UHGV virus genome: UHGV-0315046 | Origin: a virus | Reading direction: 5' to 3' (one strand) | DNA: 36,193 bases | Shown here: positions 1 through 36,193 of the stretch, piece after piece | Numbering within the stretch: position 1 is the first letter of the stretch | Layout: each line of letters opens with the position of its first letter | Notes under the pieces: model-generated | Databases searched by the model: none | The model's input: the letters and a program-made list of their open reading frames with translations, nothing else | What the model was told of the DNA's origin: nothing | Program-made: the position numbers and the translations under genes

Positions 1-253
1 TCACTCTGCCAGATGGCGCAATGCCATCTGGTATCACTTAAAGGTATTAAAAACAACTTTTTGTCTTTTTACCTTCCCGTTTCGCTCAAGTTAGTATAAA
101 AAAGCTGAACGCGAAACATTAAAAAACATTAATATCAATGTGTTACAATATCTTTAGTCTAAAAAATAGACTACATGATGCTACAAAACACAACATATCC
201 AGTCACTATGAATCAACTACTTAGATAGTATTAGTGACCTGAGACAGAGCATT

Positions 254-292
254 AGCGCAAGGTGATTTTTGTCCTCTTGCGCTAATTTTTTG
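254..292 (+). terminator. Putative rho-independent terminator: 8-bp stem AGCGCAAG/CTTGCGCT followed by a T-run
   Basis: Perfect inverted repeat agcgcaag...cttgcgct followed by aattttttgtc; no ORF of 60 aa or more anywhere in 1-683. Confidence 0.35.
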
Positions 293-608
293 TCAACGCA
301 CTGGGTTAGTTGAATTTACAACCATGCTCAGTATCTCGACAAGCGCAGAGAAATGATGCAGTGGTGGGCGGACTGGCTTGATGAAAAGGTGGAGTGACCC
401 ACCTTAACCCTTATCGAATAGCGCAAAGCCTTGCAATCCAGTGCAAAGCTTTGTGTGTCTCAGTTTTTTCTCACAAAACATAATTCATTCAATTTAAATA
501 TCATCGTTATCATGAAAAGTATCTTTTAATAGATATTTTTATTTCTTGTGATGTAACTTCCTTGGTTGATAAAAAAACATTAACCCACCATAAACGTATG
601 AAATCATA

Positions 609-654
609 AATTATACTACAAAAGGCTTTTCTTCGTCGGCAAGGAAAGCCTTTT
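609..654 (-). terminator. Putative intrinsic terminator downstream of the tailspike gene (hairpin works on both strands)
   Basis: Inverted repeat aggctttTc...gaaagcct about 30 bp past the tailspike stop, flanked by T/A-rich runs on both sides. Confidence 0.45.
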
Positions 655-683
655 GATTGTGTAATAAAATATTGGCAGGCTGA

Positions 684-2531
684 TTATAATGATGATATTA
701 AATAGTATTCAACAAGTGTTGGTAAGGAAACACCAACAGGTGTTGGTCTTGATATTGTTATTGTTGTTCCTGAAACTGAAACAGTGTCCATTGAGTTTGC
801 AGCATCAGTTGGAATTACGCTGGCAGAATATATGACGCCAGAAATTGGGTTTGGGATGTCTGCAGTTCCTGATGTAGCTCCGGGTGACATAGGTACAGTT
901 ACCTTTCCTCTAGTTAATTTATTGTTATTAACCCCAAAGTTATTGTTTCTATCTTTTGGTGAGTTTAATAAGGTAAGTGATGTTATGTAATTACCGTTCA
1001 ATGAGAGACCGTCAATATCATCAAACAACAAATCACTAGCAAACATACATCCATTGATATTAATATTTCTTGATGTTTTTGAATAAATTGATTTATCACC
1101 ACCAATTATATTTACTCCCAAAACATTAACATTACTGACATTGTTTAAAGATATACCTATATTGTTATTGATAGGGTTATTGTTTTCACACCTAATTTCC
1201 ACTCCTTCTATATTACGAAGAACTGAAGGCGTCTGAGATCTAAAGTCTATTCCAACAAACTGATTAATGCTGTCACCTTGTGCGGCAATCCAGCAATCTC
1301 TTACAGAAAAAACAGAATTGTTATTTTCAAGAATTATCCCAGTTGACCCTACGAAATCAATATCGACATTCGAAAGATGCATATAAAGGCTACCTTTTAC
1401 CCATATCCCAACGTTATTTGAGATACACATTGTCTCACCATCAATAATTATCCCCTCGCTTATCACTTCACCACCAGACCATGAGTAAGTTTCTGGTGCA
1501 ATATCTATTCCTATAGACGATGGTTGAGACAATCCCTTTCCTGTGAATTTACATCCTGATATATGTATACTAACACACTGACCAAGCAATCTAAGACCAA
1601 TATTACACCCACTAGCTCGGCAGTTTGTCATTGAGCTGTGCCACCAGCCTTGCATTTCAAAACCTATTGAACAATTTTGTACCGTGACGCAGTCAAAATT
1701 AAGAGCGTAAACTTGCCTTATTACTGTATCGCTTTTTTTTAAGGTAGTTCCTATCCCCTTCACTATATCGTTTCCAGTAATGGTTATGTCACGAATAAAT
1801 GCACCTGCTGTTGTAGGGCCATAATCAAAACATATAATATAAGCATTACTATTACTTAAAATATCTCCTATTGGCCGTATATGAGTTCCGTTTCCACATC
1901 CGAACAAATTAATTCTATCAGGGATAATAATAGTTTCACTAATTCTATACTCTCCTGCTGGAAGAAATACATTACATCCAGATGGATATGAACTCTTTAG
2001 GTCTTGAAGACAGTTTTTAATTGCTGTTGTGTCATCATTGACGCCATCAGCTTTAGCTCCCCAACTGAAAACAGAAAAGGTCATTGCATTAAACAAATGT
2101 TGAGTCTGTGGAACCGCTCTCGGAAAAGGTTGTTTAACAGCAATTAGAGAATCTCCCATTCCTTCGGATGGGCTTGATAACCTTTTTTCAAGCTGATCAG
2201 GATCATACTTCAGCACATTCGGAAAATAGAACTGCTGTGCACCATACGCATCATAAACAGCCATAGAATGGCCTTGCACAGTTACGAATTTGGCAATCTG
2301 TCCGTTATATACAGGATACCCGCCAGCGTTAATGATGATTGGTTGCGAAACAGGAACGTGAGAGCCGTCTTCATTCTCTACATAAACCTGAATCCGGTTT
2401 TCAGGATTTACCGGGTCAGTGTCAATTTTCCCGATATAAATTTCGCCATTGGCTACGGCTTTAAAAGAACGCGCCATAGTGAAGAGTTGCGAAGGCATAC
2501 TCACTACAACATTGGCTGTAATGTCTGTCAT
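684..2531 (-). CDS. Tailspike protein: P22 gp9-type N-terminal head-binding domain fused to a divergent beta-helix receptor-binding domain
   Basis: 615-aa ORF. The first ~110 aa ([29 protein letters not shown]...VLKYDPDQ) match the conserved P22/Sf6 tailspike head-binding domain as I recall it; the remainder is Asn/Gly/Ile-rich with repetitive beta-helix character and lower GC. Confidence 0.9.
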
Positions 2532-2709
2532 TTAATTTGCTCCAGATACAAGGAATCGCCGCAGCATGGCTACGGTTGATATTTGTTTGGTTTTTGAACT
2601 ACGAAAATTTCGTAGTGCTATCCATCAAGGCCATCGCCGCTGAGTTGCTGCGGTGAATTTTGGGCATAAAAAAACCCAGCCGAAGCTGGGTCGTTGCGTT
2701 GGTTATCTG

Positions 2710-3624
2710 TCAGTAGTTATGTACTGAAGGAGGTAATTCTTTATTCTTAAGTCTCATCCATGCGGAAAGATTCGTTGGTCCGTCTGGCTCATTAATATCA
2801 ATATCTCGTGTGTGGTTTATTAAAACGTCTCTCGCCATTCCTATAACATAAGAGAACTCATGACCGTAGTCGTAGCATCTGCCGGAATAGTTCGATTGAA
2901 TTTGTTTCAGCGCCGGATACAGTTCGCGGAATAATGCCTGTGAGCGGTTGGCATAATCCCATAACCATACAAGGCTGTTTGCTTCTTTTGCAGAAAGCTC
3001 GTTGGTTTTCTTCTCTTGTTTGCCGATTAACTCGCCTTCAAGCGGAACGCGAGCTGCAAGTGACAGAGCTTCGGTAAACTGCTCATCGCTGATTTCTTTG
3101 TATGAACACCCAAAATGAGATTTCAGTGACGACCACATGGTGATCATCGCCTTAGCCTGTTTTTCTTTTGGCAGAGACTGACCGCGACTCATGACGAGTT
3201 GTTTAATGGCTTCCTGCTGTTCAGTGGTGATTTTTCCCGGCAACGCCTTTTTAGCTTTCGGTGTATTTCCGTAAGACCCCGTTTTACGAATGGATGGCAA
3301 AACTTCAGCTGTCACCCATTTGCGGAATTTGTGCGGGACTGAACCTTTATTGACGGCATCACGGCAGCGCAGAACCAATGTATACATACCTGATTCGCTC
3401 ACAATGCTTAAATTCTGCTCACCACCAAGGGTGTAACTTAAAGTTACTCCCTTCTCATCGTCATCAAGTGCAGTAAGCGCCTTGCGTGAGTTAGTCAGGG
3501 TTAAAGCATCACAAACATCTTTTGCTACAAACCACGGCTCACCGCACTTGTTGATGACGCGGATTTCACTGTCGCCGAATTTGAAGATGGTGAAATCGTT
3601 TTGTGCCTTTGCTATACTTTTCAT
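2710..3624 (-). CDS. ant: Antirepressor Ant (immI region)
   Basis: 304-aa ORF with an N-terminal Bro-N/AntA-like segment ([15 protein letters not shown]), placed between arc/mnt and the tailspike as in P22 immI. Confidence 0.7.
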
Positions 3625-3686
3625 GTCAATATTTCCTAATCCGATTTGTTGATACCGAAGCCCTGACTGTTACAGCAGTTGGGGCT

Positions 3687-3878
3687 TCAACTTTTATCAG
3701 CGACTTCAACTGGAATACTCTCTAGCTTTTCATCTAACCCCTTCTCGCCATGCATGAAAATAACAATATCTGTAACGCATGAGTCACAAATTGCTTCTTC
3801 GGTATTTTTTGACACAACAAAGCCCCTGCCAGTCGTTTCTTTACTACACCCACAAAAACAACATCTGCGGTTTTTCAT
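3687..3878 (-). CDS. Small Cys-rich (zinc-ribbon-like) protein between arc and ant
   Basis: 63-aa ORF with CCFCGC...CDSC (CxxC...CxxC); its ATG overlaps the arc stop as ATGA, suggesting translational coupling. Confidence 0.45.
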   Translation of the reverse strand: MKNRRCCFCGCSKETTGRGFVVSKNTEEAICDSCVTDIVIFMHGEKGLDEKLESIPVEVADKS

Positions 3879-4027
3879 ACCACTACCCCCTCTCTCTTCA
3901 GGCTGTCCAGCAATCGCTTAATCACTTCCGAGTTAAACGACCGGCATTCTTCTTTGGCCTTTCCTGTAATCGCATCTTTTAGCGACTGAGGCATTCTCAC
4001 CAAAATTCTGCTAACTTCTTTTTCCAT
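3875..4027 (-). CDS. arc: Arc-like ribbon-helix-helix repressor
   Basis: Start refined to the internal Met (MEKEVSRILVRMPQSLKD...) preceded by GGTGG. RHH pattern hydrophobic-R-hydrophobic-P...NGRS-NSE resembles P22 Arc; divergent to mnt. Confidence 0.7.
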   Translation of the reverse strand: MEKEVSRILVRMPQSLKDAITGKAKEECRSFNSEVIKRLLDSLKREGVVV

Positions 4028-4136
4028 ACCGCCACCATGTGAGTTATTGTGAATCACAAACATATCACTGTGACTATATCAAGTCAAAATTTTTTTGAAT
4101 ACACTGTGATATCAATGTGATTATCACGGTGTAAGT
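4028..4136. promoter_or_regulatory. Divergent Pant/Pmnt promoter-operator region
   Basis: 109-bp spacer between divergent arc and mnt starts containing palindromes TTGTGAaTCACAA, TGATATCA and GTGATtATCAC, consistent with Arc/Mnt operators. Confidence 0.5.
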
Positions 4137-4391
4137 ATGACGAAGGTTAGAGACATAGCCCCATATAGCGTAAGAATGCCAGATAGCCTCAAGCGCGACC
4201 TGACCATAAGAGCATCGAAAAACGGACGCTCATTAAATTCAGAAATAGTTATGATCTTGCAAGCTGCTATTGATGAAGAAAAATCACCAAGATCAATAGA
4301 AGGTTTTGCTCAACAAGAATCTGAAAAATTTAGGGAGGCTCTTCTTAAGACTCTCAGTAGCATGTACGGAGAAGATAAAAAACCCACCTGA
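4137..4391 (+). CDS. mnt: Mnt-like ribbon-helix-helix repressor
   Basis: 84-aa ORF; N-terminal RHH (YSVRMPDSLKRDLTIRASKNGRSLNSEIV) resembles P22 Mnt in length and motif. Confidence 0.75.
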   Translation: MTKVRDIAPYSVRMPDSLKRDLTIRASKNGRSLNSEIVMILQAAIDEEKSPRSIEGFAQQESEKFREALLKTLSSMYGEDKKPT

Positions 4392-4399
4392 CGGCGGGT

Positions 4400-4849
4400 T
4401 TAGTCAAACATAGTGTTTCTAAAGTCTCTCGCATACCCTGCTAACACTCTCATTCTATTATGATTGTTAGCAGACATGTGAGCTACAGGATGAAAAAGAG
4501 CAATCAATGAATACCTGTTCTCATCAAAAAGATTTTGTGCATAAACGAGAGCGGTATTGGATGTTTTATGCCACTGCAACTTTTGCGGTGTGCTGATATC
4601 TGTGCCATTTTTTATTGGCTCAAATTTATTTTCACCAATTGCTAAATGAAGGTGCATAAGACCTGCATCTTCAATATCAGGAGGACGATGATAAGAGGTG
4701 TCTCTGCCAAAATAGCTGGGCAACGTTCCCGTAGACTTGTAGATGATAAAATCATCTACAAGTGTTTGTTTTAAATCAGGAAACTCAACAAAAACCGGGG
4801 AGAAAAAATAGTCAAAACTATCCTGATTATATTCCACGGTTACTTGCAT
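4400..4849 (-). CDS. YafO-like toxin candidate (ribosome-dependent mRNA interferase family)
   Basis: 149-aa ORF. Motifs DFIIYKSTGTLPSYFGRD, MHLHLA, ALVYAQNLFDE and NNHNRM align with my recollection of E. coli YafO; not verified by search. AT-rich relative to flanking structural genes. Confidence 0.45.
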   Translation of the reverse strand: MQVTVEYNQDSFDYFFSPVFVEFPDLKQTLVDDFIIYKSTGTLPSYFGRDTSYHRPPDIEDAGLMHLHLAIGENKFEPIKNGTDISTPQKLQWHKTSNTALVYAQNLFDENRYSLIALFHPVAHMSANNHNRMRVLAGYARDFRNTMFD

Positions 4850-4857
4850 GTTTTACC

Positions 4858-5424
4858 TCAGTGGAAGTTACCAGAGTGAAACACACGAGTCCCGTGCTCA
4901 GCAAGCGCACGCAAACCAGCCATATCTACGGAACTATCAAAAACAACCGGAACACATGAGCGTTGTTTAATAAGACTATTCAGGTTAGTTACGGCAGATC
5001 TAGCATCAGCAACAACGATATAGATATCTCTTGCGATCTCTTTAAAATCAGCAGAAGCTTCTTTGAATACCGATTTCATTGCCCCTTCAAGTCCTCTCAA
5101 TTGATGCTCTATCAATCGAGACTTTTCTGGTTCAATGATAGACAACACATTGTCTACATTCTCATCGGTAGCGTTTGCAAGAACACGATAAGCGTATTTC
5201 AGCATTCGAGACAATTCTTTAATCGAAGACACCGCCTCATGAAGCTCATCATTAGCCCGTTCACTGCTGAATGAGGATTGATGGTAAGCGTGCTGAACGT
5301 TATCAGTAACAACCACCTCACAACTGAACGCAGAAGCTTGCTGTAATAGCAAACCTATTGCGACTCCAGCTTTGGCAGCGTTCAAGCTAAACATTTCATC
5401 AATCCCATTAGTCTCATTGCTCAT
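4858..5424 (-). CDS. Hypothetical protein, upstream partner of the YafO-like gene
   Basis: Start refined to MSNETNG..., preceded by AAGGAGG at ~6 nt. 188 aa, predicted mostly helical, no recognised motif. Stop lies 9 bp before the downstream gene start, same strand. Confidence 0.6.
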   Translation of the reverse strand: MSNETNGIDEMFSLNAAKAGVAIGLLLQQASAFSCEVVVTDNVQHAYHQSSFSSERANDELHEAVSSIKELSRMLKYAYRVLANATDENVDNVLSIIEPEKSRLIEHQLRGLEGAMKSVFKEASADFKEIARDIYIVVADARSAVTNLNSLIKQRSCVPVVFDSSVDMAGLRALAEHGTRVFHSGNFH

Positions 5425-5599
5425 ACAAACCTCCTTCTTATCGGAGATTATCAATAGCTATGTATCCATTGAATACACGCTATGCGCAGTAATTCTACGT
5501 CACGTGATATCATTATGCAACCACCGTTCTATCACCGACTAACTTTACTCCCACTCCTATACATCATCTGGTATCCTGCTCAAAACTAAGGAGGTTGGT

Positions 5600-5929
5600 G
5601 TGCTTGAATGGTTTCTGTTGGCTGCATTAGTCGTTTCTGGTTTGGTGTATGAGTATCGAATGCACTCTCTAACAAAAAAAATAGGAATTCTAGAAAACGA
5701 ATATTGTGCTCTCAAATCCTCACTGGAACGTGAGCAAGGGGACTTAAAAATCTCTCTGTCTAGCATTGAGCGTTCTATAGAGAGCTTAGAGGATAAGGTT
5801 GAGCGTATAAAGAATGAGGATATTCATGATATTAAGGACGACATATCCTTCTTAAAATCTTGGTTGAAAAATGTTGGGAAAATTGCCACATCAACACGAG
5901 ATAAGCTCAATCCATCCATGGATGACTAA
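5600..5929 (+). CDS. Small membrane-anchored coiled-coil protein (moron)
   Basis: GTG start preceded by AAGGAGG. N-terminal hydrophobic helix (LEWFLLAALVVSGLVYEY) followed by heptad-like charged repeats; stop abuts the convergent ejection-protein gene. Confidence 0.55.
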   Translation: MLEWFLLAALVVSGLVYEYRMHSLTKKIGILENEYCALKSSLEREQGDLKISLSSIERSIESLEDKVERIKNEDIHDIKDDISFLKSWLKNVGKIATSTRDKLNPSMDD

Positions 5930-8050
5930 TTACTCCTGTGCCATTCCGCTTAGCGATGCCACAATTCCAGCTCTTGCTAAACGCTGGAACTCTTCGTTTC
6001 CTAGTGCCTCGCGTATTGCTTTTACGGCGGCCTTATTTGCCATAAATCTGCGTTCCGCCGCCGCTAATGCACCATCACTTGCCCCAACCTTAACTGCCTT
6101 TGTTGCCTCTTGAACAGCCTTTTCAATAGCGTAACGACCGCTTCTAGTTGCGGATAATTTCGCTATCGCTCCTTTTGCCATTGCATCAATTGCCCCACCT
6201 GCAGCGCCACCCGCTATTGCTCCAATAACGCCTCCTCCAGAGAACCCTGCGATAGTGCCAGTAGTTCTAAAAGCGCCAGACAATGCGCTCTCTAAAACTG
6301 GATGAAGGCCATTCTCAAGAGTGCTAATGGCTGGCATAGATCGCCCTGTCTGTTCAACATATCGAAGTGGCTTTGTTGCTGCTCGTGCAAGTTCTCCGTA
6401 TGAACTTGTAATCCTGCCAAGTTCTGGAGAATATCGACTAATTGCCTTCACGTTTTGTGGGGTAAGAATAGTCGCGATATGCTTAATTCCAGCCTCTTCA
6501 GACTTACCTCCGCGTACCCCTTGCGACATTGCATCTTGTAATATTGATGCAATTGCTGGCGCGCGTTCCGACTCAGGTAGGGCGCTTATTATTTTATGGA
6601 ACTGACCTGTTCCACTTTTTGCTGAACCCTGTAACGCCTTAGATCCATTAGTTACCAACTGATCAGTTGCAAGGTCTCTACCAAACGCTGCTTCAGCCTG
6701 TTCTTGTGCTGTAAATCTTGCCTTTGACAGATCATTAGCTTTTTGCCAGTCATCAAGAAAACCGCCATTTTGAGCCATTATGCGCATATCTTCCGTTGCT
6801 GCATCACGAAGCTCAGCCATGCGCCTTGCCGTATTTGCCTCACCAGACCTTATATACTTCTGCTCTGCGTCAGCAAGTTTACTTCGCCATGCCTTCATGG
6901 CATCAAACGTGATTCCTTTTTTACCAGTTTTAGCATAAGCAGATGCGAATTGTTTCATCTCAGGAGTTAGCGGCATGCCAGCCAAAATATCACCCTGAAT
7001 TGTAGCGTTCAGGTTTGACATTCTGGCCTTTGCGTCAGGCATCGTGGAGCGGACGCTATCCCATGCGGCCTTTTCTGAATTTTTCATTTTATCAATACTT
7101 GCCAAAACCCTTTGTTTTATGGCTGCACTTTTTTCTGATGCAGTTCCTGCTTCAGCCCCAAACTCATCCAATGCTGAGTTAAATTTCGACTCTATTTCAC
7201 TGAATGCTTTGGTGTGTGCATCCTGTGTAATTCCGGGCTTTGACGCCAGAATCCCCTCCGCCTGAGCAAGACCACGACTACCTGATCTCATGCCAGGAGT
7301 TAATGCGTTGATATCTATTCCAGCAGTATCTGCTGCTTTTGCTATTTCGTCTGACACATTAGCTGACTGTCTGGCAATAATCTCTCTTCCTGTACCAGAC
7401 TTTGCCATTTTCGAAACATCAGCAGCGGAATTTATTGCCCCGCCACCAAGAACTTGAGGTGATTTAGAGGTTAAGATCCTTCCAGCCCCAGAAAGTATCC
7501 CCTGAGCACCAATATTGATACCACTGTTAATGGCAGCATTTTGTGCAAAGTCGCCCTCCTGATTTGCAGCATCAGCAAGAGAACCTGCAATCATGTTTCC
7601 TGCGGAACCGATATCTCCAGCGAGCTTTGCTGGCGCTCCAGCAGCTTTTGCTGCTGTGCCAATTGGCAGGAGATACCCACCAATTGTTTCACCGGCTTGC
7701 GCGTAAGGGTCTGTCGGTCGATCGACTGGACGATAGACATCATCCAAAACCTTGGGGCCACCAAGCCCATGGCTGATTGCATTAATCAGACTTGCGCCAC
7801 CCTGCAATACGTCAAATGGTATGTTTACCAGACCACGGCCAGCCTGTTCTGCAATTTGCCCTGCACTTTGACCACCAGTGAGCCAGTCAGTGGCTTTTCC
7901 TACCAGAGATTGTTCTTCTGGCTGCGATTGGTTTTGAGTGGATTGATCACCAGAAGACAGCATCTGAGCAATGCGACGTGCTCCCTCAGTATCGCCGGCA
8001 GCATCAGCATTCCTTAACGCCGTCATCAATTGTTCACGACTATAGGCCAT
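5930..8050 (-). CDS. Ejection (internal virion) protein, P22 gp16-like
   Basis: 706-aa Ala/Gly-rich protein at the gp16 position after the gp20 homolog; longer than P22 gp16 (~609 aa). Confidence 0.7.
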
Positions 8051-9426
8051 TACTGCCCTCCGAGATATTTGCTAATTAATTCGTCATCGGACAATTGCTG
8101 TTGAGGTTGGCTATCGCCATAACTTGAGGAAAGAAAACGTTTTGCCGCAGAGTTCAATGATTCACCCTTCTTAACATCCATCCCCATGATGTTTCGGTTG
8201 CGATCAGATTGTCCTGGGCTGCCGTTTGCACTCATCCACTCAGACCTAAACTCGTTGAACTTCGCGTTATTACTTTCCATTTTTGCCATCCCCCTTAACC
8301 ATCGAGCCATGACCATTGGATTATCCGTTTCGCTTGGAATGCCTTTCCTTGCAAACTCAATATCCTTATCTGATGCAGGGCCGGGAGGGAGAAGCTTGGT
8401 TGCCTGCGCATTGGCTAGTTGGTTGAATCTAATCCGCATATCTCGGAGGTAGTTATCTTGCCCCGTAAGCTTAGTGAACATATTTTCAGCGTTACCGAAC
8501 AAACCAGGAGTTGGCTTCTCCTTCTCCAGCGTGTCAGCGAGCGTTGTCATTGAATCGGCAGCATTACGACTAGCTGCCGCATCACCTGCTGATTTTTCTA
8601 TAGCCTTTTCCATGTTCACTGATAATTTTGGCGCAGCATTAATAAGTTCCTCGGCCTTTTTTTGTGCCTGTTGTACTTCAAAACCGAATTTCTGCTTATC
8701 AAGTGCCAGTCTTTCTGCTGCAAGTCCGTGTCCGGTCATTGCTGACTGATAGGAAAGGTTTTGCCCTCTCGCCTGAAGTGCCTCGCCAGCCTGATTGCTG
8801 CGGATTGTCTCTGCCAGCCTGCCTCGGTCAATTTCACGACCAGCCATCTTGTCCTGAACATTGAAGTAATCAATCGGACCAAGCGCAGCCATCCCAAGAT
8901 GATCAACAAACTCACCAAATCCTGAAGGATTCTGCTGATACATCTGAGCAACGCTGTTAGGGTCAACACCGACGCGAGTCAGTTCCTTGGCGTTGTTTTG
9001 CAGCCATGATTGCATTGCTTCTGGAGACGATGACGCAAGGCGTGCTCCAGCCGCTAAGGTGCCGATAGAATTACGCTGCTCTTCATCAATGAATCCCATG
9101 CCTTTACGAACGGATTCAATCTGGTCTGGATATTGAGTAGCCAACTGACGCAAAGCACCGCGATCACCAGACGCATAAGCATTAGCGTACGCCTGCTGAA
9201 ATTCTTTCTGCCGCTGAGCCTGCTTTTCCTGCTGAAACACCCCCGCAATACCTGAAAGGCCTTGCAAAGCAGTCAGCCCAACATTGTTAGCGCCTGAACG
9301 CTCAATATCATTGTTCTGCCTGATAAGCTGAAGCGTATTGCCGATGTCATTTACGTTCGGAGCGTTTGAGTTGACACCACCGATACCAGCCAACAATCCG
9401 CCATTTGTTCCTTGCCAAGTAGCCAT
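8050..9426 (-). CDS. Ejection protein, P22 gp20-like
   Basis: 458 aa, synteny gp7-gp20-gp16; start/stop overlaps with neighbours. Confidence 0.7.
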
Positions 9427-9435
9427 GATTACCCC

Positions 9436-10131
9436 TTAAAACAACGATCCAAGCAGGCCAAGTCCGCCGCCAATTGCCGCACCTAACCCAGTGCCAAGTC
9501 CTGGAACAATAGAGCCAAGAGCAGCGCCAGTCATAGCCCCTGAAGCTCCGCCGCTAATTGCTGTCTGAAGACCTGATGGTTTATTGGCATTAGCAGCGGC
9601 AAGAGCCGCACTTTGCTGAGAAATCTGACTCATGTTGTTGGCATATGTCTGCCCGGCGTTTGCCTGACCTTGCAGTGCGCCAAGACCAATATTTGCCAGA
9701 TTCTGGTAGTTGTTCATCTGACCAGACAGCCACTGCTGACCAAGCGTTGGTGCGATTGTTGCTAACTGATTGCCGGTTGCAGTGGAACCCAATCCACCTG
9801 TTGCTTCCGCTGCAGCCAGACTCTGATAGCGAGCCTGACCAGCAAGATCTTTGTACTGCTGAGAGTTGTAATACTGGTTAAGTGCCTGACCTTGCCCCTG
9901 AAGAGAGGAAAGATCCTGCAATTGTGATACATACTGCTCCGCAAGAGGCGTGAACGGAGCAAGGTTTTTCATGATCGTCTGCCACTGCTGATTTTGCAGG
10001 TCTGCTGCATACTTCTGAGCTTCTGCGGCATACTTTGCGCTTTTATCAGAACTGCCACCTTTCCCGCCTTTTTCAGGGCAATAAGGTTCCTCGCCGCGCA
10101 GTTTTCTGCCCAGCTTAAATGCATATAACAT
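9436..10131 (-). CDS. Ejection protein, P22 gp7-like
   Basis: 231 aa, Gln/Gly-rich with a Gly-rich hydrophobic C-terminus; size and position match gp7. Confidence 0.7.
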   Translation of the reverse strand: MLYAFKLGRKLRGEEPYCPEKGGKGGSSDKSAKYAAEAQKYAADLQNQQWQTIMKNLAPFTPLAEQYVSQLQDLSSLQGQGQALNQYYNSQQYKDLAGQARYQSLAAAEATGGLGSTATGNQLATIAPTLGQQWLSGQMNNYQNLANIGLGALQGQANAGQTYANNMSQISQQSAALAAANANKPSGLQTAISGGASGAMTGAALGSIVPGLGTGLGAAIGGGLGLLGSLF

Positions 10132-10133
10132 GG

Positions 10134-10592
10134 CTATCTCCCGTGATTCAGGAATTCGATTAGTTCTTCGCGTGTAGCACTGTAAAATGTCACGTCATCC
10201 ACGCCTTTGAAGTATTTCTTGATGGTTCCTACACGCTTAAGTCCAATCATTGCGCAGTACATCTGACCGTGGCGGAATTTGCGTGCGGCGAACGATGTGA
10301 CGCACTGAACGGTGGTGTTAGTCAGAATGTATCGCCAGAACGCCAGCCCGATTTCCTTGCTGAAGCCGCGAATCTCTGGCAGGTACATGGCGTGGCAATC
10401 GAAGGTCAGCGGCTGAATCTCCTGATAGTAAACAATGCCGCCGAACTGCCCGTGCACGTTCACCTCAAAGTAACGGCAATCAGGTTTGTAGTCGTATCCA
10501 TCACCATTGTTGCTCCCGGCAATAATGTCAGGGTGATTTCCGACTGCTTCGATCAGGTCGATGTTTCGCGTTGGTTTGAACTGAATCATCAC
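10134..10592 (-). CDS. P22 gp14-position virion protein
   Basis: 152-aa ORF between the tail needle and gp7 homologs; assigned by synteny only. Confidence 0.55.
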
Positions 10593-11437
10593 TGCTCCGC
10601 GATTATCTTGATGGTTGTGGCAGTAAACGCCGCACCATTTGACTGAATGGTTAACGTGCTGCCATTTGTGGCAAGAAAGCCGTCTTTATCCACGCTGAAG
10701 AATGTAGCTAACAAGATGTTATCGGTTGTTGTCGCCGAGTTGCGACTGCTTACCAGTGTGTCAGGAACAGAACCGGAAAATGTTAGTTGCATTGACCTGT
10801 TGGCGGTTCCACTGGGCCACGTCCCAACAATCGACAGCTTGAAGAACAGGGTTTTATTCTCGTTGAACACAACCATCTTGTTGTTAACGGTGTCGAAGAA
10901 TGGTGTCAACGAGCCGGATGACGGCGTGAACGTTTTCAGCAGGCTAACAAGGTTGGTCGGCGCTGTCGGGATGGTTACAGATACACCAGAGTAAACAACC
11001 TCTGACTTCTTGCGAGTAGTGGCATACTCCAGAGCATCGATGCGCGTTTCATGGTCTGAAACCTGCAATTCCAGCGACTGAACTCTGGTATCAAGCGACG
11101 CAATATCGCTTTCATTCTGAGCTATTCGTGTTTCATGTTCCTGAAGAGTTGATTCTGCCTGGCTGATTCGCTCCTCATGATTAACAAGCGTTGCTTCCGC
11201 AGCAGAAATTCGCTGATCATGGTCAGCGAGAATCACATCCTGCTCATCGTTCCTGACTTGTGCGTCATAAGCGCCCTGTCCGGCCTCGTTGGCCTTGTTA
11301 GCCACATTACCAACATCAGTACCCTGTGCGATAACGTAAAGCAGATACGACTGCGAGAAGATATTGCGTGGAAGGATTGATGTATCGAGCCGCGTAGCCT
11401 GGATGATTACCGGCACATTGAGATTCGAATCCGCCAT
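10589..11437 (-). CDS. Tail needle protein (P22 gp26-like) with extended C-terminal domain
   Basis: N-terminus [43 protein letters not shown] matches the P22 gp26 N-terminus; heptad coiled coil follows; 282 aa versus 233 in P22, so an extra C-terminal domain. Confidence 0.85.
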
Positions 11438-12855
11438 TACTCAATCCTTATCTGGCAGCCAGACAGAGTGACAGGTGACTTCGTGATAACGCGCAATTTG
11501 AAGCCAATGTTTTTCCTGATGCGCCCGACACGCTTCCACAAAACGCGTTTGTCGTAAACGAACGGTTCATTCTGCTCAATCATCTGCTCACGACCGTAAT
11601 TGATGCCGTCAGTGGTTGCAGAGAGAAAAAGGCGGTCGGCGTACTGCGCAACACCCGTCGATGATTCCACCTCCAGATCAAAGCATCTGGCGTTATCTGC
11701 TTTGAAGAGTGGAGTAAACAGCAGGTGTTCTTGCTGTAGCCCATACTGGCTGCTGATGTCGAACTGCAATTTCCCGGTCACGGACTCTAGCTTATCGCCG
11801 CACGTTATCTGATTGCCTTCGTAAATGAAGTCGATAGCGCGGTACACATCGTCATACAAGCCTGTTTTCAGTACACACCATTGCGGACCATTGGCGCTTG
11901 AAGATGCGTCGTACACCAGAACATGGCGCGGAAGATGGATAATCAGCAGCTCATGCGCATCAAATCGCAGCGATTCCATCACACCATCAGCCAGTTCATC
12001 AGCAGTGTAGGAGCGTAGTATTTTCTCAATGCTCGCGCTGGCGATTGGTGATACCTGACCGGAGCCGATGATATACACAGACGGCGCACCTGTTGCCGGA
12101 TTGCTGATGAACGCATACGAGTCAGCAAACGGCGTTTTGCAGTAGGTTCCGGCAATGCCTTTCTGCACCATCAGCGATGGCTGGGCGACATACAAAGCAG
12201 CACCAACGGTGGTTGCACCAGTCAGGGAGAAATATTCAATCGTTGATGAACCAAAGCATACGATGAAGTCTCGCCATGTTCCGATGCCAATGATGCCGTC
12301 AGGCTGAGACTCAGCACGATATTGTGCGCTGTAACGGTCAGGATGAGATTCGTCTTCAGGGTCAGTGATAAACCATGAATCAGTACCGTCTTTTGACCAC
12401 GCATAACGCCCACGTAAGCGAGTAATGTCACGAACCGAACCTAACTCATACTGCGTGAATCCGCTGTCTGTAGGCCAGTTTGAGACGGTTTTAACCGTGC
12501 CATCATAGCGATACTCAACCAGTTGACCATTAACGCCTACTGCCTGTGATGTTCTACCATGCGCCATTGATACGCGACCACTTCCGGCGACGTCACCGAC
12601 TTCACTTTCGCCTTTGTACAGCTTGCCACCACACACGCGATAAACGGCACTCTGCGCCATGTTGTACTCGACTCCGCGCGATACGCCATTCACGTCGGAA
12701 CGTTTTGCAATGCCCGGGAATGAGCGAAGATATCCGCTGCTGTTCAGGATTTCTTTGGGTGTAGCCAACATATTCACTGGCAGATAGTCGATATAGTCGG
12801 CGTTTCTAAAGTCTTTGCCGACACCTTTCATAAGCGGAAGTTGCTGAATCGGCAT
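11437..12855 (-). CDS. Tail hub protein (P22 gp10-like)
   Basis: 472 aa, the same length as P22 gp10; syntenic between gp4 and gp26 homologs. Confidence 0.8.
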
Positions 12856-12864
12856 TTATTCACC

Positions 12865-13326
12865 TCACGTACTCGGATCATCTTTCTCGATGTAAAACCG
12901 ATTCCACGTAAACGCGCTTTTGTTACCACTACCGCGAGGCATATCATTTCGCCGCTCAAGTGGTGGTATTTTGGTTAAAGCGATACAGATTGTTTGATAT
13001 GCACTGTCAGCAGCGGTAAGGAGAGCGTCTGACGGCTGAATGACGTTATCCATGCACACTTGCACAGCGAGTTTCAAAGCGACGCCATCATTTGCCCATG
13101 CAGGGATACCTGAATCATCGTCAGGTAACGGCATGATGCCGTTTTCTGTATCAGCAAACTGATACCCAAGCTCGATACCTTTCGCCTGCCATGCTGCCAT
13201 CATGTCTTCGAGGTCATTAATGGCATCTTCAATTGCCTGAGGGTCAGCATCTGTCAACGTGGCATTGGAATACAGCCCGGCTTTTCGTAAAGCCTTTAGA
13301 ACGAGATCACCCTTCGTTTTCGCCAT
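12865..13326 (-). CDS. Head-tail adaptor (P22 gp4-like)
   Basis: 153 aa at the gp4 position between coat and gp10. Confidence 0.7.
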   Translation of the reverse strand: MAKTKGDLVLKALRKAGLYSNATLTDADPQAIEDAINDLEDMMAAWQAKGIELGYQFADTENGIMPLPDDDSGIPAWANDGVALKLAVQVCMDNVIQPSDALLTAADSAYQTICIALTKIPPLERRNDMPRGSGNKSAFTWNRFYIEKDDPST

Positions 13327-13495
13327 CTTCTTCCGCCTTAGCCACTTTTTGCTTCGTTGCGGTTTCTTCAGGAGTTTTTACCCAACCTTTTTTCAGGTGA
13401 GATTTAACTTCTTCGTCATCAACAATGATGTAATCGACAGCAAACTGACCACAGGTGATCATGTTGCCAGGCTTATAGAGCATTGTTCGTGCCAT
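13307..13495 (-). CDS. Small hypothetical protein between coat and gp4
   Basis: Start refined to MARTML... with GGGAGAAG upstream; 62 aa, acidic C-terminus. Confidence 0.4.
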   Translation of the reverse strand: MARTMLYKPGNMITCGQFAVDYIIVDDEEVKSHLKKGWVKTPEETATKQKVAKAEEDGENEG

Positions 13496-13536
13496 TGTCT
13501 TCTCCCAATAAAAATGGGGCCGAAGCCCCACCAAAA

Positions 13537-14790
13537 TTACTGCCCGGCAATAACGATGCCCGTATATTCAGGAACAAGTACAGAGCAACCGTACAGGGTG
13601 GTGAAACGCGCAGTGGTTACACCTTTGATGTGGTCGAAGGCGTAAGACATGATCAGCGTAGCGCCCTGCTCGGTGGTTGCTGTCATTACCTGTGGACCCT
13701 GACCAGTCGGGAACGCCAGCTTGCCGTACATCAGTTCAACAGAACCATCAGCCCAGAACAGGTTAGCCGGTGCGGCATTTTTGTTGAGAATGGTGATTGC
13801 TGCGCTACTTGCCGCATTAGCATCAACGTTTGCATATGGTCGGCTGGCGACATCCGCGTTGTCAGGCGGCAGAATTTTCGGGGAGATAGTTACTGTCGTT
13901 CCGCTTACTGCCAGAACGCGGAATACCTGCGGCTGCCCGGTGGTATCTTTGGTGATCTGGTGTACAGAATTCACCCCTGCGATGGTAAACGCATCGCCAA
14001 CCTGCAAACCTCCAGCAGATACCGTAATGGTCCCCTGTCGGTTATCCACTGGCATATCGTTAGCATCTTTGGCTTCAACCTTGTGCGAAGGTGCTGCTGC
14101 CAGCGTAATGGAAGTTGCTGTACCCTTCGGAACACGACCAGAAATATCGGTCTTGTAGCTATCGAAGGACGCAACCGGAGGGATTTGCGCTTTTTCGTAT
14201 GCTGTCAGGGTTGCGCCCTGAGCATAGGCACGGTGACCAAGCTCGCCAGCAAGGTCTTTGTAGTTGAAGGGGTTCCAGAAAGAGCGACGGTTGATACCCT
14301 GAGGTACACCAATCGCCGTCATGGTGGCATCAATACCTGCCGCACAGTTCCACAAATCACGGCCCTGTGAACCTGTGGTTGAGTCAGCCATCGTGATCAC
14401 GTTAGTAGCACGCTGCGTAACCATGGAAATCAGGTCAGAGTCAATCTGTGCAGCAAGGCGCATACCTGCGGCGCGACCAGCTTCAGTTTTATGTTCCGGG
14501 TCACGCATTTCACGCGCATCCAGAGTGTACAGAATGTTTTTCGGCTCCTTGAACACAGAAGGAACAAGGCGCTGAACCAGTGCTGTTGGCGTTTTGCCGC
14601 TGAGGTCTAGGCCTTCCTCAATGTTCATGTGGTAATGCTGCGGACGATACAGAACATCACCTGCTCGCTGCATTGCTGTATCACCGGGACGGAATTTTTT
14701 AGCGTTACGGGAAACTACGCAGGCGGCCTCAAAGCCTTCAACGTAGTTTTCGAACATGATTTCAAGGTCTTTTGCTAATTGGTTAGCCAT
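13537..14790 (-). CDS. Major coat protein (P22 gp5-like)
   Basis: 417 aa, directly downstream of scaffold; size and position as in P22 (430 aa). Confidence 0.85.
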   Translation of the reverse strand: MANQLAKDLEIMFENYVEGFEAACVVSRNAKKFRPGDTAMQRAGDVLYRPQHYHMNIEEGLDLSGKTPTALVQRLVPSVFKEPKNILYTLDAREMRDPEHKTEAGRAAGMRLAAQIDSDLISMVTQRATNVITMADSTTGSQGRDLWNCAAGIDATMTAIGVPQGINRRSFWNPFNYKDLAGELGHRAYAQGATLTAYEKAQIPPVASFDSYKTDISGRVPKGTATSITLAAAPSHKVEAKDANDMPVDNRQGTITVSAGGLQVGDAFTIAGVNSVHQITKDTTGQPQVFRVLAVSGTTVTISPKILPPDNADVASRPYANVDANAASSAAITILNKNAAPANLFWADGSVELMYGKLAFPTGQGPQVMTATTEQGATLIMSYAFDHIKGVTTARFTTLYGCSVLVPEYTGIVIAGQ

Positions 14791-14808
14791 GCTTAATGCT
14801 CCGATAGG

Positions 14809-15702
14809 TTATTTTTTTGCCTTTTTAGCGGCGAAATACGGCGTCCAGTCACCAGTTTCCAGCGCCTTGGCTTTCAATTTGACGAGGTTGTTGATTACTG
14901 CGCCGTTGCTCCCCTTAACTGTCGGGGTTGTGGCTGCCGTGGTTTTTGCTTTTGGCATGATTCTGGCCTTCGATTCGATACGTTCCAGCAGACGACCAAT
15001 TGCTACGGGGTTGGTAGCTTCTGCCAGTTGCTTGCGCAGTTCATCGTTGCGACCGAGTGCCAGAACAACGATTTCCGGCTTCTCTGACTCAAACAGGATC
15101 GCGTTTTGTGTCTCGATGGGGATTTCCTCGAGTACGGCCTGCTCAGCTTCCTGATAGCCAGGAACTTTGAGAGCCTTAACACGTTGCTGATATTTGGATA
15201 ATCGCTCTTGATAGGCAGCCTGAAGCTCCTGCTCCTTCTGCTTGCGAGCCATCTCCTGTTGCTGGTACTTGCCGTTATCCTCTGCCCACTTAGCCATGCG
15301 TTGCTGGTAGATTTCTTCATCGAAACCGATGTCCTCATCATCCAGTTTTGGCATTCGCGGTGGTTGAGTGATTACCGGCTGCTGCTCGACGGGTTTCTGA
15401 GACTGACGCATCAGCTCTTTCAGCTCACGGTCTTTCTCTTTAATCGTCTTGCGCAGGTGTTTTACCAGTCCATGCTCTGCGCCATCTTCGCTGGTTGGCG
15501 AATCCAGCTTTTCGTCACCAAAGTAGAATTCCTGTTCTGATTCGTCGTCATCAGTTTCAGTAGCTTCCTCTGCATCATTGCCGGAGGACTCACTGCCATC
15601 TTCTGTTTCGACTTCTTCAGCCAGTTCGACATCATCAGGAATCTGCTCTGACGCGTCGGTTTCGATTTCAACTTCTGGTGTGTTTTCTGCCATCTGGTCC
15701 AT
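14809..15702 (-). CDS. Scaffolding protein (P22 gp8-like)
   Basis: 297 aa, highly acidic N-terminus, charged helical middle, basic C-terminal helix-turn-helix-like tail; between portal and coat. Confidence 0.8.
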   Translation of the reverse strand: MDQMAENTPEVEIETDASEQIPDDVELAEEVETEDGSESSGNDAEEATETDDDESEQEFYFGDEKLDSPTSEDGAEHGLVKHLRKTIKEKDRELKELMRQSQKPVEQQPVITQPPRMPKLDDEDIGFDEEIYQQRMAKWAEDNGKYQQQEMARKQKEQELQAAYQERLSKYQQRVKALKVPGYQEAEQAVLEEIPIETQNAILFESEKPEIVVLALGRNDELRKQLAEATNPVAIGRLLERIESKARIMPKAKTTAATTPTVKGSNGAVINNLVKLKAKALETGDWTPYFAAKKAKK

Positions 15703-15792
15703 TTGTTACCCCTGTTTACTCGATGTTCAGCCCATCGGAAGGCAATAGGGTGCCAGGCCTCATAAAGACAGCCATTGCACGTTATGGGTTAA

Positions 15793-17994
15793 TTACTGCT
15801 GTGGTTGTTGCTGAGTTGATTTTTGCAGGATGCTGCTGATGTCCATGCGCTGCGCATGGCCCTGTGCCTGACTTTTCAGGACAAGCTCCGCATCAGCACG
15901 GGCATTGTCTCCTTGCTGTTGCTGGAACTGTCCGAGCAGTTTCAGAGCCTCGCGGATATCAGATTTCTGCTGGCTATCGGCAGATGCGAGGATTTTCACA
16001 ACATTTGCCGCTGCAACCTGAGCATCAGTCTGTGCCTGGAATGCTTTAACCTGAATGGCTGCCTGTTCGTTCTGCGCTTTCTGCAATTCAGCCTGACCAG
16101 CAAGAAGCTGACCTTGCGCAGCAACCATAGCCGGATCCGGCTGACTGGCCTGTTGTTGTTTCGCCTGCTCAACCATCTGCTGTTCTTCTGGTGTTCTCGG
16201 CTTAATAACGCCAGACAGAAGCAACTGATTGCGGTTGTATTCTTTAAGGTCGTCCATCCCTTCGCCGTCCATATTGTCGAGAATCATCGACGATACAAGG
16301 TCATGCTTCGGCGTTCCTGGCGGGATAAGTGCCAGCATGGAAAGCAACGACTTAACCGTTGCATCACGGCGAGTAGCGAACGACTGACCGACATCGACAG
16401 TCACTTCATAGTTACCCTGCGAAAGGTCGTTAAGCGCGATAACCTTCCCTGTCTGACGGTCAACCACTTCACCAGTCATCAGCGCCACGTCATCGCTGCC
16501 ATCCTCATTAACGATGCGCATTGGCGTATCGCTGCCATAGACTTCACGAGCCATAGAAAGCCACACGACGCCAGCACGGCGCATGGATTTAGCCATGTTG
16601 TCCATGTAGATATAGGACTGCGTGTCCATCCGGTTAAAGATGCTATCAACGGTATCGGTAGCGACGTTGCTCGGCATGTTCTCAAGCTGCGACGCACCTG
16701 TAATTTGCTGAATAGCCGTTCCGGTGTACTGCAATAGCCCGGCAAGAGCAGGAGGCATTTGTGTCGGAGGTGTCCAGCCAGCAACCTGAGCCTCTGAAAT
16801 GACCGTTCCGTTTTTGTCCTTCTTGCTGGTCATGGGAAGAACTGCAGGTCTTTTCTTATTCCTCTCTGCCCAGTGATTCATTAATGGACCGGGAATGAAA
16901 TCAACATCCACGATAGGAATGCCATCACCGCCAGCCTGAGTAGCATTATCTGCAATCATGGAAACCATCAGGTTCTCAAGACGCTGTGCATCCATCGCTT
17001 TTGCTGCGTGGCCTTCGATTCGCTCCTGATTATCAACAAATGAACGACGCCCATATACCGGGATGAGAGGAATATGTTCGCCCGGAATACGCTTCGGTTC
17101 TTCCAGCCATTCAGCGCCAGACAGAAGACCGCAATAAACTCGGCGTTTCTTCACCGTTCGCTCGCCAATCAGTTCGAATGCACCATCGGTCAGCTCGTCG
17201 ACAATATCTTTGATTTGCTCTTCATCATAGATTGCCGTTTCTCCGCTGACAGGGTTACGCCATGCTGTGAGCTTCACCTTCTCTATGCGGACTTCGTAGT
17301 AGCGTCCAACATAGATGGCATCTGGCGTTGACCAGTCATATTGAGTGCCAGTGTCATCACGAGAAAGGCTTGCCGCGATGGAATCAGGGTATTCAGCCTC
17401 GAACGCTTTAGGCGTCATGGAGAACATTTCCATAGCCCACATAGCATCAGAACGGTCATATTGCTTGCTGTCCTGATCGAAGAAGACGCATGTCGCTGGG
17501 TCGTAAACAGGAAGAAGGCTGATGCGTCGCTGCTCGTTACTCGGATCCATTTCATCTTCGTAATCGGCACACATGCGGAAACAACCGAATCCGCCCGTTA
17601 CAGCATCATCAAATGCGTTATCACACGCTTCGCCACCGGATGTTTCCTGATAGTCAGCGCGGAATTTGCCGTTCATCTTTTCGGCTAACGCTTCCGATGC
17701 CTTATCGTCCTTCGGCCTGAATTTAACGCTGATGCGATTCTGTCGATACTCGCCAATGATGCGATCACATTCACGGGCAATCTTATTCAATTCAAAACGC
17801 GGATAATGCTCGAACCTGCCTTCATCAAATGAGTAACCAGCGTTTGTGCTGCCTTCCCACTGTGCGCCGGACACCCGGACGAAACGTTGAGCCTCAATAA
17901 TCTGCTCACGCATATCCTGCGTTGCTGACCAGGCATTATCAAAGTTGCACAGCACCTTGCGATGCCAGTCAGTCATCTTTCTATCATCAGCCAT
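15793..17994 (-). CDS. Portal protein (P22 gp1-like)
   Basis: Start refined to MADDRKMTD, overlapping the TerL stop. Motifs GEHIPLIPVYG and a Gln-rich C-terminal barrel segment match the P22 portal as I recall it. Confidence 0.9.
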   Translation of the reverse strand: MADDRKMTDWHRKVLCNFDNAWSATQDMREQIIEAQRFVRVSGAQWEGSTNAGYSFDEGRFEHYPRFELNKIARECDRIIGEYRQNRISVKFRPKDDKASEALAEKMNGKFRADYQETSGGEACDNAFDDAVTGGFGCFRMCADYEDEMDPSNEQRRISLLPVYDPATCVFFDQDSKQYDRSDAMWAMEMFSMTPKAFEAEYPDSIAASLSRDDTGTQYDWSTPDAIYVGRYYEVRIEKVKLTAWRNPVSGETAIYDEEQIKDIVDELTDGAFELIGERTVKKRRVYCGLLSGAEWLEEPKRIPGEHIPLIPVYGRRSFVDNQERIEGHAAKAMDAQRLENLMVSMIADNATQAGGDGIPIVDVDFIPGPLMNHWAERNKKRPAVLPMTSKKDKNGTVISEAQVAGWTPPTQMPPALAGLLQYTGTAIQQITGASQLENMPSNVATDTVDSIFNRMDTQSYIYMDNMAKSMRRAGVVWLSMAREVYGSDTPMRIVNEDGSDDVALMTGEVVDRQTGKVIALNDLSQGNYEVTVDVGQSFATRRDATVKSLLSMLALIPPGTPKHDLVSSMILDNMDGEGMDDLKEYNRNQLLLSGVIKPRTPEEQQMVEQAKQQQASQPDPAMVAAQGQLLAGQAELQKAQNEQAAIQVKAFQAQTDAQVAAANVVKILASADSQQKSDIREALKLLGQFQQQQGDNARADAELVLKSQAQGHAQRMDISSILQKSTQQQPQQ

Positions 17995-19490
17995 CATCCA
18001 ACTCCGCAAGGTATGTTGTAGCTTGAGTAATCAATCTCTTTAGGATCTTTGATGTCTCGCATCTGTATTGCAAAACGCCTCATCATGTAGCCATAGCGAA
18101 CAGCAGAAAGGATGTCGTCATTTAGCTTGACGATCTTCCCGTTCTCATCGCGGTGATACAGGCGAAACTCTTCAAAGAATGGCTCGCAGGTGTTAAATAC
18201 CTTGAAACGACCGTCGAGCATCATGTCGCGTATCTCTGCTATCCCGGGTTCGACCGCATTACCTCCATCAGGCCATGTTGCATGATCTGGCAACATATCG
18301 AACCCAGCGTCGGCGTATTGTTCCTTGAGCTGAGCGCCGCCTCCCTTTTCGTGCTGATGCCCGTCATGAGGCCAAGCCGTAGGGGTGTTTTTGCTCCATG
18401 CTTTAACAGCACTCCATGCCTCTGTCGCCTTCTTCTGTTTGGCCTTCCAGACGCGAGAAAGATAAATCACGTCCTCGTCTTTATCCCACCAAAGCTGGAT
18501 GTGTGCCTGTGGGTGATCCCATCCGAAGTCCATTGCATTGATGACGTAGAAGTGATCAGGACACTCGAACGGCTGACACTTAATAGTCTCTTCCGGTATC
18601 TGGAAGATTCGACCACTACCCATCGTAGGAATACCGCGAGCACGCGCCTCTCTCTCATGCTCAGGATAGGATGCGATGATTTGCTCTTTCTGCTCGTCGG
18701 TATAGTGCTCAGCGTCATAGATGGTCATGTTGACCACTTTCTGCGACTTGCTGGGATTCTTCAGGAACTTGGTAACAACGTCAGACATCCCCATCAGCGG
18801 GGTAAACGTCAGAATTGAGAATTGCCCGTATTTGTTGGTACGGGTAAGACCTTCGCCATAAATGCTGTATGGTGGCTCTTCGTCAAACCACACGCCGTGG
18901 ATTGTGTCACCCTGCCAGCGAGCGCGGCCTTGCGAGTATGGTTTGAAGTAGCAGATTGAAATGCCATCTTCAACGCCATCAGTCGTGTGATGCTTAACCA
19001 GAAGATGATCAACAAGGTTCGGAAAGAAAGGAGACTTCTTCCAGCTAATGATGTCCTCTTTCGGTATTGAACCGTAGCCCGGCTCATCATTCTCTTCAAT
19101 ACGACCGCACAGGATGCGTTGAGTCGTTTTGGTTACCGTCTCGTTTGTCTCGCCGCCAATCCAGAAGACAACAGGCTCATAGAAACGCTTACCTTTCCAC
19201 TCACCGCCATATTTACCATCAGCAGGATAGCCTTTTGTGCCCGGATAACGCCCGGTAAGGTGAAACGCGACTTCAGCAGCACCAGTAAATGACTTACCAA
19301 GCTGGTTACCAGCCATAAAACAGCGCTCTGGATAGTCATGTCCGGCGTCGATGAACTCACGCTGTTTGCTGTATGGCGTAAATTCATATAGCAGGTGTGT
19401 GTTCCGGTAGTTCTCTTCTTCTTCGAGTAGCTCGAGCAACTCGATTTGCTCTTCGTCGCTCAGGTTATCAAGAATCGCGTCCAGTTCCAC
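17994..19490 (-). CDS. Terminase large subunit (P22 gp2-like)
   Basis: 498 aa; Walker-A-like GNQLGKS; overlaps TerS upstream and portal downstream. Confidence 0.9.
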
Positions 19491-19956
19491 GGTTGAATAG
19501 CTCCTTGATACGAGAGCGCCGCTTATCGCGATCTCCCTTATCAGGTGTCACGTCTTCAACTTGCGACTGCTCTTTGAGGCCCAAATCACGGGCGATGATG
19601 TTAGCGTTGAGAAGGTCAGCGGCTGCGCCAGAGAATTTCTGGTCGTAGATGATGTCTTCCGCTCGTGATGTGACGTCAGAAAAACCTTCCATTGACCGGA
19701 AGGTTCCCCATGTTTGCCTGGTGATATCAAGGAAGGTACACAATCCTGAAATAGTCATGGCTCGCATCTTAGGGACATTAGCCTTAATTATTTCTCCCTG
19801 ATATGAAAATACCTTACCCTCCCATAGCGGGTTATCATCAGCCCACTCGAAGTATTCACAACAAGCAGCCCACAGCGCCTCAGGCGATTCGAATTTAGGA
19901 TTTCGCCCATGACTACTGCGGGCCTCCCAAAATCGGTTGCCCTTTGGTGCTGCCAT
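19468..19956 (-). CDS. Terminase small subunit (P22 gp3-like)
   Basis: 162 aa; N-terminal [38 protein letters not shown] and C-terminal [23 protein letters not shown] match P22 gp3 from memory. Confidence 0.9.
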
Positions 19957-20035
19957 ATTGATTATTTCCCTTCTGCTTGCTTATCCCATTCATCGCGGAA
20001 TTTGGATGGGTTGTCGAAACCTTGAGTTGCCATGT

Positions 20036-20278
20036 TTATGCTCCGGTAGTGAACAGGTCTAACGCTTCCTTCGATTTACGCACCGCTTCGATAGTGCGGG
20101 TCGTGATATCTGAATTAGCGCCGCCTGACTGGAAGTGAATTTTGAATAGCTCAAGCTTCAGCTCGTCAGTGCCAATGAACTGAAATGCTTCTTCTGCGGC
20201 TGCGTTCTGGTTCATGACCAGCTTGTAAATCTCTAACTGGAATTTCTGTTCTTCAGTCATGGGAATAATCTCTGCCAT
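20036..20278 (-). CDS. Hypothetical protein upstream of terS
   Basis: 80-aa ORF, acidic and helical; no recognised motif. Confidence 0.45.
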   Translation of the reverse strand: MAEIIPMTEEQKFQLEIYKLVMNQNAAAEEAFQFIGTDELKLELFKIHFQSGGANSDITTRTIEAVRKSKEALDLFTTGA

Positions 20279-20638
20279 TGTTGGCTCCGTTTATCCGTTA
20301 AAAGGGATATCAGTTAAGTTATCCCGTGTAGGGTATAATCCATTGTCGAGACCACTCATTGAATGGTCTCTGCAATAACCGATGTCTTTCCATCAGTCCG
20401 CCACCACAAAGAATCTTTTTTGCCATCAGGCAGGAGGTTCATCTTTCAGTGGCTGCCAGTGTTATTTCCCCACTTACTGGCTTGGGTTGTTTCGTGTTAC
20501 TGCCGCAACTGGTGGTGCACAGATTTAGTTAAATCTGTTCTCGCCTGAACTATCTTTTACATACCCGGATTGTGGGGATGTAAATCACGGTTTCATTATC
20601 AAGCCCACCCGTAGATGGGCTTTGTAATGCCTACATGG

Positions 20639-21160
20639 TTAAATGATTTGCCAGTCTTCTGCTAGAACATCAGTCTGACTAGCCAGCCACGGTACTAATT
20701 TATCGTCCGCTGTTTTCATGGCGATATACGGAAGTTGTTTCGGAGATCGTTTCGATTCTCCATGCGTACCTTCAGGCAACTCAAAGACGCGACTGCAAAA
20801 GCAAGGCGTACTGCCAGTATGAACAGCCTCAGTGTACGGTTTAACGTATGCCAGCCACATACCCTTACCATTCCAGCCAGCACGAGCAACTTTATTCCCC
20901 AACTTGAGCGCTTCAATGGCAAGGCCGAAACTTAGCCCAGATACCGGACGATAAGCCTTTTCGAATACTTCTTTTGGACTCCAGCTAACGTAGCCATCAA
21001 AGCGATCGGTGTTAGGTTTTCCGCCATCCAGATATTCAACCAGATAGCCTTCGTCCTCGCCGTTTTCTCCGGCAGGAAGCTGCCAGCCACGAAAATCGTT
21101 ATATGCCTGTCTCGTCATCGGAAAGGCGTTAATCAGTTTTACGCCAATATGCTGGGTCAT
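20639..21160 (-). CDS. Two-domain hypothetical protein with DUF2829-like (Tad2-like) C-terminal half
   Basis: 173 aa; C-terminal half (FGLAIEALKLGNKVARAGWNGKGMWLAYVKP...LPYIAMKTADDKLVPWLASQTD) fits the DUF2829 pattern as I recall it; not verified. Confidence 0.5.
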   Translation of the reverse strand: MTQHIGVKLINAFPMTRQAYNDFRGWQLPAGENGEDEGYLVEYLDGGKPNTDRFDGYVSWSPKEVFEKAYRPVSGLSFGLAIEALKLGNKVARAGWNGKGMWLAYVKPYTEAVHTGSTPCFCSRVFELPEGTHGESKRSPKQLPYIAMKTADDKLVPWLASQTDVLAEDWQII

Positions 21161-21238
21161 AAAATTACCTATAGAGTTGGGAATAAAAAGCCCCGCATCG
21201 CGAGGCTCATTAAATGGACTTTGTGATTTGCAAAAAAA

Positions 21239-21715
21239 TTATTTCAGGCATTGCGTCCTGATGTATTCCTGAAGCGTTCTCAGTGCTGTTTGGTCGCGGA
21301 TAATTCCGTCCCGGACACCGAGAACGTTTCGTCCAGCAACTGGAGAGAGTTCGACGGTGGCATCATTGCCCATGCCGGAGGCGCTGGAGGCGCTGGAGGC
21401 TTCGGCTGAGGATGGCACAGGGCATTTTCCTTTGACGAGCACCCTGCCACCATTATCAAGCTTGCGCAGAAGAGCATCATTTTCAGCTTTCGCATCAGCT
21501 AATTCCTTCGTGTATTTAGCATCGAGTGCATCAGCATCACGCTGACGCTGCTGCATGTCAGCGATGGTGGCAGTCGCCTGCTTCAGCTCACTGACTTTTT
21601 TATCACGCTGTTCTTTGTAGGCGATGGCGTTATCACGGTAATGATTAACAGCCCATGACAGGCAGACGATGATGCAGATAACCAGAGCGGAAATAATCGC
21701 GGTGACTCTGCTCAT
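21239..21715 (-). CDS. Rz: Rz i-spanin
   Basis: Start refined to [30 protein letters not shown] (lambda Rz-like N-terminal TM and periplasmic start); C-terminal half diverged; contains the embedded Rz1 frame. Confidence 0.85.
21280..21495 (-). CDS. Rz1: Rz1 o-spanin lipoprotein, embedded in Rz in the +1 frame
   Basis: Signal peptide with lipobox (LIMVAGC) followed by a Pro-rich segment [14 protein letters not shown], as in lambda Rz1. Confidence 0.7.
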
Positions 21716-22215
21716 TGCTGCCCCCACAAACAGACTTCACGCTCAATCTCACGGCGAGTCATCAGCCCTTTCCATTGCTTACCGCCAGCGTATGTCCAGC
21801 GACGTAGCTGGTCACATGCGCCATTGATATCGCCCTGGTTGATTTTGCGAAGAAGCGTCGATGTTCTGAAATTGCCTGCGCCCACGTTATAGACGAACGA
21901 ATAAAGAGCGCCGCGCGTTGTTTCCGGTATATCGACTTTGATGTACGGGTTAATTTGTCTGGCTACCGTGGCAAGGTCTTTATTCAGGAGGGCTTTGCAT
22001 TCTGCTTCGGTATACGTTTTACCGGGAATGATGTCTTTTCCTGTATGCCCGTGACATACAGTCCATACGCCAACGATATCTTTGTATGGTATGTAGCTGA
22101 CACCTTCCAGACCATCGTTACCACTTGGCCCAGTGATTAACACAGATGCTATAGCAATAGCCCCGCCACTTATCGCCGCTATTACGCTATTTCGTAGTGC
22201 CGGTGACATTGCCAT
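21712..22215 (-). CDS. SAR endolysin (T4-lysozyme-like muramidase with N-terminal signal-anchor-release domain)
   Basis: N-terminal weakly hydrophobic Gly/Ala-rich helix ([15 protein letters not shown]) followed by an E...C/D...T catalytic spacing typical of phage 21/P1-type lysozymes. Confidence 0.8.
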
Positions 22216-22390
22216 TCAATCTGTCCTCGCGCTCTTTGCGCTTGTAGTACCAGTTGATGCCAAATGTGCCGACAGTACAAAGAATACCAATGATGACAGC
22301 CCAGTCATTCAGGGAGAGAATGCCACCCATCGCAGTCAGTCCTCCGAAGCTGTAACTGAACCATTCTCTGATTTTGTCCATACGGTACAT
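22187..22390 (-). CDS. Class II holin (pinholin-like) with dual-start motif
   Basis: 67 aa, two predicted TM helices, charged C-terminus; N-terminal M-Y-R-M gives two possible starts; overlaps the endolysin start. Confidence 0.75.
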
Positions 22391-22793
22391 GCTCTACCCC
22401 TTCATTGAGGGGATTTGCTCTATTTAATTAGGAATAAGGTCGATTACTGATAGAACAAATCCAGGCTACTGTGTTTAGTAATCAGATTTGTTCGTGACCG
22501 ATATGCACGGGCAAAACGGCAGGAGGTTGTTAGCGCAGCCTCTTGCCATCCGCTTTCACGAAGGTCATGTGTAGAAGGCCGCAGCGTAACTATTACTAAT
22601 GAATTCAGAACAGACAGTGGCTACGGCTCAGTTTGGGTTGTGCTGTTGCTGGGCGGCGATGACGCCTGTACGCATTTGGTGATCCGGTTCTGCTTCCGGT
22701 ATTCGCTTAATTCAGCACAACGGAAAGAGCACTGGCTAACCAGGCTCGCCGACTCTTCACGATTATCGACTCAATGCTCTTACCTGTTGTGCA

Positions 22794-22857
22794 GATATAA
22801 AAAATCCCGAAACCGTTATGCAGGCTCTAACTATTACCTGCGAACTGTTTCGGGATT
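22794..22857 (-). terminator. tR-prime-like intrinsic terminator ending a 6S-like late leader RNA
   Basis: Minus-strand hairpin CCCGAAAC...GTTTCGGG followed by a U-run, about 190 nt downstream of the putative PR-prime start; region matches lambda 6S/tR-prime as recalled. Confidence 0.65.
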
Positions 22858-22989
22858 GCATTTTGCAGACCTCTCTGCCTGCGATGGTTGGAGTTCCAGA
22901 CGATACGTCGAAGTGACCAACTAGGCGGAATCGGTAGTAAGCGCCGCCTCTTTTCATCTCACTACCACAACGAGCGAATTAACCCATCG

Positions 22990-23030
22990 TTGAGTCAAAT
23001 TTACCCAATTTTATTCAATAAGTCAATATC
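22990..23030 (-). promoter_or_regulatory. Late promoter PR-prime with overlapping Q-utilisation (qut) region
   Basis: Minus-strand -35 TTGACT (23021-23026) and -10 TAAATT (22998-23003) with 17-bp spacing, just downstream of Q. Confidence 0.65.
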
Positions 23031-23068
23031 ATGCCGTTAATATGTTGCCATCCGTGGCAATCATGCTG

Positions 23069-23692
23069 CTAACGTGTGACCGCATTCAAAATGTTGTCTG
23101 CGATTGACTCTTCTTTGTGGCATTGCACCACCAGAGCGTCATACAGCGGCTTAACAGTGCGTGACCAGGTGGGTTGGGTAAGGTTTGGGATTAGCATCGT
23201 CACAGCGCGATATGCTGCGCTTGCTGGCATCCTTGAATAGCCGACGCCTTTGCATCTTCCGCACTCTTTCTCGACAACTCTCCCCCACAGCTCTGTTTTG
23301 GCAATATCAACCGCACGGCCTGTACCGTGGCAATCTCTGCATCTTGCCCCCGGCGTCGCGGCACTACGGCAATAATCCGCATAAGCGAATGTTGCGAGCA
23401 CTTGCAGTACCTTTGCCTTAGTATTTCCTTCAAGCTTTGCCACACCACGGTATTTCCCCGATACCTTGTGTGCAAATTGCATCAGATAGTTGATAGCCTT
23501 TTGTTTGTCGTTCTGGCTGAGTTCGTGCTTACCGCAGAATGCAGCCATACCGAATCCGGCTTGTGATTGCGCCATCCCCATAGCAGCCATCACATCAGTA
23601 CCGGAAAGAGAGTCAGAAGCCGTGGCCCGTGGTGAGTCGCTCATCATCGGGCTTTTTGGCGAATGAAATTTAGCTACGCTTTCGAGTCTCAT
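23069..23692 (-). CDS. Q: Late antiterminator Q (lambda type)
   Basis: 207 aa; appears essentially identical to lambda Q as recalled (MRLESVAKFHSPKSPMMSDSPRATASDSLSGTDVMAAMGMAQSQAGFGMAAFCGKHE...). Confidence 0.9.
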   Translation of the reverse strand: MRLESVAKFHSPKSPMMSDSPRATASDSLSGTDVMAAMGMAQSQAGFGMAAFCGKHELSQNDKQKAINYLMQFAHKVSGKYRGVAKLEGNTKAKVLQVLATFAYADYCRSAATPGARCRDCHGTGRAVDIAKTELWGRVVEKECGRCKGVGYSRMPASAAYRAVTMLIPNLTQPTWSRTVKPLYDALVVQCHKEESIADNILNAVTR

Positions 23693-23877
23693 GGCCTTCC
23701 CCTTTTTCCCTGTTTGACCATCAGGACGCCGTTAACTATTACGTGACGCTCGACTTTACTGTCTCGGTTGTACTTGAGCACTGTTCCTCTTGCGCAGGAA
23801 AGCATCCTTGCCACTTCGGTCTGATTGCCTCGTGTCTGGATAAGAAGCTCTGGTATCGTTTGAATTGTGGCGTTCAT
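23689..23877 (-). CDS. ninH: NinH-like small DNA-binding protein
   Basis: 62 aa; motif GNQTEVARMLSCARGTVLKY...IVNGVLMV resembles lambda NinH; sits immediately upstream of Q. Confidence 0.65.
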   Translation of the reverse strand: MNATIQTIPELLIQTRGNQTEVARMLSCARGTVLKYNRDSKVERHVIVNGVLMVKQGKRGRP

Positions 23878-24236
23878 GCGTTCTCCAGTTCGGTGATTTT
23901 TATTCCAAGCCTTCCGCCTGGTACTTTCACGCCACGAATTACGCGAATGTCATCGAATTGCTCGTCGTCTTCCGCAAATCCGGCGTGGATAAGGGAGTCG
24001 AGTAAACCTTTCAGGATGTTATCGAGGTCGCGGCGGCGGGAGTCTGGAACGTCTGCGATGACTTTGATGCGGAGTCGTGATTTGGTGAAAATGTCTAACT
24101 TGAGTTGGCGGATGATTTGCTGAACGTCTTTTCGGTATTTCTGGCCTTTATCGCTGATGTAGTATTGACTCCCCCGTCTTCGCCAGTAGGTATTCACCGA
24201 CGGCGGGTATGGAAGCACAAACTGATATTCGTTCAT
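23874..24236 (-). CDS. rusA: RusA-family Holliday junction resolvase
   Basis: 120 aa; motifs PPSVNTYW, DVPDSRRRDLDN and GGRLGIKITELE match the RusA family. Confidence 0.85.
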   Translation of the reverse strand: MNEYQFVLPYPPSVNTYWRRRGSQYYISDKGQKYRKDVQQIIRQLKLDIFTKSRLRIKVIADVPDSRRRDLDNILKGLLDSLIHAGFAEDDEQFDDIRVIRGVKVPGGRLGIKITELENA

Positions 24237-24523
24237 GGCTTAATCTTCCCCTCCTTCAGCAGTATCGCCTGCGTCCTGATCACGCCTTCGAGGTGGTAAA
24301 GTCTGGCGTCTTTGTTGTCGAGAATCATTGTGCGTCGGTCGATTTCATCGTGACACGCGCTACAAGCCCATGCGCCGATCAGGTCGTCAGGCTTCATTCC
24401 AGTTCCGCAAATTCCAGCCATCCGGTAATGTGCCAGAACTGTAGTTTCAGGATTACCATTGCATACGCCGTAAATACGTACCTGGCATTCTCTGCCGCGC
24501 GCTTCTTTGCGTAGATTAGCCAT
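24233..24523 (-). CDS. ybcO: YbcO-like (DUF1364) putative nuclease
   Basis: 96 aa, several conserved Cys/His (CQVRIYGVC...HY...C...CSACHDEID); same size and RusA-adjacent position as DLP12 YbcO. Confidence 0.55.
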   Translation of the reverse strand: MANLRKEARGRECQVRIYGVCNGNPETTVLAHYRMAGICGTGMKPDDLIGAWACSACHDEIDRRTMILDNKDARLYHLEGVIRTQAILLKEGKIKP

Positions 24524-24728
24524 TTACCTTCCCTCGCAATTGAAGAATTGACTGAAGGTCTTTTTTAATAAATATGCGAGTGCGGATTGAGCAGTAGTTT
24601 TCCTTCATTCTGGCGTAGTAATAGTCCTTTCGTTGTTTAAGCTTGTTGGCATCCGCTGTCATCCAGTCTTTTACAGCAAACTTAATTAACCAGCGGTGGC
24701 AGAGATACCATTTCAGGTAATCACTCAT
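24516..24728 (-). CDS. Hypothetical nin-region protein
   Basis: 70-aa basic ORF overlapping neighbours by a few nt on both sides; family not recognised. Confidence 0.45.
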   Translation of the reverse strand: MSDYLKWYLCHRWLIKFAVKDWMTADANKLKQRKDYYYARMKENYCSIRTRIFIKKDLQSILQLRGKVNG

Positions 24729-24897
24729 CGTCTTCTTCCTCGTACATTGAGCTATTCGGATCGCTCATCAGTTCTGCGCAGCAATCTGAGCACACGTGAA
24801 CTTCCAGCACATGCAGCTTCTGACCGCAGTTAGCGCACGTTAAAGCCCGCTCGACGCTTTCTTTCTGGTATTGAATGGATTGGGATGGGCTAAGCAT
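24721..24897 (-). CDS. Small zinc-ribbon ORF (NinD-like by position), absent from the supplied ORF track because under 60 aa
   Basis: Hand-translated 58 aa: MLSPSQSIQYQKESVERALTCANCGQKLHVLEVHVCSDCCAELMSDPNSSMYEEEDDE; CxxC...CxxCC motif; start 2 nt after the upstream stop, stop overlaps the next gene start. Confidence 0.4.
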   Translation of the reverse strand: MLSPSQSIQYQKESVERALTCANCGQKLHVLEVHVCSDCCAELMSDPNSSMYEEEDDE

Positions 24898-25249
24898 TAT
24901 TGGCGTCCTGCATCATGAGAAAGACAATCATGGCAGCGCGGAGTGGGTTTTCATCTTGAGTCATATGATATGGGGTACTATCACTGCCAACTTTTCTATG
25001 CGCTGCCTTCCATAATCCATTTTCTGGCGCTGGAATAATGCCAATTCTGTTCTCTACGATAATCGGCTCTGCGTCTGATGGGCTTTTACAGTAATCAACC
25101 GTTTTTATTGCATAACCAGTTTCGTCATCCCACTCAACACCAACGATTGATGTTCCCAACTTTGCGATTTCGCAATCTTCGGGAGCAAATCCACAGCAAA
25201 TTGCCACTCGCTTGTTAATTTCAAAATCACTTAACTGTGAATAATCCAT
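24890..25249 (-). CDS. Hypothetical nin-region protein
   Basis: Start refined to MDYSQLSDFEINKR with GAGGAA 7 nt upstream; 119 aa; family not recognised. Confidence 0.5.
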   Translation of the reverse strand: MDYSQLSDFEINKRVAICCGFAPEDCEIAKLGTSIVGVEWDDETGYAIKTVDYCKSPSDAEPIIVENRIGIIPAPENGLWKAAHRKVGSDSTPYHMTQDENPLRAAMIVFLMMQDANNA

Positions 25250-25424
25250 TGTCATTTCCTCGCACGATGTCTTAGCCACCGGATATCCCACAGGTGAGCC
25301 GTGTAGTTGAAGGTTTTTACGTCAGATTCTTTTGGGATTGGCTTGCGTTTATTTCTGGAGCGTTTCGTTGGAAGGTATTTGCAGTTTTCGCAGATGATGT
25401 CGGTGAAACTTCGTCGCTGTCGTC

Positions 25425-25952
25425 TCATGCCGCCCTCCTGACGCCCTGCCCGATCGCCATCAATGCCGCTTTGGATACGGTAGTAAACATCCGTCTAGGA
25501 CTGATGAACGGTCGCCAAATCAGCAGCATTGAGCCTTTACTGTTTCCCTTCTTCTCCAGCCCCGTCGATGGTTCGATAAAATTAATCCGTCCATCAGTGA
25601 TAATACGAACTTCGTCAACACTCTCCAGAGCCTTGCTGAACCATCCGACAGACATATCCTCTGGCACAAGCATCACTACCGTCTGGCGCTGTTGTATGCA
25701 CTGCTCAGCGGCTTTTTCCACCCACGGCCTGATATTGCTGTACGGTGGGTTATTCCAGATTGCACCGTGGCTTATCCACTCAGAATTTAGCGCGTCGTCA
25801 GCCTCAGTTAGCCAGTGAGCGCACAGAGCATTTTTGTCGCTCGCTGCCGAATCCAGCCAGAATCCAAACTCAATATCCAGTGCATCAAAAAGCCAAAGCG
25901 GCGTTTGCCAGCAGTCCTTGTCGTGTGCTGGCGTATTTGATTTGATAGTCAT
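25425..25952 (-). CDS. Orphan phage Dam-type DNA N6-adenine methyltransferase
   Basis: Start refined to [22 protein letters not shown]-coupled to the ninB stop. Catalytic NPPY motif ([14 protein letters not shown]); no adjacent restriction endonuclease gene. Confidence 0.8.
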
Positions 25953-26389
25953 GCAGCCCGATCTCCCCATCGCGCTTTCCATTCGAGAGCCAGTCGCGCT
26001 TCGTCTGACCACTTAACGCCACGATCTGTACCGAATGCCTGTATAAGCTCTAATAGCTCCGCAAATTCGCCTACACGCATCCTGCTGGTTGACTGGCCTA
26101 TTACCACAAAGCCATTCCCGGCAAGGTTAGGAACAACATCCTGCTGCTTTAATGCTGCGGTAAACACACACTTCCAGCTTTCTGCATCCAGCCAGCGACC
26201 ATGCCATTCAACCTGACGAGAGACGTCACCTAAGCAGGCCCATAGCTTCCTGTTTTGGTCTAAGCTGCGGTTGCGCTCCTGAATGATCACTACGATTGGC
26301 TTGGTTGGGTCTGGAAGAATTTGCTGCACCGCGTGAATAGCGTTTTGCTGATGTGCTGGGGATCGAATTTCAAAGGTTAGTTTTTTCAT
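25949..26389 (-). CDS. ninB: NinB recombination protein
   Basis: Start at MKKLTFEIRSPAHQQNAIHAVQQILPDPTKPIVV...; appears near-identical to lambda NinB (146 aa) as recalled. Confidence 0.85.
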   Translation of the reverse strand: MKKLTFEIRSPAHQQNAIHAVQQILPDPTKPIVVIIQERNRSLDQNRKLWACLGDVSRQVEWHGRWLDAESWKCVFTAALKQQDVVPNLAGNGFVVIGQSTSRMRVGEFAELLELIQAFGTDRGVKWSDEARLALEWKARWGDRAA

Positions 26390-26465
26390 GACTTCCCTCT
26401 CCCCCAAATAAAAAGGCCTGCGATTACCAGCAGGCCTGTTATTATCTCAGTGATGTAGACGGTCA

Positions 26466-27902
26466 TCAGAATCCTCCTTTCTTCTTGGACTGCGGTTCCT
26501 CGCGTTCACGTCGGCGCATTTCAGCAGACTGTTGGTCTGTGTCATAAATAGCGCCATTTGCCTGAATGCAATACACCGTGCCGGTATTGCCATGACGATT
26601 GAGACGAAGGATTAGTTCGGTTTCACCAGGAGGAACGCTGTCATCAAAAGCACCTTCACGATGGATCCCGACCCAATAATCGCAATCCTGTTCAATCTGC
26701 CCTGTATCTCGCGAGTCACTTGGTAATGGGCGTTTATTGGTTCGGCTTTCCAATGCGCGGTTAAGCTGTGTCAGAAGCACAACAACGCAATCAAGCTCTT
26801 TGGCAAGGTTCTTCAGTCCTTTGGTGATCATGCCGTAAGCAAGGTCGTTGCGATCGGCCTTCTCAGCGGTCATTAGTGTCAGGTAATCGACCAGAATCAT
26901 GCCAACACATCCTTTTTCTCGCTTGATTCGACGGCTTTCGCTAACGATTTGAGCCAGAGATAATCCCGGCGTGTCGTCGATGTAAAGCAGGTCGATTTCA
27001 CTCAAACGATTAGCTGTTTCGATCGCCCTGTTGAAGTCACCATCGTAATCACCCTGATAGCCGTCATCAGCGTCACTTGTCGCCGGAAGGTAAAAAATAT
27101 TCGGGTTAACACCTGACTTCTGTCCCACCAGTTTTTCCAGTATCTGATCACCTGGCATTTCAAGGCTGAACATCAGAGCGGGCTTTTTCTCATGCACTGC
27201 GCAATTGATTGCCATCTGGCTGTATAGCGTCGTTTTCCCCATCTTAGGGCGAGCGCCAATGACAAACAGAGAGCCTTTCACCAGACCTTTCGGTGACAGC
27301 ATCCTGTCCAGCGATGGGATCCCTGTGCTCATTCCTCGTTGTTCGCCTGACGGGTCAAATCGCTTCTCAAGGTCGCTAACCCAGTCTTCCATGACCTCAC
27401 CAAATGAGCGAAGGCCGCGACGCGATCCGGTTTTTGCATGGTCTGTCAGTTGCGTGAAAATCGCCTGAATAGCTTCGTACTTCTGCGTCGCAGTCATTCC
27501 GTTGCGGGAATAGAGCAATTCCGTCGCTTCAGTCATGCGGTTGATGGCGTAGCGTTCCATTGCGGTTTCGCGAACCTGCATTGCATAGGCAACGATGTTT
27601 GCGGCGCTTGGCGTGTTCTTTGCGATCTCAGCGATATAAGCAAAACCGCCAACAGACGCCGTTAACGATTTACGCTCCAGTTCATCGAAAAGCGTCAGGC
27701 CATCTACTGGCTTTTGCTCCCGGTGCATTCTGGTTATTTCTTCGAAAATGATTTTGTGTGGTCGGCTGTAAAATGAATCAGGCTTCAGCATCGCCAGAAC
27801 TTTCTGGACGCGCTCACTGCTGTCATCATCCAGAAGCAATCCACCAATCACCGCCTGCTCTGCCTCGATGCTATGGGGCGGCGCATAAAAATTATCGGTC
27901 AT
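26466..27902 (-). CDS. Replicative DNA helicase (DnaB family; P22 gene 12 analogue)
   Basis: Start refined to MTDNFYAPPHSIEAEQAVIGGLL (DnaB N-terminal signature); Walker A GARPKMGKTT; 478 aa. Confidence 0.9.
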   Translation of the reverse strand: MTDNFYAPPHSIEAEQAVIGGLLLDDDSSERVQKVLAMLKPDSFYSRPHKIIFEEITRMHREQKPVDGLTLFDELERKSLTASVGGFAYIAEIAKNTPSAANIVAYAMQVRETAMERYAINRMTEATELLYSRNGMTATQKYEAIQAIFTQLTDHAKTGSRRGLRSFGEVMEDWVSDLEKRFDPSGEQRGMSTGIPSLDRMLSPKGLVKGSLFVIGARPKMGKTTLYSQMAINCAVHEKKPALMFSLEMPGDQILEKLVGQKSGVNPNIFYLPATSDADDGYQGDYDGDFNRAIETANRLSEIDLLYIDDTPGLSLAQIVSESRRIKREKGCVGMILVDYLTLMTAEKADRNDLAYGMITKGLKNLAKELDCVVVLLTQLNRALESRTNKRPLPSDSRDTGQIEQDCDYWVGIHREGAFDDSVPPGETELILRLNRHGNTGTVYCIQANGAIYDTDQQSAEMRRREREEPQSKKKGGF

Positions 27903-28782
27903 CGTGTTCACCCTCACGAACTTTCAGGTAGGTATTATCGTTAAGCAGGAAATCAAATCCCTTTTTGTGCCAGACGGTTCCGCGCTGATGGTTTGGGCGC
28001 TCTTCGAACATCCATCGGCAATTTTCGCCTACGTAGCTCAAATAATTTCTCCAGTCCTGCATCGTGAAGCCATGCCCGTCAAGCTGGCGGGTTATCACTC
28101 CGGCTTTGCGCCAGAACGTTCGGATCTGGTTTTTACGCTTGTCATTCAGTGCGCGGATTCTTGGCGCTTCAGGAAGGATTTCGTGGTAAGCATCGACAAC
28201 ATCCTGACAGCTAACGGAAGGTTTTTTCTTGTCAGACTTTTTGTCTGCTGCGGTACTCTCTAATACGTCAGTATTAGAGATATTATTTATATTATTGTTT
28301 ATGGACAACCGTTGGACAACCGTTGGACAATCTCCGCTGAGAGCCGCGCCATTACTGGTGTTTGCGTTGGACAACCGTTGGACAACCGTTGGACAATTTT
28401 TTGCCTGAAAATCGTCATATTTAACGATTGTAAACAGGCTAAATTTCTTCCCCATCGAGCAAATATTAAGCATCCCTTTCGACTCAAAAGTCCGCAATAA
28501 GCTCCGAACTTTGTTGTCGGGGATGAATGTTTCTCTGACCAGAGACGGGCGTCCAGTTATCATCTGACCGCGATCAACAGTTATCGGCCCGATATCCGTA
28601 TTGACGACAGTAGATTCGTGATTAGCCTTGAGGATTAAGTGAAGCCAAAGATGTACTGCCTGAGAGTCCTTATAGAGCCTGCTGTCCATAAACTGGCGGT
28701 GTATAGAGACATACCCCATACTGGATGCCTCCTGATGTTGTACAGGGTTATGCCTGTAATCAGCTAACTTAACGACGCCCAT
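27892..28782 (-). CDS. Replication initiator (lambda O / P22 gene 18 analogue) containing the origin
   Basis: 296 aa; ori iterons lie inside the coding sequence (translated as CPTVVQRLS repeats followed by an Asn/Ile-rich stretch); directly upstream of the helicase. Start codon uncertain. Confidence 0.75.
   Translation of the reverse strand: MGVVKLADYRHNPVQHQEASSMGYVSIHRQFMDSRLYKDSQAVHLWLHLILKANHESTVVNTDIGPITVDRGQMITGRPSLVRETFIPDNKVRSLLRTFESKGMLNICSMGKKFSLFTIVKYDDFQAKNCPTVVQRLSNANTSNGAALSGDCPTVVQRLSINNNINNISNTDVLESTAADKKSDKKKPSVSCQDVVDAYHEILPEAPRIRALNDKRKNQIRTFWRKAGVITRQLDGHGFTMQDWRNYLSYVGENCRWMFEERPNHQRGTVWHKKGFDFLLNDNTYLKVREGEHDDR
28262..28400. repeat. Replication origin: two clusters of 11-bp iterons (CCGTTGGACAA, ~5.5 copies) plus flanking AT-rich stretch
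   Basis: Direct repeats at 28302-28330 and 28365-28396 separated by 34 bp; AT-rich tract 28262-28300 just downstream in the initiator reading direction. Confidence 0.7.
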
Positions 28783-28930
28783 GTTTCACTCCTGCTTTGG
28801 CTAGTCTGTAAACACCAACAAGGCGCTCTGCGAACGCCCTGTTATTTGCTGCGGCTACCACTAATCCCTCAGGTGAATCAGGGTGTCGAATCTCTTCTTT
28901 TTCCTGGTATTTCTTACGACGTTTTGTCAT
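28769..28930 (-). CDS. Small basic hypothetical protein between cII and the initiator
   Basis: Start refined to MTKRRKKYQEKEE... with AGGAG upstream; 53 aa; overlaps the initiator start. Confidence 0.35.
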   Translation of the reverse strand: MTKRRKKYQEKEEIRHPDSPEGLVVAAANNRAFAERLVGVYRLAKAGVKHGRR

Positions 28931-28964
28931 AATTACTCCTGTGGATTGATCCAGTCTTTCTACA

Positions 28965-29243
28965 TCAGGCCTCAAAACTGTTGCAGCAGTCTTGAGGCTT
29001 TTCTTTTGTCAGCACCTTGGCTACTTTCTTTGCCAGTTCCGCCAATTCCTCGTCTTCAACACCCCACTCCAGCACAGCCATAAGCATGGCCATCTTTGGG
29101 ATAAAACTGTCTTTCCATCGCGAAATTTGCGATTCATTAATCCCTAACGCGTCGGCAACCTTTCGCTGACCACGTACAGCAATTCGATTTAGGATGTTGC
29201 TTGTAATTGCATTCGCTTTCTTGCGAGTACTTGTAAGTTGCAT
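28965..29243 (-). CDS. cII: CII transcriptional activator
   Basis: Start refined to MQLTSTRKK...; core ESQISRWKDSFIPKMAMLMAVLEWGVEDEELAELAKKVAKVLT resembles lambda CII; the 121-aa track ORF is an in-frame upstream extension. Confidence 0.8.
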   Translation of the reverse strand: MQLTSTRKKANAITSNILNRIAVRGQRKVADALGINESQISRWKDSFIPKMAMLMAVLEWGVEDEELAELAKKVAKVLTKEKPQDCCNSFEA

Positions 29244-29278
29244 ATGTAAGTATTTCCTTAACAAATAAGAAGTTATGC

Positions 29279-29346
29279 GCATCAACTTATGCGCGTTGTA
29301 TTCCCGCATTTCGGCGGGAATGAGGACCATGACTGTTAAAGAGCGG
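29279..29346 (-). promoter_or_regulatory. nutR (boxA plus boxB hairpin)
   Basis: Minus strand boxA-like CGCTCTTTAAC followed by boxB hairpin TCCCGC-CGAAAT-GCGGGA, between cro and cII. Confidence 0.5.
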
Positions 29347-29351
29347 TGTTA

Positions 29352-29546
29352 CTATTTGTTTTTCTTGTTGCTTGGGAAAGGACGAACTTCCTCTCCAATC
29401 ACACTGCCATCAGGCTTTACCGTAACCATGATGTTACGGCCTGCCAGAATGGCCTTGCTGATAGCGCACTGGATTACACCAAAGTCACTGGCTGCTTTAG
29501 CCTGTCCATGGATTTTGGCGTAATCGGCAAGTGTCATTCGAATCAT
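29352..29546 (-). CDS. cro: Cro repressor (lambda type)
   Basis: Start refined to [10 protein letters not shown]... with GGAGAG upstream; C-terminal [17 protein letters not shown] resembles lambda Cro. Confidence 0.85.
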
Positions 29547-29552
29547 ATGCAC

Positions 29553-29652
29553 TCTCCGTTATTAACCATGAACAAAGAATACTACAGGTATTCAAAGCAA
29601 TCAATACTCAGGGTATTTTTAGTTTAAGTACCTTAGCTATTAGAATTAAGCT
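29553..29652. promoter_or_regulatory. OR operator / PR-PRM divergent promoter region
   Basis: Two clear 15-bp palindromic operators AATACTacaGGTATT (29578-29592) and AATACTcagGGTATT (29603-29617) between cro and cI; cI starts with almost no leader. Confidence 0.6.
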
Positions 29653-30369
29653 ATGGAAAATAAAAAATCACTGACGACAGAACAGCTCGAAGACGCTAAG
29701 CGGCTTAAGGCTTTGTATGAGTCAAAAAAGAAAGAATTGGGAATAACCCAATACTCAATCGCTGATGAACTGGGTATCACCCAAGGAGCGGTAGGGCATT
29801 ATCTTAATGGCAGAAACGCGCTAAACGTTGAGGTTGCATCTGGTTTTGCACGATTGTTGCAAGTCTCAATTGCTGATTTTAGCCAGTCAATTGCTGCCAA
29901 GGTTGCAGAACAGGCAGAAAGCCTTAAGAGCGATGCCAACGTAAGGTATGCAGGGGAATACAGAGCAGGAAAGAGGTATCCGGTGTTAAGCAGTATCCAG
30001 GCTGGCTCGTGGTGTGAAGCATGCGAACCATACACCATTAAAGACATAGATGTTTGGCTTGAGTCTGACGCGCATATTCAAGGTAATGCGTTCTGGCTTA
30101 AAGTGGAAGGTGATTCAATGACGGCACCGGTTGGGTTAAGCATTCCAGAGGGAACATTCGTTCTTTTCGATACCGGAAGGGAGGCGATCAACGGCAGCTT
30201 GGTCATAGCAAAACTTTCTGACTCTAACGAAGCAACATTCAAGAAGCTGATAATCGACGGCGGAAATAAATACCTCAAGGGACTTAATCCTGCATGGCCT
30301 CTCGTGCCAATCAATGGAAACTGCAAGATTATAGGCGTTGCAATTGAGACAAAACTAAGGCTGGTTTGA
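29653..30369 (+). CDS. cI: CI repressor (HTH N-terminal domain plus S24 LexA-like autocleavage domain)
   Basis: 238 aa; N-terminus LTTEQLEDAKRLKALYESKKKELGITQ resembles lambda CI; Ala-Gly cleavage site (SIQAGSW), catalytic Ser (EGDSMTAP) and Lys (FKKLI). Confidence 0.9.
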   Translation: MENKKSLTTEQLEDAKRLKALYESKKKELGITQYSIADELGITQGAVGHYLNGRNALNVEVASGFARLLQVSIADFSQSIAAKVAEQAESLKSDANVRYAGEYRAGKRYPVLSSIQAGSWCEACEPYTIKDIDVWLESDAHIQGNAFWLKVEGDSMTAPVGLSIPEGTFVLFDTGREAINGSLVIAKLSDSNEATFKKLIIDGGNKYLKGLNPAWPLVPINGNCKIIGVAIETKLRLV

Positions 30370-30386
30370 TCACGCAAGGGGCGATT

Positions 30387-30755
30387 ATGGTTGGAACCGC
30401 TATAGCAAGCTTTTTGGGGATGTTGGCAATCTCAACAATTTACGGCTTAGCGCATGCTTTTATTGCGAAATCTCTATCAGAAAAAATAAGCCAGGCTTGG
30501 GCGCATAGATCTGCTCGTTTCATGATTCTAGTGGTCATAGCAATACAAGGGATATCTGCATTTATCCTCTATGGATCAAGCTTATACCTGTTGTATCAAG
30601 GCGCGACATTTACGCCTTACACCAGTGATTACGGAACTCTATACGATGGTAGTGAAGACATCTCTATGGCTTGGATCGTCTTTGGTTTATCTATGGCCGT
30701 GTCTGTTGTAGCAGACATCATTAAGGTAATTCTCGTCTTAACCTTCGCTGACTAA
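30387..30755 (+). CDS. Small multi-pass membrane protein co-transcribed with cI (rexB-position moron)
   Basis: Start refined to MVGTAIASFLG... with AAGGGG upstream; about four hydrophobic helices by inspection; begins 18 bp after the cI stop and ends before OL. Confidence 0.55.
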   Translation: MVGTAIASFLGMLAISTIYGLAHAFIAKSLSEKISQAWAHRSARFMILVVIAIQGISAFILYGSSLYLLYQGATFTPYTSDYGTLYDGSEDISMAWIVFGLSMAVSVVADIIKVILVLTFAD

Positions 30756-30834
30756 CCCATAATCCCGGCAGCAATAGCTATCGGGATCCACTTCACATAT
30801 CCCGCATAAAAAGCACTGAACAAGCAGACACCGA

Positions 30835-30930
30835 AAAAATAAATATCCTTTGTATTCATTTGCTTATCATTATTTTATCAAAAATAAATACCTTGGGTAT
30901 TTACACAATAAAATACCTACAGTATTCTTT
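30835..30930. promoter_or_regulatory. OL operator / PL promoter region
   Basis: Operator palindromes with the same half-sites as OR: AATACCttgGGTATT, AATACCtacAGTATT and a degenerate AATATcctttGTATT. Confidence 0.55.
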
Positions 30931-30972
30931 AGCCATCAGCAGGACGCTGGTAGCCAAACGGAACAGATTGGC

Positions 30973-31015
30973 AGGCTCTTTAACATTGATGGGATTGTCC
31001 CGCCGAAATGCGGGA
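30973..31015 (+). promoter_or_regulatory. nutL (boxA plus boxB hairpin)
   Basis: GGCTCTTTAAC followed by TCCCGC-CGAAAT-GCGGGA, identical in boxB to the nutR copy, about 110 nt upstream of N. Confidence 0.5.
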
Positions 31016-31121
31016 ACCAAAGAGTAGTTGGCTTTGGGGTGACGTGAAGTGCAGCTGCACGACGGCAACCGGAAGATAAGCCCCGGCGCGTCACCGCCAA
31101 AGTCAATCATCGGAGGTCAAC

Positions 31122-31421
31122 ATGACAGTAGTCATTACATATCTGGCTGACGATAACGCCAGAAATCGCCGCAGAGCACGCAGACAGGCTCAACGTGAGC
31201 AGGTAATGCAAGAGCAGCGACTGGCGCGAAAAATTGCGCTAAAGCTCTCTGGTTGCGTCAGAGCAGACAAAGCAGCATCACTCGGAAGCCTTCGCTGCAA
31301 TAAGGCAGAAGAAGTCGAGCGTAAACAGAACCGTATTTACTACCGAAAGCCACGCAGTGAAATGGGTGTGACTTGTGTTGGTCGCCAGAAAATGAAATTA
31401 GGCAGCAAACCACTTATTTGA
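31122..31421 (+). CDS. N: N-type transcription antiterminator
   Basis: 99 aa; arginine-rich N-terminal motif (NARNRRRARRQAQREQ); C-terminus RIYYRKPRSEMGVTCVGRQKMKLGSKPLI resembles the lambda N C-terminus. Confidence 0.8.
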   Translation: MTVVITYLADDNARNRRRARRQAQREQVMQEQRLARKIALKLSGCVRADKAASLGSLRCNKAEEVERKQNRIYYRKPRSEMGVTCVGRQKMKLGSKPLI

Positions 31422-31429
31422 GGTGAGAT

Positions 31430-31900
31430 ATGACAAAATCATGGAGCGTACCTTTTCCTGAATCAGAAACTGAACATGATGGAATGCCTGTTTTCTGGAG
31501 ATTCCAAGCGACAGTTGAAGAAGATGGAATCAAAATATTCGCACTTCAATATATAGCTTTTCATCAGACAGAGCATTATGCATGGTTGGTTCCTGCGCAT
31601 TGGATTGTTGATTTTAAACCAGCACCAAATCAGTGGTTACAGGAATGGAAACAAAGGAGAAATAGATATGCAATTAAGAAAGTAGCAAAAAATGCAGAAA
31701 GATCTTTTGCATTCCCAACGAAGAAACTTGCCATTGAGAGTTTATTGCGCCGGAAGAAATACCATTTAATGAGAATCAAACAAGATTTTGCTGTTGTATC
31801 AACTCTTGTTGATGGGATGAAGAATATTGATACATCAACACCAGATATTGAATATAACTTTGGACACAACCAAGAAACAGAAAATTGGGTATTCTACTAG
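31430..31900 (+). CDS. Hypothetical early-left protein (moron candidate in the ral/sieB slot)
   Basis: 156 aa, starts 9 bp after N with GAGGTGAG upstream; Trp/His-rich N-terminal half, basic middle; AT-rich; followed by a terminator. Confidence 0.55.
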   Translation: MTKSWSVPFPESETEHDGMPVFWRFQATVEEDGIKIFALQYIAFHQTEHYAWLVPAHWIVDFKPAPNQWLQEWKQRRNRYAIKKVAKNAERSFAFPTKKLAIESLLRRKKYHLMRIKQDFAVVSTLVDGMKNIDTSTPDIEYNFGHNQETENWVFY

Positions 31901-31930
31901 GCCGCATAGTCGGCCTTTATTTTTGGCATA
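31899..31930 (+). terminator. Intrinsic terminator (tL1-like)
   Basis: Hairpin AGGCCG-catagt-CGGCCT followed by TTATTTTT. Confidence 0.55.
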
Positions 31931-31940
31931 AACAACAGAG

Positions 31941-32225
31941 GTGGATATGAAAGAGTTTAAGGGTACGCCTGGTAAATGGAAGTACACGGTTAGAAACGTC
32001 AACGAGATGATGACTACGTTCCATGGTGTGACGATTGGTGACACATACATTGAAGCAGCAACAAGAAATGAAAGGGAGGATGCGCTACTGATAGCAGCAG
32101 CTCCTGATTTGCTTGAAGCACTGCAAGAGCTTGTCTTCCTTTACGAGCATGACGAAGGGTGCAGAGAGTTAACCGAATACAAACGAGCCAAGGCAGCAAT
32201 CAGCAAGGCTCTGGGAGGTGAATGA
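31941..32225 (+). CDS. Small hypothetical protein, paralog A of an EFKGTPG-W family
   Basis: 94 aa; shares EFKGTPGxW, (I/T)AAAP(D/E)LLEALQ and AIxKALG with the ORF at 32892-33134. Confidence 0.55.
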   Translation: MDMKEFKGTPGKWKYTVRNVNEMMTTFHGVTIGDTYIEAATRNEREDALLIAAAPDLLEALQELVFLYEHDEGCRELTEYKRAKAAISKALGGE

Positions 32226-32434
32226 TGTGCGAGTTTTATGAAGCAGATATCAAACGCCCAGAAATGGCAAGTGATGCGACATTACGTGATTACTTCGCTG
32301 CTAAGGCTATGGCAGCAATAGTGCGCAGATGGGACGGACATTCCTTTGGCGGTGGACAGAATTCACCACAGTACAAAGAATTAGCAGATGATGCCTACTT
32401 TATTGCTGATGCCATGCTCAAAGCTCGCGAATAA
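32222..32434 (+). CDS. Hypothetical protein
   Basis: 70 aa, ATGA-coupled to the upstream ORF with GGAGGTGA upstream. Confidence 0.45.
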   Translation: MMCEFYEADIKRPEMASDATLRDYFAAKAMAAIVRRWDGHSFGGGQNSPQYKELADDAYFIADAMLKARE

Positions 32435-32527
32435 GCACTGTGTATTCATTCCAACGAGTGAATACACGGAGCAATGTCGCTCGTAACTAAACAGGAGCCG
32501 ACTTGTTCTGATTATTGGAAATCTTCT

Positions 32528-32556
32528 TTGCCCTCCAGTGTGAGGGCCTTTTTATA
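32528..32556 (+). terminator. Putative intrinsic terminator upstream of cIII
   Basis: Hairpin CCCTC-cagtgtg-GAGGG followed by CCTTTTTAT. Confidence 0.4.
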
Positions 32557-32619
32557 TGCATACCAATAACGCTTCACTCGAGGCGTTTTCGTTATGCAAT
32601 CAAATATAAGGAGTTACCC

Positions 32620-32754
32620 ATGATGCACTTTCAGCTCGCGGGTAGCGGCGTCATGTCCGCTTTCTACCCGCACGAATCTGAATTATCACGCCGAGTTAAA
32701 CAATTAATCAGAGCAGCAAAGAAACAACTGGAGGCGTTATGCACAATGAAATAG
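32620..32754 (+). CDS. cIII: CIII-like protease inhibitor
   Basis: 44 aa from the internal Met with TAAGGAG upstream; amphipathic helix ESELSRRVKQLIRAAKKQL resembles lambda CIII (ESLLERITRKLRDGWKRL). Confidence 0.55.
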   Translation: MMHFQLAGSGVMSAFYPHESELSRRVKQLIRAAKKQLEALCTMK

Positions 32755-32888
32755 CCATTAATCACCAGATGCTTCGTGCTGCACAGAACAAAGCAGTAAT
32801 AGCCCGATTTATTGGTGATAGTGAAATGTGGATGTCAGCCTACAACGATATGAAGGCGGCAATTGGTTTTCCGTGGCACAGGAAGTGA
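32739..32888 (+). CDS. kil: Kil-like small protein (host division inhibitor candidate), below the ORF-track length cutoff
   Basis: Hand-translated 49 aa: MHNEIAINHQMLRAAQNKAVIARFIGDSEMWMSAYNDMKAAIGFPWHRK; FIGD motif and position after cIII resemble lambda Kil; overlaps the cIII end. Confidence 0.45.
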   Translation: MHNEIAINHQMLRAAQNKAVIARFIGDSEMWMSAYNDMKAAIGFPWHRK

Positions 32889-32891
32889 GTT

Positions 32892-33134
32892 ATGAGCGAA
32901 TTTAAAGGAACTCCCGGTCCGTGGTTTTGGGATGAAGAGGGCTTGGGAAACAAGCATCACATAGTCTTTGGAAAGGGATATCCACTTGAAATGACGAGCA
33001 AGGAAAACAAGACTCTCATTACTGCAGCGCCTGAATTACTGGAAGCTCTGCAGGCTGTAGTTAGAGTAGCAGACCGTCAAACAGATGAGTTTGATATGGC
33101 TCGTTCCGCCATCGACAAGGCACTCGGCAAGTAA
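32892..33134 (+). CDS. Small hypothetical protein, paralog B of the EFKGTPG-W family
   Basis: 80 aa; see paralog A for shared motifs. Confidence 0.55.
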
Positions 33135-33213
33135 ACCACACCAAACACCCATTACCCCTACTCGTCCGGCTATCGCAGACGGGCAGCGCACAACCAAATT
33201 TCAGGAGCCTATT

Positions 33214-33510
33214 ATGGCTGCATATCTCGTTCAAGACCGTATCGAGGCGCAGAACTGGACGCGCCATTATCAGCAAATAGCCAGAGAAGAGCGTGAATCT
33301 GAACTGGCTGATGACCTCGAAAAAGGATTGCCACAGAGCAAACTGGAATCGTTGTGCGTTGACGAGTTGCAACGTCGCGGGGCCAGCAAGAATGCCATTT
33401 CCAAAGCATTCGATGATGACGTCGAGTTTCAGGAAAGGGCCGCTGAATTTATTCGCTACATGGCAGAGACAATTGCTCGCCACCAAACAGATATTGATGA
33501 GGGACAGTAA
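33214..33510 (+). CDS. gam: Gam (RecBCD inhibitor)
   Basis: Start refined to [41 protein letters not shown] with CAGGAGCC upstream; close to lambda GamS as recalled. Confidence 0.85.
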
Positions 33511-33512
33511 CG

Positions 33513-34427
33513 ATGAGCATGAGCATTGTTGAGTTCGTTAAACAGCAAGAGCCGCTCTTTGTTGGGGCGGTTACAGACCAATCAGTCACATGGGCTAAGG
33601 AAAGCCAGTTTGCAATTCAGTATTTCCAGAAAAATGATTACCTGGCTAAAACAGCACTGGCAAATCCGACCAGCGCACAGAACGCTATCATCAACGTTGC
33701 GGCGATCGGCATCACCTTAAACCCGGCCAGCAAACTGGCTTATCTGGTTCCGCGCGACGGCATGGTTTGCCTTGATATCAGCTATATGGGATTGCTCCAT
33801 ATTGCAATGGAGTCTGGTGTTATCTCATGGGGTCAGGCAAAACTTGTTCATGCTAACGATACCTATGAGTCAAACGGGCTTGATAAAGCACCAACCCATA
33901 AATACAACGCCTTCGGTGATCGTGGTGATATCGTTGGCGTTTACTGCACAGTTAAGACGCCAGCAGGTGATTATCTAACGGAAGAGATGAGTCTGGCTGA
34001 AATTGAGGCTGTAAGGAAAACAAGCAAGGCAGCATTCAGTGATAAAGGACCATGGGTAAATCACTGGAATGAGATGGCGCGAAAGACGGTCGTAAAGCGT
34101 GCAAGCAAGTATTGGCCTAAGGCATCACGTCTTGATAGTGCTATTCACGTACTAAACGAAGAAGAAGGTGTGTGGACTGAACCAGTTATGCCGCACAAAT
34201 CAGAGGAAGATATCCGCGAAGATGAACGGAAACGCCAGCAGGAAATTATGGAAAAAGCACAACTTCTTTGTGATGAAATGGCTCAGGCAGAAAACATGGA
34301 TGATTTGAAGCGATATTTTTCAGAAGCATATCGCCTGACATCTGGAATGAAATTGCAGCAGAACGTACAAGCCATATACATAGAATGCAAAGCGAAACTG
34401 GAGGTTGCCAGTGAGCAAACTGTATGA
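33513..34427 (+). CDS. recT: RecT-family single-strand annealing recombinase
   Basis: 304 aa; motif GPWVNHWNEMARKTVVKRASKYWP resembles the conserved RecT C-terminal motif; sits at the bet position after gam. Confidence 0.75.
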   Translation: MSMSIVEFVKQQEPLFVGAVTDQSVTWAKESQFAIQYFQKNDYLAKTALANPTSAQNAIINVAAIGITLNPASKLAYLVPRDGMVCLDISYMGLLHIAMESGVISWGQAKLVHANDTYESNGLDKAPTHKYNAFGDRGDIVGVYCTVKTPAGDYLTEEMSLAEIEAVRKTSKAAFSDKGPWVNHWNEMARKTVVKRASKYWPKASRLDSAIHVLNEEEGVWTEPVMPHKSEEDIREDERKRQQEIMEKAQLLCDEMAQAENMDDLKRYFSEAYRLTSGMKLQQNVQAIYIECKAKLEVASEQTV

Positions 34428-34893
34428 AATTGCCAATGAATACGCAAAATTGATGGATTCAGATTTAGAACCAGAGATGATTGCTGACACAATAGAAGGC
34501 ATGGAAGGAGAATTTACCGATAAAATAGAGCAACTTCTTTCCGTCATTAAAAATGAATCTGGTTATGCTGAACGCCTCAAGGAAGAGGCAAAGTCACTGA
34601 ATGAGCGAGCCGCAGTAATCCAAAATAAGATTGACAGCATCAAATCATATATAGCGTCATCGCTTGAAATGGTTGGCAAGAAAAATATTCGAGCAGGTAT
34701 TCACCAGGTAACAATCCGCAAACCGTCAGAAATTGTAGAAATAATCGACTCAAGCGCCCTTCCTCCTGAATACGTTGAGTTTGAAACGACAATTAAAGCC
34801 GACAAACTGGCAATCAAACACCAACTAAAAGCAGGAATAAATATCCCCGGCGCTCAACTCAAAGTTGGGAAACCTTCACTTCTTATCAAATAA
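34411..34893 (+). CDS. Hypothetical protein, possibly Sipho_Gp157-like
   Basis: GTG start preferred (GGAGG 7 nt upstream, overlaps the recT stop); coiled-coil-rich, about 160 aa; family call from memory only. Confidence 0.45.
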   Translation: MSKLYEIANEYAKLMDSDLEPEMIADTIEGMEGEFTDKIEQLLSVIKNESGYAERLKEEAKSLNERAAVIQNKIDSIKSYIASSLEMVGKKNIRAGIHQVTIRKPSEIVEIIDSSALPPEYVEFETTIKADKLAIKHQLKAGINIPGAQLKVGKPSLLIK

Positions 34894-34904
34894 CGGTATC
34901 GCCT

Positions 34905-35219
34905 ATGAAAAAGACTCCATGGGAGAAATGGGAAGTCGATTTCTTGCGCGAAGTAGCGGCGACAATGCCAGTTGAAGTTATCGCTGAAAAACTGGAAAGG
35001 ACTGAAAAAGCAGTAATGGCAAAAGCAACAAGGATTGGCGCTGACATTGTTAACCGACTTCGTGGAAGACGATGGACAAGAGCCGAAGTATCACTTTTCG
35101 GTAAGTTCTCCGCAGAAGAAATAGCAATTGCAACCTGCCGCTCAATTTATTCAGTAAGAGCTATGCGATACAAGCTAAAAAAACTCGATGAAGAAAGAGC
35201 AGGCATACGAATAAATTAA
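34905..35219 (+). CDS. Hypothetical early protein
   Basis: 104-aa basic ORF; weak RBS. Confidence 0.45.
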
Positions 35220-35235
35220 CAAAGAGGAATTTACC

Positions 35236-35400
35236 ATGAGAGGACTTGCATACAATCCCGGCATTCTTCCGGCAGAAATGATTATTCGCCAACGCGTAAA
35301 GCCAATGCCATCGAGAGAGGAATTGCTTAAAAGAAATAGTTTCGGTTCTGTTAATGACAACAAATATCTGAATGCGATGTGGCGGAGTGGGAAGAAATGA
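35236..35400 (+). CDS. Small hypothetical ORF (54 aa), below the ORF-track cutoff
   Basis: Hand-translated [54 protein letters not shown]; AAAGAGGAA upstream; stop overlaps the next start as ATGA. Confidence 0.3.
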
Positions 35401-36050
35401 AACAAATGACACTAATTGAGATGGATGGTTTTCTGAAAGGCAAATGCATCCCACGAGATTTAAAGGTTAACGAAACAAACGCTGAATATCTTGTCCGTAA
35501 GTTCGGTGAACTTGAATCAAAACTGGAAACGGCGTTGCGGGAGTGTCGTTCTGCTGGAATCACGATTGATAACCTTGAGGCTAAATGCGCGAAGATGGCT
35601 GCAAAGATAAATGTGATTAACGAACTCATGGAAGTAGCTGAACAGGTCAACAAACTGGCGCAAGAAGAAACAGAAAAACTTGCTCATGAACGCAATACGC
35701 TGGCTGCTGAGAATGCGGGACTGAAGGCGACATGTGAGGACCGTCGAACGTTCATCATGAACGGTGTGCAACTGGGTTATATCAAGGTTCCTACAGTAGA
35801 TACAGACCCGGCACTTGATGCCATTCGTGTTGCTGTGTCACCACAAGAGTCAACCCCAGCCACCGACGATTTCCTGGCTGAAGTGCGGGCGCATGACCTC
35901 AACGCTTTCATTCGGCATCACAGTGCAGAACTGGATGCGCATATTAAAAACGGTGGTGAGCAGTTCGACGAAAAATCAGTACGCATCAGAGACATCATCG
36001 TCTCAGCCCGCTTGTTCAGGGAGCAGATTCGCAAAGGAGTGCAGTCATGA
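35397..36050 (+). CDS. Hypothetical early protein (coiled-coil)
   Basis: Start refined to [11 protein letters not shown]...; 217 aa with a central heptad-rich segment. Confidence 0.55.
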
Positions 36051-36193
36051 GCAAATCATACATCGTTATTCAGCAGTACTGGTGGTGCAACGAGAAAGGC
36101 CATGGAGTTGAATACACGACAGACGGCGTTGACTTCGATAAGCGCGATAAGGCAATCAAGCATGGTCTGAAAACACAAGGTAGTGATGATTTC
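36047..36193 (+). CDS. Hypothetical protein, 5-prime partial (runs off the window end)
   Basis: ATG overlaps the upstream stop (ATGA); open to the last base of the window. Confidence 0.45.
   Translation, partial: MSKSYIVIQQYWWCNEKGHGVEYTTDGVDFDKRDKAIKHGLKTQGSDDF

Follow-up and report, generated by a model that had tools for sequence, protein, structure and literature searches.

The early-control region of a P22-like Escherichia coli phage genome very probably belongs to the HK620 immunity group

Introduction

The closest described counterparts of the early-control region analysed here are found in phages lambda, P22 and 21, and, as regards immunity, in phage HK620. In lambda and P22, the nut sites follow the order boxA, spacer and boxB and are located after PL and after cro, and the N protein carries an N-terminal arginine-rich motif; the same properties recur in the region described here. 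The boxB hairpins of lambda and P22 are pentaloops (GAAAA and GACAA) on a 5-bp stem, whereas the hairpin found here combines a 6-bp stem with a hexaloop, and the lambda boxB, AGCCCUGAAAAAGGGC, has a GAAA loop core that matches the one found here (PMC2724277). The lambda boxA, CGCUCUUA, differs from the boxA of this region, the core of which, GCUCUUUA, is that of the rrn boxA and which is followed here by a spacer of 13-15 nt (PMC2724277). In phage 21, the boxB loop is the hexamer CUAACC; a C.C pair flanks the UAAC core, which takes up a GNRA-like fold (1NYB; PMC12550061).

HK620, for which PMC2629481 cites Clark, Inwood, Cloutier and Dhillon 2001 (J Mol Biol 311:657) as the reference, has a GenBank record (AF335538) that annotates OR1-3, OL1-3, pR, pL, pRE, tR1, nutR, nutL, cI, cro and N at positions matching those of the region studied here. 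We analysed a stretch of viral DNA of 36,193 bp (hereafter, the window) in which an earlier note had pointed out repeated operator dyads and paired nut sites. We consider it very probable that these belong to the HK620-immunity region of a lambdoid prophage or phage, lying in a P22-like E. coli phage genome, and that, by analogy with the systems above, the dyads would be operators shared by cI and Cro and the nut sites would be read by N.

Layout of the region and identity with HK620

Early control in the window follows the classical lambdoid layout, oriented opposite to conventional lambda. On the minus strand lie a replication O-like gene, cII (PF05269) and cro (PF09048); cI, a hydrophobic ORF homologous to hkaS and an N-like ORF follow one another, in this order, on the plus strand (Table 1). 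The alignment of the cI product with the lambda repressor (3bdn, E 2.9e-52) runs over the full length and takes in HTH, Ala-Gly cleavage region and S24 domain; as in a lambda-type switch, the protein combines an N-terminal HTH with a C-terminal S24 (LexA-like) self-cleavage domain. Cro belongs to the same family as lambda Cro, which is its closest solved structure (E 5e-19, ~60% identity). The two genes diverge from a tripartite operator over PR and the presumed PRM, and a second operator cluster covers PL. The hkaS homologue, for which no Pfam family scored above its cut-off, is part of the immunity module.

Positions 29250-31130 of the window are 99.0% identical to HK620 over 1881 bp. HK620-type modules are also carried by mEpX2, HK630, HK140, HF4s and the Stx-type phages phi296 and phi367; these phages, HZ41 and HK620 itself match the same segment over its full length with 99.0-99.3% identity. 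When at least 80% coverage of this query was required, the module was present in 146 of 5426 complete E. coli genomes. The comparison with HK620 rests on the GenBank annotation of AF335538, converted to window coordinates. In a gapped alignment, which includes a 1-nt indel, the window shows 18 scattered differences from HK620, nine of them in hkaS and none in OR1-3, OL1-2, nutL or nutR. OR1, OR2, OR3, OL1 and OL2 are base-identical to the annotated sites, Cro is identical to HK620 Cro at 64 of 64 residues, and cI is identical at 237 of 238, the one exception being Thr66 in HK620, which is Ala66 in the window. The single difference within the annotated OL3, a T at 30876 in the window, is unique among 37 homoimmune loci. 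Around the module the HK620 genome differs from the window, the remainder of which is another P22-like E. coli phage mosaic.

Because they are base-identical to sites in the HK620 record, we assign these features, on the strength of their sequence, to an immunity group that was already known and annotated (HK620, 2001), and regard them as ordinary. The earlier note had held that an exact match of the operators to a known immunity group would make them unremarkable; since they match HK620 exactly, they are.

Table 1. Features of the early-control region of the window, in window coordinates.
Feature	Coordinates	Strand	Sequence	Remarks
nutR	29300..29345	-	boxA GCTCTTTAAC; boxB TCCCGCCGAAATGCGGGA	boxA 29344-29335, 15-nt spacer, boxB 29319-29302; nutR in HK620
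cro	29352..29546	-		64 aa from the ATG of HK620; lambda Cro family; PF09048, E 3.6e-26
PR	29576..29604	-	-35 TTGATT; -10 TATTCT	-35 29604-29599, 17-nt spacer, -10 29581-29576; within HK620 pR
OR1	29577..29593		GAATACTACAGGTATTC	PWM 18.9; overlaps PR spacer and -10; OR1 in HK620
OR2	29602..29618		CAATACTCAGGGTATTT	PWM 20.4; overlaps PR -35, abuts presumed PRM -35; OR2 in HK620
OR3	29626..29642		AAGTACCTTAGCTATTA	degenerate dyad, 2 mismatches; overlaps presumed PRM -10; OR3 in HK620
cI	29653..30369	+		238 aa; N-terminal HTH_3 and C-terminal S24 self-cleaving domain (PF01381 and PF00717)
hkaS homologue	30387..30755	+		122 aa, hydrophobic; downstream of cI and co-oriented; hkaS in HK620
Candidate third OL operator	30841..30857		AAATATCCTTTGTATTC	un-annotated in HK620; centre 45 bp from OL2
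OL3 as annotated in HK620	30864..30880		TTATCATTATTTTATCA	no resemblance to operator
OL2	30886..30902		AAATACCTTGGGTATTT	PWM 22.5; overlaps PL -35; OL2 in HK620
PL	30900..30928	+	-35 TTTACA; -10 TATTCT	17-nt spacer; pL in HK620
OL1	30911..30927		AAATACCTACAGTATTC	PWM 20.3; overlaps PL spacer and -10; OL1 in HK620
nutL	30974..31015	+	boxA GCTCTTTAAC; boxB TCCCGCCGAAATGCGGGA	boxA 30975-30984, 13-nt spacer, boxB 30998-31015; nutL in HK620
N antiterminator	31122..31421	+	DDNARNRRRARRQAQREQ	99 aa; arginine-rich motif (sequence given) at about residues 10-27; residues 34-99 phage 21-type

Operators and promoters

The 15-bp dyad AATACYNNNRGTATT has four exact matches in the 36,193 bp of the window (29578-29592, 29603-29617, 30887-30901 and 30912-30926), where 0 are expected, and none in 100 dinucleotide shuffles. 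Two of the copies lie between cro and cI and two upstream of N. A search that tolerated as many as two mismatches added just 29627-29641 (OR3) and 30842-30856 in the whole window, both of them inside the control regions. The claim that the same 15-bp dyad recurs at two or more OR and two or three OL sites is thus borne out by four exact copies and by two sites at up to two mismatches. The 17-bp consensus of the dyad is (A/G)AATAC(C/T)-N3-(A/G)GTATT(T/C), and the sites are spaced, centre to centre, by 25 bp (OR1-OR2), 24 bp (OR2-OR3) and 25 bp (OL1-OL2).

A PWM trained on the four strong sites was used to rank 36177 positions of the window. The two remaining intergenic sites, 30841-30857 and OR3, take ranks 5 and 6 in the whole window, where the best background score is 9.8. 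OR3, with a score of 11.1 (rank 6 of 36177) and a local-shuffle P of ~0.013, obtained by shuffling just the two short control regions, is invariant in the 37 homoimmune loci. A shuffled 36-kb sequence yields 0.4-1.2 scores of 11-13 by chance, so that the support for OR3 and for 30841-30857 comes from their location and conservation. Among the 37 loci, which represent 36 distinct sequences, 35 of 319 non-coding positions are variable, and none of these falls on the 60 AATAC/GTATT arm positions of the six sites (hypergeometric P = 4e-4); the four changes observed within OR1, OL1 and OL2 are all in the central 5 bp. This pattern argues that the operator arms are under purifying selection.

A promoter scan of positions 29200-31150, with a threshold of 9 of 12 consensus positions, returned PL as the sole promoter-like match. 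PR is missing from its output because it agrees with the consensus at 8 of 12 positions, below the threshold. The hexamer TAGAAT at 29641-29646, which overlaps OR3, was read as the presumed PRM -10; its position 7 nt before the cI ATG suggests that the PRM transcript is leaderless, as in lambda.

The switch resembles that of lambda in having 17-bp dyads, 24-25 bp apart, over divergent PR/PRM and over PL. It departs from lambda in the operator half-site, which is AATAC(C/T) here and TATCACC in lambda, with positions 1, 3 and 4 differing, and in residues of both proteins. In the alignments with lambda, Gln33, Gln44, Asn52 and Asn55 of cI are kept and Ser45 is replaced by Gly, while the recognition helix of Cro reads QCAISKAIL as against QSAINKAIH in lambda, Ser28 being replaced by Cys and Asn31 by Ser. 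In the light of the contacts in the lambda repressor-operator (1LMB) and Cro-operator structures, a half-site in which lambda positions 2, 5 and 6 are retained and positions 1, 3 and 4 altered fits these substitutions: the kept contacts would be those of A2 with Gln44 and of C6/G6' with Asn55, and the changed position 4 would be the one that faces Ser45 in lambda. Because the half-site and the contacting residues differ, immunity should be heterologous to that of lambda.

nut sites and the N antiterminator

The 18-nt element TCCCGCCGAAATGCGGGA (TCCCGC-CGAAAT-GCGGGA) has exactly two matches in the window, one on each strand, where 0 are expected, and an exact copy of boxA, GCTCTTTAAC, accompanies each of them (Table 1). 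The boxA 10-mer alone is not significant; what counts is its placement, 13 and 15 nt 5' of the respective boxB. In nutR, boxA begins 8 nt past the cro stop codon, and nutL lies ~40 nt downstream of the PL start, boxA being followed by the boxB hairpin on both early transcripts. The earlier note had described a boxA-like element and an identical boxB as common to nutL and nutR, and had proposed RNA folding as a check. Both elements were found exactly, one set per early transcript, and boxB folds (-9.7 kcal/mol, z = -2.9) into a hairpin with 6 bp in the stem and 6 nt in the loop, which is kept in both nut contexts. Of these features, nutR (29300-29345) falls outside the span given for them, 29553-31015. 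The loop itself, C-GAAA-U, consists of a 4-nt GNRA core (GAAA) flanked by C and U. No nut or boxB family of Rfam matched positions 29200-31200 at E<=1, and the lone match in that interval, to a eukaryotic scaRNA, is spurious.

The gene just downstream of nutL encodes a protein with the arginine-rich motif ARNRRRARRQAQ visible in its translation and a C-terminus that aligns to lambda N in 6gov. The Pfam family N_peptide scored 18.4 bits on this protein, under its gathering cut-off of 27.9 bits; because the protein has direct homology to phage 21 N, the shortfall is read as a limit of the model's sensitivity, not as evidence against N membership. The protein is a mosaic that agrees with HK620 N over residues 1-64 and with phage 21 N (lambda imm21) over residues 34-99. 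After residue 64 it diverges from HK620 N, and its C-terminus is phage 21-type rather than HK620-type. Across IMG/VR loci, almost all N genes adjoining this boxB begin with M(T/A)VVITYLADDNARNRRRARRQAQREQ or with variants of 1-2 residues, and a single N locus beside this boxB presents a more divergent motif, MTIVVTYLASDTAKNRRRERRAALRDQ.

Comparison with phage 21 sets conserved flanks against replaced elements. The PL leader through boxA is identical at 57 of 58 nt and residues 34-99 of N are 95.5% identical, whereas the boxB of phage 21, UCUCAAC-CUAACC-GUUGAGA, is unrelated to that of the window in both stem and loop, and residues 1-33 of N, which hold the arginine-rich motif, are likewise replaced by unrelated sequence. 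The two boxB elements are alike in being hexaloops with a 4-nt core between two pyrimidines (C-UAAC-C in phage 21, C-GAAA-U here), although the core found here is a true GNRA, as in lambda. The N motif and boxB therefore change together between these phages, and the boxB hairpin and the N peptide expected to read it have been exchanged together inside conserved flanks, as cognate specificity predicts. This joint replacement lends weight to the claim that boxB sets N specificity. We found no experimental study of this pair of N motif and boxB in the literature, and no experimental work on these operator and boxB sites in the literature on HK620 or mEpX2.

Exchange of the operator and nut modules across IMG/VR loci

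A scan of IMG/VR with the boxB 18-mer yielded 120 loci, in a sample that the required exact match biases toward loci with two identical boxB copies. Seventy-five loci present a divergent boxB pair. All those that carry this cI (27/27) have four exact dyads between the pair, as opposed to none (0/48) of those in which other repressors, whether P22 c2-type, lambda cI-type or others, lie between the same boxB pair. This partition is what would be expected if, as had been claimed, the operators set the immunity specificity of the repressor. The nutR boxB is identical to the nutL boxB over 13 spacing values, which correspond to about ten different repressor modules. With some ten distinct repressor genes found inside this one boxB pair, we take cI, Cro and the operators as one specificity module and the N motif and boxB as another, each exchangeable separately from the other.

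Fifteen loci had a single boxB match, and six of these contain enough upstream sequence to include nutR, the others lying too near the locus end. Three of the six present one stem-base change in the nutR boxB, and the other three correspond to an IS insertion, a deletion and a truncated locus. Considered as counter-examples to the identity of nutL and nutR, the single-boxB loci are thus explained by 1-nt variants, IS insertion, deletion and truncation.

Alternative readings of the dyads, the nut blocks and the third OL operator

The association between dyads and repressor bears directly on whether a regulator other than cI and Cro, be it a host factor or another phage protein, might read the dyads. 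Their co-occurrence with this cI/cro pair is strict, their positions over PR and PL and between divergent cI and cro are canonical, and the half-site retains the lambda positions that are touched by residues conserved in cI, with position 4 changed where Ser45 is replaced by Gly; a different reader is on these grounds scarcely credible, and we retain cI and Cro as the predicted ligands. The same loci raise a question about the boxA/boxB blocks, identical copies of which border the exchanged immunity segment precisely on either side, with about ten repressor modules between them. BLAST matches to heteroimmune phages cover just the two ends of the query, and the CUS-3 record annotates a 'boundary sequence' at this place, as would befit mere boundary or linker sequences kept as homologous crossover points for immunity swaps and unread by N. 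The logic of crossover points fails, however, in the comparison with phage 21, where it is the 18-20 nt of boxB and the arginine-rich motif of N that are replaced, as a pair, amid a conserved leader, boxA and remainder of N. Furthermore, both transcripts carry the element as a stable hairpin, spaced canonically from the rrn-type boxA that precedes it. We consider it highly improbable that the blocks are boundary sequences unread by N, and favor their assignment as putative nut sites. The roles of nut site and crossover point are compatible with each other.

Evidence is more evenly divided on the third OL operator, which the HK620 record places at 30864-30880, at a lambda-like spacing of 22 bp from OL2. 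This annotated site obtained a PWM score of -10.5 (rank 7848), and the 37 homoimmune loci differ at 4 of its 17 positions, with an indel and a nearly even split among these differences. The site at 30841-30857, in contrast, has a PWM score of 12.9 (rank 5), the highest of any non-training site in the window, with a local-shuffle P of ~0.005; it lies less than 30 bp from the operator cluster, and both of its arms are invariant in the 37 loci, with one variable position, in the centre. In 29% of shuffled windows, nonetheless, chance alone produces a score of 12.9, and a distance of 45 bp from OL2 is unlike lambda. That OL is bipartite, or has its third operator at the HK620 position, with 30841-30857 a chance match, is accordingly a serious possibility, if one that falls somewhat short of probable. 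Given its PWM score, local-shuffle P and invariant arms, and the low score and variability of the annotated OL3, we prefer to place the third OL operator, if any, at 30841-30857, and OL3 of HK620 may be mis-annotated. This mis-annotation is one part of a wider proposal that we entertain as possible, though short of probable; in its other, separate part, the N motif and boxB would constitute a fourth N-boxB recognition class, in which a true GNRA tetraloop sits on a C.U closing mismatch, intermediate between lambda, with a GNRA-like pentaloop, and phage 21, with a UAAC core on a C.C pair.

Discussion

By analogy with lambda, binding of cI at OR1/OR2 and OL1/OL2 would turn both early promoters off, a shut-off of PR and PL that we propose because these sites overlap their -10 and -35 elements. 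Repressor at OR2 would probably also activate PRM, and Cro would bind the same sites with the opposite preference. The PL and PR transcripts would each present the rrn-type boxA (GCUCUUUA) and then the same boxB hairpin. As in lambda, P22 and phage 21, the arginine-rich motif of N would bind boxB, and N together with Nus factors on boxA would make RNA polymerase resistant to terminators. We infer cI and Cro binding to the dyads, PRM activation and N-dependent antitermination from homology and position.

The region would serve to indicate the immunity range of a prophage, which here should comprise HK620, mEpX2, HK630, HK140 and some Stx phages, and to indicate which N protein can drive early transcription. 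The presence of the module in podovirus, siphovirus and Stx-phage backbones provides an example of lambdoid mosaicism. Beyond correct annotation the region has little significance, its small additions for specialists in lambdoid regulation being a likely misplaced OL3 in the reference and a phage 21-like hexaloop with a GNRA core.

A 36-aa minus-strand ORF (30857-30747) starts inside the candidate third OL operator and was treated as a non-gene because it is without a convincing promoter and is un-annotated in HK620 and phi296. Should the third OL operator indeed lie where the cI-hkaS transcription unit ends, 45 bp from OL2, OL would have a geometry unlike that of lambda.

Nut sites as edges of the immunity cassette

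Among the IMG/VR loci recovered in a scan with the boxB 18-mer, about ten different repressor modules, including both P22 c2-type and lambda cI-type repressors, are bracketed by the identical pair of nutL and nutR boxB hairpins, with the spacing of the pair ranging from 1152 to 2990 bp. The nut sites therefore delimit an exchangeable immunity cassette. The HK620-type module carried by the window is also found in phages with distinct backbones, namely the siphovirus mEpX2, the lambda-like HK630 and the Stx-phage phi296. In the window, segments 1-25000 and 26466-28782 are, on sequence comparison, those of a P22-like (Lederbergvirus-type) E. coli phage, with portal, terminase, tailspike and DNA-transfer genes presenting patchwise ~95% identity to phages E212, JEP4, Kapi1 and CUS-3, and with replication genes that encode an O-like initiator and a DnaB-type helicase.

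On one prophage-like contig (L095), an IS element with two transposase ORFs (5311-6524) interrupts the nutR boxB (region 6520-6600), inserted after TCCCGCCG, and the insertion probably disables rightward antitermination.

Mosaicism of the N gene and structure of its leader

Judged by its sequence, the gene encoding the N antiterminator is a three-part mosaic. Comparison of protein sequences identified residues 1-33, which hold the arginine-rich motif, as HK620-type and residues 34-64 as common to HK620 and phage 21, while residues 65-99 match the C-termini of the phage 21, 933W and lambda proteins, and not that of HK620. This same combination is very common, being present at 94-98% identity in at least 80 IMG/VR loci.

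RNA folding revealed a long imperfect hairpin in the stretch that separates nutL from the ribosome-binding site of N, and the 190-nt N leader as a whole has a folding energy of -70.5 kcal/mol (z = -3.0). This hairpin is retained in phage 21, where substitutions preserve pairing (e.g. G.U to G-C and A-U to G.U). The structure in the window looks like the counterpart of the lambda N-leader hairpin that is sensitive to RNase III. A terminator-like match on the minus strand turned out to be one arm of the same hairpin.

Features of the immunity region of the window
Feature	Position	Strand	Remarks
nutR and distal cro segment matching phage AP1	29252-29486		235 bp
hkaS homologue	30387-30755		122 aa, hydrophobic; co-transcribed with cI
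Short ORF	30747-30857	minus	36 aa
Window-specific T	30876		within the OL3 annotated in HK620
N leader hairpin	31027-31106		long, imperfect
Terminator-like match	31102-31081	minus	one arm of the N leader hairpin
N gene	31122-31421	plus	antiterminator

Variation within the immunity region

The hkaS homologue, which occupies the place held by rex in lambda, accounts for 9 of the 18 differences in the alignment of the window with HK620 and contributes 29 of the 101 columns that vary when 37 homoimmune loci are aligned. No Pfam family was found for its product, and the gene may serve an exclusion or fitness function expressed from the prophage. Position 30876, within the doubtful OL3 of the HK620 annotation, is T exclusively in the window and C in the other 36 homoimmune loci.

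The short ORF (MNTKDIYFFGVCLF...) starts exactly within the candidate third OL operator of this analysis and is oriented antisense, in the direction of hkaS. Since it is annotated in neither HK620 nor phi296 and no convincing promoter was seen for it, it is unlikely to be a real gene.

The segment spanning nutR and distal cro also presents a 99.1% match to the record of Aeromonas phage AP1 (MT713136), at 253425-253659, near the end of its 254 kb; a coliphage fragment at that place suggests that the record is chimerically assembled or contaminated.

Follow-up and report, generated by a model that had tools for sequence, protein, structure and literature searches.

The stretch of DNA analyzed here (the window; 36,193 nucleotides) is an E. 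coli prophage of the P22-like (Lederbergvirus) type, and its early region is mosaic. It raises the question of what is carried in the slot between its cI repressor gene and its left operators, a part of the repressor operon which has so far yielded RexAB and BstA. Alignment of positions 29300–31313 with the immunity region of coliphage HK620 gave 98.9% identity, and the HK620 record lists, in order, cro (divergent from cI), OR1-3, cI, hkaS, tIMM, OL3-1 with pL, nutL and N. The open reading frame in the slot is the hkaS gene of HK620, which had been catalogued earlier and has been annotated as "unknown" since 2001. The window protein and HK620 HkaS share 96% identity, and the window cI is 99.6%–100% identical to the cI proteins of HK620, mEpX2 and HK630. 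A literature search found no functional study, expression data or phenotype for hkaS or any homologue.

The features of the locus are presented in Table 1. The operator pattern AATAY-N5-RTATT occurred five times in the 36-kb window, twice in the right operator and three times on the left, versus 0.12 matches expected by chance, and the spacings between the left-operator-like sites (45 bp and 25 bp) were identical in six lineages. The center of OR2 lies approximately 43 bp 5' of the cI ATG. The original prediction, that the gene starts just after the cI stop codon on the same strand and ends before OL, in the position where lambda carries rexA and rexB, agreed with these coordinates. The cI stop codon TGA ends at 30369 and is followed by a 17 nt spacer, the ATG of hkaS being the 18th base after the stop, and 86 nt separate the end of hkaS from the first left-operator-like site; the slot runs from cI to OL as in lambda.

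Table 1. Features of the repressor operon and flanking immunity region, in window coordinates.
Feature	Position	Strand	Basis
cro, divergent from cI	29352..29546	-	ORF list; HK620 cro annotation; Pfam Cro in homologues
Right operators OR1 (29578-29592) and OR2 (29603-29617)	29578..29617	.	Operator pattern match; HK620 OR1/OR2 annotation agrees
Candidate PRM -10 hexamer TAGAAT	29641..29646	+	Sequence inspection; 6 nt 5' of cI ATG
cI repressor, HK620 immunity type	29653..30369	+	Pfam HTH_3 E=8e-10, Peptidase_S24 E=5e-24
hkaS Shine-Dalgarno AAGGGG, within cI-hkaS spacer	30376..30381	+	Sequence; 5 nt 5' of ATG
hkaS, 122 aa, 369 bp, ATG at 30387, TAA ending at 30755	30387..30755	+	ORF; HK620 annotation; phrog_6534
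Hairpin AUCCCGGCAGC-AAUA-GCUAUCGGGAU, without U-tract, just 3' of hkaS stop	30762..30787	+	RNA fold z = -2.2
Third left operator-like site AATATCCTTTGTATT	30842..30856	.	AATAY-N5-RTATT match
OL2 (30887-30901), OL1 (30912-30926) and pL TTTACA-17-TATTCT (30900-30928)	30887..30928	+	Consensus scan, operator pattern, HK620 annotation
N antiterminator, first pL-operon gene, far edge of slot	31122..31421	+	phrog_271 E=6e-36; weak Pfam N_peptide match

The predicted co-transcription of hkaS with cI and its predicted expression in the lysogen are well supported by the sequence of the locus. A consensus scan for promoters and terminators returned nothing between the two genes, and the 17–20 nt spacer holds a purine-rich Shine-Dalgarno sequence which is common to all lineages. 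On the other side of the gene, a hairpin or a canonical terminator follows the hkaS stop codon in every lineage. The Hafnia-type lineage shares the window hairpin except that a G.U pair has become A-U, a change which fits only plus-strand RNA. At the matching position the Salmonella type carries a 12-bp hairpin of unrelated sequence, and in the P22-immunity hybrid lineage hkaS is followed by a canonical terminator made of a stem and a T-run. We consider that the cI-hkaS transcript probably has its 3' end or terminator in the window hairpin, and these downstream structures, together with the tight cI-hkaS junction, support a transcription unit of cI and hkaS that ends before OL. An Rfam scan of positions 29200–31600 returned nothing meaningful.

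The hexamer TAGAAT was not detected by the consensus promoter scan, which would be normal for a promoter that depends on an activator and has a weak -35 region. In lambda the cI message from PRM is leaderless, and use of TAGAAT as the PRM -10 hexamer would make the cI message of the window leaderless in a similar manner. In the lysogen the PRM transcript would read through cI, cross the 17-nt spacer into hkaS and stop at the hairpin or terminator before OL, and translation of hkaS would start from its own Shine-Dalgarno sequence. As judged from the pRE annotation of HK620, the PRE transcript made during establishment of lysogeny would likewise cover hkaS.

The two genes were found together in the loci surveyed. 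cI lay directly upstream of hkaS in 79 of 79 IMG/VR loci with enough flanking sequence, and the order cro (divergent), S24 repressor cI, 17–20 nt spacer, hkaS, operators and N was present at every locus examined, in Escherichia, Salmonella, Hafnia-type, Cronobacter, Citrobacter and other lineages. Among complete E. coli genomes hkaS was present in 146 of 5426 (approximately 2.7%), every copy being chromosomal, and this cI was also present in 146 of 5426; O145:H28 strain RM12581 is one carrier of a prophage of this type. The identical 16 records of the phage collection, with P22-like, lambda-like and Stx-phage backbones, hold both genes. Linkage to the lineage of the cI C-terminal domain was unbroken in 9 of 9 lineages examined, including the hybrid (L108 and L109). 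There the N-terminal domain of the repressor is 19% identical to that of the window, Cro is of the P22_Cro family and the operators read ATTTAAG...CTTAAAT; in its C-terminal domain the repressor is 84% identical, and hkaS, at 54% identity, still comes next. The persistence of hkaS beside the cI C-terminal domain, despite a P22-type DNA-binding domain, Cro and operators, places it outside the immunity switch. As judged from these loci, hkaS travels with the C-terminal half of the repressor and not with one immunity specificity.

Other phages fill the slot differently. Among the group with repressors 50%–71% identical it is empty in Serratia OS31 and mEp213, in Erwinia phage 49 it holds a different 200-aa gene, and in 434 (imm434-type), Sf6 and Huey it holds a secreted protein of 134 aa whose N-terminus is signal-like. 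Exclusion genes are not the sole cargo of the slot. The original prediction, that lysogen-expressed membrane proteins encoded there are typically exclusion or abortive-infection (Abi) effectors, agrees with the literature in so far as the region is described as a hotspot with Abi genes (PMC8585504, PMC2629481); other immunity types carry the secreted 134-aa protein or nothing in the slot. The lack of a RexA-like partner, which had also been anticipated, was confirmed: no second ORF with coding signal was found between cI and OL, and hkaS is the only conserved ORF there.

A 35-aa ORF on the minus strand (30752–30859) is convergent with hkaS and has been annotated in HF4s. We considered this hydrophobic product as a type-I-toxin-like partner and rejected it: approximately 23 of 80 loci have a frameshift in the ORF, the Salmonella and Hafnia-type lineages lack it or have it broken, and the two differences in it between the window and HK620 are both non-synonymous. 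Its conserved 5' end is accounted for by the third left operator-like site (Table 1).

Selection on hkaS was analyzed in the 80 IMG/VR loci and between lineages. An uninterrupted, full-length gene was present at 80 of the 80 loci, which comprised 40 nucleotide alleles and 26 protein variants. The dN/dS ratio was 0.14 for the E. coli type versus the Hafnia type and 0.17–0.20 for the Salmonella type versus the Hafnia type, and two Salmonella alleles were separated by a dS of 0.128 with a dN of 0. Thirteen HkaS clusters from Escherichia, Salmonella, Hafnia, Cronobacter, Citrobacter and further assemblies, with 52%–81% identity to the window protein, aligned along the full 122 positions, a single residue being the only gap. 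By these sequence measures hkaS is a working, selected gene. Its pN/pS within E. coli, from the 80 loci, was 0.32, compared with 0.03 for the adjacent cI; the E. coli-type and Salmonella-type proteins are 59% identical for HkaS and 86% identical for cI, and dN was 0.34 for HkaS versus 0.08 for cI, a rate approximately four times faster. On these rates hkaS is under constraint but changes more quickly than the repressor gene, a pattern often seen in interface proteins. Frameshifted alleles are rare (HF4s and P0013). The HF4s allele has a 1-nt deletion in an A6 run, and a matching 44-aa fragment was also found. The existence of such alleles indicates that hkaS is dispensable for lytic phage growth.

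Homology searches placed the protein in a single family. The window protein matched phrog_6534 (PHROG 6534, unknown function) with E = 2.1e-78 over residues 1–122 of 122. This family was also matched by 13 of 13 diverse members, and nothing else in PHROGs was matched by the window protein or the 13 members. Pfam and NCBIfam gave no significant match for HkaS or the members, and in PADLOC-DB v2 neither the window protein nor the Salmonella homologue matched a single family at E<=1. A PDB sequence search with HkaS returned nothing, and no solved or predicted fold was similar to it at a meaningful score. Alignment of lambda RexB with HkaS by hhalign gave a probability of 0.3%, and no homology of HkaS to Sie proteins was found in PHROG, Pfam or PADLOC. 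The original prediction that the protein has no recognizable motif was thus supported, phrog_6534 being the only match. One holin model was matched by one of the 13 members at E = 0.045, and the holin model TIGR01593 gave E = 0.08 for one member. A match to Cation_ATPase_C (E = 0.0012, below the cut-off) was found for one of the 13 members and was discarded as an artefact of hydrophobic composition. A profile search of 1.84 billion representatives returned the family itself, including one further full-length cluster, as well as one fragment and a 5949-aa repeat protein; the latter was rejected as an artefact, its score being the sum of nine identical 7-bit matches. Homology, number of helices and partner gene each set HkaS apart from the RexB family, and it belongs to none of the Sie, holin and defence families that were compared.

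Kyte-Doolittle hydropathy analysis of HkaS revealed three peaks at residues 1–27, 45–70 and 93–121. An AlphaFold2 (AF2) model built from a shallow alignment (mean pLDDT 91.5, pTM 0.78) contained helices at 2–29, 41–74 and 89–121, a short, basic amphipathic helix at 31–38 on the cytoplasmic side and a small beta-hairpin in the periplasmic loop. The 122-aa ORF with its three hydrophobic segments and modeled helices matches the multi-pass membrane protein of about that length that had been expected, with a revised helix count, since about four helices had been proposed and both hydropathy and the AF2 model gave three. The loop at 28–44 carries K28, K33, R41 and R44 and the loop at 71–92 carries D81, D87, E90 and D91, a charge distribution which by the positive-inside rule predicts a periplasmic N-terminus and a cytoplasmic C-terminus. 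HkaS is accordingly modeled as a predicted three-pass inner-membrane protein with N-out/C-in topology.

Residues invariant in the 13 members were K33, Q36, W38, H40 and A43-R44-F45 in the cytoplasmic helix; Y67, L69-Y70, G72, T74, G83, Y86, G88, I92, A95-W96 and F99 in the TM2 exit and periplasmic loop; and D110, K113, I115 and V117-L-T-F-A-D122 at the end of TM3. Among five diverse members 12 of 22 positions of the periplasmic loop and 8 of 17 positions of the cytoplasmic loop were invariant, both fractions being above those of TM1 and TM2, and the Tyr/Gly-rich periplasmic loop was the most conserved exposed part of the protein. Loops which are more conserved than TM1 and TM2 indicate that HkaS is more than a hydrophobic anchor. 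Its predicted cytoplasmic parts consist of the 17-residue loop only; there is no tail, the sequence ...VLTFAD following directly out of TM3, and so small a cytoplasmic surface would leave little means to sense cytoplasmic events.

We tentatively favor phage exclusion at the cytoplasmic membrane as the function of HkaS, with rather less than even confidence; an anti-phage role is suggested by the position of the gene, for which rexAB of lambda, bstA of BTP1 and genes 44 and 45 of Epsilon34 are precedents, and P22 SieA is a precedent for action at the inner membrane. HkaS would be a stand-alone, sensor-less exclusion protein directed against superinfecting phages, and it would interfere with genome entry at the periplasmic face in the manner of a Sie protein. 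We rank this mode of action above that of a triggered, depolarizing channel like RexB because there is no partner sensor gene, the cytoplasmic surface is scant and the best-conserved exposed element is periplasmic. Several points speak against exclusion: no similarity to RexB, a defence model, an annotated PHROG or a known fold was found, the slot also holds non-Abi cargo, and frameshifted alleles exist. A periplasmic loop so strongly conserved would also suit a target that is itself conserved, perhaps a component of the host, better than phage proteins, which evolve fast. In the overall account, which we likewise hold with somewhat less than even confidence, the accessory (moron-type) gene hkaS, arranged as second cistron of the repressor operon in all lineages examined, would act in exclusion.

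A less likely, somewhat doubtful reading is that HkaS is a lysogenic-conversion or host-fitness factor, which would protect the cell from a membrane-active toxin or else adjust a stress response or a membrane complex of the host. Its size and three-TM build recall small membrane immunity and regulator proteins, and the immunity proteins of pore-forming colicins have three to four TM helices. Conservation of the periplasmic loop and C-terminus across genera would fit a conserved host or toxin target, and non-Abi cargo is known from the slot, for example the secreted protein of 434, Sf6 and Huey. Against this, HkaS showed no similarity to a colicin or microcin immunity family or a host regulator in Pfam, NCBIfam or the PDB, and no bacteriocin gene was found nearby.

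It is unlikely that HkaS is an Abi effector of the RexB kind, that is, a latent channel or holin-like protein which would collapse the membrane potential when triggered by an infecting phage or by a sensor encoded elsewhere. The position and operon are those of rexB, and class I holins have the topology that is predicted here. Within TM3 D110 and K113 do not vary, and a polar or small-residue stripe on each helix could line an oligomeric pore. Neither a RexA-like partner between cI and OL nor homology to RexB was found, however, and holin families were unmatched save for the weak matches noted above. The lack of a charged cytoplasmic tail and of nearly any cytoplasmic surface to receive a trigger also argues against a channel of this kind.

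We regard as quite improbable a role for HkaS in prophage regulation, where it would affect how stable the repressor is or how it is cleaved, or else the choice between lysis and lysogeny, perhaps via a membrane protease such as FtsH. The unbroken linkage to the cI C-terminal-domain lineage in all nine lineages, the P22-type hybrid included, would be consistent with such a role, as would the equal counts of hkaS and cI in E. coli genomes and the likely synthesis of HkaS from PRE when lysogeny is established. Adjacency alone explains the linkage, however, since the known recombination junction lies in the repressor hinge. In addition, related repressors (65%–71% identity) work without hkaS, a phage with a frameshifted hkaS was isolated viable, and HkaS and cI differ widely in dN. 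A more specific form of this idea, in which HkaS would be coupled to the S24 cleavage and oligomerization domain at the C-terminus of the repressor and would tune its cleavage, stability or localization, and hence the induction threshold, is a shade less probable again; such coupling would explain why the two have stayed united across at least five enterobacterial genera, even where P22-type versions had taken the place of the DNA-binding domain, Cro and both operator sets. That the ORF arose by chance or is a decaying relic with no function, as its place outside known families and the few frameshifted alleles might suggest, is very improbable and is refuted by the low dN/dS ratios, the Salmonella pair with synonymous changes only, the intact gene in all 80 loci, the 122-aa length kept in 13 clusters down to 52% identity and the high mean pLDDT of the AF2 model.

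On balance, hkaS is a sensible candidate for a prophage-encoded anti-phage or host-fitness factor. It is a compact, single-gene sequence-orphan found in prophages of E. coli, including Shiga-toxin phage backgrounds, and of Salmonella, Citrobacter and Cronobacter. If HkaS excludes phages it would represent a new family of sensor-less membrane exclusion proteins, and knowledge of it would help to predict failure of phage therapy on such lysogens; if it acts otherwise, the slot would be shown to carry host-fitness or regulatory cargo too. The gene is cheap to study, being a single gene of 369 bp for which lysogens of HK620, mEpX2 and HK630 exist.

In comparison with known systems, HkaS shares with lambda RexB its slot and strand, 3' of cI and 5' of OL/PL and N and, by prediction for hkaS, within the repressor transcript. 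Both are small polytopic inner-membrane proteins, HkaS again by prediction. RexB has 144 aa and four TM helices, whereas HkaS has 122 aa with three predicted TM helices and has neither a RexA partner nor a sequence relationship to RexB. Class I holins such as lambda S105 have three TM helices in N-out/C-in topology, as predicted for HkaS. Holins differ in having a charged cytoplasmic C-terminal tail and a place in the lysis cassette beside the endolysin, neither of which applies to HkaS, encoded in the immunity region.

HK97 gp15 and T4 Imm are single-gene inner-membrane proteins of superinfection exclusion. Proteins of the SieA type resemble HkaS in being a single small membrane protein, a location which for HkaS is predicted, that is encoded by a prophage gene and needs no partner gene. 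SieA of P22 is an inner-membrane protein which blocks DNA delivery (PMC10883804), and sieA is located in the immI/ant moron (PMC2629481). It thus lies outside the repressor operon and hkaS lies inside, and no homology between SieA and HkaS was found in PHROG.

The bstA gene of the Salmonella prophage BTP1 lies directly 3' of the prophage repressor gene, presumably under a common promoter, and is highly expressed in lysogeny; the cI-N region has been called a hotspot with a promoter highly active in lysogeny (PMC8585504). BstA localizes to sites of phage DNA replication and has a DNA-based self-immunity element, aba (PMC8585504). HkaS differs in being a small membrane protein and is unrelated to BstA in sequence (no PADLOC match), and the example of BstA demonstrates that P22-like phages keep defence genes in the slot (PMC8585504). 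The position of genes 44 and 45 of Epsilon34 has been described as "like rexA and rexB" (PMC2629481). Sf6 gene 38 and the 134-aa ORF after 434 cI occupy the slot equivalent to that of hkaS and are likewise fixed to their own repressor type; their products consist of a signal-like N-terminal hydrophobic segment with a soluble body and are unrelated to HkaS. Set beside these systems, HkaS is a new, sequence-unrelated accessory cargo of the lambdoid repressor operon and not a new kind of system.

A natural case of recombination at the level of protein domains within a repressor gene was clearly seen in L108 and L109, two relatives with a P22-type hybrid immunity region. Their immunity side comprised a P22-type repressor N-terminal domain, a Cro of the P22_Cro family and operators of the form ATTTAAG..CTTAAAT, and these P22-type parts were joined to a repressor C-terminal domain of HK620 type (84% identity). 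The hkaS gene of both loci (54% identity) adjoined this HK620-type domain and was followed by a canonical intrinsic terminator. Coordinates of the features are presented in the table.

Features of the immunity region and of related loci (window coordinates unless a locus is named)
Feature	Position	Strand	Remarks
Hybrid immunity region, relatives of window cI-hkaS	L108 2067-3400; also L109		
A6 run within hkaS	30481-30486; L005 (HF4s) ~1680		
35-aa hydrophobic ORF	30752-30859	-	MNTKDIYFFGVCLFSAFYAGYVKWIPIAIAAGIMG; convergent with hkaS
Operator-like site	30842-30856		AATATCCTTTGTATT; 45 bp before OL2, 70 bp before OL1
156-aa ORF	31430-31900	+	immediately downstream of N
134-aa slot protein, phage 434	L014 2109-2513		
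134-aa slot protein, Sf6	L102 1908-2312		gene 38
134-aa slot protein, Huey	L100 1909-2313		

A mosaic junction looks to lie inside N (31122-31421), where similarity to HK620 stops at approximately 31313 and the product is 99 aa long compared with 90 aa in HK620; the arginine-rich N-terminus and nutL would then be of HK620 type. Another accessory gene of the early left region without an explanation is the 156-aa ORF which follows N, with a G+C content of 36%, low against 47% for the window. PADLOC and NCBIfam scans of this ORF returned nothing significant and no Pfam-independent family match was obtained. The corresponding position in HF4s is annotated 'TM helix-containing protein'.

Disrupted alleles of hkaS were also observed. 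A 1-nt deletion in the A6 homopolymer of the HF4s gene causes a frameshift after about codon 32, P0013 (a 44-aa database fragment) represents the same kind of allele, and three other database proteins have lost TM1 through an out-of-frame N-terminus. These alleles may reflect errors in sequencing, decay of the gene or on/off switching by slippage.

The hkaS stop is overlapped by 4 nt by the 35-aa minus-strand ORF, which is annotated as a gene in phage HF4s only. This ORF is probably not a gene, since about 23 of 80 related loci carry a frameshift in it and the Salmonella and Hafnia-type lineages either lack it or have a broken copy.

The 45-bp and 25-bp spacing of the left operator sites, from the operator-like site to OL2 and on to OL1, was common to six lineages. 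The HK620 record places OL3 not at this site but at the window equivalent of 30864-30880, a poor match to the operator pattern, and the annotated OL3 may be misplaced.

The 134-aa protein of imm434-type phages has been named inconsistently ('repressor protection protein', 'PagP-like', 'gene 38 protein'), and a literature search for 'repressor protection protein' found no paper behind that name. Its gene overlaps the repressor stop codon, and this protein, with its signal-peptide-like N-terminus, fills the same slot in imm434-type phages as hkaS.

Follow-up and report, generated by a model that had tools for sequence, protein, structure and literature searches.

Two genes of the PF27050 small-protein family as apparently separate cassettes around cIII and kil in the PL operon of a P22-like phage

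The nearest described counterparts of the genes considered here are found in phages P22 and Sf101. P22 orf78 encodes a 78-aa protein of 8,623 Da and lies between ral and gene 17, in the order ral-orf78-orf87-17. Judging by its mass and name, it would be the 'Y8K6' of the Pfam family PF27050, 'Phage_P22_Y8K6', which is also catalogued as PHROG 1273. In the literature searched, we found no functional study of PF27050, PHROG 1273 or P22 orf78, and since no function is attached to the Pfam entry, membership tells identity and not activity. A second counterpart is gp34 of Shigella phage Sf101 (AII27858.1), which is followed by gp33, an orf70-like gene, in the order ral-member-orf70-like. This pair lies in an accessory region that scored highly, from which both were picked as 'accessory genes', and the two genes, designated UDP0123 (the Sf101 homologue) and UDP0057 (the orf70-like neighbor), were among 200 genes tested (Silas et al. 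2023, bioRxiv 10.1101/2023.04.06.535777). The accessible text and supplements of that study list neither gene as a counter-defence or cell-death hit, and the supplements yielded experiment logs and no per-gene scores for the two. Given the few host-phage pairs tested, the screen constitutes weak negative evidence. The Ead/Ea22-like family (PF13935) likewise comprises accessory genes of the lambdoid early-left region without known function, yet it is unrelated: there was no match at E<=0.1, hhalign against P22 EaD gave a probability of 0.6%, and Ead_Ea22 genes are separate ORFs in loci that carry PF27050 members. In Pantoea phage PA-1, a homologue bears the Ead/Ea22 label, apparently through mis-annotation.

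The window, by which we mean the whole analyzed stretch of 36,193 nucleotides (UHGV virus genome UHGV-0315046), is 99.8% identical to Escherichia phage Dewey and represents this P22-like temperate podovirus, with an N-antiterminated PL operon on the + strand. The first PL gene (31122-31421, or from 31095 by the GenBank start) encodes a protein with an arginine-rich N terminus and is annotated in Dewey as 'anti-termination protein N-like'; N_peptide Pfam matches occur at the equivalent position in related loci. It is followed by a gene for a 156-aa protein (31430-31900; phrog_1636, E=3e-111) that matches HK97 Gp45 and H-19B 'gp17'; this conserved accessory gene of the PL operon precedes copy 1, and its homologues carry the RefSeq name 'DUF2528 / superinfection exclusion protein'. 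A conserved 41-bp linker (31899-31939) with a terminator-like hairpin at 31899-31916 forms the left boundary of the first cassette and recurs at a second place in mEp213. The cassette consists of copy 1 (31947-32225, 92 aa) and orf70 (32222-32434, 70 aa; phrog_2201, E=1e-19), whose start overlaps the copy 1 stop (ATGA) and whose homologues adjoin family members in L094, L095 and Sf101 and in some 9-10 of the 80 viral loci compared. Its right boundary is a conserved intergenic linker (32435-32587) with two terminator-like hairpins (32530-32547 and 32568-32587), so that the cassette is bracketed by such hairpins; stretches 32435-32553 and 32469-32536 recur in mEp213, and HK97 annotates a terminator here. 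Next come cIII (32620-32754; PF08134, E=2.1e-30), kil (32739-32888; PF06301, E=1.6e-15; phrog_2055, E=1e-30) and copy 2 (32892-33134, 80 aa), the two copies thereby flanking cIII and kil as had been recognized from the sequence beforehand. Directly after copy 2 lies gam in its 98-aa form (33214-33510; PF06064, E=5e-51, aligned 1-95 of 98 from the ATG), the first recombination/anti-RecBCD gene downstream, followed by genes for RecT and Gp157. For copy 1, the start is most likely ATG 31947, since homologues all begin M-K/S-E-F-K-G and GenBank annotates this codon; GTG 31941, from which the ORF had been drawn, would add two codons.

The preliminary description had related the two + strand ORFs through three motif blocks, EFKGTPGxW, AAP(D/E)LLEALQ and AIxKALG, and had left their family unnamed. 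Pairwise BLASTP bears out the relationship (36/90 identities, 40%; E=9e-17) and shows the blocks exactly as named, the central one reading LIxAAP(D/E)LLEALQ with its flanking residues. Both proteins also match PHROG 1273 end to end (copy 1, E=6.8e-24, profile 2-100 of 103; copy 2, E=3.6e-19, profile 3-100 of 103). When the whole window was scanned in six frames with a family HMM, these two were the sole members found (E=9e-33 and 5e-42), the third-ranked match having E=0.056. Scans of both copies against Pfam-A (in a release older than PF27050), NCBIfam and PADLOC returned no family. The PF27050 assignment comes from precomputed PF27050.1 matches of P0001, which is identical to copy 1 and present on 310 contigs, and of P0121, 99% identical to copy 2; P0122, at 93%, carries the same family. 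By these matches the two Dewey genes are further members of a catalogued family, to which P22 orf78 also belongs (E=2e-12 and 5e-11 with HMMs derived from relatives of the two Dewey proteins). The P22 protein resembles the Dewey copies in its three blocks, size and acidity, with a degenerate N block (KDIPHW) and the C-terminal block ARAAIGKALGKE, and it occupies the same N-to-cIII slot as copy 1. Unlike P22, Dewey has two members, the second in the kil-to-gam slot. Sf101 gp34 and gp33 reproduce the arrangement of copy 1 and orf70, including the overlapping stop and start and the PL slot, here beside ral, of a P22-like phage, but the part of Sf101 examined holds one family copy.

Taken alone, it is ordinary that a phage whose genome is already published should hold two further representatives of a catalogued family. 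The family itself is among the larger uncharacterized small-protein families of tailed phages, its profile search returning 77,225 clusters (50% identity level) at E<=1e-3 and 1,501 at E<=1e-10. Its proteins are small (80-110 aa) and mostly acidic, with a median pI of 4.85 and 86% of values below 6 in the broad family set. Homologues found with the broad profile showed no fusions to other domains, PF27050 being the sole domain, and were named 'hypothetical protein' save for two JGI entries whose enzyme names are evidently spurious. Looking up the clusters of distant and tandem members yielded no name. Tandem two-unit proteins account for 8 of the top 150 family matches, an arrangement that would be compatible with mutual association of the units. 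The family is also found in non-lambdoid phages, within long arrays of unannotated small early genes where context is uninformative.

A profile search of the PDB gave nothing below E=0.3, and neither a solved structure nor a characterized structural neighbor was found for the family, the neighbors in BFVD being uncharacterized phage proteins of about 100 aa. The AF2 model of copy 1 (pLDDT 84.5) comprises strands at 14-19, 26-32 and 35-38 and helices at 44-52, 54-69 and 78-90. The helices of the copy 2 model (pLDDT 75), at 37-44, 46-59 and 65-77, match those of copy 1, while its N-terminal beta part is weak (pLDDT about 62). Structure prediction, proposed as a check in the preliminary description, thus recovers three helices in both copies and leaves the beta part at low confidence in copy 2; the models suggest a small single-domain protein with a beta-then-three-helix fold. 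Nearly all invariant residues are hydrophobic or small: the W of the N block, which in both copies reads (K)GTPGxW, the L-I-xx-A-P-x-L-L-xx-L pattern of the central block (codons 32088-32126 of copy 1, encoding LIAAAPDLLEALQ, aligned with 33015-33053 of copy 2) and I-xx-A-L-G in the C-terminal block. These columns are invariant or nearly so in alignments of 25, 78 and 111 sequences. Between them lie two variable segments: V1 is predicted to be a beta-meander, and V2 covers the second helix with its link to the third. Both segments of the Dewey copies differ from those of P22 orf78; in Sf101 gp34, V1 is again different and V2 belongs to type 5.

The blocks could make up the core around which a scaffold folds, and perhaps also its dimer interface, with V1 and V2 as exposed surfaces that would bind host proteins; this division into core and surface is drawn from sequence pattern and secondary structure. 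The proteins would then act as delayed-early accessory factors of host takeover or counter-defence, expressed after N has carried transcription past the flanking terminators. Since both V1 and V2 differ between the Dewey copies, these would bind different targets, a suggestion made beforehand that the comparison renders plausible. We put forward this combination of scaffold, binding surfaces, timing and distinct targets tentatively, as a model that may well need revision. The likely role would be that of a host-directed or counter-defence accessory binder, as judged from the position of family genes beside ral, gp17, Gad1 and gam. In the E. coli prophage L095, a Gad1 gene (E=6.5e-68) directly follows the member-orf70 pair, and the counter-defence and takeover genes of PL operons (Ral, P22 gp17, Gad1, Gam, Abc2, Kil and CIII) share the operon and timing of the family and are likewise small, non-core and mosaic. 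No likeness in sequence or fold to characterized anti-defence proteins (Gad1, Ral, Ocr/ArdA, Abc2, Gam and similar) was found. The family's occurrence in PL accessory slots near these genes is of note, and its members in P22 (orf78) and in phages that can be cultured on E. coli K-12 (Dewey, CurroJimenez/Bas106 and mEp213) make its role directly testable, with Dewey as a natural two-copy case to set against the one-copy CurroJimenez. The 322-aa gene that follows copy 1 and orf70 in CurroJimenez had no Pfam match, Gad1 being present at this position in L095 only. Guilt by position is generally weak in mosaic early operons.

The position of copy 2 could also point to a function as an accessory factor of recombination or replication, for instance as a modulator of Gam, RecT/Erf or SSB, in place of an antagonist of host defence. 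Copy 2 and its relatives lie directly upstream of gam or erf modules, and same-strand neighbors within 2.5 kb include RecT (9 loci), SSB (9 loci) and an unannotated 235-aa family that we take to be SSAP-like (15 loci). The copy-2-type gene is, however, joined to unrelated modules (Gam with RecT; Gam with an unannotated gene and YqaJ; Arf-like with ERF and SSB), members in the slot of copy 1 are far from recombination genes, and some members occur in phages without a recombinase nearby. A protein that partners conserved recombination proteins would also not usually vary as extremely as the two segments do. Together, these observations make such a function improbable.

Variation among relatives suggests how the two segments evolve. 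In our family table, 15 V1 types and 39 V2 types occur in 61 combinations, with 17 V2 partners for the copy-1-type V1 and 30 for the copy-2-type V1, this query row and column being inflated since matches had to resemble one of the two queries. Eight V2 types are found with either of these V1 types, and the two Dewey genes have chimeras of each reciprocal kind. V1 and V2 evidently reassort among relatives, and in one case the exchange can be placed: the L092 allele is identical to copy 1 over nucleotides 1-161 of the gene, then differs solely by synonymous changes inside the AAPDLLEALQ codons, and is unrelated from there until 32428, which by alignment maps a DNA crossover within these codons, at about 32107-32125. 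This intragenic shuffling of cassettes at the motifs is a further notable feature. A conserved hydrophobic scaffold with two reassorting variable cassettes and one mapped crossover, as deduced from the alignments, is what the present analysis adds. Downstream genes do not strictly co-vary with V2: orf70 follows V2 of type 0 as well as of type 9, and type 9 can instead be accompanied by an unrelated 62-aa gene.

Extending the scaffold model, PF27050 might be a combinatorial binder whose core displays exchangeable V1 and V2, with the motif codons doubling as crossover points, so that swapping would create new specificities toward host defence or takeover targets. Its units may dimerize, as the tandem two-unit fusions suggest, and if so a phage with two paralogues such as Dewey could form heterodimers, widening its target range. 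We regard this extension as rather unlikely in its full form. It is also conceivable that the blocks are kept chiefly as DNA recombination linkers, their peptides having little function of their own. Lambdoid phages use short conserved boundary sequences, and sequences of this type are present in the locus; moreover, a real crossover falls within the central block, and V1, V2 and the downstream gene assort independently. Yet the blocks of the two Dewey copies are conserved at the amino-acid level only: over their 25 identical residues, codon positions 1 and 2 are identical in 25/25 cases, and position 3 in just 9/25. The motif is further maintained with intact ORFs across the 77,225 diverged clusters, and the AF2 model has a compact fold of good confidence. 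It seems preferable to regard recombination at the blocks as a by-product of protein-level conservation in close relatives, and we consider a chief function as linkers very improbable.

The same codon counts, together with the lack of significant DNA similarity between the copies by blastn, confirm the earlier impression of divergence at the DNA level; synonymous sites are evidently saturated and the divergence ancient. The preliminary description had seen in this an old duplication maintained on both sides of cIII and kil, and an in-situ duplication in the Dewey lineage, with divergence to distinct targets, would indeed account for two homologous genes 670 bp apart in one operon with neither variable segment alike. 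Multi-copy states do recur, two or more family genes lying within 6 kb in about 7 of 80 viral loci. Against this, each copy occurs alone in other phages, with junctions at gene borders. Relative to HK97, copy 1 and orf70 are a clean 519-bp insertion (31909-32427), HK97 homology stopping at 31908 and restarting at 32428. Phage mEp213 has copy 1 alone (97% DNA identity over 31898-32227), its homology and that of L092 beginning at 31898/31899, and CurroJimenez has copy 1 and orf70 without copy 2. Copy 2 in turn stands alone after kil/kilR in a Citrobacter prophage (89%), as well as in the metagenomic phage L090 (86%, with homology exactly at 32892-33219), and homology to Citrobacter L089 runs from 32757. 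Among 5,426 complete E. coli genomes, none contained at least 80% of 31930-33140, and neither these genomes nor further phage records had both copies together. Since each copy has many relatives elsewhere at 60-99% identity, versus 40% to its partner, the split predates Dewey and reflects family-level divergence, not a duplication kept in place. With synonymous sites saturated as well, a local duplication is largely refuted and barely credible.

Each copy is, by these junctions, a separately mobile cassette seated in one of the two accessory positions that lambdoid PL operons offer: slot A between N/ral/gp17 and cIII, and slot B between kil and the recombination genes. In Dewey, both slots were evidently filled through mosaic recombination. 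As a whole, the account of two PF27050 members as separate cassettes, with shuffled segments and an accessory role suggested by position, is on balance probable. That the shared motifs are a chance likeness of unrelated short ORFs, for which nothing but the short protein length speaks, is refuted by the BLASTP alignment, by the independent profile that both copies match end to end, and by the single precomputed Pfam family on near-identical proteins of both. Beyond the cassette borders, a further mosaic junction lies near 32831, within the 3' part of kil, where megablast matches to HK97 and E. coli prophages end and from which blastn carries the HK97 match on to 32891.

The window encodes two related ORFs on the + strand, one at 31941-32225 (94 aa from a GTG) and one at 32892-33134 (80 aa), whose products are here called copy 1 and copy 2. 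In a pairwise BLASTP alignment, 36 of 90 positions are identical (40%, E=9e-17), and these identities are clustered in three blocks: an N-terminal EFKGTPGxW, a middle LIxAAP(D/E)LLEALQ and a C-terminal AIxKALG. No significant similarity between the two genes was found at the DNA level by blastn. All 25 identical block residues agree at codon positions 1 and 2, while only 9/25 agree at position 3, indicating that the blocks are conserved at the protein level and that synonymous sites are saturated. The preliminary description of two DNA-diverged ORFs with common motifs is therefore well founded, and the shared motifs are significant. A search of all six frames of the window with a family HMM matched both ORFs (E=9e-33 and 5e-42) and nothing else (next best 0.056). 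Since all homologues begin M-(K/S)-E-F-K-G and GenBank places the start at the ATG at 31947, copy 1 most likely extends over 31947-32225 (92 aa).

The family had been considered unknown, which proved incorrect. Each copy aligns from end to end with PHROG 1273, annotated ‘unknown function’ (copy 1, E=6.8e-24; copy 2, E=3.6e-19), and every homologue from large protein searches carries a precomputed match to PF27050.1, ‘Phage_P22_Y8K6’. Searches of both copies against local Pfam-A, NCBIfam and PADLOC libraries gave no match. Our family HMMs also match P22 orf78 (E=2e-12 and 5e-11), a 78-aa ORF lying between ral and gene 17 that begins MKDIPHWDV and ends in ARAAIGKALGKE. Its mass of 8,623 Da fits the label ‘uncharacterised 8.6 kDa protein’, and we infer that ‘Y8K6’ refers to this ORF. 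The family is thus already catalogued, though uncharacterised, with a member present in model phage P22 since its genome was sequenced, and copies 1 and 2 add a further pair to it. Literature searches for PF27050, PHROG 1273, the motif strings and P22 orf78 returned no functional work. A homologue in Pantoea phage PA-1 (ORF019, 3498-3779 of locus L086) is labeled EaD/Ea22-like, an unsupported identity and an apparent mis-annotation: neither copy matches PF13935 (Ead_Ea22), hhalign of the family against P22 EaD gave a probability of 0.6%, and Ead_Ea22 genes in related loci are ORFs separate from family members.

Run against 1.84 billion representatives of clusters built at the 50% identity level, a 25-member profile matched 77,225 proteins with E<=1e-3, of which 1,501 reached E<=1e-10. 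A tblastn search with copy 2 alone as query located members in 97 cultured-phage records from hosts such as Salmonella, Klebsiella, Escherichia, Proteus, Vibrio, Aeromonas, Pseudomonas, Xanthomonas and Azospirillum, and some members sit outside any lambdoid PL setting. Typical members are acidic proteins of 80-120 aa (median pI 4.85, 86% below 6 in a broad set; 5.2 for copy 1 and 5.3 for copy 2). Two matched stretches occur in 8/150 top hits, either as two full units or as a full unit with an extra helical half, and none of the top family hits showed a fusion with another domain. Tandem forms of metagenomic origin include the proteins P0237, P0251, P0271, P0272, P0295, P0335, P0369 and P0382; in some, the second half is a helical LIAAAPxLL...AIAKATG segment beside one full unit. 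These forms suggest that the helical half could be an autonomous unit and may self-associate.

Over the 2.2 kb surrounding the copies, the window shares 99.8% identity with Escherichia phage Dewey (PQ850600). Dewey is a Lederbergvirus of the P22-like type, and its isolation host was E. coli K-12 in which the O16 antigen had been restored. The locus is a lambdoid PL operon. In + strand order, a cI-type repressor gene and a promoter-like site precede an N-like gene (31122-31421, +), an HK97 gp45-like gene called gp17 in the H-19B record (31430-31900, +), a hairpin (31899-31916), copy 1 (+), orf70 (32222-32434, +), two hairpins (32530-32547 and 32568-32587), cIII (32620-32754, +; PF08134, E=2e-30), kil (32739-32888, +; PF06301, E=1.6e-15), copy 2 (+), gam (33214-33510, +; PF06064, E=5e-51) and then recT and a Gp157-like gene. 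Given this layout, both copies should be delayed-early genes, expressed through N-aided read-through of terminators. With its GenBank start at 33085, gam would share 50 nt with the 3' end of copy 2, read in a different frame; the Gam Pfam match begins at the ATG at 33214 (98-aa form), and the long form may be over-extended. The N gene region (31018-31432, +) looks chimeric: 31018-31313 is 98.7% identical to the gp47 region (HK620-type N) of mEp213, and the end of a second mEp213 N gene, gp51, matches 31341-31432 at 90% identity. The PL operon of mEp213 itself holds two N-like genes. A 31-aa ORF at 32474-32569 (+; Dewey CDS0041, hypothetical) lies wholly inside a conserved linker/terminator region and is probably no gene.

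It had been proposed that the two copies represent an old local duplication retained on both sides of cIII-kil, but each copy occurs alone in other phages and has relatives elsewhere at 60-99% identity, compared to 40% to its partner. Relative to HK97, copy 1 and orf70 form a clean insertion (31909-32427), with homology up to 31908 and again from 32428. In mEp213, copy 1 is present and followed by another gene, the match being confined to 31898-32227 (97% DNA identity), and CurroJimenez (Bas106) carries copy 1 and orf70 at 99% identity, without copy 2 and with another recombination module. A Citrobacter freundii prophage that matches 32757-33518 at 89% identity has copy 2 with kil ahead of it and gam behind, and in a metagenomic phage it follows a KilR-type gene and precedes an Arf-like gene, ERF and SSB, with homology spanning exactly 32892-33219. 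Megablast matches to HK97 and E. coli prophages end at ~32831, inside kil, which suggests a module junction there, although the more sensitive blastn carries the HK97 match on to 32891. A search of 5,426 complete E. coli genomes turned up none with at least 80% of 31930-33140, and the one phage record to cover the region in full is that of Dewey. In mEp213, each of the linkers 31899-31939 and 32435-32553 has matches at two distinct positions (95-100% identity), and they look like module boundary sequences for mosaic exchange. Both hold terminator-like hairpins and lie at the edges of the copy 1-orf70 cassette. We conclude that accessory genes have two slots here, one between N and cIII and one between kil and the recombination genes, which family members fill independently across phages and which are both occupied in Dewey. 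Multi-copy states are not rare: at 7/80 viral loci, at least two members lie within 6 kb. What stands of the original interpretation is a pair of homologues, probably with different specificities; a local duplication kept in place is not supported.

In an alignment of enterobacterial members, the three blocks frame two variable segments, V1 and V2, which fall into discrete, mutually unalignable types. Splitting 175 sequences at the blocks and clustering the segments at 50% identity yielded 15 V1 types, 39 V2 types and 61 combinations. The set was gathered by likeness to one or other of the two queries, which inflates the counts for the queries' own types (17 V2 partners for the copy-1-type V1, 30 for the copy-2-type V1, and 15 V1 types found with the copy-2-type V2) but does not explain the eight V2 types common to both of these V1 types. 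Natural reciprocal chimeras of the Dewey pair also occur (V1-0/V2-1 in five sequences, V1-1/V2-0 in one). P0085 (locus L092), an allele common among E. coli prophages, equals copy 1 over gene nt 1-161, shows only synonymous differences within the AAPDLLEALQ codons and is then unrelated until 32428, past orf70. A crossover is therefore mapped to the codons of the central block. Independent assortment extends to V2 and the gene that follows it: V2 type 9 is found beside orf70 or an unrelated 62-aa gene, and orf70 accompanies V2 of type 0 as well as type 9. Such intragenic V1/V2 cassette exchange is newly described here for this family.

Structure prediction with AlphaFold2 revealed three helices common to both copies. 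The copy 1 model (25-sequence alignment, mean pLDDT 84.5) comprises an N-terminal coil with the KGTPGxW block, short strands at 14-19, 26-32 and 35-38, and helices at 44-52, 54-69 and 78-90. The copy 2 model (78 sequences, mean pLDDT 75) has a weakly defined N-terminal part and a short helical turn (32-35) ahead of its helices (37-44, 46-59 and 65-77). Foldseek against all PDB chains returned no solved-structure neighbour below E=0.85, a PDB sequence-profile search none below E=0.3, and BFVD neighbours were only uncharacterised phage proteins of equal size. The invariant columns (W, L, I, A, P, L, L, L, I, A, L, G) include a stripe at i, i+1, i+4, i+7, i+8 and i+11 along the central helix; judged from this pattern rather than from model coordinates, the invariant residues would be core or interface, not catalytic.

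In lambdoid loci, the family gene has neighbours among the accessory genes that are known to act in counter-defence or takeover. The order is ral-orf78-orf87-17 in P22, ral-member-orf70-like in Sf101, DUF7446-member-orf70-Gad1-cIII-kil in an E. coli prophage (CP146665.1, locus L095) and kil-copy 2-gam in Dewey. Gad1 (Gabija anti-defence 1, PF25705, E=6.5e-68) occupies 3633-4607 of that locus, immediately downstream of the PF27050-orf70 pair and ahead of cIII. In some prophages, then, a gene with proven anti-defence activity is housed in the N-to-cIII slot. Accessory-region hotspots rich in anti-defence genes were defined by Silas et al. (bioRxiv 10.1101/2023.04.06.535777), whose 200 synthesised accessory genes include the Sf101 member UDP0123 (AII27858.1) and the orf70-like gene beside it, UDP0057. 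Neither is named among the hits in that study or in the later PMC12373910, which is weak negative evidence given that few host-phage pairs were screened. Our best guess, offered tentatively, is that these are small scaffold proteins whose variable surfaces would bind factors of the host (targets in immunity or takeover being the most likely), and that the two Dewey copies would differ in specificity. A lesser, rather improbable explanation is that family proteins act with the recombination genes. P22 orf78 and the comparison of Dewey with CurroJimenez offer ready genetic systems. The family matters more as a target than the window alone, for its size, its absent structural or functional assignment, its anti-defence-rich slots and the mapped intragenic cassette exchange.

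The orf70 gene, a PHROG 2201 member with the motif TLRDYFAAKAM...AYxxADAMLKARE, is translationally coupled to copy 1 through an ATGA overlap of its ATG with the copy 1 TGA. Relatives beside PF27050 genes are also found in E. coli prophages and Shigella phage Sf101, and orf70-like genes (PHROG 2201) adjoin family members in ~9-10/80 viral loci. This second widespread small family is a possible functional partner.

Follow-up and report, generated by a model that had tools for sequence, protein, structure and literature searches.

The Rec modules of lambdoid phages were recently analysed in 325 phages, and 84 of the 246 modules were found to be without a nuclease (Zheng, Casjens, Davidson, Amundsen, Smith, Genome Res 2025, PMC12315714). 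The P22 functional class of nuclease-free modules comprised 46 phages (PMC12315714). The same survey reports that one type of RecT, named SAP-4, to which the RecT analysed here belongs, works with different partners in different phages, namely a MuGam-type protein without any nuclease in HK140, Exo in phi80, and RecE in Edno5; that HK639 possesses both GamL and MuGam, being one of only three phages in which a function is represented twice; and that nearly all headful packagers possess a Rec module (PMC12315714). A shuffling of partner domains was raised by these authors, and left open (PMC12315714). For lambda, the C-terminal domain of the Beta annealase is a three-helix bundle that has been crystallised bound to lambda Exo and is required for recombination of double-stranded DNA (PMC6393309). 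This domain binds the tail of the host SSB protein as well as Exo (PMC6393309). In phages of Firmicutes, gp157, Mu gam-like, DUF1351 or DUF2483 genes are placed beside erf or sak4; analogous functions are inferred by the authors for these genes, among which gp157 and Mu gam-like genes are alternative upstream neighbours of erf/sak4 (PMC8093625).

The window, i.e. the whole stretch of 36,193 nucleotides analysed here (UHGV virus genome UHGV-0315046), covers the greater part of a temperate phage that is P22-like (Lederbergvirus-type). Its main features are listed in Table 1. The virion, lysis, nin and replication genes come after the tailspike gene and are on the minus strand. The early-left genes are all on the plus strand, in the order cI, N, and further on cIII, kil, gam and recT. 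Only 2 nt separate the stop codon of gam from the ATG of recT, and the recT and gp157 genes overlap by 17 nt. The three genes gam, recT and gp157 belong to the N-antiterminated early-left operon and are coupled in translation, and no terminator-like site was found on the plus strand inside the module that they form. The early-left ORFs of the window beyond the module include DUF2737 and an Ea22-like protein. In the same region, the real start of a 223-aa ORF is the ATG at 35397. The 36-kb window has a single Chi site, where 1.1 are expected.

Table 1. Features of the window discussed in the text, in order of position.
Feature	Position	Strand	Support or remark
Tailspike gene	684-2531	-	
RusA Holliday-junction resolvase (nin region, accessory)	23874..24236	-	PF05866, E 1e-16
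NinB/Orf recombination mediator (nin region, accessory)	25949..26389	-	PF05772, E 3e-53; gene call on contig L003
cI-like repressor	29653-30369	+	plus-strand early-left operon runs from here onward
Lambda-type Gam, 98 aa, GamS-like, predicted RecBCD inhibitor	33214..33510	+	PF06064; phrog_259
RecT-family single-strand annealing protein (predicted), 304 aa	33513..34427	+	PF03837; phrog_148
RecT C-terminal domain of ~60 residues, proposed Gp157 docking module	34245..34424	+	tail profile and alignments
Sipho_Gp157 family protein, 160 aa	34411..34893	+	PF05565; phrog_253
104-aa protein, two helix-turn-helix-like repeats, 'D5-like'	34905..35219	+	phrog_11492, E 5e-23; phrog_323, E 7e-20

An earlier note, made from the DNA letters without database searches, had read the three coupled genes as gam, a recT-family gene and, more tentatively, a coiled-coil gene of the Gp157 family. 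All three assignments were borne out, as in each case the Pfam score was above the curated cut-off and PHROGs agreed. The Gam protein matched PF06064 with an E-value of 5e-51 (171 bits, cut-off 25) and shares 74% identity with the short GamS form of lambda Gam (residues 41-135). An AGGAG ribosome-binding site lies 6 nt 5′ of its ATG at 33214. RecT matched PF03837 over residues 32-218 (E 6e-32, 111 bits, cut-off 24) and phrog_148 with an E-value of 9e-90. It is made of three successive parts, namely a core (approximately residues 1-225), a charged linker and the C-terminal domain. The third ORF (34405-34893) matched PF05565 over its full length (profile positions 1-162, E 2e-37, 129 bits, cut-off 28.6). 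The homologs of Gp157 are all 160 aa long and start with MSKLY or MTxLY. Given this uniform length, we take the GTG at 34411, which is preceded by GGAGG, as the true start, rather than the TTG at 34405.

The other claim of the note was that no RecE/Exo-like nuclease is recognisable in the genes downstream of recT, and it had proposed that the sequence past the window be searched for one. Inside the window, Pfam, PHROGs, phmmer with lambda Exo and a YqaJ-type profile all gave no such enzyme. No Exo, YqaJ, RecE, DnaQ or PD-(D/E)XK exonuclease was found among the early-left ORFs by Pfam and PHROGs, and no SSB (PF00436) among those that were scanned. A Pfam scan of the nin region returned NinB/Orf, RusA, YbcO, Dam and NinX, and no 5′-3′ dsDNA exonuclease. 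As the window ends inside the ea region, the search was extended to matching contigs and to relatives. Two metagenome contigs, L003 and L004, correspond to the same phage and both end in the ea region. The next three genes of L003, which adds 1.35 kb past the window, do not encode a nuclease, ~2-4 kb from the end of L003 to int being uncovered. In phage Dewey (PQ850600, a Lederbergvirus with a complete genome of 40,352 bp, PMC12243541), the operon was examined by reading and scanning between gam and int. No exonuclease was met, just HNH-type and Ea22-like genes; for the part of the Dewey genome lying right of the early region, the check relied on annotation only. No nuclease was detected either in the early-left operon of mEpX1 (Pfam scan), or in that of L006, a complete prophage operon running into host genes (precomputed Pfam hits).

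Similarly, neither the window nor any Gp157-type locus gave a match to lambda Exo by phmmer or to the local YqaJ-type profile. As a positive control, the same searches did find the exonucleases placed beside three sister RecTs, with E-values of 1e-43 to 1e-142. The methods used are thus able to detect such enzymes, which supports the claim of the earlier note, both for the window and for the sequence past it. We conclude that a phage-encoded exonuclease is very probably absent. The annealase gene has no cognate 5′-3′ exonuclease gene beside it, as a SynExo pair would, and the module, with neither a nuclease nor an SSB among the scanned early-left ORFs, is of the nuclease-free lambdoid "P22 functional type" (PMC12315714).

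The place of the exonuclease is taken by Gp157. Its gene is directly 3′ of the annealase gene, a slot in which sister phages, whose RecT cores are 53-69% identical to that of the window, have an exonuclease of the YqaJ or lambda-Exo type. The gene order is RecT, YqaJ, SSB in Aeromonas phage 56, and RecT, HNH, YqaJ in Yersinia phage YenM_39, while in Stx2 phage PV11-59 RecT is followed by an exonuclease 87% identical to lambda Exo. Alignment of the RecT proteins showed that the cores are conserved and the last ~60-80 residues are not. For instance, the core of the PV11-59 protein is 64% identical to that of the window, and its tail is ~60% identical to residues 192-261 of lambda Beta, which form the domain of the crystal structure with Exo (PMC6393309). 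The tail of the window RecT, which ends ...LCDEMAQAENMDDLKRYFSEAYRLTSGMKLQQNVQAIYIECKAKLE... and is common to the Gp157-linked RecTs, aligns neither with the tails of the exonuclease-linked sister proteins nor with the C-terminal domain of lambda Beta. By these alignments, the annealase of the window does not have the exonuclease-binding type of C-terminal domain that belongs to SynExo pairs.

Next to this, a local profile of the tail matched the annealases of 14 loci, and in all 14 a Gp157 gene was present downstream, directly or after an inserted HNH gene. The profile did not match the three exonuclease-linked RecTs, and no recognisable copy of the tail was seen in the distant Sak and ERF proteins that are linked to Gp157. 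In IMG/VR, Gp157 was downstream in 80 of 80 loci bearing the tail; these loci, retrieved by tail alignment, are near-identical E. coli prophages, and serve for counts, not for diversity. When the tail alone was searched against a collection of 5.8 billion proteins, only truncated RecT fragments were returned, and the tail-bearing cores came from tblastn on phage genomes. One of them, in Pantoea phage PdC23, is an ERF-family core, unrelated to RecT. It carries the same tail, 53% identical to that of the window, and is followed by a Gp157 protein 62% identical to that of the window. The C-terminus of P22 Erf, which by eye had some likeness to the tail, was dropped as a candidate relative, the profile search giving no significant match.

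We conclude from these comparisons that the ~60-residue tail of RecT moves along with Gp157, independently of the core. Within one RecT clade a change of tail goes with a change of partner gene, and for Beta and Exo, whose complex has been solved, the tail serves to bind the partner, so that the tail of the window RecT most likely binds Gp157. By analogy with Beta and Exo, Gp157 would then probably dock on RecT at the place where Exo sits in other phages, and we regard a partnership between the two proteins as likely. The tail and gp157 are adjacent pieces of DNA, so that a joint transfer simply as neighbours is also possible. Alternatively, since the C-terminal domain of Beta binds SSB too, the tail of RecT might be an SSB adaptor instead.

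The Gp157 family is very large, with 7371 cluster representatives at E≤0.001. The AlphaFold2 model of the protein (pLDDT 96) consists of a short helix, a helix of 68 residues (residues 21-88) and a small C-terminal domain. The near-invariant positions of the family are L4, Y5, K38, Y80, K132, G142, G147 and I159. As no Asp, Glu or His is found among them, a metal-dependent nuclease is unlikely. In PHROGs, phrog_253 is labelled "Mu Gam-like end protection", and Gp157 and Mu Gam are alike in size and layout. The Gp157 protein of the window had no match to PF07352 (Mu Gam/Ku-like) at E≤0.1, and BLASTP gave no alignment of it with Mu Gam. A collinear profile alignment of Gp157 and Mu Gam was obtained with an hhalign E-value of 0.0017, but a probability of 15%. 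PF07352 was matched by 22 of 127 members of the Gp157 family, with coiled-coil families such as RasGAP_C scoring alike, and fold searches with Gp157 gave no useful match. A link between Gp157 and Mu Gam is no more than suggestive. Concerning genomic context, distant Gp157 genes adjoin Sak and ERF annealases in other phages.

The gene that comes after gp157, encoding the 104-aa protein, accompanies the RecT-Gp157 module in 79 of 80 IMG/VR loci, and on one short contig (P0004) it is fused in frame to gp157. The protein is weakly similar to Mu gp9 (E 5e-5), the gene of which adjoins Mu gam; this gene order is one hint toward a link between Gp157 and Mu Gam. A P22 Abc1-like annotation of the 104-aa protein, found in phage Gally, was rejected, as BLASTP gives no alignment.

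The interpretation of Gp157 as a partner of RecT has to be weighed against other explanations of the same locus. It could be that a cognate exonuclease was missed, being encoded in the uncovered 2-4 kb before int or having a nuclease fold that went unrecognised. Indeed, neither the window nor its matching contigs reach beyond the ea region, and several of the downstream proteins have no family assignment. We nevertheless hold this to be very improbable, as the operons of Dewey, mEpX1 and L006 could be followed through to int without meeting a nuclease domain, and as the lambdoid partner nuclease sits within the contiguous cluster of Rec genes (PMC12315714). In the three exonuclease-linked loci examined here the nuclease does neighbour the annealase, and the tail of the window RecT is not of the Exo-binding type. 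Gp157 could also act outside recombination, in replication, exclusion or anti-defence, and merely lie beside recT, the module then being reduced to Gam and an orphan RecT. The name of the family derives from a region of a Streptococcus phage with a link to phage resistance, some records term Gp157 a "resistance protein", and our literature search found no biochemical study of the family. This second explanation, which we judge improbable, does not agree with Gp157 being the neighbour, in unrelated phages, of annealases of the RecT, ERF and Sak families, with the translational coupling of gp157 to recT, nor with the co-segregation of Gp157 and the annealase tail.

Another possibility is that Gp157 is an independent second antagonist of RecBCD, of the MuGam type, making no contact with RecT. 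The tail of RecT would then bind SSB or another host factor, as the C-terminal domain of Beta binds the SSB tail besides Exo (PMC6393309), and RecT would act alone on host-made single strands. In the survey of Zheng et al., the proteins of HK140 and HK639 are indeed counted as MuGam-type anti-RecBCD (PMC12315714), and the PHROGs label reads likewise. Moreover, the common form of the module is without Gam, which leaves Gp157 as the only candidate RecBCD antagonist there. The weak collinear similarity to Mu Gam and the 22 of 127 family members touching PF07352 also point in this direction, although coiled-coil noise, of which RasGAP_C is an example, yields similar match counts for PF07352. On the other hand, the window would then encode two RecBCD antagonists, a situation that the 2025 survey encountered in 1 of 325 phages (PMC12315714). 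Nor would it be explained why tail and downstream partner are exchanged together on two annealase cores that are unrelated to each other, in phages that all have gamma-proteobacterial hosts. We therefore think that this role as a second antagonist is unlikely, and retain Gp157 as a partner of RecT.

Taken as a whole, the locus is best explained, and with reasonable probability, as the exonuclease-free recombination module of a P22-like, headful-packaging temperate coliphage, in which RecT would be assisted by Gp157. In such a module Gam would block RecBCD, so that the ends of linear phage DNA survive. Gp157 would probably dimerise as a coiled coil, and may bind double-strand ends in the manner of Mu Gam; we see this DNA-end binding as quite conceivable, if somewhat short of probable. 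By binding the C-terminal domain of RecT, Gp157 would probably bring RecT to the DNA ends, in a way comparable to lambda Exo and Beta. The single-stranded DNA needed by RecT may be supplied by host enzymes (for example RecJ and a helicase) or by replication intermediates. RecT would then anneal complementary strands, leading to circularisation of the terminally redundant genome and to concatemers, and NinB/Orf and RusA would aid the RecA-dependent steps and resolution.

In its most specific form, the proposal would be that Gp157 is a non-catalytic DNA-end adaptor, a functional stand-in for the exonuclease, that docks the portable tail of ~60 residues of RecT and ERF annealases and loads them at ends resected by the host. 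We put this forward tentatively, and consider it rather more doubtful than not. If true, there would be a nuclease-independent route for the loading of phage annealases, and an exchangeable tail would specify the partner, as for Beta and Exo.

The exonuclease-free module described here is real, but modules of this kind have already been described in lambda-like phages, and it is largely ordinary. By sequence comparison, both its gene order and its RecT match those of a published phage, Dewey. The occurrence of an annealase without an exonuclease is not an annotation gap, and being a common and catalogued lambdoid design, it is not to be chased as an anomaly. What is added here is modest and testable, namely that the last ~60 residues of the annealase would predict the identity of the next gene, either Gp157 or an exonuclease of the lambda-Exo/YqaJ type. 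Such a rule hints at a role for Gp157, a very large and uncharacterised phage family. It may also matter for recombineering, as a RecT protein taken from a Gp157 module may need Gp157, and not an exonuclease, for recombination with double-stranded DNA.

Compared with known phages, the region is 99.5% identical at the DNA level to that of Dewey, and the RecT proteins are 100% identical. The order in Dewey is the same as in the window: gam-like, RecT-like, "Mu Gam-like end protection", D5-like regulator, and DUF2737. The two phages differ in the Ea22-like genes downstream, so that 87% of the query is covered, and their virion and tailspike genes are ~87% identical. Judged by these identities, the window and Dewey are different mosaics of one phage type. 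The HK140/mEpX1 type resembles the window by its RecT and Gp157, which are 94-97% identical, by the D5-like gene that comes next and by having no exonuclease, but has a 103-aa protein (phrog_3486) instead of Gam 5′ of recT. This phrog_3486 form is the common one, found in 75 of 80 IMG/VR loci, whereas a lambda-type Gam joined to a recT of the window's type is rare (1 of 80 IMG/VR loci), although present in the published phage Dewey. Among 5426 complete E. coli genomes none spans the gam-recT junction, and 269 give a partial match to the sequence across it, in most cases to the 5′ portion of a recT of this type. HK639, Klebsiella phage KO-TP1 and L006 also have a RecBCD inhibitor, RecT and Gp157, and no exonuclease. 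In contrast to the window, their inhibitor is of the phi80 GamL type (phrog_1050, PF28165), not lambda Gam, and identities to the window amount to 76-81% for the RecT core, 49-58% for the tail and 61-64% for Gp157.

P22, with Erf, Abc1, Abc2 and Arf, also has a nuclease-free Rec module that combines an annealase with a function directed at RecBCD. However, its annealase belongs to the ERF family, Abc2 modifies RecBCD where Gam blocks it, and there is no Gp157. The modules of Firmicutes phages have in common with the window that Gp157 recurs beside annealases of different families; there, the gene is 5′ of the annealase gene and usually accompanied by a phage SSB, whereas in the window it is 3′, with Gam and without SSB. 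Finally, unlike in lambda Red and in RecT-YqaJ (SynExo) systems, the partner in the window is not an exonuclease, and the tail of its RecT is not of the Exo-binding type. The likeness to these systems is in the position and order of the operon, where an annealase whose partner domain forms a separable C-terminus is encoded before its partner and, in the case of lambda, in a homologous Gam.

The recT of the Stx2a-converting phage Stx2_PV11-59, which lies in a stretch left unannotated in its record, is followed by an exonuclease gene whose product is 87% identical to lambda Exo. This RecT is a chimera: a core 64% identical to that of the window RecT is joined to a C-terminal part with about 60% identity to the lambda Beta domain that binds Exo.

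Coordinates of the features discussed in the window and in the loci compared
Feature	Source	Position	Strand	Remarks
Chimeric RecT and exonuclease	Stx2_PV11-59 (LC645412; L015)	3929-5634		
HNH homing-endonuclease gene	Pantoea phage PdC23 (L017)	3647-4111		
HNH homing-endonuclease gene	Yersinia phage YenM_39 (L016)	4413-4901		
HNH homing-endonuclease gene	phage Louie			H2, H114
103-aa protein	phage mEpX1 (L002)	5695-6006		phrog_3486; gp35
104-aa protein after Gp157	window	34905-35219		two ~45-residue helix-turn-helix-like repeats
YbcO putative nuclease	window	24233-24523	-	PF07102
RusA resolvase	window	23874-24236	-	nin region
Protein (173 aa) bearing a Tad2-like (Thoeris anti-defence 2) domain	window	20639-21160	-	PF11195, E 2e-25
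Small protein, phrog_1273	window	31941-32225	+	PF27050 Phage_P22_Y8K6
Small protein, phrog_1273	window	32892-33134	+	PF27050 Phage_P22_Y8K6
129-aa predicted membrane protein	window	30366-30755	+	no family assignment

The exact junction between the annealase and its partner gene, be it Gp157 or a YqaJ exonuclease, holds an HNH insert in several unrelated phages, which suggests that this junction is a recurrent insertion site for such genes. Directly upstream of the annealase, mEpX1, Gally, PA-1, PdC23 and 75 of the 80 IMG/VR loci of the module carry the 103-aa phrog_3486 protein, for which no Pfam match was found. Its slot is that of Gam in the window, and of GamL in the HK639 and KO-TP1 modules. 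It may have a so far unrecognised role, either directed at RecBCD or accessory to recombination.

On the other side of the module, the 104-aa protein weakly resembles Mu gp9, whose gene adjoins Mu gam, and is fused in frame with Gp157 in a 256-aa protein (P0004, from one 865-bp ENA contig). The Abc1-like label given to it in the Gally annotation was unsupported by BLASTP and was rejected. Further downstream, the window breaks off in the Ea22-like gene region (36047-36193), as do L003 and L004, independent contigs from metagenomes that carry this phage; all the breaks fall within about 0.2-1.4 kb of one another. Repeats of Ea22-type sequence shared among prophages probably interrupted the assembly here.

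Among the minus-strand genes of the window, those for YbcO and RusA lie side by side in the nin region, adjoining the genes for Dam methyltransferase and NinB/Orf. Their functions belong to junction processing, and neither supplies a 5'-3' exonuclease. The Tad2-like protein gene is located between the lysis and packaging genes.

Upstream of gam, the two phrog_1273 paralogues, which share the motif ...KGTPGxW...AAPxLLEALQ..., lie on either side of the cIII-kil segment. The reading frame of the 129-aa predicted membrane protein directly follows the cI-like repressor gene and overlaps its end, the same position as that of rex or sieB-type exclusion genes.
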